Of a stretch of 10,762 bases of DNA, positions 1 through 10,762 are shown in pieces (position 1 is the stretch's first letter; every line of letters starts with the position of its first letter). The translations under genes were made by a program, and so were the position numbers. The stretch covers positions 1 to 10,762 of the forward strand of contig JBBTRL010000046.1 of the NCBI GenBank assembly GCA_038065195.1. The letters run 5' to 3'. Below the pieces are notes generated by a model. That model made no database searches, was not told where the DNA came from, and worked only from the letters and a program-made list of their open reading frames with translations. The stretch comes from Patescibacteria group bacterium (GTDB lineage: Bacteria > Patescibacteriota > Minisyncoccia > GWA2-38-13b).

Positions 1-87
1 TCGATTTTAATAATAGCGCATTTTTAGCCCGAAGTCAATAAAATGTATAACGCCAGATACATATTGGCGACATAATCTTTATTTGGC

Positions 88-117
88 TTGCTTAAAGAAC
101 TTAATCCATAGTAAAAT
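88..117 (+). promoter_or_regulatory. Putative sigma70-like promoter for tRNA-Lys (TTGCTT -18- TAAAAT)
   Basis: TTGCTT at 88-93 and TAAAAT at 112-117, about 15 nt upstream of the tRNA 5' end. This is sequence-pattern evidence only. Confidence 0.25.
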
Positions 118-132
118 CAAAATGCGATAAAC

Positions 133-205
133 GCGCCCATAGCTCAGTTGGTAGAGCAGTTGCCTCTTAAGCAAATGGTCGGGGGTTCGACTCCCTCTGG
201 GCGCA
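133..205 (+). tRNA. tRNA-Lys (anticodon CUU)
   Basis: A 73-nt cloverleaf. The acceptor stem GCGCCCA pairs with TGGGCGC, the D-stem is GCTC/GAGC, and the anticodon stem/loop is gTTGC-CTCTTAA-GCAAa with CTT at positions 34-36. The T-arm is GGGGG-TTCGACT-CCCTC with discriminator A. CCA is not encoded. Confidence 0.9.
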
Positions 206-261
206 TAAATAAAATATGCGAAATCCGATATTATACTCAAAGATTAACAGCTGCGTAATCA

Positions 262-289
262 TTGATTTTTATTAATTATCCGGTATACT
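262..289 (+). promoter_or_regulatory. Putative sigma70 promoter (TTGATT -16- TATACT) for the 358-729 gene
   Basis: The -35 element TTGATT (262-267) and the -10 element TATACT (284-289) are separated by 16 nt. An AGGAGG ribosome-binding site (345-350) lies 7 nt before the ATG at 358. Confidence 0.35.
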
Positions 290-357
290 GAAAAGAATGA
301 AAAAGTAGTTCGTTAAAATATTAAGATACCTTTAATCATTTTTTAGGAGGATTATTT

Positions 358-729
358 ATGATTGAAAAGCTTACGCTTTTGGGGAAAACTTTCGGAGTAT
401 ATTGTTCAACGCATCCGAACGAATACCACGACACGCTAATCATTGACGAATTGAATGGCGAAGCACCAAATAAAAACGCAATGATTTATTTAGATATCCG
501 GTTTGATACGAATGAATGGGATTATTATTCGTGGGAAATTCCGATTATTTCTTTATTGGAATTTGAAAAAAAATTAAATAGAACTGGCACCGCTATAATT
601 GAAGAAGAAAATAATTTATTGGCTATGAAAATTGAAGGCGGGAAATTATTTTACAAAATAAAAATCGCGAATAAATTATTTAAAGGAAAATTTATCTCAA
701 ATAATTGGAGTGAAATAAAAGAAAAATAA
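358..729 (+). CDS. Hypothetical small cytoplasmic protein (123 aa), no recognisable domain
   Basis: An ATG start with a strong AGGAGG Shine-Dalgarno sequence, rare in this window, at the ideal spacing. It ends at TAA and is followed by an intrinsic terminator. It has no transmembrane segments and no motif that I recognise. Confidence 0.6.
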   Translation: MIEKLTLLGKTFGVYCSTHPNEYHDTLIIDELNGEAPNKNAMIYLDIRFDTNEWDYYSWEIPIISLLEFEKKLNRTGTAIIEEENNLLAMKIEGGKLFYKIKIANKLFKGKFISNNWSEIKEK

Positions 730-741
730 TAAACAAAAAAA

Positions 742-768
742 ACCTGACGCAACCGCGCCGGGTTTTTA
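742..768 (+). terminator. Rho-independent terminator downstream of the 358-729 gene
   Basis: The stem ACCTGACGC / GCGCCGGGT (9 bp, one mismatch) has loop AACC and is followed by TTTTT. An A-run precedes it, so it may also act on the opposite strand. Confidence 0.5.
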
Positions 769-813
769 ATTTAATACCTAAATACTTTGAATTACGAAAT
801 ACTTTAATTCAAG

Positions 814-850
814 CTTGCGCCCCGTCTACCTACGGTAGACGGGGCGCAAG
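814..850. repeat. GC-rich perfect inverted repeat (16-17 bp arms, 3-5 nt loop) between convergent genes
   Basis: cttgcgccccgtctac-c-tac-g-gtagacggggcgcaag. It is a perfect palindrome with very high predicted stability and sits in an otherwise AT-rich intergenic region. No U-tract follows on either strand. Confidence 0.5.
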
Positions 851-909
851 AACTGCGCGCAAAAACTGCATTTCATAATTCAAGATCTGTAAATAATTTT
901 AAAACAAAC

Positions 910-2211
910 TCACCTACTTTTCTTTTTTCGCATCTTTTTTTCTTCGTCCGAAAAAATATTGATTTTACCGTATTCGCCGTCATAGCCTGGAATTATATTT
1001 AATTTTCTTTCCCTAACTCGTTTTACTCCCTCGGCAATTTTAACATCGGAAACTTGAGCAATATTGTCAATTGACGCATCAAGTAAAATGCTGAATTCGT
1101 TGCCAAAACCATTTATCAATGCTTTGTATTTTTCAAATACCATTTTTGTGCTAACGCCCACGCCGTAAACATCGCCGATAATTTCTTCCAAAGGAACTAA
1201 ATTTTTGAATGGTACGGTATTCTGTAGTTTTTCGCTTTCTTTTCTGTCCGCCAATTTATCCACCCTATTCATAACACCGATGGTTAAAGGATGTTTGCAT
1301 TTGGGACAAATGTTATTATGCGCTTTACTTTCTTTGGGACTGAATATTATATCGCAATCTCTATGACCGTCGTAATGATACTTTCCTTCTTCCGGAAAAA
1401 ATTCAACCGTATAAATAAATTCTTTGGAGTTTTTATCCTTTATCATTCGCACGATATCGGCGTAGCCCGTTTTCGCCGTATCCGCGACTTCAAAAACATT
1501 CGCTTCACGGCCGATTTTATGCAAAGAATGGGCATCGGAATTGGATATCAAAGAAATACCATCAAGTTTGGAAAGTCGCCTATTCATCGCTGGGTCCGAC
1601 GAAAGACCGGTTTCAATGGAAAAAATATACTTGGAATATGCGTCAAAACATTCCTCAATCGTATCAAATCCGGATTTTGACCCGAAAATGGAAAACCAAG
1701 GCGTCCAGACATGCGCCGGAACAATCAAGCACTGTGGCGAAGCATTCAAAACGATTTTAGTCAACTCTTTGACGTCCAACCCCAAAATCGGCCGACCGTC
1801 AGAACGCAAATTTCCAATCCGACCAAGTTGAACATTTATTTTTTCCACTGCTTCAAAATCGGGCGCGAAAACAATAATATGAATTTTACGAACTTTATTA
1901 TTTTTGGAGTATATACAGCTTATTTCAGTGGTTAAAATAAATCGTAAGTCGTTTTTTAAAACCCCCGAAAAATCATTATCTTTAATTTTATATGCATCTT
2001 TTAATCGAAAAAGTCCGTTATCCAATTCCAATTTTTCTTTAATTTCCTTAAACCAAACGGGGTGCGTGAAATCGCCGACAGAAATTACATTTATGCCCTT
2101 TATTTTTCCCCATAAATCCAAATGCTCCAAATCCATTTCTGGACTGGTCGCGCGAGAATATTTTGAATGAATGTGAAAATCACCGATAAATCGCATGTTT
2201 TTATTATACAT
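910..2211 (-). CDS. PHP-domain metal-dependent phosphoesterase with a C-terminal zinc ribbon; endonuclease Q-like (TIGR00375-type family)
   Basis: The N-terminus carries GDFHIHSKYS (PHP HxH metal site). PAHVWTPWFS, SNSDAHS, GREANVFEV, GKYHYDGHRDC, CPKCKH and GYDGEYGKI motifs appear in the same order I recall for EndoQ-family proteins (about 420-430 aa). The ATG start is at 2209-2211 and the stop is TGA. Confidence 0.55.
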   Translation of the reverse strand: MYNKNMRFIGDFHIHSKYSRATSPEMDLEHLDLWGKIKGINVISVGDFTHPVWFKEIKEKLELDNGLFRLKDAYKIKDNDFSGVLKNDLRFILTTEISCIYSKNNKVRKIHIIVFAPDFEAVEKINVQLGRIGNLRSDGRPILGLDVKELTKIVLNASPQCLIVPAHVWTPWFSIFGSKSGFDTIEECFDAYSKYIFSIETGLSSDPAMNRRLSKLDGISLISNSDAHSLHKIGREANVFEVADTAKTGYADIVRMIKDKNSKEFIYTVEFFPEEGKYHYDGHRDCDIIFSPKESKAHNNICPKCKHPLTIGVMNRVDKLADRKESEKLQNTVPFKNLVPLEEIIGDVYGVGVSTKMVFEKYKALINGFGNEFSILLDASIDNIAQVSDVKIAEGVKRVRERKLNIIPGYDGEYGKINIFSDEEKKMRKKKSR

Positions 2212-2419
2212 CGCTTTTAAATAATAAAACTATTGACTTTTGTTTTAGATACATGTTAATCTCTGAATTAGTAATTTAAAATTTGAATAATCCGAAAAGA
2301 GGAATAATTGGAATAGTAGAATAAAAACCGACGCAATTAAGAATAACTCGCAAAATATGGCATGACTTTATGATTATTTTAAGGCAATTTTTATGATATG
2401 AAAGGATGGTATAAAAAAT

Positions 2420-4228
2420 ATGTCTAGTTTGTTGTTTGGTTTTTTATTTCTTTTAGCAGCTTTATTCGCACATCAAGTAAGCCATGTTGTATTGGGAAAT
2501 AAAAATAAAATATTCACGCTTAGCGTTAGATTTGTATGCGGAGCAATTGCCGTTATTTTAATATCTTCCTTGTCTTTCGTGTTTATTGGAGAAAATGAAA
2601 CCGGTCATCTCCATAAAATTTATGGCGGGAAAAGTTTGAAAGACGGCGCGATTGTGGCTGCCAAAGGCGAAAAAGGACCGCAAGCGGATATTTTAACACC
2701 GGGTTTCCATTTCAGACCGCTTTTAAGAATTATTTATAAAGTATCCAAAGAATCGGTTTTCATTGTACCGGAAGATAAATACGGTTTTCTTATCGCTAAA
2801 GATGGCATGCCAATGCGTCCGGATCAAACATACGCCGATGCTTTTAATCCAAACGAATTAAGAAGTATGCTTTATGACGCACGATATTTTTTGGAACATA
2901 ACGGACAGAAGGGTCCGCAAACAACCGTCTTGACTCCAGGAACTCATCGTCTGAATAAATTTATTTGGGATATAAAGCTGGGTGATATAACGGAAGTTCC
3001 CGAAGGTTTCGTGGCAGTTATAAAATCAAATGTATGGTCACGAGTAGATTTCGGCAATCTTAAAACGGAAAAACCGGAAAATATTTCCCCGGTAAAAACG
3101 GATGAATTTACGGGAAGGGACTTAAAGGTCCCGCTTGTACCGGTTGGAGCTATCGGAATATGGGAAAAAGCCTTAAATCAAGGCAAATACTATATTAATG
3201 AGCATGCCTACAAAGTTATTTTATTCAATACAAGGGCCAATACATGGGAATACAAAGGAGGCTACACAAAACGTCGTATTGACTTAATGATAGATGAAAA
3301 CGGGAAAATAACTCAAAGTGAATCAAGCACCACCGTACCTGTCCCCGCAAATGCCGCCGATCCAGCTATTGAAGTAAAGGTTGAAGGATGGTCAATCCCC
3401 TTGGAATTGCGAGCGCTTGTCCAGGTATCGCCGGAAAGCGCGCCTTATGTGGTTGCTTCCGTAGGTGGTTTGCAAGAAGTTGAAGATAATATTTTAACCC
3501 CGATTATCCGTTCAGTTGTAAGAAATGTGACGGGCGGAACAATCAATGTTCCGGCAGACGATCTCTCTGGTAAATCAACCAACCGGCCAACCCGAGTACT
3601 TGATTTAATGATTAATAGGGGTGTACTGGAACAAAATATCGAAGACCAAATACAACCAGAAGGTCTGAAAGCCGGAGTTGATATAAAGGAAATCCGATTT
3701 GGCGATCCAGCCATTCCTCCCGAACTGCTTCTTGCCTGGCAAAGAGAACAATTAGCGCAACAATTAAAAAAAGCTTATACTCAAGAAAAAATCGCGCAAG
3801 ATGAAAGAATAACCACAGAAAAGGCTAAGGCAACAGCGAACCAACAGTCAAAACTCGTGGAATCGGAAATCGAAGTAAAAAGATCCGAGCAAGCAGCGAT
3901 GGCCAGGCAAAACGAAGGAACGGGAGAAAAAAATAAATTAACATTGATTGCCCAAGGACAAAAAGAACAGGTAGAGGTTTTGGGACCAGACAAAGTGGTT
4001 GAATTAAGAAAATATGAGCTACTCTTAACTACTTTGATAAATTATTTTGACAAACACCCCGAAGTATTAACGCAAGCATTATCTAACGCGCATAAATTTG
4101 TACCCGAAAGAGTATTTAGCATAGGTTCGGAAAATAAGGGAACAGATCTGATGGGCGCGGCGGGAATATTGGGAGATTTTTTAGGTCAAGAAAAACAAAT
4201 AAAAGACAATAGTCGAGAAAAAAAATAA
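2420..4228 (+). CDS. SPFH/Band-7 (flotillin/YqiK-like) membrane protein, 602 aa
   Basis: Two N-terminal hydrophobic helices are followed by an SPFH-like core (AAKGEKGPQADILTPGFHFRPLLRIIYKVS ... beta-rich region). The C-terminal region is long, Q/E/K/A-rich and coiled-coil-like (QREQLAQQLKKAYTQEKIAQDERITTEKAKATANQQ...), which is typical of flotillin-family proteins. The ATG start has an upstream AAGGA. Confidence 0.6.
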   Translation: MSSLLFGFLFLLAALFAHQVSHVVLGNKNKIFTLSVRFVCGAIAVILISSLSFVFIGENETGHLHKIYGGKSLKDGAIVAAKGEKGPQADILTPGFHFRPLLRIIYKVSKESVFIVPEDKYGFLIAKDGMPMRPDQTYADAFNPNELRSMLYDARYFLEHNGQKGPQTTVLTPGTHRLNKFIWDIKLGDITEVPEGFVAVIKSNVWSRVDFGNLKTEKPENISPVKTDEFTGRDLKVPLVPVGAIGIWEKALNQGKYYINEHAYKVILFNTRANTWEYKGGYTKRRIDLMIDENGKITQSESSTTVPVPANAADPAIEVKVEGWSIPLELRALVQVSPESAPYVVASVGGLQEVEDNILTPIIRSVVRNVTGGTINVPADDLSGKSTNRPTRVLDLMINRGVLEQNIEDQIQPEGLKAGVDIKEIRFGDPAIPPELLLAWQREQLAQQLKKAYTQEKIAQDERITTEKAKATANQQSKLVESEIEVKRSEQAAMARQNEGTGEKNKLTLIAQGQKEQVEVLGPDKVVELRKYELLLTTLINYFDKHPEVLTQALSNAHKFVPERVFSIGSENKGTDLMGAAGILGDFLGQEKQIKDNSREKK

Positions 4229-4239
4229 ACGAACACATG

Positions 4240-4274
4240 AACGCCTTGTGGATTAATTCCATAGGGCGTTTTAA
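4240..4274 (+). terminator. Rho-independent terminator after the SPFH gene
   Basis: The stem AACGCC / GGCGTT encloses an inner TGG..CCA sub-stem and is followed by TTTAAAATTT. Confidence 0.45.
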
Positions 4275-4332
4275 AATTTAAAAAACGTACGATACGAACT
4301 CACTAGAATTGACCGCGGGAAATTATTGTATT

Positions 4333-6162
4333 ATGATAAAAAAGATGAAAAATCTTATAAAAAATATATTTATCATAATACTGATATTCTTCATACTGTC
4401 AGCAATTTTTACATTCTATTCTTCAACCAACGAACCGAAAGAAATAAATTTATCGCAACTCATTGAAGAAATAAACCAAGAACAAATTGCAAAAATCACC
4501 ATCAAAGATAATAACCTTGAAATAGATCTTCGCGACGGAACGAAACAAATCTCAAAAAAAGAACGCGAATCCTCGTTAACAGAATCTTTAAAAAATTATG
4601 GGATTGAACAGAATAAAATCAACTCTTTGAATATGAAAATTCAGGAACCGTCTGGAACTATGTTTTGGATAGGCAGTATTTTGCCGATCGCCCTTCCATT
4701 TATTTTAATAATATTTTTCTTTTGGTTTTTAATGCGACAAGCGCGGCAAGGTTCAATGCAAGCGTTTTCTTTCGGCGAATCGCGCGCCCGTTTTATTTCC
4801 CCGAAAGATAAAAAAGGCAGAATAACATTTAAGGATGTTGCCGGATTGGAAGAAGCCAAAGAAGAATTGAAAGAAATTGTTGATTTTCTGAAAAACCCCA
4901 AAAAATATACCGACATCGGAGCTAAAATCCCCAAAGGCGTTTTATTGATGGGTCCGCCCGGAACCGGCAAAACCCTTCTCGCCAAAGCCGTAGCCGGAGA
5001 AGCCGATGCGCCATTTTTCAATATTTCCGGATCGGAATTCGTGGAAATGTTCGTTGGAGTCGGCGCGTCCCGCGTTAGAGATCTTTTCAAAAATGCCAAA
5101 AAAAACGCGCCAGCCATTGTTTTCATTGATGAGATTGACGCGGTTGGCCGGCAACGCGGCACCGGACTTGGCGGAGGTCACGACGAACGAGAACAAACTT
5201 TAAATCAAATTCTCGTGGAAATGGATGGATTTGATACCGATACCACTGTTATTGTAATAGCGGCAACCAACAGGCCAGATGTTTTAGATCCGGCGCTTTT
5301 ACGACCGGGAAGATTTGATCGGCGCGTTATTTTAGACAATGCGGATATCAAAGACCGCGAAGCGATACTTAAGATTCATAGTCGTAATAAACCGCTTGAT
5401 AAAACCGCAAATTTACGGCAAGTCGCGGAAAGAACTCCTGGATTCTCCGGAGCGGATTTGGAAAATCTGATTAATGAAGCGGCAATTCTAACGGCGCGAA
5501 AAAATAAAAAAATAATATCGCAACACGACATATTAAGTTCAATTGAAAAAGTTTTATTGGGACCGGAAAGAAAGAGCCATATTCTTTCCAAAAAAGAAAA
5601 AGAAATCGCCGCTTTTCACGAAGCCGGACACGCTTTAGTCGCGGCAAGTTTGCCTAATGCCGATCCTGTCCACAAAATCTCCATTATTTCGCGCGGACGA
5701 GCTGCCGGTTATACGCTTAAACTGCCAATTGAAGACAAGCAACTTTATTCCCGTTCTTATTTTTTGGACGAATTAGCGGTTTTACTCGGCGGGTACACTT
5801 CTGAAAAACTCATATTCAATGAAATGACGACCGGAGCATCCAATGACCTCCAAAAAGCATCAGAAATAGCAAGAAAACTTGTCCGTCAATATGGAATGTC
5901 TGATAAAATAGGACCGGTAACATTCGGCGAAAATGACGAATTAGTGTTTTTGGGACGAGAAATCGGCGAACACCGCAACTATTCCGAAGAAATAGCGTCA
6001 AAAATAGATCAAGAAGTAACACGATTCATTGACGATGCCCAAAAAACGGCTAAAAAGATTTTATCTTTACATAAAGAAAAATTAGAAAAAATAGCAAGAA
6101 AATTAATAGAAAAAGAAGTGATTGAACAAAAAGAATTTAATGAACTTATAAAAGAACAGTAA
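4333..6162 (+). CDS. ftsH: ATP-dependent zinc metalloprotease FtsH
   Basis: There is an N-terminal transmembrane helix, a periplasmic-like segment, then a second transmembrane helix. The AAA+ module has Walker A GPPGTGKT, Walker [10 protein letters not shown] and [23 protein letters not shown]. The M41 protease has zinc motif HEAGHAL. The ORF track begins at a TTG at 4309. The first ATG is at 4333 (MIKKMKN...), with another at 4345. The stop is TAA at 6160-6162. Confidence 0.92.
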
Positions 6163-6186
6163 AAGAACGAAAGATGGAATAAATTA

Positions 6187-6214
6187 AAAGAGCGCCTGAT
6201 AACGCTCTTTTGCT
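6187..6214 (+). terminator. Rho-independent terminator after ftsH
   Basis: The stem AAAGAGCG / CGCTCTTT (8 bp) has loop CCTGATAA and a T-rich tail (CTTTTGCTATTT). Confidence 0.45.
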
Positions 6215-6238
6215 ATTTAAAATTTTGTGATATATATT
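6210..6238 (+). promoter_or_regulatory. Putative promoter for tRNA-Ile (TTGCTA -17- TATATT)
   Basis: TTGCTA at 6210-6215 and TATATT at 6233-6238, about 13 nt before the tRNA 5' end. The -35 element overlaps the ftsH terminator tail. This is pattern evidence only. Confidence 0.25.
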
Positions 6239-6251
6239 TATTATGTAAAGT

Positions 6252-6325
6252 GGGTATGTAGCTCAGCTGGTTAGAGCACGGCCCTTATAAGGCCGGGGTC
6301 CTTGGTTCAAATCCAAGCATACCCA
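6252..6325 (+). tRNA. tRNA-Ile with anticodon UAU (AUA-decoding)
   Basis: A 74-nt cloverleaf. The acceptor stem GGGTATG pairs with CATACCC, the D-arm is GCTC-AGCTGGTTA-GAGC (Ile-like body), and the anticodon stem/loop is CGGCC-CTTATAA-GGCCG with TAT at positions 34-36. The T-arm is CTTGG-TTCAAAT-CCAAG with discriminator A. CCA is not encoded. Confidence 0.85.
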
Positions 6326-6350
6326 TAGATGCAATCCCAACGCGTTCACT

Positions 6351-6386
6351 AAAAACAATCCGATGATTTATTGTTGGATTGTTTTT
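6351..6386. terminator. Bidirectional terminator between the convergent tRNA genes
   Basis: The inverted repeat AAAAACAATCC ... GGATTGTTTTT flanks a 14-nt loop. It carries an A-run on one side and a T-run on the other, so it would terminate both tRNA-Ile (+) and tRNA-Leu (-). Confidence 0.5.
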
Positions 6387-6388
6387 AG

Positions 6389-6470
6389 TGCCGGTGAGAG
6401 GATTCGAACCTCTAATCTTTTCAGCACATGGTCCTAAACCATGCGTGTATGCCAATTCCACCACACCGGC
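6389..6470 (-). tRNA. tRNA-Leu (anticodon UAG), type II with long variable arm
   Basis: The reverse complement gives acceptor GCCGGTG/CACCGGC, anticodon stem/loop CATGG-TTTAGGA-CCATG with TAG at positions 34-36, and a 13-nt variable arm. The T-arm is AGAGG-TTCGAAT-CCTCT with discriminator A (82 nt). CCA is not encoded. Confidence 0.85.
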
Positions 6471-6509
6471 GTAAATATTGACGGACAAGTCTGCCTATCA
6501 ATAGGTATG

Positions 6510-6541
6510 CAAATCGATTCCACCACCAAATCGATTCCACC
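6510..6541. repeat. Two tandem copies of a 15-nt direct repeat (CAAATCGATTCCACC) separated by 2 nt
   Basis: Copy 1 at 6510-6524 and copy 2 at 6527-6541 are exact. A short palindrome CCTATCAATAGG lies at 6494-6505. The repeat sits in the leader region of the minus-strand tRNA-Leu. Confidence 0.5.
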
Positions 6542-6568
6542 TAATAAAATTAAACCTTATTTTAAATT

Positions 6569-6603
6569 AAAAATCAACCGGCCAAATCGGCAAGTTGATT
6601 TTT
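6569..6603. terminator. Terminator hairpin downstream of the last pilin-like gene on the minus strand
   Basis: The stem AAAAATCAAC / GTTGATTTTT (10 bp) has an inner GCC..GGC sub-stem. On the minus strand it is followed by a T-run, 20 nt after the stop of the 6623-6955 gene. Confidence 0.45.
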
Positions 6604-6622
6604 AATATTCAATGCTATCATT

Positions 6623-6955
6623 TTATAATCCGGAGACATCAATACCCAAAAACGAAGGAAGAACCTGCATCACAATAATCCACGCCAAAAATACAATCGC
6701 GACACCGGCAACCGTGTATATTATTGTAGACAAAGCCTTTTTTCTCGTCTCGTCATTTCCACCAGAAGTCATCCATTGAATGCCGGCAACAATTAAAAAC
6801 ACAACTGCCAATATAACGGCAAAGGCAAAAAACCAATTCATAGCCGTCTTAAAAAGAGCATATATCTCATCCAAATCGCCCACATTAGATTCGGTTGGCG
6901 GTTCAATCGGCTGAGCGTAAACTGTATTTATTATATTTGATAAAAAATTCAACAT
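6623..6955 (-). CDS. VirB2/TrbC-like T4SS-pilin-family small membrane protein (paralog 6, 110 aa)
   Basis: The core is NWFFAFAVILAVVFLIVAGIQWMTSGGNDETRKKALSTIIYTVAGVAIVFLAWIIV: two hydrophobic helices around a GGND..KK loop. The N-terminus is short and uncharged (MLNFLSNIINTVYAQP). The start is ATG, and an in-frame stop lies 9 nt upstream. Confidence 0.65.
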   Translation of the reverse strand: MLNFLSNIINTVYAQPIEPPTESNVGDLDEIYALFKTAMNWFFAFAVILAVVFLIVAGIQWMTSGGNDETRKKALSTIIYTVAGVAIVFLAWIIVMQVLPSFLGIDVSGL

Positions 6956-6966
6956 AAATAAACTTT

Positions 6967-7027
6967 AAAAGAAAATGACGGCGTCAAAACGAAAGTATTC
7001 CCGACGCTTTTACGCTCATTTTCTTTT
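6967..7027. other. Large imperfect palindrome in the 152-bp spacer between pilin paralogs 5 and 6
   Basis: The outer arms AAAAGAAAATGA (6967-6978) and TCATTTTCTTTT (7016-7027) are exact reverse complements. An inner stem GCGTC/GACGC and a GACGGCGTC palindrome lie between them. Confidence 0.45.
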
Positions 7028-7107
7028 GTTTATCTCCGCGCCTTTCCGTAAAATAAATATTTACAGCAAAGTGCGAAAATTCATTAAACGACCTTTAGAT
7101 AACTTTA

Positions 7108-7521
7108 TTATAAACTTATTTCATTTAATATATCACAAAAACTCGTACCGAACAAACCCAAAATCAAATCAAGCAAACCGGAGGCAAGACCGCCCGATTC
7201 TATATCTAATTCTCCTATCCCCAAAAATTTAGGTATAATCTGCTCAACTATTATCCTGGAAGCAAAAATAACCATTACACCGACTGCGGTAAAATATAAT
7301 TTATTTAATGCCGTTTTTTTTGTATCAACATTACCTCCGGCAGTCATCATGCTAATTCCAATAGAAATTGTATAAATAATAGCTACCACTATGGAAAAAG
7401 CAAAAAACCAATTCAATATTTTCAAAAAAAGACAATAAAGAACACCTACGGTGGGAACCGCCCCAATCGCGCCTATTCCGCTTTGCGCCCAAGCAGATTT
7501 AATAAAAAAATTTAATATCAA
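7108..7521 (-). CDS. VirB2/TrbC-like T4SS-pilin-family small membrane protein (paralog 5, 137 aa)
   Basis: The core is LNWFFAFSIVVAIIYTISIGISMMTAGGNVDTKKTALNKLYFTAVGVMVIFASRIIV. It begins at a TTG at 7519-7521, because the only in-frame ATG lies deep inside and a stop lies 15 nt upstream. Its N-terminus (M)ILNFFIKSAWAQ parallels that of paralog 6. Confidence 0.6.
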   Translation of the reverse strand: MILNFFIKSAWAQSGIGAIGAVPTVGVLYCLFLKILNWFFAFSIVVAIIYTISIGISMMTAGGNVDTKKTALNKLYFTAVGVMVIFASRIIVEQIIPKFLGIGELDIESGGLASGLLDLILGLFGTSFCDILNEISL

Positions 7522-7554
7522 GATCGTAATTGATTCTTATAATTTAAATTAACA

Positions 7555-8037
7555 TTAAATACCTGCGCCCATACGTGAAAAAATATTTCCAAGCAAACTC
7601 GCCCACCATACCACCTCGCATTTTACAGCGTAAATCGGTAATATAATCGCCTCAAAACCTGCCGTAAATACGCCCAAAAACATCGCAATCATTATTAAAA
7701 TAGATGTGGAAAGCAAAACTATGACAATTCCCACGAAAATCCATGATAAATTCTTATGAACGGTTGAAAGCGTTTGCGGATCTCCGGAAGCAAATATATA
7801 ACGAAGTCCGTTTATAATTAATAATATTATCGCAATCACAAGCGCAAAACTAAAAAGCCATGTCATAAGACGCAAAAATATGCAATAAACTACTCCTGTC
7901 GTAGAATCTATTCCTGGGGTATTTTTCAGCAACTCATCAAGATCCAATTCTTCCGCCAGCGCAAAAGCATAAAAACTAAAAAATAGCGTAAAAAATATTA
8001 TAGTATACTTTATAAATACAATTCCCTTATAAAACAT
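7555..8037 (-). CDS. VirB2/TrbC-like T4SS-pilin-family membrane protein (paralog 4, 160 aa) with an extra C-terminal hydrophobic extension
   Basis: It has a Sec-type signal peptide (MFYKGIVFIKYTIIFFTLFFSFYAFALA|EE). The core is LMTWLFSFALVIAIILLIINGLRYIFASGDPQTLSTVHKNLSWIFVGIVIVLL, followed by about 45 additional hydrophobic residues. The start is ATG. Confidence 0.6.
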   Translation of the reverse strand: MFYKGIVFIKYTIIFFTLFFSFYAFALAEELDLDELLKNTPGIDSTTGVVYCIFLRLMTWLFSFALVIAIILLIINGLRYIFASGDPQTLSTVHKNLSWIFVGIVIVLLSTSILIMIAMFLGVFTAGFEAIILPIYAVKCEVVWWASLLGNIFSRMGAGI

Positions 8038-8048
8038 AATAAATTTTT

Positions 8049-8519
8049 TTACGATCCGCTAACTTCTAAAATACTCCTGATAAAAGCGATGATGCTTGAA
8101 GAATTGATTAAAGCCTCCTCCGGCACCTCCAAAATACTCCTAACAAAAGCGATAATACCGCGACCAATCAATAAGACCGCAACGCCGACTATCAGCCAAA
8201 TCAACGCTGTTTTCGCTTTTCCAATTTGCGCGTCACCACCGCCGGCTGCAAAAAATAAAACACCAATATAAATCGTTAAAATTATGGCAAGCACAATCGC
8301 TACGGAATAGAAATATCTGGCAACCCTTTGCAAAATAGCCACCACATCATCCAATGTTAAATCAATGCCCTTGACGCCTTGTTCAGAATCTAGATCGTCA
8401 GTAGAAGTGCTGGTAGTCGCCTGAATCGGCGCGGCAAAAAATATACTCGCCACGAACAAACCGATAAAAAACAAAGCGCCAAATCGTAAAATATTTTTAT
8501 GCAATATTTGTTTTTTCAT
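8049..8519 (-). CDS. VirB2/TrbC-like T4SS-pilin-family membrane protein (paralog 3, 156 aa), recent duplicate of paralog 2 with an internally duplicated C-terminus
   Basis: It has a signal peptide (MKKQILHKNILRFGALFFIGLFVASIFFAAPIQA|TT). The core is YFYSVAIVLAIILTIYIGVLFFAAGGGDAQIGKAKTALIWLIVGVAVLLIG. The C-terminus reads IIAFVRSILEV-PEEALINSSS-IIAFIRSILEV, arising from a 63-nt tandem duplication (8065-8093 and 8128-8156, 25/29 identical). Confidence 0.7.
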   Translation of the reverse strand: MKKQILHKNILRFGALFFIGLFVASIFFAAPIQATTSTSTDDLDSEQGVKGIDLTLDDVVAILQRVARYFYSVAIVLAIILTIYIGVLFFAAGGGDAQIGKAKTALIWLIVGVAVLLIGRGIIAFVRSILEVPEEALINSSSIIAFIRSILEVSGS

Positions 8520-8595
8520 TTTAATTTATTAATAAATACCTTAAATAACGAAGCTTATTTCGTAATTTAAAATAAATAATTAAATCTTCTTTTAT

Positions 8596-9000
8596 CTATT
8601 CCACGCTCAACATATCTTTTATAAGAGTTATAAACCCCTGACCAATCAATAGAACCGCAACGCCGATCATCAGCCAAATAAATGTTTTTCTCGCTTTTGC
8701 GACTTGTTGATCGTTGCCACCAGCCGTAAAAAATAAAATGGAAGTGTAGATTACCATAATTGGAATCAGCGCAATGGCTATGTAATAAAAATAGTCAGCA
8801 ACTCTTTCCACAATATCTATTATTTCATCCGTTTCTAACGGATTGGGATATTCAATTGTAGTGCTACTGGCAACGATGCCAGTAGTGGTCGCCAAAACAG
8901 GCGCGACGAAAAATACGCTCGTTGCAAAAAATAATATGAAAAGTGAAACACCCAATCGTAAAATAATTTTCAATGATTTTTTTAAATTTTTACTCCCCAT
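8596..9000 (-). CDS. VirB2/TrbC-like T4SS-pilin-family membrane protein (paralog 2, 134 aa)
   Basis: It has a signal peptide (MGSKNLKKSLKIILRLGVSLFILFFATSVFFVAPVLA|TT). The core is YFYYIAIALIPIMVIYTSILFFTAGGNDQQVAKARKTFIWLMIGVAVLLIG. It shares about 85% nucleotide identity with paralog 3 over the core, for example 8639-8700 against 8161-8222. Confidence 0.7.
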   Translation of the reverse strand: MGSKNLKKSLKIILRLGVSLFILFFATSVFFVAPVLATTTGIVASSTTIEYPNPLETDEIIDIVERVADYFYYIAIALIPIMVIYTSILFFTAGGNDQQVAKARKTFIWLMIGVAVLLIGQGFITLIKDMLSVE

Positions 9001-9050
9001 AAAATAATTATACTCTATAAATCAATAAAATAATACAAAGACGACGATAT

Positions 9051-9464
9051 CTAACACTTGACCTTATACCATGGCCATGGAAATCCCGCCGGTTGATCGG
9101 CGCCGGAACCAGTCATCATTAATAAAATGGAATCTACAAGCAACCACGCTCCATAAATAATCAATGCGCCCATAACCACGCCGTATAAAATACTTTTCGC
9201 CCAAGCAAGTTGTTTCTCGCTGCCGCCTGAAGTGAAAAAAAGAATCCCGCTCGTAACTATAAGTAAAGCTGCCAACGGCGTAACTAAATCAATAATAATA
9301 AAATCAATTATTCCCTTTGACATAACAAAAAAATCGCATGTCGTGCAATCCGCCTCTCCTTCGCCACCACACGGAACCAAACCCGCCGCATTGGATGCCA
9401 ATGGCAAAAACACAAACAATACTGCCATAAACAATAATATAAATTGATATATTGATACTCTCAA
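9051..9464 (-). CDS. VirB2/TrbC-like T4SS-pilin-family membrane protein with an N-terminal Cys motif (paralog 1, 137 aa)
   Basis: After a Sec-like signal peptide (MRVSIYQFILLFMAVLFVFLPLASNA|AG) comes GLVPCGGEGEADCTTCDFF, the Cys-containing motif I associate with the CPR T4SS-pilin family. The core is LIVTSGILFFTSGGSEKQLAWAKSILYGVVMGALIIYGAWLLV and the C-terminus ends in ...YKVKC. The start is a TTG at 9462-9464, 14 nt after the stop of the SBP gene. An alternative ATG at 9426-9428 would leave no signal peptide n-region. Confidence 0.65.
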   Translation of the reverse strand: MRVSIYQFILLFMAVLFVFLPLASNAAGLVPCGGEGEADCTTCDFFVMSKGIIDFIIIDLVTPLAALLIVTSGILFFTSGGSEKQLAWAKSILYGVVMGALIIYGAWLLVDSILLMMTGSGADQPAGFPWPWYKVKC

Positions 9465-9478
9465 GTTTTTAATTTTTA

Positions 9479-10762
9479 TTATTTCCTATATAACACATTT
9501 ATCTGGTTTGCCGATTTTTCTATTGTCTGCCTAATTGTGGATTGCCCAAAAACAATTGATTCTATCATATCGGCAAATATTTTTTCAATTGCAACATTGT
9601 CAATCTGATACCAAGACTTAGCTGTAAGCGATTGCAACGCAAAAACCCCCAAGTGCGCCTTATCTTTTTGCGAATTAACTAAATCCCTTCTGGCCGTCGG
9701 TCTTTTTGACGCCTCCAAATATTTCAACGCATTATCTTTTAAGGCCATAAACTGAATAAAATGCCATGCCCATCCGGGATTTTTAGAATTTACAAAAACG
9801 GTTGGCGCCCAATAACCGGCATAAGAAATATTATTAGCGCTGCCGACGATTTGCGGAATCGCCGCAACACCGAAATTAAGATATGGCGCTTTATTTTTAA
9901 TAGTATCAATGTGATGAGAATAATTTATCATCATCGCGGTCTTGCCTTGGTAGAACGCGTCTATGGAATAATCCATTTCAGAATTCCATGTATAAACTTC
10001 TTTCTGAGGATTGGCAAAGTCCGTATAAAACCTCAATGCCTCTTCGCCTGCCGCGAACGGCTGACCATCTAAGGAAACAAATTTATCAAATATGACTCTA
10101 TTGCTTTGCGGATCAGTCATTTGCGTACCGGTCTGCATCATTAGAAGTCCAAGAATATCCGTGGAACGATTTATGTTTTTTGCCATACCAATGGCCGCGC
10201 CAGCCCTGACGATATTTCCGAAATCGTCTTTCTTGGTTAAAATTTTTACATCTTTAACGAAATCATCCCATGTTAACGGCGGTTCCGCTATGCCACTACT
10301 CTGAAAAATATCTTTATTCCAATATAAAGCCAATGTGTCCACAAAAAGAGGCAAACCGTAAATCTGATCGCCGACTACCAAATCCCGAAACGCCACATCA
10401 ACAAACGAATCCTTGAAGTTTTGAATTGTCATCATTGTTGGAGATAATGGAACGATCTTGTCTTTGTGTTTCGGAAGCCATGTATTATTAATACTCCAAA
10501 TATCCGGTCCCTTGCCGGCGGCAAAAGCGCTGATTAAATCTTTTTCATAATCTTCAAATGCCTTTTTAACATAAGTAATGGTTACTAACGGATACAAACG
10601 CTGATATTCCTTTATGATATCGGTAAAATAATTACCATTATCGTAAACACTCCAAAATTCCAAATCAATTTTTTTTGTTGACTTGGGTTTCTTGATGCCG
10701 AATACAATAGCAAAGACAACGATCAAAACAACCACGAAAACTACTCCTAAAAATATTATCCG
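9479..10762 (-). CDS. Extracellular solute-binding protein (ABC-type, family 1 / MalE-like), membrane-anchored; 5' end runs off the window edge
   Basis: The ORF stays open to the window end. The in-frame upstream codons encode RIIFLGVVF ahead of the listed GTG. An N-terminal transmembrane anchor is followed by KKPKSTKKIDLEFWSVYD. GKGPDIW and aromatic-rich periplasmic-binding-protein signatures appear throughout. The stop is at 9479-9481. Confidence 0.7.
   Translation of the reverse strand, partial: RIIFLGVVFVVVLIVVFAIVFGIKKPKSTKKIDLEFWSVYDNGNYFTDIIKEYQRLYPLVTITYVKKAFEDYEKDLISAFAAGKGPDIWSINNTWLPKHKDKIVPLSPTMMTIQNFKDSFVDVAFRDLVVGDQIYGLPLFVDTLALYWNKDIFQSSGIAEPPLTWDDFVKDVKILTKKDDFGNIVRAGAAIGMAKNINRSTDILGLLMMQTGTQMTDPQSNRVIFDKFVSLDGQPFAAGEEALRFYTDFANPQKEVYTWNSEMDYSIDAFYQGKTAMMINYSHHIDTIKNKAPYLNFGVAAIPQIVGSANNISYAGYWAPTVFVNSKNPGWAWHFIQFMALKDNALKYLEASKRPTARRDLVNSQKDKAHLGVFALQSLTAKSWYQIDNVAIEKIFADMIESIVFGQSTIRQTIEKSANQINVLYRK

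Follow-up and report, generated by a model that had tools for sequence, protein, structure and literature searches.

Endonuclease Q Proteins

Endonuclease Q (EndoQ) was described as a mainly euryarchaeal enzyme; for bacteria, only "a limited number" of homologs was reported, from Bacillus and Desulfovibrio (PMC4357722, PMC5961232, PMC6202378). The roles of individual residues were defined for the EndoQ of P. furiosus (Pfu) (PMC5961232 and review PMC8307549), in which T and A are kept out by steric hindrance from His139, Gly169 and Ser171 (PMC8307549). The archaeal enzyme binds PCNA through a C-terminal PIP box and is stimulated by this interaction; a Tko EndoQ mutant devoid of the PIP box keeps its basal activity but loses clamp stimulation, and beta-clamp motifs were noted in bacterial EndoQ homologs (Shiraishi et al. 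2016, PMC4858679). No paper that brings together EndoQ and Patescibacteria was found in the literature searched, which likewise yielded nothing usable as an inventory of CPR repair genes.

The window analysed here, a contig of 10,762 nucleotides from a Patescibacteria group bacterium, carries a gene whose conserved residues and predicted fold indicate that it very probably encodes a functional bacterial EndoQ. The identification is correct and the gene is an ordinary one: it belongs to a very large bacterial EndoQ clade that is mostly unstudied, and it stands out by a single feature, the loss of a clamp-binding-type tail. The EndoQ enzymes characterised so far (Pfu, Tko, M. acetivorans, B. pumilus/B. 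subtilis) all lie outside this clade and are only 25–31% identical to the window protein.

The Coding Sequence

The longest ORF spans positions 910..2211 of the minus strand, starts at an ATG at 2211 and codes for 433 amino acids. The true start is most likely the ATG of Met6 at 2196-2194, because public calls of the identical protein have 428 residues and Met6 is nearly invariant in homologs: it is present in at least 90% of the sequences found at the amino terminus of the homolog alignment, where the consensus start is MxFIADFHIHS. The 428-residue calls come from four public contigs of Hainich groundwater 0.2-um metagenomes. The identical protein is also present in the NCBI MAG GCA_964360735.1. 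Neither ATG (2211 or 2196) has a convincing Shine-Dalgarno sequence upstream. The coordinates of the gene and of its features are compiled in Table 1. Note that residues of the window protein are numbered throughout according to the 433-residue ORF.

The ORF and its motif blocks had been listed in the initial annotation without the strand. All blocks are present in the order given there: GDFHIHS (residues 10-16), PAHVWTPW (165-172), SNSDAHS (223-229), GREANVFEV (234-242), GKYH (276-279), CPKCKH (302-307) and GYDGEYG (409-415). The dN/dS ratio of the gene is 0.11 versus two relatives with 83–84% identity, showing that the gene body is under purifying selection.

Table 1. Coordinates of the EndoQ gene, its domains and its 3' region in the window.
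Feature	Position	Strand	Description or basis
EndoQ CDS	910..2196	minus	428 aa from Met6; stop codon TGA at 910-912
PHP catalytic domain	1396..2196	minus	residues 6 to ~272; mapping onto Pfu residues
Zn-binding (zinc-ribbon) domain	1195..1395	minus	residues 273-339; alignments
C-terminal helical domain	949..1194	minus	residues 340-421, PF27218 MJ0043_C; ends in GYDGEYGKINIF strand pair
Aberrant C-terminal tail DEEKKMRKKKSR	913..948	minus	stands where relatives have a QxxLF-ending tail
A-run GAAGAAAAAAAGATG	931..945	minus	1-nt deletion versus P0002 and P0004; frame of last 7 codons shifted
Clamp-motif relic in the old frame, TAG GTG AGT TTG TTT TAA (stop-V-S-L-F-stop)	899..916	minus	three-frame translation, DNA alignment
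3' untranslated region, hairpins	735..881	minus	RNA fold, terminator scan

Assignment to the EndoQ Family

The call of an EndoQ-family protein combining PHP and zinc-ribbon domains finds strong support in sequence, profile, predicted fold and residue conservation. In a phmmer search against all PDB chains only Pfu EndoQ (5zb8, 7k30-7k33) is matched (E=1.2e-51), with an end-to-end alignment of window residues 9-421 to residues 4-384 of the Pfu chain. The NCBIfam profile TIGR00375 is matched over positions 3-374 of its 374 positions (E=1e-60). The match scores 206 bits, less than the 326.6 bits set as the curated cutoff for this model, a narrow archaeal "hypothetical equivalog". Reference scores are 430 bits for Pfu EndoQ, 264 for the Brevibacillus protein and 190 for the Parcubacteria homolog P0161. 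The cutoff does not delimit the EndoQ family, because proteins named EndoQ by RefSeq/NCBI (Brevibacillus, P0161) also score below it. A Parcubacteria relative with 52% identity to the window protein has already been named "endonuclease Q family protein" by NCBI.

The AlphaFold2 model of the window protein, built from 49 homologs, has a pLDDT of 86.8 and a pTM of 0.88. Foldseek aligns it to 5zb8 (E=4e-33, TM 0.80/0.86) and, with TM 0.79/0.86, to the DNA complex 7k30, and its superposition on both structures extends over ~425 columns and all three domains (TM 0.79-0.88). The three-domain architecture (PHP, Zn-binding and C-terminal helical) is thus present and alignable at full length by phmmer and Foldseek. 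The next-best structures are PsfC, BAD_1165, RNase AM and the PHP domain of Pol III alpha, which match the barrel only, with TM ~0.3 and E values of 3e-6 or weaker.

That the gene codes instead for a different PHP phosphoesterase (histidinol phosphatase, Pol X/Pol III PHP or RNase AM-like) or for a UvrD helicase is hardly credible. Such an identity could be suspected from the Pfam-A scan, which gives a weak, sub-threshold PHP_C match alone, and from the name "DNA helicase UvrD" that GenBank gives to close relatives. The Pfam copy used lacks PF27218, which is assigned to the protein in precomputed annotation. The other PHP structures match the barrel alone, and no Pfam or NCBIfam match was obtained to other PHP subfamilies (histidinol phosphatase, Pol X/Pol III PHP, RNase AM or BAD_1165-type). 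In the Pfam scan the window protein shows neither the UvrD-helicase (PF00580) nor the UvrD_C (PF13361) domain. The labels "DNA helicase UvrD/PcrA" carried by stand-alone relatives are explained by the existence of true EndoQ-UvrD fusion homologs (see below). The phmmer match in the PDB, the Foldseek alignments and the Pfam domains of these fusions exclude both a different PHP enzyme and a helicase. A best match in another PHP subfamily or the lack of EndoQ residues, either of which would have spoken against the initial call, was not found: the other PHP proteins remain at TM ~0.3 and the catalytic residues are kept.

Catalytic Domain, Lesion Pocket and Putative Zinc Site

Pfu numbering was rebuilt from the alignment, checked against the residues reported in PMC5961232 and mapped to the window protein and 120 homologs. 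The window protein keeps every Pfu residue that is essential by mutation, and most of these do not vary among the 121 sequences. Invariance applies to the metal ligands H13, H15, E96, H111, H167 and D226 (Pfu H8, H10, E76, H84, H139 and D193), to R140 and H228 (the essential Pfu R114 and H195) and to the pocket residues G202, L203 and S204 (Pfu G169, L170 and S171). W172 (Pfu W144) is a tryptophan in 119/121 sequences; K277 and Y278 (Pfu K243 and Y244) are found as lysine in 117/121 and as an invariant tyrosine, respectively. Two Pfu DNA contacts of moderate effect, R251 and K276, are not kept in position (D285 and T310 in the window protein); an invariant arginine, R284, is found one residue from the R251 position. 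The PHP domain has two insertions relative to Pfu EndoQ, one of 16 aa at ~63-88 and one of 6 aa at ~99-105.

In the Zn-binding domain, the putative ligands H283, C286, C302 and C305 within GKYHYDGHRDC...CPKC correspond to Cys249/252/268/271 of Pfu EndoQ, and the invariant R284 adjoins H283. Each of the four homologous positions thus has a ligand-capable residue, but with histidine at the first of them the strict C4 pattern is absent. All 121 close homologs have this histidine, and it is also present in 146 of the best 150 of 3780 representatives of a clustering at 50% identity and in 81 of the 87 sequences of the phylogenetic tree; the six with cysteine include four archaeal proteins and the Brevibacillus one. 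The His-Cys3 arrangement is a clade-wide form of the putative zinc site, as judged from the alignments, and not a local defect.

The C-Terminal Domain and Loss of the Clamp-Binding-Type Motif

The C-terminal domain retains K356 and Y414 (Pfu K320 and Y377). Beyond it, the tail ends in Q-x-x-[LMI]-[FWLY] in 107/120 close homologs. The extreme carboxyl terminus QxxLF is also present in most of the best 80 of at least 600 copies from species genomes, across phyla, and the EndoQ-UvrD fusion proteins end in a canonical QLxLF. In its form QxxLF corresponds to the motif that binds the beta clamp in bacteria. It is missing from the window protein, which ends in ...DEEKKMRKKKSR. The DNA alignment shows that the codon for the motif glutamine is CAG in P0002, TAA in P0004 and TAG in the window. 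The end of P0002 reads ...AKEEK-CAG(Q)-ASLF-stop, and the old frame of the window DAKKEK-stop-VSLF-stop. The clamp motif was thus lost in the window lineage by a stop at the glutamine codon and by a 1-nt deletion. This allele is not an assembly error, because the same mutated tail is found in three strains or samples.

Two ways of preserving the motif were considered and rejected. Recoding of TAG to glutamine is discarded because TAG/TAA codons end other genes of the window, because the codon in question is TAA in P0004, and because conserved genes such as ftsH are clean in the standard code. Programmed -1 frameshifting at the in-phase A_AAA_AAG would bring no rescue, because the old frame also stops at TAG before the motif.

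The mutated C-terminus could be taken as the onset of pseudogenisation, in which case the protein would be non-functional. The two lesions at the 3' end of the gene, in a motif that is otherwise kept in 107/120 relatives, fit such a decay. The 421-residue body is nevertheless intact with all catalytic residues, the dN/dS of 0.11 includes the comparison of two lineages neither of which has the motif, and the allele is shared by the three strains or samples; moreover, the Tko mutant without clamp motif keeps basal activity (PMC4858679). Decay of the gene is thus highly unlikely. The behaviour of the Tko mutant, supported by the low dN/dS, makes the window EndoQ probably a clamp-independent enzyme rather than a dead one, by analogy with the archaeal protein. 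Loss of the motif could lower its efficiency in vivo.

A different type of tail is present in the two Micrarchaeota copies of the gene, which end in QKSLDEFF and QRGLGEYL. Both are PIP-like, Qxx[L]xx[FY][FL]. One of these copies adjoins Cdc6/Orc1 and is near an RFC-like gene, which supports that its contig is genuinely archaeal. With QxxLF in bacteria and PIP-like ends in the two Micrarchaeota copies, the tail type therefore follows the type of host clamp, in parallel with the PIP-PCNA interaction of archaea (PMC4858679).

The region downstream of the gene folds into a nested hairpin with an outer AT-rich stem (866-881/789-802) and an inner GC-rich stem (815-849) that has 16 bp and closes on a loop of 3 nt. 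A second hairpin, terminator-like and with a U-run, comes after it at 735-762. The RNA fold of this 3' region has -68.9 kcal/mol (z=-7.8 versus shuffles). A search of Rfam with the whole window identified three tRNAs only, and the 3'-UTR hairpin corresponds to no known family. The hairpin apex varies between strains yet remains self-complementary.

Distribution in Bacteria

The search of protein clusters gave at least 8000 candidates, all with E<=1e-5. The best 120 of these are stand-alone proteins with 59–100% identity to the window protein; those that are named come from Parcubacteria, Patescibacteria and Wildermuthbacteria. Clustering at 50% identity yielded 3780 representatives at E<=1e-3, of which 1007 at E<=1e-30. 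The scan of one genome per GTDB species identified at least 600 with EndoQ. The best 80 of these species loci have 48–67% identity to the window protein and include Patescibacteria (Portnoy-, Nealson-, Gribaldo-, Sung- and Peribacteria, Paceibacterota and Minisyncoccia) together with Omnitrophota, Nitrospirota/Thermodesulfovibrionia, Thermodesulfobacteriota, Aminicenantes, Planctomycetes, Latescibacterota, KSB1, Bipolaricaulota, Chloroflexi, Margulisiibacteriota and Fibrobacterota. The archaea among these 80 loci are represented by two Micrarchaeota MAGs.

The EndoQ family is thus far commoner in uncultivated bacteria than stated in the literature. The description of EndoQ as "only sporadic in bacteria" in the initial annotation mirrors publications of 2015-2018 (PMC4357722, PMC5961232) and is outdated by the size of the family, with its thousands of clusters and hundreds of species genomes in many phyla.

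Association with UvrD

A length of at least 900 aa is found in 121 of the best 150 of the 3780 representatives. In these long homologs Pfam places the UvrD-helicase and UvrD_C domains after the EndoQ region, which occupies residues 1 to ~420. A UvrD-like sequence is fused, adjacent or near to EndoQ in 18 of the best 80 of the at least 600 species loci. Eight of them have long products (864-1174 aa) that overlap the UvrD match (L052, L058, L064, L068, L074, L076, L077 and L085), and in L066 the product is cut by the contig end and continues into the UvrD match. A UvrD gene is found directly downstream in about six (L038 from Peribacteria, L049, L062, L073, L081 and L084), while in three the match is further off or on the other strand (L016, L021 and L086). 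This association suggests that the nick made by EndoQ is handed to a helicase. No UvrD was found near EndoQ within the 10-20 kb examined, either in the window and its strain variants or in the genome of P0004.

Origin and Genomic Neighbourhood

Inter-domain gene transfer, put forward as a possible origin of the gene in the initial annotation, is unsupported for the window gene, which is nested in Patescibacteria and has native GC and shared synteny. In an approximate NJ tree without support values (87 sequences, 415 trimmed columns, Bacillota type as outgroup) the window protein, P0002 and P0004 form a group among Patescibacteria, inside a large bacterial clade, and the Thermococcales form a separate long branch. 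With Pfu EndoQ as query the best 120 matches all come from Thermococcales, so that little archaeal diversity was added to the tree. The GC content of the gene is 0.374 (GC3 0.364) versus 0.373 for the window. The gene order SBP, T4SS-pilin-like array, FtsH, Band7 and then EndoQ is common to the window and to Parcubacteria GW2011_GWA2_38_13b, whose EndoQ is 84% identical. Nothing points to a recent import from archaea into the window genome. The one clear cross-domain case seen is a bacterial-type EndoQ gene in DPANN archaea.

The genes beside EndoQ are housekeeping ones and do not form a defence island. Carriage by mobile elements was also searched for: no homolog is present in the phage collection, and the plasmid collection has one match only, to a Brevibacillus megaplasmid.

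Proposed Function

By homology to the Pfu enzyme, the window EndoQ would bind duplex DNA, bend it, and take up the flipped-out lesion, either an abasic site or one of the deaminated nucleotides dU, dI and dX, in the pocket beside the PHP metal centre. The pocket formed by H167, G202, L203 and S204 is expected to exclude sterically the methyl group of thymine and the amino group of adenine. Hydrolysis of the phosphodiester directly on the 5' side of the lesion would give 3'-OH and 5'-phosphate ends, and a strand-displacing polymerase or a 5' nuclease followed by a ligase would presumably complete the repair. The QxxLF tail of the relatives, together with the fused or adjacent UvrD, may define an excision route that is tethered to the clamp and coupled to the helicase. 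The window copy, which stands alone and has lost the clamp motif, probably acts without the clamp.

An EndoQ fold might also serve a shifted role or specificity in this clade, for example restriction of uracil-containing phage DNA or action on another lesion or structure. Bacillus EndoQ may have a part in defence against viruses and is insensitive to Ugi, a phage inhibitor (review PMC8307549), the bacterial clade differs from Pfu EndoQ in the His-Cys3 putative zinc site and the PHP insertions, and frequent fusion to UvrD creates a pathway context unlike that of archaea. Against these points stand the invariance of the pocket and of the base-excluding residues, the lack of anything meaningful from PADLOC defence models or PHROGs, the absence of phage homologs with a single (mega)plasmid homolog, the housekeeping neighbours without a defence island, and a clamp-binding tail of the type found in replication and repair factors. 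A shifted role appears unlikely on this balance, and repair of deaminated or abasic DNA is the preferred function.

A wider scheme is advanced tentatively. The EndoQ of the bacterial clade may be the entry to a clamp-tethered, UvrD-coupled and nick-directed excision of deaminated bases that would be widespread in Patescibacteria and in many anaerobic uncultivated phyla, and not a sporadic archaeal import. The tail may have been swapped to fit the host clamp when the gene crossed domains, and the window lineage would be a natural variant without the tether.

For the window gene itself the outcome is a functional assignment where public records left it unnamed or mislabelled as "DNA helicase UvrD", which matters little for the window. 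The points made at the level of the family may be useful to researchers in DNA repair and on CPR. The published view, in which EndoQ is in essence archaeal and its bacterial occurrences are a few exceptions, is no longer tenable, and the dominant bacterial form is one with a His-Cys3 putative zinc site, a beta-clamp-type tail and frequent fusion to UvrD. In Patescibacteria with small genomes, one nuclease for dU, dI and AP sites would economically replace several glycosylases and AP endonucleases.

Comparison with Known EndoQ Systems

Pfu EndoQ (PF1551; archaeal "family 1") and the window protein share the three domains at full length, with 31% identity and a close superposition. They have in common the PHP ligands, the R114/H195 pair, the G-L-S pocket, W144, K243/Y244 and C-terminal strands of the GYDGEYG type. 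The window protein differs in the histidine that is its first putative zinc ligand, in the 16-aa and 6-aa PHP insertions, and in the residues at the R251/K276 positions. It also has no PIP box, a motif replaced by QxxLF in its bacterial relatives, and the window copy carries neither.

The EndoQ of the B. pumilus/B. subtilis type was reportedly characterised by Shiraishi et al. in 2017. The Bacillota protein used here for comparison is that of Brevibacillus laterosporus (WP_031414379.1, "endonuclease Q family protein"), which is a bacterial stand-alone protein with the same domains and catalytic residues as the window protein. It is 24.8% identical to the latter and thus more distant from it than Pfu EndoQ is. 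Its zinc site is Cys4, it has TPH instead of TPW, and it does not have the GRP motif.

A further system is the Patescibacteria/multi-phylum clade, exemplified by MBU4421791.1 ("endonuclease Q family protein" of a Candidatus Parcubacteria bacterium) and by the protein of Parcubacteria GW2011_GWA2_38_13b that is annotated as "DNA helicase UvrD". Its members have 48–84% identity to the window protein and share with it the insertions, the domain order and the His-Cys3 site GKYHxDGHRxC; the closest relative also has the same gene neighbourhood. In most of them the carboxyl terminus is QxxLF, and many have a UvrD helicase fused to them or encoded next in line, while the window copy lacks both the terminal motif and the helicase partner.

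EndoQ-UvrD fusions and neighbouring helicase genes

Proteins of about 1000–1200 aa that combine EndoQ (residues 1 to about 420) with a UvrD/PcrA helicase are the majority among the best 150 of 3780 homologs representing clusters of 50% identity (P0121–P0270). A second Q..L[FL] motif at the fusion junction and QLxLF at the carboxyl terminus are frequent. In other genomes the UvrD gene is the next one downstream of EndoQ. The two arrangements, fused or directly adjacent, account for loci L038, L049, L052, L058, L062, L064, L068, L073, L074, L076, L077, L081, L084 and L085. No description of EndoQ-UvrD fusion or adjacency was found in the searchable literature. In public annotations (P0004, P0051, P0080, P0113 and P0366) the label "DNA helicase UvrD/II/PcrA" is also carried by stand-alone EndoQ proteins of Patescibacteria and by one of Thermococcus barophilus (UniRef). 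Stand-alone proteins seem to have inherited this helicase name from the annotation of the fusions.

Some homologs are interrupted by inteins, with Intein_splicing and LAGLIDADG domains found in P0121 (794 aa) and P0131 (1331 aa), the latter carrying additionally an HTH domain. Protein length and a split match to the query indicate that P0123, P0124 and P0259 are probably interrupted as well. The insertions lie inside the PHP domain, several of them around the PAH...TPW and ETGLSSD regions.

Clamp-binding motifs at the EndoQ carboxyl terminus

The window EndoQ has lost the conserved QxxLF terminus, which is of the bacterial beta-clamp-binding type. The codon of the motif glutamine is replaced by a stop, TAG in the window and TAA in the 84% identical P0004. 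One nucleotide is deleted from an A7 run at the 3' end of the window gene, and a "VSLF-stop" relic is legible out of frame. The region was compared with its counterparts in loci L005 and L006.

EndoQ of the bacterial type (His-Cys3) is present in two metagenome-assembled genomes of Micrarchaeota (DPANN archaea), with 50–51% identity. In place of QxxLF these two copies end in sequences that resemble a PIP box (QKSLDEFF, QRGLGEYL). The L060 copy adjoins Cdc6/Orc1 and has an RFC-like gene close by, which identifies its contig as archaeal. These copies suggest a cross-domain transfer in which the clamp motif was exchanged to match the host.

Coordinates of features in the window and in other EndoQ loci
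Feature	Location	Strand	Details
Terminator-like hairpin	735–762	minus	conventional; after the nested 3' UTR hairpin
Structured 3' UTR	789–881	minus	downstream of EndoQ stop; z=-7.8
Inner hairpin	815–849	minus	16-bp GC-rich stem, 3-nt loop, inside 14–16-bp AT-rich stem
Lost QxxLF region	899–945	minus	
SPFH/Band-7 protein, FtsH	2420–6162	+	SPFH/Band-7 protein 602 aa; FtsH directly downstream
tRNA-Ile	6251–6326	+	UAU anticodon (loop CUUAUAA)
Six small membrane proteins	6623–9464	minus	tandem array
ABC-type solute-binding protein	9479–10735		after the array
QxxLF counterpart	L005 11185–11335		
QxxLF counterpart	L006 1215–1365		
Micrarchaeota EndoQ	L056 2407–3630		
Micrarchaeota EndoQ	L060 5950–7263		

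Structured 3' UTR and other genes of the window

The EndoQ 3' UTR is strongly structured. The hairpin apex differs in strains L002 and L003 with its self-complementarity kept (TACC-GTA-GGTA versus CCGCA-GTAT-TGCGG), and the hairpin has no match in Rfam.

The tRNA-Ile isoacceptor is uncommon, since most bacteria decode AUA with a lysidine-modified CAU tRNA; it may be tied to the decoding set of the organism. PF18895 (T4SS_pilin) is matched by five of the six array proteins, although one of these five scores under the curated cutoff; TrbC/VirB2 is a further match for some. A related Parcubacteria genome (L005) has kept the array, and there the Band-7/FtsH pair is likewise found beside EndoQ. This pair recalls the HflK/C-FtsH partnership.

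Follow-up and report, generated by a model that had tools for sequence, protein, structure and literature searches.

An ftsH-linked tRNA-Ile(UAU) gene in Patescibacteria that probably decodes AUA in place of TilS and tRNA-Ile2(CAU)

The tRNA-Ile(UAU) gene at positions 6252–6325 of the window (the whole 10,762-nucleotide stretch of DNA that was analysed) is real and intact. It is probably a functional and chromosomally inherited AUA decoder that operates independently of tilS, in the manner of Mycoplasma mobile, and that is found clade-wide beside ftsH, replacing TilS and tRNA-Ile2(CAU). In bacteria, the making of lysidine by TilS is considered indispensable and all but universal, and tRNA-Ile(UAU) is treated as an oddity confined to a few genomes. 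The window belongs to an 86-kb contig of a Patescibacteria MAG from Hainich groundwater (0.2 µm fraction, ENA ERZ1292640), and its proteins are held at NCBI under 'Patescibacteria group bacterium' (MEK7627385–MEK7627389; locus tags AAB397_). The features of the window that are discussed below are the following.

133–205, + strand: tRNA-Lys(ctt) (ARAGORN)
2420–4228, + strand: SPFH/Band_7 gene in the slot immediately 5′ of ftsH (Pfam Band_7)
4309–6162, + strand: ftsH (Pfam FtsH_ext, AAA and Peptidase_M41; PDB FtsH, E = 1e-193)
6186–6211, no strand assigned: palindromic GC-containing hairpin with a T run, AAAAGAGCGCCTGATAACGCTCTTTT, likely the ftsH terminator (terminator scan)
6210–6244, + strand: sigma-70-like hexamer pairs TTGCTA-17-TATATT and TTTAAA-17-TATTAT (consensus scan)
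6252–6325, + strand: tRNA-Ile(UAU) gene, 74 nt (ARAGORN Ile(tat); Rfam, full length, 74 bits)
6286–6288, + strand: anticodon TAT (U34 A35 U36) in the loop CTTATAA (direct reading; ARAGORN anticodon position)
6347–6390, no strand assigned: 20-bp A/T-flanked hairpin between the convergent tRNA-Ile(UAU) and tRNA-Leu(UAG) genes (RNA fold)
6389–6470, − strand: tRNA-Leu(UAG), convergent with tRNA-Ile(UAU) (ARAGORN tag, 6388–6470; Rfam, 58 bits)

A first-pass annotation, made from the letters alone, had placed a tRNA-Ile with the anticodon loop CTTATAA at 6252–6325 and had anticipated that a tRNA finder would return Ile TAT. Indeed, ARAGORN called a tRNA-Ile with the anticodon tat at 6251–6326 (+), and the Rfam model RF00005 was matched end to end at exactly 6252–6325 (+) with 74.0 bits (E = 4.3e-15; gathering score 29), spanning the full model (1–71) with no non-canonical pairs flagged. 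The loop and the anticodon at 6286–6288 were borne out by direct reading of the gene, whose letters are GGGTATG TA GCTC AGCTGGTTA GAGC A CGGCC CTTATAA GGCCG GGGTC CTTGG TTCAAAT CCAAG CATACCC A. The discriminator is A73, and CCA is not encoded, the 3′ end of the gene reading ACCCA followed by TAG. The isotype was assigned via the anticodon and similarity. The pairs C4-G69 and C29-G41 also belong to the identity elements of E. coli IleRS; these are not present in the window tRNA, which has U4-A69 and G29-C41. Since G29-C41 is also carried by the patescibacterial tRNA-Ile(GAT) genes of loci L156 and L168, these pairs are no lineage-wide requirement. By direct reading the tRNA does have U12-A23, A35-U36, A37, A38 and A73, reportedly the E. 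coli IleRS identity set of Nureki et al. in 1994.

The chromosomal setting of the gene was compared with that of its relatives in a metagenome scan with the window FtsH, from which the best 80 loci (FtsH identity 51–68%) were taken. A tRNA(tat) gene was present in 25 of these best 80 loci, lying within 1 kb downstream of ftsH in 17 and often followed by tRNA-Val(gac), and none of the 25 UAU-bearing loci contained a CAT tRNA. In a quick neighbour-joining tree of FtsH, the UAU-bearing loci fell almost entirely within one clade, in which FtsH identity was 57–68%. Within the FtsH clade of the window, tRNA(UAU) was found in 23 of the 26 loci that were informative downstream, and tilS in none. Directly upstream of ftsH, tilS was identified by its PP-loop motif and HMM in 12 of the best 80 loci (five of the 12 confirmed above the TIGR02432 cutoff), and tRNA(tat) in 0 of these 12. 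When six more lineages from a TilS search were added, tilS adjoined ftsH upstream in 18 of 18 tilS-bearing lineages sampled, none of which had a tRNA(tat). The 50 loci that were informative on both sides comprised 21 with UAU only, 10 with tilS only, 19 with neither and none with both; the Fisher test for exclusivity gave p = 0.003, uncorrected for phylogeny and with many of the tilS loci coming from high-GC non-CPR bacteria. Among about 100 loci, tilS and tRNA(UAU) were never found in the same locus. As the 19 loci with neither gene illustrate, loss cannot be concluded from the mere lack of tilS next to ftsH.

In the window itself, the slot upstream of ftsH is without tilS. The SPFH/Band_7 gene occupies the place that gmk-tilS holds in tilS-bearing relatives, and no TilS HMM match was obtained in any ORF of the first 15.3 kb of the contig (positions 1–15355), which include the window. 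In other members of the UAU clade, such as L226, L234 and L223, S1 and ftsH are direct neighbours, with gmk-tilS absent between them. The S1-ftsH gaps of clade members, searched for tilS remnants, contained only small unrelated ORFs with no TilS HMM match. No ileS was found in the examined loci by its KMSKS motif and a length of at least 600 aa.

The sister lineages show the alternative arrangement. A search with the TilS nearest to the UAU clade, that of L228, returned short type-II TilS proteins, the named ones from Moranbacteria or Parcubacteria, and the gene order at these loci was uniformly S1-gmk-tilS-ftsH. The FtsH of the sister lineages is 61–65% identical to that of the window, as near as most members of the UAU clade, and one tilS-bearing locus (L302) also has the pilin-SBP-GyrA neighbourhood of the window's contig. 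In L300/L301 and L309 a tRNA(cat) lies beside tRNA-Val(gac) just 3′ of tilS-ftsH. The tRNA(cat) of L300 is about 90–92% identical to E. coli tRNA-Ile genes with CAT, and that of L309 is 96% identical to that of L300; on the strength of this match both are genuine tRNA-Ile2, the substrate of TilS. The canonical TilS and tRNA-Ile2(CAU) thus do the same AUA job from the same neighbourhood, S1-gmk-tilS-ftsH-tRNA-Ile2(CAU)-tRNA-Val(GAC) in L300 and L309. Set against the order S1-ftsH-tRNA(UAU), this indicates that both AUA systems share one chromosomal neighbourhood and are mutually exclusive there, and the UAU solution seems to have originated precisely where the sisters carry tilS and tRNA-Ile2(CAU). 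The tie to a loss of tilS proposed in the first-pass annotation fits these findings, in that tilS is missing from its usual place upstream of ftsH and the tilS-bearing relatives are without the UAU tRNA. The window tRNA was also considered as a canonical lysidine-type tRNA-Ile2 and rejected as such: its anticodon is TAT and not CAT, there is no tilS beside ftsH, and its identity to the tRNA-Ile2(CAU) of L300 and L309 is 66–69%.

The tRNA complements of 95 complete Patescibacteria genomes provided a second line of evidence. These were taken from Table S2 of a 2026 study of patescibacterial tRNA introns (PMC13011429), which gives counts and not anticodons; its 'Ile' column derives from tRNAscan-SE and leaves Ile2 uncounted, and its 'Met' column derives from ARAGORN and includes all CAT tRNAs. 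The genomes were distributed as follows.

At least 2 Ile-typed, at most 2 CAT: 40 genomes (all Dojkabacteria, Microgenomatia, WWE3, UBA1384 and Doudnabacteria; 14 of 20 Paceibacteria; 2 of 4 ABY1; 2 of 5 Gracilibacteria)
1 Ile-typed, at least 3 CAT: 50 genomes (34 of 36 Saccharimonadia; JAEDAM01; Kazan-3B-28; 5 Paceibacteria; 3 Gracilibacteria)
At least 2 Ile-typed, at least 3 CAT: 5 genomes (2 ABY1; 1 Paceibacteria; 2 Saccharimonadia)
1 Ile-typed, at most 2 CAT: 0 genomes

The counts thus followed an either/or pattern in 90 of the 95 complete genomes, which is what swapping tRNA-Ile2(CAU) for tRNA-Ile(UAU) predicts. The authors of that study make no comment on the pattern, and their text is silent on Ile anticodons.

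These data bear on the strongest competing explanation, that tilS and tRNA-Ile2(CAU) lie elsewhere in the genome and that tRNA-Ile(UAU) is an extra, redundant AUA reader. Coexistence is documented in Lactobacillus casei, Cyanothece and Ferrimonas, and Taniguchi et al. proposed it as a transitional state (PMC3575796). It may also occur in Patescibacteria, where five of the 95 complete genomes, GCA_023898465.1 and GCA_015256915.3 among them, have a second Ile-typed tRNA together with at least three CAT tRNAs, and tilS need not adjoin ftsH, as in the 19 loci with neither feature. Redundancy is nevertheless unlikely for the window gene. Co-occurrence was nil in the roughly 100 loci, every sampled tilS-bearing relative keeps tilS in the slot that is without it in the window, and the counts are strictly either/or in all but the five genomes. 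The strong conservation of the UAU tRNA over a deep clade also argues that it is not dispensable. A decoder that replaces TilS and tRNA-Ile2(CAU) remains the preferred reading.

The first-pass annotation had described a genomically encoded UAU anticodon as rare. This stands for the classical literature, in which bacterial tRNA-Ile(UAU) was recorded in nine tilS-less species of three clades in 2013 (PMC3575796) and in 17 bacterial genomes of Bifidobacterium, Mycoplasma and Neorickettsia in 2021 (PMC8450103), and in which a preprint of 2026 continues to refer to 'rare cases'. It does not stand for Patescibacteria, with tRNA(UAU) in 25 of the best 80 ftsH loci and in 13 GTDB species and the corresponding count pattern in 40 of 95 complete genomes, nor for phages, since a generic Ile(TAT) pattern gave at least 120 matches in viral contigs (IMG/VR). 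Among the papers searched, none linked Patescibacteria or CPR with TilS, lysidine or UAU, and the lineage-wide pattern appears to have gone unreported so far. The window gene is an ordinary member of this lineage-wide tRNA(UAU) class.

The abundance of such genes in viral contigs raises the explanation that the window gene is not a core gene but an accessory tRNA, brought in by a phage or mobile element, that enhances AUA decoding. The window tRNA has 80–90% matches to tRNA-Ile genes of cultured phages, with which it shares the anticodon and a similar D arm, and tRNA genes are frequent integration sites. Against this, a megablast of the 10.7-kb window against the phage collection gave no match, Pfam detected neither an integrase nor a phage gene in the window, and the nearest relatives of the tRNA lie on patescibacterial MAG contigs. 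The window gene is chromosomal, in a housekeeping synteny with no phage context, and the linkage of ftsH and tRNA(UAU) is kept across the FtsH clade at 57–68% protein identity. A phage origin is accordingly very improbable, and inheritance with the chromosome is favoured.

The body of the tRNA was then traced by scanning GTDB species genomes with the 32-nt core of the window tRNA, leaving position 34 free. This yielded 96 matches, of which 83 had G34, all of them with G26 and A44, and came from Chloroflexia, Planctomycetes and two Uhrbacteria. The other 13, each from a different GTDB species with an identical 32-nt core, had T34 and all had A26 and G44; these species are labelled Magasanikbacteria, Falkowbacteria, Patescibacteria or, doubtfully, 'Gammaproteobacteria'. 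A C34 version was found in 0 of the 96 matches, and the scan therefore gives no hint that the window tRNA body recently underwent a C34-to-T point mutation. Over its full length the window tRNA is 85–89% identical to the five closest T34 genes and 73–82% identical to the other eight. It is 84% identical to the Uhrbacteria tRNA-Ile(GAT), with the anticodon stem CGGCC/GGCCG the same in both, and 65–69% identical to the CAT tRNAs compared. The body is thus of the Ile(GAU) type, as the first-pass annotation had supposed.

Among 33 related tRNA(UAU) genes that were aligned, compensatory changes were seen at 17 of 21 pairs, and U12-A23, A73 and C32-U33-U34-A35-U36-A37 were invariant in 33 of 33. The compensated pairs and the invariant positions indicate that selection keeps these tRNAs working. 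Otherwise the bodies are unusually diverse (55–89% identity to the window gene; A, C or U at position 38), and some of the ftsH-linked genes have a Lys-like acceptor and D arm. Two routes could have led to tRNA(UAU): a C34U change on the resident tRNA-Ile2, which the chromosomal position favours, or a G34U change on a copy of tRNA-Ile(GAU), which the sequence of the window gene favours.

Demand for an AUA reader is high. In 11 ORFs of the window, ATA accounts for 109 of 3038 codons (35.9 per 1000) and for 34% of the Ile codons, in agreement with the heavy use of ATA noted in the first-pass annotation and with the role of AUA decoder in an ATA-rich genome that it had assigned to the tRNA. This frequency falls in the upper end of the range that PMC12514573 quotes for bacteria. 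At matched GC, no clear difference in the ATA usage of ftsH was seen between UAU-type and tilS-type loci. The meaning of the codon was examined at the 27 ATA sites of ftsH, which in 78 homologues align with isoleucine (33%), valine (21%), leucine (20%) and methionine (6%). This residue profile resembles that of ATT/ATC sites, and ATG sites differ (44% methionine). At the ATA sites 353 and 566 the homologue columns are 97% and 94% isoleucine. Judged by these alignments, AUA has its standard meaning and is read as isoleucine here.

The idea that the tRNA is not charged with isoleucine (AUA being reassigned, for example, to Met or Lys) or that the gene is non-functional could draw on the heterogeneity of the relatives, with C or U at position 38 and some Lys-like acceptors and D arms, and on the missing E. 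coli pairs 4-69 and 29-41, but it is the least credible of all, given ATA sites that align with Ile/Val/Leu and not with Met or Lys, 84% identity to tRNA-Ile(GAU), a perfect cloverleaf of 74 bits and strong covariation across the tRNA(UAU) family.

The closest mechanistic model of the window tRNA is, by analogy, the tRNA-Ile2(UAU) of M. mobile (Taniguchi et al. 2013, PMC3575796). In both, an encoded UAU would read AUA in an AT-rich reduced genome and stand in for TilS and tRNA-Ile2(CAU). Work on M. mobile established that U34 carries no modification, that Arg865 of its IleRS is required and that its ribosome rejects AUG. M. mobile is a single species, whereas the tRNA(UAU) of the window marks a deep clade and is linked to ftsH. 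A second likeness is to the Bacillus subtilis tilS suppressor, a G34U mutant of tRNA-Ile1 (Fabret 2011; Köhrer 2014, PMC3919564; PMC3575796), which likewise combines an Ile(GAU)-type body with U34; the window tRNA and patescibacterial tRNA-Ile(GAU) have the anticodon stem and D arm in common at 84% identity. Unlike the B. subtilis tRNA, which is a suppressor obtained in the laboratory, the window tRNA is natural and conserved, and in 13 of 13 GTDB relatives the window type has A26 and G44, which set it apart from the GAU type. The tRNA-Ile(UAU) of Bifidobacterium and Neorickettsia, with a eukaryote-type IleRS, and the archaeal tRNA-Ile3(UAU) of Nanoarchaeum equitans and Korarchaeum also work without a C34-modifying enzyme (PMC3575796, PMC8450103); the bacterial cases are phylogenetically independent of that of the window, and the archaeal ones are of independent origin as well. 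N. equitans, too, is an ultra-small episymbiont, and the patescibacterial group of the window consists of ultra-small groundwater bacteria.

On the mechanism that we propose, tRNA-Ile(UAU) would read the abundant AUA codons as isoleucine. It would have become fixed next to ftsH across a large patescibacterial clade, where it most likely replaces TilS and the lysidine-modified tRNA-Ile2(CAU). The clade of the window would then be characterized by ftsH-tRNA-Ile(UAU), often followed by tRNA-Val(GAC), with no tilS, as opposed to S1-gmk-tilS-ftsH in the sisters. Under this scheme tilS and tRNA-Ile2(CAU) would be absent from the rest of the window's genome, and the IleRS of the organism would accept a U34 anticodon. 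Misreading of AUG would presumably be avoided as in M. mobile, through adaptation of IleRS or of the ribosome together with competition from tRNA-Met, or alternatively through some U34 modification not yet described.

We lean, with less assurance than for the window gene, towards a wider reading, in which a large share of the Patescibacteria/CPR gave up the lysidine system and replaced TilS and tRNA-Ile2(CAU) with a U34 tRNA-Ile at the ancestral tilS-ftsH-tRNA locus. That share would comprise at least eight classes and about 40% of the complete genomes, including ABY1, Dojkabacteria, Microgenomatia and most Paceibacteria. The data suggest that decoding by UAU is the usual solution across a large section of the candidate phyla radiation. 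If so, no other bacterial radiation that decodes AUA without lysidine would come near this one in size, and its members would be expected to have co-adapted IleRS and ribosomes, or else a U34 modification that has yet to be described. The 'universal' bac120 marker TIGR02432 would be gone from such lineages, which would explain the absence of this marker, and a third CAT tRNA should not be expected when UAU-type genomes are annotated. Hundreds of genomes with and without tilS in one phylum would further provide a natural replicated comparison, which could reveal the changes in IleRS and the ribosome that accompany U34 decoding of AUA. The lineage-wide pattern merits a dedicated genome survey.

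The remaining content of the window is consistent with its assignment. Besides the SPFH/Band_7 gene and ftsH, it encodes five or six tandem T4SS-pilin paralogues (PF18895) and a solute-binding protein (Pfam), a gene set that is typical of Patescibacteria/CPR. A neighbouring gene of 433 aa was considered as a tRNA-modifying enzyme and set aside, as it gave only TIGR00375 below the cutoff and a weak PHP_C match (Pfam, NCBIfam), with no link established. ARAGORN found three tRNAs in the whole window, Lys(ctt), Ile(tat) and Leu(tag), and no CAT tRNA. In most relatives the neighbour of tRNA(UAU) is tRNA-Val(GAC) and not the tRNA-Leu(UAG) seen here.

The immediate flanks of the tRNA gene contain putative signals of transcription. 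Gene callers place the ftsH start at about 4345 (605 aa), and the ftsH stop lies 89 nt before tRNA-Ile(UAU). To judge from its stem and T run, the hairpin at 6186–6211 is likely the ftsH terminator that parts ftsH from the tRNA gene. The hexamer pairs at 6210–6244 lie 8–14 nt upstream of the tRNA 5′ end and are tentatively put forward as its own promoter; sigma-70-like sites, scored by consensus match only, numbered 7 in the region against 2.3 expected. The hairpin at 6347–6390 was predicted to fold with −26.2 kcal/mol (z = −6.96; equally stable shuffles, 0 of 200), and, as modelled, is likely a bidirectional terminator.

The numbers of isoleucine-typed and CAT-anticodon tRNAs were complementary across the 95 complete Patescibacteria genomes whose tRNA counts are listed in supplementary Table S2 of PMC13011429, a relationship that is not discussed in that paper. 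At least two Ile-typed tRNAs were accompanied by no more than two CAT tRNAs in 40 of the 95 genomes, a single Ile-typed tRNA was accompanied by three or more CAT tRNAs in 50, and no genome (0/95) lacked both the second Ile-typed and the third CAT tRNA. A second Ile tRNA together with at least three CAT tRNAs was found in 5/95. Judged by the tRNAscan-SE Met counts, three of these five (GCA_023898465.1, GCA_015256915.3 and GCA_015257795.3) are candidates for a transitional state, and the surplus CAT tRNA of the remaining two looks like a second elongator tRNA-Met. At the ftsH locus itself, three CAT tRNAs were clustered directly upstream of tilS-ftsH in a low-GC relative (L238, 5376-7290). This trio probably comprises fMet, Met and Ile2, and the cluster is a further case of AUA/AUG decoding genes gathered at the ftsH locus.

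Among the metagenome loci recovered by the FtsH search (L220-L299), the bodies of the ftsH-linked tRNA(UAU) genes were strikingly varied, as in the following examples:

L232, 11902-11976: tRNA(UAU) gene of a relative
L220, 11817-11891: tRNA(UAU) gene of a relative
L255, 12556-12630: tRNA(UAU) gene of a relative

The anticodon loop read CTTATAC or CTTATAT (C38/U38) in many relatives. The acceptor stem GCGCCCA was common to the window tRNA-Lys(CUU) (133-205) and the tRNA(UAU) genes of L232, L124 and L177; in L232 identity to this tRNA-Lys covered the first 25 nt, including the entire D arm, and the 3′ end. This diversity and the Lys-like parts may reflect recruitment or remoulding of tRNA genes, or rapid co-evolution with IleRS.

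The 3′ CCA was encoded by the tRNA-Ile(UAU) genes of several close relatives (L130, L171, L180, L207 and L213) and was absent from that of the window, which ends ...ACCCA/TAG (6325-6328); the organism must depend on a CCA-adding enzyme. PolyA_pol/tRNA nucleotidyltransferase genes were present near ftsH in L300, L303 and L305.

The longest ftsH ORF opened with TTG (window 4309-4345 region) and encoded 617 aa, a version for which exact-sequence look-up returned no match. In the public gene prediction for this contig FtsH is 605 aa long, which places the start 12 codons downstream of the TTG, at approximately window 4345.

In the window, a gene for a 433-aa protein lay within a few kb of the tRNA-Ile(UAU). 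The same proximity was seen in two distant MAGs, whose homologues were 48% identical to the window protein:

window 910-2211, minus strand: 433-aa protein gene, TIGR00375 family
L170, 2353-3621: homologue
L174, 3437-4735: homologue

The 433-aa protein scored 206 bits against TIGR00375, under the cutoff of 326.6, and had a weak PHP_C match and a precomputed PF27218 (MJ0043_C) assignment, none of which ties it to the tRNA.

A patescibacterial-type tRNA-Ile(UAU) was carried by seven GTDB genome contigs (L130, L170, L171, L174, L180, L207 and L213) from MAGs whose records bear the title 'uncultured Gammaproteobacteria bacterium', and these taxon labels look wrong; GC content was 35-44% in the three checked (L207, L209 and L213).

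Directly after the window tRNA pair lay an array of pilin genes:

window 6623-9464, minus strand: tandem array of five or six small paralogous genes with a T4SS_pilin domain (PF18895/TrbC)

Similar pilin-SBP-GyrA surroundings were found in L302, a tilS-bearing relative.

Follow-up and report, generated by a model that had tools for sequence, protein, structure and literature searches.

Organization of the locus

The minus strand between positions 6623 and 9464 of the window (the whole stretch of DNA analysed, 10,762 nucleotides) carries six neighbouring open reading frames, pil1 to pil6, whose products are built alike (Table 1): a leader precedes a hairpin of two helices, which are joined by a GG[NSG][DE] loop with additional K/R residues, pil3 being the exception. 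The source contig, labelled 'Patescibacteria group bacterium', belongs to a MAG from Hainich groundwater. The population is one of ultra-small Paceibacteria (Patescibacteria/CPR), the class to which the sister genome is assigned, and the CPR origin suspected in a first-pass annotation of the DNA is thus supported. That annotation had also placed the genes correctly, with the right lengths and spacers (152, 33, 11, 76 and 50 nt from the pil1 to the pil6 side), and the genes are real, as 1:1 orthologs of every one of them exist in three other lineages, at dN/dS values of 0.07–0.25.

Table 1. Features of the pilin array and its surroundings (positions within the window)
Feature	Coordinates	Strand	Description
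pil1	6623..6955	-	110 aa; last gene of the array; best family match
pil2	7108..7521	-	137 aa; TTG start
pil3	7555..8037	-	160 aa; signal peptide ending FALA|EE
pil4	8049..8519	-	156 aa; signal peptide, Thr/Ser/Asp-rich N-terminal tail, loop AGGGDAQIGKAK
pil5	8596..9000	-	134 aa; signal peptide, short N-terminal tail, loop AGGNDQQVAKARK
pil6	9051..9464	-	137 aa; TTG start; first gene of the array
Solute-binding protein (SBP) gene	9479..10735	-	TM-anchored; SBP_bac_8 E=2e-28, SBP_bac_1 E=5e-27
pil2-to-pil1 spacer	6956..7107	-	152 nt; structured leader, two hairpins
Terminator-like hairpin and U-run	6560..6600	-	downstream of pil1; AAAAAUCAACUUGCCGAUUUGGCCGGUUGAUUUUU then AAUUU

The gene order at the locus is gyrA, methyltransferase gene, SBP gene, array, tRNAs and ftsH. 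The SBP gene, which lies upstream of pil6 at a distance of 14 nt and does encode the membrane-anchored solute-binding protein (SBP_bac_1/SBP_bac_8) initially described there, is probably co-transcribed with the array; neither a permease nor an ATPase gene is found near it. The remaining open reading frames of the window encode FtsH, a Band_7/SPFH protein, a PHP/MJ0043_C protein and a 123-aa product without matches. Two RNA elements accompany the array. The spacer between pil2 and pil1 has a folding z-score of -4.5 here and of -9.9 in a relative. Its pil1-proximal hairpin has a U-rich arm that ends just 5' of the start codon, and its hairpin 2 is conserved across four lineages, with double (compensatory) changes in six of 26 pairs; no Rfam match was obtained for the spacer. 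The hairpin downstream of pil1 lies within an 86-nt segment (6540–6625, minus strand) with a folding z-score of -4.6 and likely marks the 3' end of the operon.

Properties of the individual pilins

Hydropathy analysis reveals in every protein two long hydrophobic segments, one on either side of the loop. Classic N-terminal signal-peptide-like segments are present in pil3 to pil6, and pil1 and pil2 have leaders of only 14 and 12 residues that end in VYA|QP and AWA|QS, respectively, in agreement with the expected signal peptide or short leader. The presumed shared architecture holds for the two hydrophobic segments and the loop, but not for the G-G-x-[DE] turn of pil3, where SGDP is found instead. 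In pil1, the leader precedes an acidic N-terminal tail and a hairpin whose two helices are connected by the loop SGGNDETRKK; an AF2 model of this protein shows helices at residues 28–62 and 68–103 with a core pLDDT of about 90. pil2 has the loop AGGNVDTKK and a C-terminal extension, and its hairpin is flanked by Cys30 and Cys128. pil3 (loop ASGDPQ; Cys52 and Cys139) contains a third, C-terminal hydrophobic segment, and its ortholog in locus L032 has a Cys-rich module at the N-terminus. The pil5 orthologs of three other lineages measure 243–264 aa and include a Cys-rich DUF4215-type module from which pil5 itself is free. pil6, finally, combines a signal peptide ending ASNA|AG with a conserved CGGEGEADCTTC motif and the loop SGGSEKQLAWAK; its C-terminus reads VKC, and four cysteines are present in every lineage. 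The long version of pil6 is supported by the ortholog of a relative, which begins at the same position.

Pairwise identity within the array ranges from 20 to 47%. The closest pair, pil1/pil2, reaches only 47% (E=2e-26), followed by pil4/pil5 with 44% and the other pairs with 20–36%, and the 'near-identical' paralogs mentioned in the first description therefore do not exist.

Relationship to VirB2/TrbC

All six proteins match the Pfam family PF18895 (T4SS_pilin; gathering cut-off 26.6 bits), and four of them exceed the cut-off: pil1 (E=4e-13, 49.7 bits), pil5 (E=1.4e-7, 31.9 bits), pil4 (E=8e-7, 29.5 bits) and pil3 (E=1.7e-6, 28.5 bits). The two that score below it, pil2 (E=4.8e-4, 20.6 bits) and pil6 (E=0.017 only, 15.6 bits), are tied to the other paralogs by pairwise similarity, pil6 giving BLASTP E-values of 4e-10 with pil5 and 1e-8 with pil1. 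Against TrbC/VirB2 (PF04956), pil1 scores 27.3 bits (cut-off 27.9). Alignment with hhalign of the family profile to nine annotated VirB2/TrbC proteins of MPF_T plasmids extended over 62 columns and thus the whole hairpin (probability 76.4%, E=2.2e-5, score 35.6). Scores of reversed controls did not exceed 12.3 and those of 80 shuffled controls averaged 10–11, with 17.2 as the highest value, so that the profile-profile score lies more than 10 SD above the controls. A direct hmmsearch against PDB sequences did not yield VirB2 significantly (E=0.37–0.72), and fold-library searches do not separate the array hairpin from unrelated hairpins. The topology of VirB2/TrbC, in which a leader is followed by two hydrophobic helices with a short loop between them, was found by hydropathy and in the AF2 model of pil1. 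Membership of the six proteins in this family, as originally proposed, and their hairpin topology are thereby established.

A type IV pilus (T4P) pilin was also considered and rejected: the proteins lack a class III signal peptide with a prepilin peptidase site of the G|F-T-L-I-E type, their leaders end in AXA-type motifs, each contains two hydrophobic helices instead of a single N-terminal one, and T4P families of Pfam were not matched.

Conservation and strain variation

The same six genes occur in the same order in four lineages, downstream of gyrA, the methyltransferase gene and the SBP gene, and the comparison of copy number that had been recommended thus returned a fixed array of six. 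Orthology with the three further lineages is 1:1 for each gene, at a synonymous divergence of about 1–1.5. Constraint is strongest in pil1 (83% identity to its ortholog, dN/dS 0.066), where it is on a par with FtsH or the SBP, and in pil6 (78%, 0.087), both of which equal housekeeping genes in this respect; values for pil2, pil3 and pil4 are 70% (0.17), 66% (0.23) and 56% (0.25), respectively. We regard pil1 as the candidate major subunit.

These data also dispose of the idea that the genes are chance hydrophobic reading frames or that their Pfam matches are artefacts of composition. It is true that the reading frames are short, A/T-rich and very hydrophobic, that Shine-Dalgarno motifs are missing, that two of the six remain under the Pfam cut-off, and that fold searches are uninformative. 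Yet orthologs with dN/dS far below 1 in four lineages, the margin of the profile-profile score over its controls, and the 66,175 representatives of the family recovered at E≤1e-3 refute this reading, to which we assign practically no weight.

Related proteins also occur as 'poly-pilins', single open reading frames with one signal peptide and 2–17 hairpins. The largest thus comprise about 34 TM helices, and one such reading frame was recovered on three independent assemblies without in-frame stops.

Among Hainich strains, 47 differences were counted over 10.7 kb, of which 23 fall in pil5, 10 in pil1 and 10 in the SBP gene, compared with one in the Band_7 gene and none in the FtsH and PHP genes. 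The differences in pil5 include 11 substitutions and a 12-nt indel at residues 42–45. Alleles of pil1 and pil5 reassort between wells, and lineage-specific N-terminal Cys-rich modules were gained or lost between lineages. Together with the high divergence of the paralogs, these observations are what one might expect of a variation cassette, as the first-pass annotation considered and as was put forward in a 2025 survey (PMC12102498). Its members would be alternative subunits, differentially expressed or selected for particular host strains or for evasion of host or phage, as in the VirB2 arrays of Bartonella and Anaplasma. However, four lineages share the number of genes, their order and their 1:1 orthology, and all genes are under purifying selection. 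The strain polymorphisms are mostly synonymous (eight synonymous versus two nonsynonymous in pil1, nine versus four in pil5) and are confined to three short tracts, which points to about three recombination events rather than to diversifying selection. Neither silent or partial cassettes nor gene-conversion repeats were seen at the array, no pair exceeds 47% identity, and hallmarks of antigenic variation such as rapid turnover, variable copy number, inter-copy conversion and positive selection were not found there. Moreover, fusion into poly-pilins would make no sense for mutually exclusive variants. We therefore consider a variation cassette quite improbable.

Relation to T4SS machinery

Genes for VirB4, VirB6, VirB10, VirD4 or a prepilin peptidase are absent from the window, as noted before. 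Within about 8–10 kb on either side of the array, neither the loci of this population (L001, L011) nor that of the sister genome (L005) contain T4SS ATPase or channel genes, and VirB4 was found near the pilins in none of five independent contexts inspected. The array is thus not encoded with VirB4, VirB3 and VirB6. Arrays inspected adjoin an orphan SBP (five lineages) or PKD/LTD/DUF4215 surface proteins.

Assembly without a T4SS is one way to account for this arrangement. The VirB2-derived hairpins could form a membrane-embedded oligomer that serves as a channel or scaffold, or else a fibre assembled by a different machine, and act with the SBP or surface adhesins instead of a VirB4 motor. The constant distance of inspected arrays from T4SS genes fits such a view, and polyproteins of 17 hairpins resemble polytopic membrane complexes more than pilus monomers. 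In addition, the sister genome counts as VirB4-negative in the published survey (PMC12102498). In the table of that survey, however, it has VirB3 and TrsD at CDS 545–546, about 230 CDS away from its single detected VirB2 at CDS 777; TrsD adjoins VirB4 in 12 of 12 genomes with a VirB4 row, among the genomes listed; and VirB4 matches of Patescibacteria cover 55–61% of the profile (PMC12102498). Since this coverage is close to the cut-off of 50% and the VirB3/TrsD pair is present, the missing VirB4 is plausibly a false negative. Also at odds with T4SS-independent assembly, the six pilins of S. epibionticum lie inside an essential T4SS cluster (PMC10633639; PMC12857230). The adjacency of the SBP gene, conserved in five lineages, is inseparable from inherited synteny, because the neighbouring gyrA and methyltransferase genes are conserved along with it, and an SBP is absent beside pilins in unrelated contexts. 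On balance, assembly independent of a T4SS appears unlikely.

Interpretation

We favour, with some confidence, the interpretation that a chromosomal operon encodes here six VirB2/TrbC-type pilins, an array that belongs to a Patescibacteria T4SS-like apparatus but lies away from the genes for its ATPase and channel, and that the six are non-redundant and co-assemble. Both the conserved set of 1:1 orthologs in fixed order and the existence of poly-pilin fusions speak against interchangeable cassettes; they suggest that six subunits, none of them redundant, make up one surface assembly. Judging from the predicted topology, each protein forms a membrane hairpin consisting of leader or signal peptide, helix 1, a K/R loop that faces first the cytoplasm and then the lumen, and helix 2, with the N- and C-termini facing outward. 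Sec/YidC may insert these hairpins into the membrane, from where a machine of the VirB4/TrsD/VirB3 type, encoded elsewhere in the genome, would extract them and polymerise them into a conduit or pilus-like fibre where the bacterium meets its host cell. All six paralogs would then co-assemble as major plus minor or decorating subunits and not serve as interchangeable variants, and the exposed N-terminal tails may be the site at which lineage-specific Cys-rich modules are gained or lost. Pilus assembly, reliance on a T4SS, the joint use of several paralogs and a part in host contact are inferred; a function of the array in host attachment or as a conduit is plausible.

It is tempting to go one step further. 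Conservation of all six genes as 1:1 orthologs and the natural fusions of 2–17 hairpins would imply that the six paralogs are obligate partners. Conceivably, though we hold it to be unlikely, they form a heteromeric surface or membrane structure of fixed composition whose construction or use in this clade of Paceibacteria may even require no canonical VirB4; it could, for instance, serve as an uptake conduit linked to the orphan SBP with which the array would be co-transcribed. If true, no T4SS pilus described so far would match this VirB2-derived apparatus.

Comparison with known systems

Such arrays had first been taken for essentially uncharacterised, which does not hold. They were catalogued between 2023 and 2025 (Wang et al. 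2023, Cell, PMC10633639; Quinonero-Coronel et al. 2025, Microb Genom, PMC12102498; a 2025 FEMS review), and the six-pilin array of Ca. Southlakia epibionticum ML1 is essential (PMC10633639; PMC12857230). The survey lists 441 arrays of 2–11 pilin genes each in 383 assemblies, and of 1948 assemblies only 1135 have pilins close to virB4 (PMC12102498). An array is defined there as at least two pilin genes in tandem or one gene apart in a Patescibacteria genome; the six genes described here are consecutive, and their identity of 20–47% compares with a published mean of 25% and maximum of 54% (PMC12102498). Both share the PF18895/PF04956 family, the tandem arrangement, low identity and the host phylum, and have no relaxase or conjugation context. 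The array is thus a further example of a published feature and not a new kind. Its host belongs to the Paceibacteria, whereas published arrays are most abundant in Microgenomatia and Saccharimonadia (PMC12102498). As only one of the six array genes and no VirB4 were detected in the sister genome by the survey, the array of this lineage went uncounted. The array of S. epibionticum likewise has six genes, but it is located in a T4SS cluster, while ours lies apart from T4SS genes among housekeeping genes. A T4SS pilus of Patescibacteria has been proposed and not observed (PMC12102498, PMC10633639, PMC12857230), and for this reason 'pilin' stays a computational label.

With VirB2/TrbC proteins (Agrobacterium VirB2, PDB 8cue/8exh; RP4 TrbC; PF04956) the array products have in common the leader, the two hydrophobic helices and the short loop. 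The whole hairpin is in register in the profile-profile alignment, both groups display a G-I-x-W-M motif at the end of helix 1, and the leaders of pil1 and pil2 end at an A|Q junction similar to the A-x-A|Q that is invariant among the VirB2 proteins compared. They differ in that the array loop is seven residues longer and contains GGN[DE] and K/R, in the absence of an adjacent VirB1 or VirB3 gene, in the monoderm host, and in the presence of six paralogs versus one gene.

The survey draws a parallel with the VirB2 arrays of Bartonella and Anaplasma phagocytophilum, in connection with variation of antigens or host range (PMC12102498). These arrays are similar with regard to tandem amplification, divergence and a host-dependent bacterium. 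Unlike them, the paralogs described here are ancient, with 1:1 orthologs under purifying selection and no sign of ongoing duplication or conversion. Members of the Mbov_0395 family of Mycoplasma ICEs (NF045849, the NCBIfam 'pilin-like conjugal transfer protein') are also small two-helix pilin-like proteins of a monoderm T4SS of the MPF_FATA type. pil1 to pil5 match this profile over nearly all of its 80 positions, but their scores of 17–31 bits are below the cut-off of 40 bits, which makes them non-members, and there is no ICE context at the locus.

Results

The six pilin genes, pil6 first and pil1 last, form a compact cluster on a single strand, at exactly the coordinates of the first-pass annotation (see table). 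From pil1 to pil6 the spacers measure 152, 33, 11, 76 and 50 nt, and 14 nt lie between pil6 and the end of the upstream gene for a TM-anchored solute-binding protein (SBP). As had been described, two long hydrophobic segments flank the loop in each product. The leaders said to precede them are classic and signal-peptide-like in pil3 to pil6, whereas those of pil1 and pil2 are just 14 and 12 residues long and end VYA/Q and AWA/Q, respectively. These two leaders are uncharged, end in A/Q, are kept in the orthologs, and are shorter than a canonical Sec signal peptide. No pair is near-identical, as some had been thought to be: pil1/pil2 (47% identity) and pil4/pil5 (44%) are the most similar, with 20-36% for the remainder.

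Coordinates of the pilin genes and associated features (window positions unless a locus is named; L005, sister genome GW2011_GWA2_38_13b; L031 and L032, Logan contigs with the same locus; L018, another pilin locus)
Feature	Position	Strand	Remarks
pil1	6623-6955	minus	110 aa
pil2	7108-7521	minus	137 aa
pil3	7555-8037	minus	160 aa
pil4	8049-8519	minus	156 aa
pil5	8596-9000	minus	134 aa; window counterpart of the Cys-rich orthologs
pil6	9051-9464	minus	137 aa
pil1 leader	6956-7107	minus	152-nt spacer
pil1 leader counterpart	L005:9863-10000
pil1 leader counterpart	L031:9845-10000
pil1 leader counterpart	L032:11109-11216
pil5 ortholog with Cys-rich module	L005:7745-8476
pil5 ortholog with Cys-rich module	L031:7666-8460
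pil5 ortholog with Cys-rich module	L032:8638-9387
pil3 ortholog with similar N-terminal Cys-rich module	L032:10001-10696
Strain tract in pil1	6701-6818		vs L011, L013, L014
Strain tract in pil5	8719-8881		vs L011, L013, L014
Strain tract in SBP	9676-9848		vs L011, L013, L014
tRNA-Ile	6251-6326	plus	anticodon TAT (UAU)
Indel/mismatch cluster	826-837		intergenic; vs CAYHYD010000011.1
Window beyond contig end	1-201		201 nt; vs CAYHYD010000011.1
P0010	L018:9925-12387		8 hairpins

All six pilins matched PF18895 (T4SS_pilin) in a Pfam search, pil1 (E=4e-13), pil5, pil4 and pil3 above the gathering score and pil2 (20.6 bits) and pil6 (15.6 bits) below it, and pil1 scored 27.3 bits against the TrbC/VirB2 profile PF04956 (cut-off 27.9). 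Because the PF18895 matches were in part sub-threshold and pil1 fell just short of the PF04956 cut-off, we used nine annotated VirB2/TrbC genes of MPF_T conjugative plasmids to make a reference profile; all nine have a VirB3 gene immediately downstream, and most directly follow a gene for a VirB1-type lytic transglycosylase. With hhalign the family profile aligned to this reference over the full hairpin and in register (pil1 30-98 with VirB2 55-117; probability 76%, E=2e-5, score 35.6). Control scores were at most 12.3 for reversed profiles, 10.0 on average (maximum 15.9) for 40 column-shuffled profiles, and 10.9 on average (maximum 17.2) for 40 profiles shuffled segment-wise. On this profile evidence the VirB2/TrbC homology signal is genuine and no composition effect, and the T4SS_pilin/TrbC assignment put forward earlier was right. 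That the array reflects chance ORFs with composition-driven Pfam matches is extremely improbable given these controls and the conservation of the genes described below. Sub-threshold NCBIfam matches linked pil1 to pil5 with a 'pilin-like conjugal transfer protein' family of Mycoplasma ICEs, and against PDB sequences the family profile found VirB2 only at E=0.37-0.72, amid GPCR noise. The family is large: searched with its profile, 1.84 billion representatives (clusters at 50% identity) yielded 66,175 members at E<=1e-3, and PF18895 ranks among the protein families most abundant in freshwater Patescibacteria, dominating freshwater-specific clusters (AFESM structure-universe preprint).

The remaining window genes encode the SBP (SBP_bac_1/SBP_bac_8), FtsH, a Band_7/SPFH protein of 602 aa, a PHP/MJ0043_C protein, a 123-aa ORF product that has no family match, and three tRNAs; in line with the first-pass annotation, which had found no secretion machinery, none of them is part of a T4SS or of a type IV pilus. 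The window has a long TTG start for ftsH, and gene callers choose a shorter one. Between ftsH and the array, next to tRNA-Leu(TAG), lies a tRNA-Ile with anticodon UAU; in most bacteria AUA is instead read by a CAU tRNA carrying lysidine. The gene for Pil5, which NCBI lists as a hypothetical protein of 'Patescibacteria group bacterium', also occurs in MAG GCA_964360735.1, on a contig of 27.6 kb, and on contigs of several 0.2-um groundwater samples from Hainich. The window differs from one contig of this population, CAYHYD010000011.1: it extends beyond the contig end, indels and mismatches form one small intergenic cluster, and the Band_7 gene differs at two points. It therefore derives from a different assembly of this population. 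The nearest named relative is Parcubacteria group bacterium GW2011_GWA2_38_13b (GCA_000992445.2; pil1 ortholog 82% identical), which is assigned to the class Paceibacteria (2025 survey, PMC12102498). In both this population and the sister genome only housekeeping genes, and no T4SS genes, were found within about 8-10 kb on each side: genes for an S1-domain protein, Lactamase_B, EamA, GyrA, a methyltransferase and the SBP on one flank, and tRNAs, FtsH, Band_7 and PHP on the other. Likewise, VirB4 was not found within 10 kb of the single-copy homologs P0197, P0199 and P0213 or of P0010; it is absent nearby in all five independent pilin contexts inspected.

Six pilin genes in identical order occupy the same locus in four lineages (the window, GW2011_GWA2_38_13b and two Logan contigs), and the best match of each ortholog is, by a wide margin, the window paralog at the same position. 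In a more distant member of the Paceibacteria (L021), Lactamase_B, GyrA, methyltransferase and SBP are kept, followed by pilins. Relative to the sister genome dN/dS was 0.066 for pil1, 0.087 for pil6 and 0.17-0.25 for pil2 to pil5, as compared with 0.06-0.12 for the flanking FtsH, SBP, Band_7 and PHP genes; these values are approximate since dS is about 1-1.5. By these comparisons the paralogs are old and each is maintained, unlike in a shuffling cassette system.

The part of the pilins that varies between lineages is the N-terminal tail from the signal peptide to helix 1. In the three other lineages pil5 has a Cys-rich module of 110-130 aa (Pfam DUF4215; 8-12 Cys; motif W-x-W-x-C…C) between signal peptide and pilin hairpin, which is absent from the window pil5. 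PKD/LTD/DUF4215 surface proteins also come after other pilin loci (L018, L033). Since the termini of VirB2-type pili point outward, the tails are plausible sites of exposed decoration. Half of the window pilins have cysteines shortly ahead of helix 1 and beyond helix 2: C30 and C128 in pil2, C52 and C139 in pil3, and C32, C40, C43 and C137 in pil6. All three other lineages retain those of pil3 and pil6, pil6 always having four; two retain those of pil2, the L032 ortholog having none. As the flanking cysteines would be near each other in the hairpin, it is conceivable, as pure speculation, that a disulfide staples its termini, loosely resembling the way VirB2/TrbC pilins are cyclised head to tail.

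Nearly identical strains sampled in different Hainich wells shared 99.56% identity over 10.7 kb. Of the 47 differences, 23 were in pil5, counting a 4-aa indel of its N-tail (residues 42-45), 10 each in pil1 and SBP, two in intergenic regions, one each in pil3 and Band_7, and none in FtsH or PHP. Three tracts of 120-170 bp inside the SBP-pilin operon hold 43 of them; most substitutions are synonymous. Window-type pil1 occurred together with variant pil5 in one well, hence alleles of the two genes reassort. The pattern looks like about three recombination imports, too few for a significant hotspot and no evidence of positive selection.

The top-ranked family members, in a search ranking that favours multi-domain proteins, are single ORFs with 2-17 pilin hairpins (among them P0010, P0011, P0012, P0013 and P0017). 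These poly-pilins, of for example 820 aa with 8 hairpins, 552 aa with 6 or 1775 aa with 17, have one N-terminal signal peptide and no internal ones, and their repeats are on average 28-51% identical. P0010 was present in three independent assemblies as an ORF free of in-frame stops or TGA, and it heads another pilin array, one member of which is a pilin-PKD fusion. The existence of poly-pilins shows that divergent hairpins are meant for placement side by side.

The first-pass annotation had suggested a pilin cassette that could serve surface variation or a host-attachment fibre. If the cassette served surface variation, the paralogs would be interchangeable variants. The divergence among paralogs, the variable N-terminal modules and the strain-level tracts could be read in this way, and published work likewise suggests that pilin diversity aids adaptation to different host strains (PMC12102498). 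Fixed 1:1 orthology, purifying selection and poly-pilin fusions argue against it, however, and make it improbable. The same three observations, together with the variable N-terminal modules, favour six non-redundant subunits of one assembly.

A pair of hairpins forms in the spacer that precedes pil1 (folding z-score -4.5, relative -9.9). Four lineages share the one proximal to the start codon, and 6 of its 26 pairs show compensatory changes; an Rfam scan assigned it to no family and matched the three tRNAs only. Pil1 is our best candidate for the major subunit: no other pilin scores as high against the family, is as short or is as constrained, and pil1 has its own structured leader and a terminator-like hairpin downstream. 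For this putative major pilin the leader could act as an attenuator or stabiliser, or it could control translation.

Discussion

We propose that pil3 to pil6 would be inserted by Sec and pil1 and pil2, with their short leader and acidic tail, possibly by a YidC-type route, placing the termini outside and the loop inside, as expected from the positive-inside rule. The hairpins might then be extracted and polymerised by VirB4/TrsD/VirB3 machinery from another part of the genome, giving a heteromeric fibre or conduit where the host is contacted. For the sister genome a published table lists one VirB2 (CDS 777), VirB3 and TrsD (CDS 545-546), three T4CP homologs and no VirB4, which places the T4SS genes about 230 CDS from the array (PMC12102498, supplementary Tables S1 and S3). 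That missing VirB4 may be a false negative, since in the accessible part of the table TrsD adjoins VirB4 in all 12 genomes with a VirB4 row and VirB4 profile coverage in Patescibacteria is only 55-61% at a cut-off of 50% (PMC12102498). Alternatively, the hairpins could be assembled independently of a T4SS, as the absence of VirB4 from the inspected contexts, the orphan SBP or PKD/LTD surface proteins as neighbours, and the polyproteins might suggest. Given VirB3 and TrsD in the sister genome and the pilin cluster of Southlakia epibionticum, we consider this unlikely.

Arrays of this kind had been called essentially uncharacterised, a view that is outdated. Quinonero-Coronel et al. surveyed 3,035 Patescibacteria genomes in 2025 with PF18895, PF04956 and CONJScan pilin profiles and reported VirB2-like pilins in 1,948 VirB4-containing assemblies, near virB4 in 1,135 only, with a within-array identity of 25% on average and 54% at most (PMC12102498). 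The accessible survey text makes no mention of poly-pilin fusions. In the sister genome the survey recovered one of six pilins, and the array went unrecorded. This shows that profile-based surveys undercount pilin arrays and, with VirB4 coverage so close to the cut-off, points to an undercount of arrays and VirB4 alike.

Our observation of a Patescibacteria VirB2-like pilin array detached from T4SS genes is real; it adds no new category, and the locus itself will not surprise specialists. It provides comparative evidence on why several divergent copies exist, and what we observed on orthology and poly-pilins is relevant to array biology. In three publications a Patescibacteria T4SS pilus is proposed rather than observed (PMC12102498, PMC10633639, PMC12857230), and a pilus-like conduit for signals or host-derived uptake is speculation (PMC12857230). 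S. epibionticum, the only species that is genetically tractable, cannot grow as an epibiont without its six-pilin array (Wang et al., PMC10633639). The pilins of S. epibionticum belong to a T4SS cluster, whereas those described here are separated from T4SS genes.

Follow-up and report, generated by a model that had tools for sequence, protein, structure and literature searches.

A pilin gene array behind a solute-binding protein gene

The window, meaning the whole 10,762-nucleotide stretch of DNA that we analyzed, comes from an uncultured Patescibacteria (Parcubacteria-type) bacterium of the Hainich groundwater, and the region we describe belongs to a fixed array of six VirB2-like pilin genes (Pfam PF18895). 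All six genes lie on the minus strand, downstream of a solute-binding protein gene, in the order g6 (slot 1), g5, g4, g3, g2 and g1 (slot 6), and their pairwise amino acid identity within the array ranges from 21 to 47%.

9479 to 10735, minus strand: gene for a membrane-anchored, ABC-type solute-binding protein with SBP_bac_8 and SBP_bac_1 domains, directly upstream of the array; the pairing is conserved by synteny
9051 to 9464, minus strand: g6, slot 1, pilin-like, with a CGGEGEADCTTC motif and a PWPW..C C-terminus; PF18895 at a sub-threshold 15.6 bits; orthologues 72 to 78% identical
8596 to 9000, minus strand: g5, slot 2, pilin-like, 134 amino acids; PF18895 at 31.9 bits; without the extension, ending in ...GQGFITLIKDMLSVE; sister clade to g4 in the tree
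8049 to 8519, minus strand: g4, slot 3, open reading frame for a VirB2-like pilin precursor of 156 amino acids; PF18895 at 29.5 bits, with hydropathy and an AlphaFold2 model
7555 to 8037, minus strand: g3, slot 4, pilin-like; PF18895 at 28.5 bits, and orthologues
7108 to 7521, minus strand: g2, slot 5, pilin-like; PF18895 at 20.6 bits, below the cut-off; sister clade to g1 in the tree
6623 to 6955, minus strand: g1, slot 6; PF18895 at 49.7 bits, the top pilin match of the array; TrbC at 27.3 bits, just below the cut-off of 27.9

The start of g6 lies 14 nt past the solute-binding protein gene, and that of g3 lies 11 nt downstream of the end of g4. Promoter and terminator scans returned counts near the shuffled expectation. 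Four of the genes (g1, g3, g4 and g5) pass the gathering score of PF18895 (T4SS_pilin), 26.6 bits, while g2 and g6 fall below it and are grouped with the family through their orthologues. The profile of the TrbC/VirB2 family, PF04956 (cut-off 27.9 bits), gave no match for g4 or g5 and sub-cut-off scores for g1 (27.3 bits) and g3 (17.5 bits); distant relatives behind the same solute-binding protein gene do pass that cut-off. A Foldseek search of the PDB with the g4 model (pLDDT 71), a comparison in which helical hairpins are poorly discriminated, gave no significant match; its best hit was a type III secretion export-apparatus chain (8axk_O, E 0.2), and an archaeal conjugation pilus (8dfu) appeared at E 2.1. 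A profile search against PDB sequences found no match to solved pilins.

The order of the six genes is syntenic in seven lineages, namely the window's own (W), L011, L033, L036, L037/38, L041 and L042. These relatives were reached via the neighboring solute-binding protein; a profile scan of genome contigs with the g4 orthologue alignment found no relative, and the same scan of metagenome contigs gained one short Hainich contig and no more. More broadly, in 15 of 22 loci, from widely separated lineages of Patescibacteria, the gene for a membrane-anchored, sugar-type solute-binding protein has PF18895 pilin-like genes directly behind it. The genes in the flanking 10 kb or so on each side of the array include no VirB4, VirB6 or coupling-protein domain of a type IV secretion system (T4SS).

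The g4 protein begins with a signal-peptide-like N-terminus and a variable Ser/Thr/Asp region, followed by a helix at residues 56 to 91, a GGGD loop, a helix at residues 96 to 130 and a C-terminal extension. Hydropathy places hydrophobic stretches at residues 9 to 36, 62 to 97 and 99 to 133, and the AlphaFold2 model has helices at 8 to 28, 56 to 91 and 96 to 130, together with a disordered region and, past a break at Pro133, another helix at 141 to 154. A signal-peptide-like N-terminus and two long hydrophobic helices with a short loop between them, the layout of PF18895, are thus all present in g4. The features of its C-terminal part are the following.

8161 to 8222, minus strand: segment of the second transmembrane helix
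8124 to 8156, minus strand: repeat copy 1, residues 122 to 132, IIAFVRSILEV, which continues the second transmembrane helix as an amphipathic stretch; every orthologue has it in the form II[AT][FL]V[RQE][SDN][IL]L[ET]x
8094 to 8123, minus strand: linker, residues 133 to 142, PEEALINSSS, non-repeated; seen from the matches at period 63 and from tail alignments
8061 to 8093, minus strand: repeat copy 2, residues 143 to 153, IIAFIRSILEV, within the predicted helix at 141 to 154
8049 to 8060, minus strand: last three codons of g4 (SGS) and the TAA stop

Age of the g4/g5 pair

An earlier note on this DNA had described g4 and g5 as neighbors of about 85% identity that arose by a recent tandem duplication. 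That they are paralogs of one pilin family is borne out, and they are the closest pair within the array, each being the other's nearest array relative. The high identity is not: codon-aligned, the two genes agree at 235 of 378 nucleotides (62%) and at 47% of amino acids, and their top ungapped block spans 131 nt at 71%. The stretch that was said to differ at only a few positions (8161 to 8222 against 8639 to 8700) is identical at 51 of 62, and it is the most conserved segment of the pair, encoding the second transmembrane helix.

The supposed recency fares no better, given that six other lineages hold a positional orthologue of each gene. The synonymous divergence (pS) between g4 and g5 is 0.55, equal to that between g4 and its own orthologues (0.52 to 0.63), and over the core the g4 of W is 58 to 68% identical to its orthologues versus 45% identical to g5, which is not the pattern of a recent pair. 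Every slot of the array was monophyletic across the seven lineages in neighbor-joining trees of these short proteins, of which the g4 tree itself is poorly resolved. Synteny over seven lineages, together with the monophyly of each slot, puts the split of g4 from g5 before all seven. These comparisons thus indicate that the duplication is ancient, older than the ancestor that at least seven sampled lineages share, and that each copy has kept its own slot since.

Between g4 and g5, pS drops to 0.22 in the second transmembrane segment (the 8161 to 8222 tract) versus 0.61 for the remaining core. We considered a recent conversion tract as the explanation; the dip recurs between orthologues (0.33 to 0.46) and in the g4/g5 pairs of other genomes (0.24 to 0.52), and the low value appears to be mostly a property of the segment. 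Still, pS is lower within the window genome than between orthologues, and there may have been an old, short conversion between g4 and g5 in this helix.

A probably old repeat in the g4 tail

The direct repeat that had been reported within g4 is real. Positions 8065 to 8093 match 8128 to 8156 at 25 of 29 nucleotides with an offset of 63, and a repeat search extended the full repeat to 32 nt (8062 to 8093 versus 8125 to 8156, 84%, spacing 63). None of 300 codon shuffles (best, 23) and none of 300 mononucleotide shuffles (best, 21) of the g4 gene reached 25 of 29. We also recovered the claimed C-terminal extension, found in one gene, in which the 11-residue motif IIAF[V/I]RSILEV is repeated in frame (10/11 amino acids, 27/33 nucleotides). 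What we did not find is a tandem duplication of 63 nt: only 32 of the 63 nucleotides repeat, the remaining positions of the period match at 14 of 34, and the linker shows no relation to what precedes copy 1. Consistent with this, Tandem Repeats Finder reported nothing on 8049 to 8160, even at score 30.

The two copies show 5 synonymous differences over about 7.2 sites (pS 0.70) and 1 non-synonymous difference over about 26 (pN 0.04; P = 0.0024). This imbalance suggests an old event that has been held by purifying selection, with a dating based on about 7 synonymous sites.

Stability of g4 in the population

The exact g4 protein occurs on 14 contigs. The g4 DNA is identical in 10 contigs, although the rest of the array diverges by about 1% among strains, and a second allele, on 4 further contigs, has 1 to 4 SNPs and the same length; the 90% protein cluster of g4 has two members, both of 156 amino acids. 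Strain-level variation of the array is concentrated in g5 and g1 only. Polymorphism in repeat number, a check named beforehand, was absent from the 14 contigs, which come from independent assemblies and were compared at the nucleotide level. With g4 at 471 nt in all 14 contigs (10 + 4) and a pS of about 0.7 between the copies, the suggestion that slippage continues to diversify the array is contradicted.

The genes had also been proposed as substrates for gene conversion. Exact shared runs reach at most 13 nt between g4 and g5 and at most 11 nt between the repeat copies, and the strain SNPs of g5 do not run towards g4, which speaks against this proposal. We rejected conversion from g4 to g5 as the source of these SNPs: among 13, the variant allele equals g4 at 5, the window allele equals g4 at 4 and neither does at 4.

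Origin of the extension

A C-terminal extension is carried by the g4-type pilins of five lineages (W, L011, L041, L033 and L042) and is absent only from those of L036 and L037. Behind the second transmembrane helix with its amphipathic end come an acidic linker, an invariant Ile-Asn and a short hydrophobic segment, in that order. The W tail can be aligned with those of L011, L041, L033 and L042 through ...ILE[TV]-[GP]x[EK]E..[AM][LI]..IN, and the W linker PEEALINSSS resembles the orthologue linkers GSEETMIN, GDKESMIN, GDEESALDAIN and GNKGDAFDIIN, a likeness judged by eye over 7 to 11 residues. This resemblance to the linkers of four other lineages suggests that the extension was inherited. A tree of the other five slots recovers (W, L041, L011) at 199/200 and (L036, L037) at 200/200, and a tree of the g5 and g3 slots recovers (L033, L042) at 200/200; these three clades are unrooted, and they fit one gain of the extension as well as one loss.

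Judged from these alignments, only the near-exact second copy of the helix is specific to the W lineage. Among 179 pilin-like proteins, at least 8 of 10 residues are repeated in the tail only in the W population, and copy 2 has lineage-specific Ala, Ser and Val residues in common with copy 1. Copy 2 probably arose by the re-copying of about 33 nt, whether through template switching or through intragenic conversion, onto a pre-existing degenerate second helix. Such an event would fall after W split from its nearest sampled relatives, and it would nonetheless be old, as synonymous sites between the copies are near saturation and the peptide is preserved. We therefore favor, at a probability of roughly three in four, a history that combines ancient paralogy, an inherited extension, an old, selected and lineage-specific second copy, and no ongoing slippage.

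A competing account, which we consider unlikely, is that W acquired its extension independently. A true 63-nt tandem duplication of GVAVLLIGRG plus IIAFVRSILEV would have been followed by selection that reshaped the copied membrane segment into the hydrophilic PEEALINSSS, and the likeness between linkers would be convergence. Such an origin sits well with a spacing of exactly 63 nt, in frame, with the W-specific residues common to both copies and with the variation of tail length between lineages; the 14/34 matches in the non-repeated part also slightly exceed the 30% or so that AT-rich DNA would give. However, it needs 82% and 41% identity to coexist in adjoining parts of one event, Tandem Repeats Finder reported no tandem array, and the nearest relatives, L041 and L011, are already extended at the same place, with the same acidic start and invariant Ile-Asn.

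Much less probable still is the model of the earlier note taken whole, in which g4 and g5 are a recent tandem duplicate, a recent in-frame 63-nt tandem duplication by slippage added 21 amino acids to g4, and duplication, slippage and gene conversion continue to diversify the array. It builds on a repeat and an 82% local tract that are both real, and g4 and g5 are the closest array pair, but the overall divergence of that pair (62% nucleotide and 47% amino acid identity, pS 0.55), the separate orthologues of each gene in six other lineages, the partial and synonymously diverged repeat (32 of 63 nt, pS about 0.7), the lack of any length variant in the 14 contigs or the protein cluster, the short shared runs (at most 13 nt) and the undirected g5 SNPs all stand against it. 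Whole-period likeness, low synonymous divergence and copy-number polymorphism among the compared contigs, by which a recent slippage duplication would be recognized, are all missing. Because the claim of active genome dynamics fails, neither the g4/g5 pair nor the repeat should be cited in support of duplication or slippage that is still under way. Finally, an assembly artefact or a chance similarity, for which nothing speaks beyond the shortness of the repeat, has a negligible probability, given that assemblies made independently, from several wells and runs and with several pipelines (ENA Hainich H43, H51, H52 and H41, Logan and an NCBI MAG), contain the identical sequence and that 0 of 600 shuffles reached the observed match.

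Possible role of the g4 tail

The topology of VirB2, TrbC and F-pilin family proteins is known, and we used it as the basis of functional inference. By analogy with these families, the g4 precursor would be exported by the Sec pathway and its signal peptide cut after IQA, and the two long helices would make up the hairpin in membrane and pilus, which puts the loop that contains Lys inside and the C-terminal tail thereby outside. The two amphipathic helix copies would then be displayed on the cell or pilus surface, where they could serve subunit packing or contact with a partner or host. We put surface display of the tail at slightly less than even odds; with no T4SS gene within about 10 kb and no significant match to solved pilins, the pilus role and the outside position of the tail rest on family knowledge.

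C-terminal trimming is established for TrbC/VirB2-type pilins, and the extension could instead be a propeptide that is removed in maturation, as in RP4 TrbC and in Ti VirB2 before cyclisation, in which case the second helix would serve targeting or processing only and be absent from the mature pilin. The break of the model helix at Pro133, directly after copy 1, is consistent with such a cut, as is the fact that the extension-less orthologues stop a few residues past the first helix. On the other hand, neither a TraF-like peptidase nor another T4SS gene is present within about 10 kb, other slots carry tails of very different length and sequence, and the strong purifying selection on the exact copy 2 peptide exceeds the need of a disposable spacer, leaving a propeptide improbable in our view.

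Relation to known pilin systems

Patescibacterial pilin arrays have already been described, and the window array is a further member: 441 arrays of 2 to 11 VirB2-like pilin genes, with a mean identity of 25% and a maximum of 54%, were catalogued in Patescibacteria (PMC12102498), among them the essential pilin array of Ca. Southlakia epibionticum ML1 and the "Sec secreted array" of Nanosynbacter lyticus TM7x. The window array shares with these its patescibacterial host, small Sec-type precursors with a two-helix hydrophobic hairpin, and several divergent tandem paralogs on one strand, whose 21 to 47% identity falls inside the published range. It differs in having no virB4 and no further T4SS gene at a distance of up to about 10 kb, an association that is usual but not universal in the catalogue (1135 of 1948 assemblies; PMC12102498), in following a solute-binding protein gene, a pairing unmentioned in that paper, and in the helix-linker-helix tail of one slot (g4). 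A further difference is that its slots have 1:1 orthologues in seven lineages, whereas the paper suggests a variable repertoire; one-to-one orthology of all six slots points to fixed, non-redundant subunits.

The TrbC/VirB2 conjugative pilins of diderm T4SS (PF04956; F TraA, RP4 TrbC and Ti VirB2) likewise have a signal peptide, two hydrophobic helices and a short basic loop, but g4 and g5 lack a match to PF04956 as well as any significant fold or sequence match to solved pilins, and no cyclisation or processing enzymes or secretion machinery lie near the window array. The Mbov_0395 family (NCBIfam NF045849), pilin-like conjugal transfer proteins of integrative and conjugative elements (ICEs) in Mollicutes, is the best NCBIfam neighbor of five of the six genes, over its whole 80-residue model, although the window genes score 17 to 31 bits, far below its 40-bit cut-off, and have no ICE context. 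This likeness fits the monoderm (MPF-FATA) ancestry proposed for patescibacterial T4SS. The tandem virB2 paralogs of Bartonella and Anaplasma, which are associated with antigenic or host-range variation, also place divergent VirB2 genes side by side; in the window array, by contrast, copy number and order are frozen across lineages, and variation among strains is concentrated in g5 and g1 with no sign of conversion between neighbors.

Implications for patescibacterial pilin arrays

The module of solute-binding protein and pilins might encode a heteromeric surface filament or conduit, built of fixed and non-interchangeable subunits, that works with the solute-binding protein, for example in the capture of host nutrients, and is independent of the virB4-linked T4SS; the doubled g4 tail would represent an adaptation, in a single lineage, of an exposed contact surface. 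We offer this reading as speculation, with the odds well against it.

The locus provides a clean case of a patescibacterial pilin array as a frozen set of six distinct subunits, which contrasts with the ever-changing repertoire that the analogy with antigenic variation, as drawn in the literature, implies. Within that set, the tail of the g4 slot appears to evolve by the addition and re-copying of a short amphipathic helix under strong selection at the peptide level, and this selection suggests that the tail is functional and is probably an exposed part of the subunit. The consistent link to a solute-binding protein gene could guide work on the abundant, uncharacterized and, in one case, essential pilin-like proteins of epibiotic bacteria.

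The pilin-like array and its surroundings

The pilin-like genes g1 to g6 form a row of small ORFs directly behind a gene for an ABC-type solute-binding protein (SBP). All six match Pfam PF18895 (T4SS_pilin), four of them (g1, g3, g4 and g5) passing its gathering cut-off, and NCBIfam gives only matches below threshold, to NF045849, a pilin-like family of Mollicutes ICEs.

Genes of the array, in order from the SBP gene (slots 1 to 6)
9479-10735, minus strand: SBP gene, directly ahead of the six-ORF row
9051-9464, minus strand: g6, small ORF, PF18895 match below cut-off
8596-9000, minus strand: g5 (134 aa; "paralog 2" of the earlier note), small ORF, PF18895 at or above cut-off
8049-8519, minus strand: g4 (156 aa; "paralog 3"), small ORF, PF18895 at or above cut-off
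7555-8037, minus strand: g3, small ORF, PF18895 at or above cut-off
7108-7521, minus strand: g2, small ORF, PF18895 match below cut-off
6623-6955, minus strand: g1, small ORF, PF18895 at or above cut-off

One contig of the MAG GCA_964360735.1, whose proteins its source labels "Patescibacteria group bacterium", is identical to the window across the array, and contig names indicate groundwater of the Hainich wells as the origin. The g4-g3 gap is at most 11 nt (window 8038-8048; related locus L033, 2844-2849) and is replaced by a 20-nt overlap in locus L011 (12941-12960), while 14 nt separate the SBP gene from g6; this spacing fits a single translationally coupled operon. Between the end of g1 and a tRNA-Leu lie two copies of a perfect 15-nt direct repeat (CAAATCGATTCCACC), separated by 2 nt (6510-6541), and an inverted repeat of 25 nt with 80% complementarity and a loop of 5 nt (6559-6613); the latter may be the terminator of the array. 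A nearby tRNA-Ile (6251-6326) is called by ARAGORN with the anticodon TAT (UAU) instead of the usual CAU. The CAU tRNA is modified by TilS, and UAU is an uncommon route of AUA decoding in bacteria.

In g6 and its orthologues, a conserved CGGEGEADCTTC motif follows the signal peptide and the C-terminus reads GFPWPWxK[IV]xC. A ...P[LI]xC ending recurs in many distant family members and points to a conserved cysteine at the C-terminus, which might form a disulfide or carry some other modification; g4 and g5 lack it.

The g4/g5 paralogy is ancient

The matches on which the earlier note relied are real: 8161-8222 (g4) and 8639-8700 (g5) agree at 51 of 62 positions, and 8065-8093 and 8128-8156, both within g4, at 25 of 29. 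The note had also described g4 and g5 as a recent duplication of about 85% identity, yet they are 47% identical as proteins and 62% as codon-aligned DNA. Its 62-nt example is their best-conserved piece, in the second transmembrane helix (TM2), and their longest exact common run is 13 nt.

We recovered related loci via the neighboring SBP and g4 homologues, and found six other lineages with the order SBP, g6, g5, g4, g3, g2, g1. These are L011 (Parcubacteria bacterium GW2011_GWA2_38_13b, whose SBP is 84% identical to the window's), L033, L036, L037/L038, L041 and L042. A tree of all slot proteins recovered each slot as monophyletic, with g4 and g5 as sister clades and likewise g1 and g2. Over the conserved core, the window's g4 is 58-68% identical to its orthologues versus 45% to g5, and synonymous divergence (pS) between g4 and g5 (0.55) equals that between g4 and its orthologues (0.52-0.63). 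Synteny, slot monophyly, core identities and equal pS together indicate that the g4/g5 duplication predates all seven lineages and is not recent.

The TM2 tract has a g4/g5 pS of 0.22 versus 0.61 elsewhere, and a short, old conversion tract there is possible. However, orthologues show the dip too (0.33-0.46), as do g4/g5 pairs in other genomes (0.24-0.52), and it appears to be mainly a property of the segment itself.

In other lineages, g5, g4 or g3 orthologues carry Cys-rich inserts of 90-150 aa between signal peptide and pilin core (L011 11724-12455; L036 7230-7979 and 8593-9288; L033 2194-2844; L041 5190-5984; L042 771-1604). The slot bearing the insert varies by lineage, and one insert is annotated DUF4215 (PF13948).

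The g4 tail is probably an inherited extension with a re-copied end

A repeat search extended the direct repeat in g4 to 32 nt at 84% (8062-8093 versus 8125-8156, spacing 63), and none of 600 shuffles of g4 reached the 25/29 match. It had been taken for a 63-nt tandem duplication, but at period 63 only the 32-33 nt encoding IIAF[V/I]RSILEV match, the other positions agreeing at 14/34, and Tandem Repeats Finder reported nothing on the g4 tail. What repeats is a 33-nt segment with two copies and 30 nt between them (copy 1, residues 122-132; copy 2, residues 143-153).

C-terminal tails of g4-slot proteins (W, the window's lineage)
W: GRG-IIAFVRSILEV-PEEALIN-SSS-IIAFIRSILEV-SGS
L011: GRG-IITFVRDILET-GDEESALDAIN-LFVRILNEGKYF
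L041: GRG-VITFVRDILET-GNKGDAFDIIN-PFV
L033: GRG-IITFVQNILET-GSEETMIN-FINKLV
L042: GRG-IITFVQNILET-GDKESMIN-FINWLA
L036, L037: GRG-IITLVENxLTxAG; extension absent

Five lineages (W, L011, L041, L033 and L042) share an extension with the same start point, in which an acidic linker is followed by an invariant Ile-Asn and then by a short hydrophobic end. In L011 this end itself resembles the first helix in degenerate form (F-V-R-x-[IL]-x-E). With the five other slots, a tree joins W, L041 and L011 (199/200) and L036 with L037 (200/200); with the g5 and g3 slots, L033 pairs with L042 (200/200). Judged from these tails and trees, the extension in W is inherited, and not a private tandem duplication.

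Only the near-exact second copy is found in W alone. Where all the orthologues have Thr, Asp/Asn and Thr, the two copies in W have Ala, Ser and Val, and we therefore infer that copy 2 derives from copy 1 of W itself, copied anew once W had split from L041 and L011; template switching or conversion of an older degenerate helix could have produced it. Among 179 pilin-like proteins collected, such a tail repeat was seen in this population only.

The repeat is old and stable in length

The two copies differ at six positions, five synonymous and one non-synonymous (Val/Ile), giving a pS of 0.70 over 7.2 synonymous sites and a pN of 0.04 over 25.8 non-synonymous sites; the probability that six random changes would include no more than one non-synonymous change is 0.0024. 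Divergence between strains of the same population is about 1%. Over this small number of sites, the values say that the copying event is old and that both peptide copies have been maintained by purifying selection.

The exact 156-aa g4 protein occurs on 14 contigs, which come from different wells and from independent assemblies made with different pipelines, and its DNA was identical in the 10 of these that we compared. Four more contigs carry a second allele with 1-4 SNPs, one of them changing Leu to Ser in the linker, and again 471 nt long. In a collection of 15 billion proteins, the 90%-identity cluster consists of these two sequences, and neither there nor in the compared contigs did we see a one-copy or three-copy form. 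Slippage had been called ongoing, which neither this constant length nor the age of the copies bears out.

Read against contigs L001, L004 and L005, the array varies between strains mainly in two genes: a 12-nt in-frame indel and 13 SNPs, 5-6 of them non-synonymous, fall in g5 (8619-8882), and 10 SNPs, eight synonymous, in g1 (6632-6818). One more SNP lies in g3, and g6, g4, g2 and all spacers show no difference. Such a mosaic points to recombination between alleles or to diversifying pressure acting locally. We looked for a bias of the g5 SNPs towards the g4 sequence and found none, which, with exact common runs of 13 nt or less, speaks against the proposal that g4 and g5 are substrates for gene conversion.

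Predicted structure of g4

Elements of g4, from hydropathy and an AlphaFold2 model (73 sequences, mean pLDDT 71)
Residues 8-28: signal-type helix, ending A-P-I-Q-A
Residues 29-55: disordered Ser/Thr/Asp stretch
Residues 56-91: first long helix
Between the long helices: GGGD loop, then Lys residues
Residues 96-130: second long helix, its last 11 residues being copy 1
Pro133: break
Residues 134-139: short helix
Residues 141-154: final helix, copy 2

Hydropathy of the repeated 11-mer averages about 1.95, with a hydrophobic moment of about 1.8, which marks it as hydrophobic and strongly amphipathic. Comparing g4 with solved structures by fold and by sequence was uninformative. In VirB2, TrbC and F-pilin, a hairpin forms the membrane and filament core with both termini facing outward, and by this analogy the g4 tail would lie on the surface. 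A rival reading is that the tail is a propeptide, as in RP4 TrbC.

Relation to known pilin arrays

A 2025 survey of VirB2-like pilins in 1,948 patescibacterial assemblies described 441 arrays of 2-11 pilin genes, with a mean within-array identity of 25% and a maximum of 54%, and interpreted them by likening them to the variable virB2 repertoires of Bartonella and Anaplasma (PMC12102498). That description covers the present array, a further example of the class. It differs in three respects: it has no T4SS gene within about 10 kb, it sits behind an SBP gene, and its slot-by-slot orthology is frozen across lineages, which argues for distinct, non-redundant subunits over a shuffling repertoire.

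A search with the SBP alone gave 22 loci in distant Patescibacteria. In 15 of them the SBP homologue is followed directly by a pilin-like ORF, and all ten such ORFs tested pass the PF18895 cut-off. The arrangement, a membrane-anchored ABC-type (sugar-like) SBP followed on the same strand by one to seven PF18895 genes (window; L011-L024, L032), spans Parcubacteria, Yanofskybacteria, Portnoybacteria, Torokbacteria and others. No ABC permease or ATPase lies nearby in the window's contig. The survey does not mention this pairing (PMC12102498).

Given ancient paralogy, an old repeat and a stable length, recent and ongoing duplication with slippage is not supported as a reading of these matches. The g4 gene is a stable and unexceptional representative of a class already described, to which its lineage has added a small elaboration of the tail, and the conserved link between SBP gene and pilin array is a more promising lead than the repeat.
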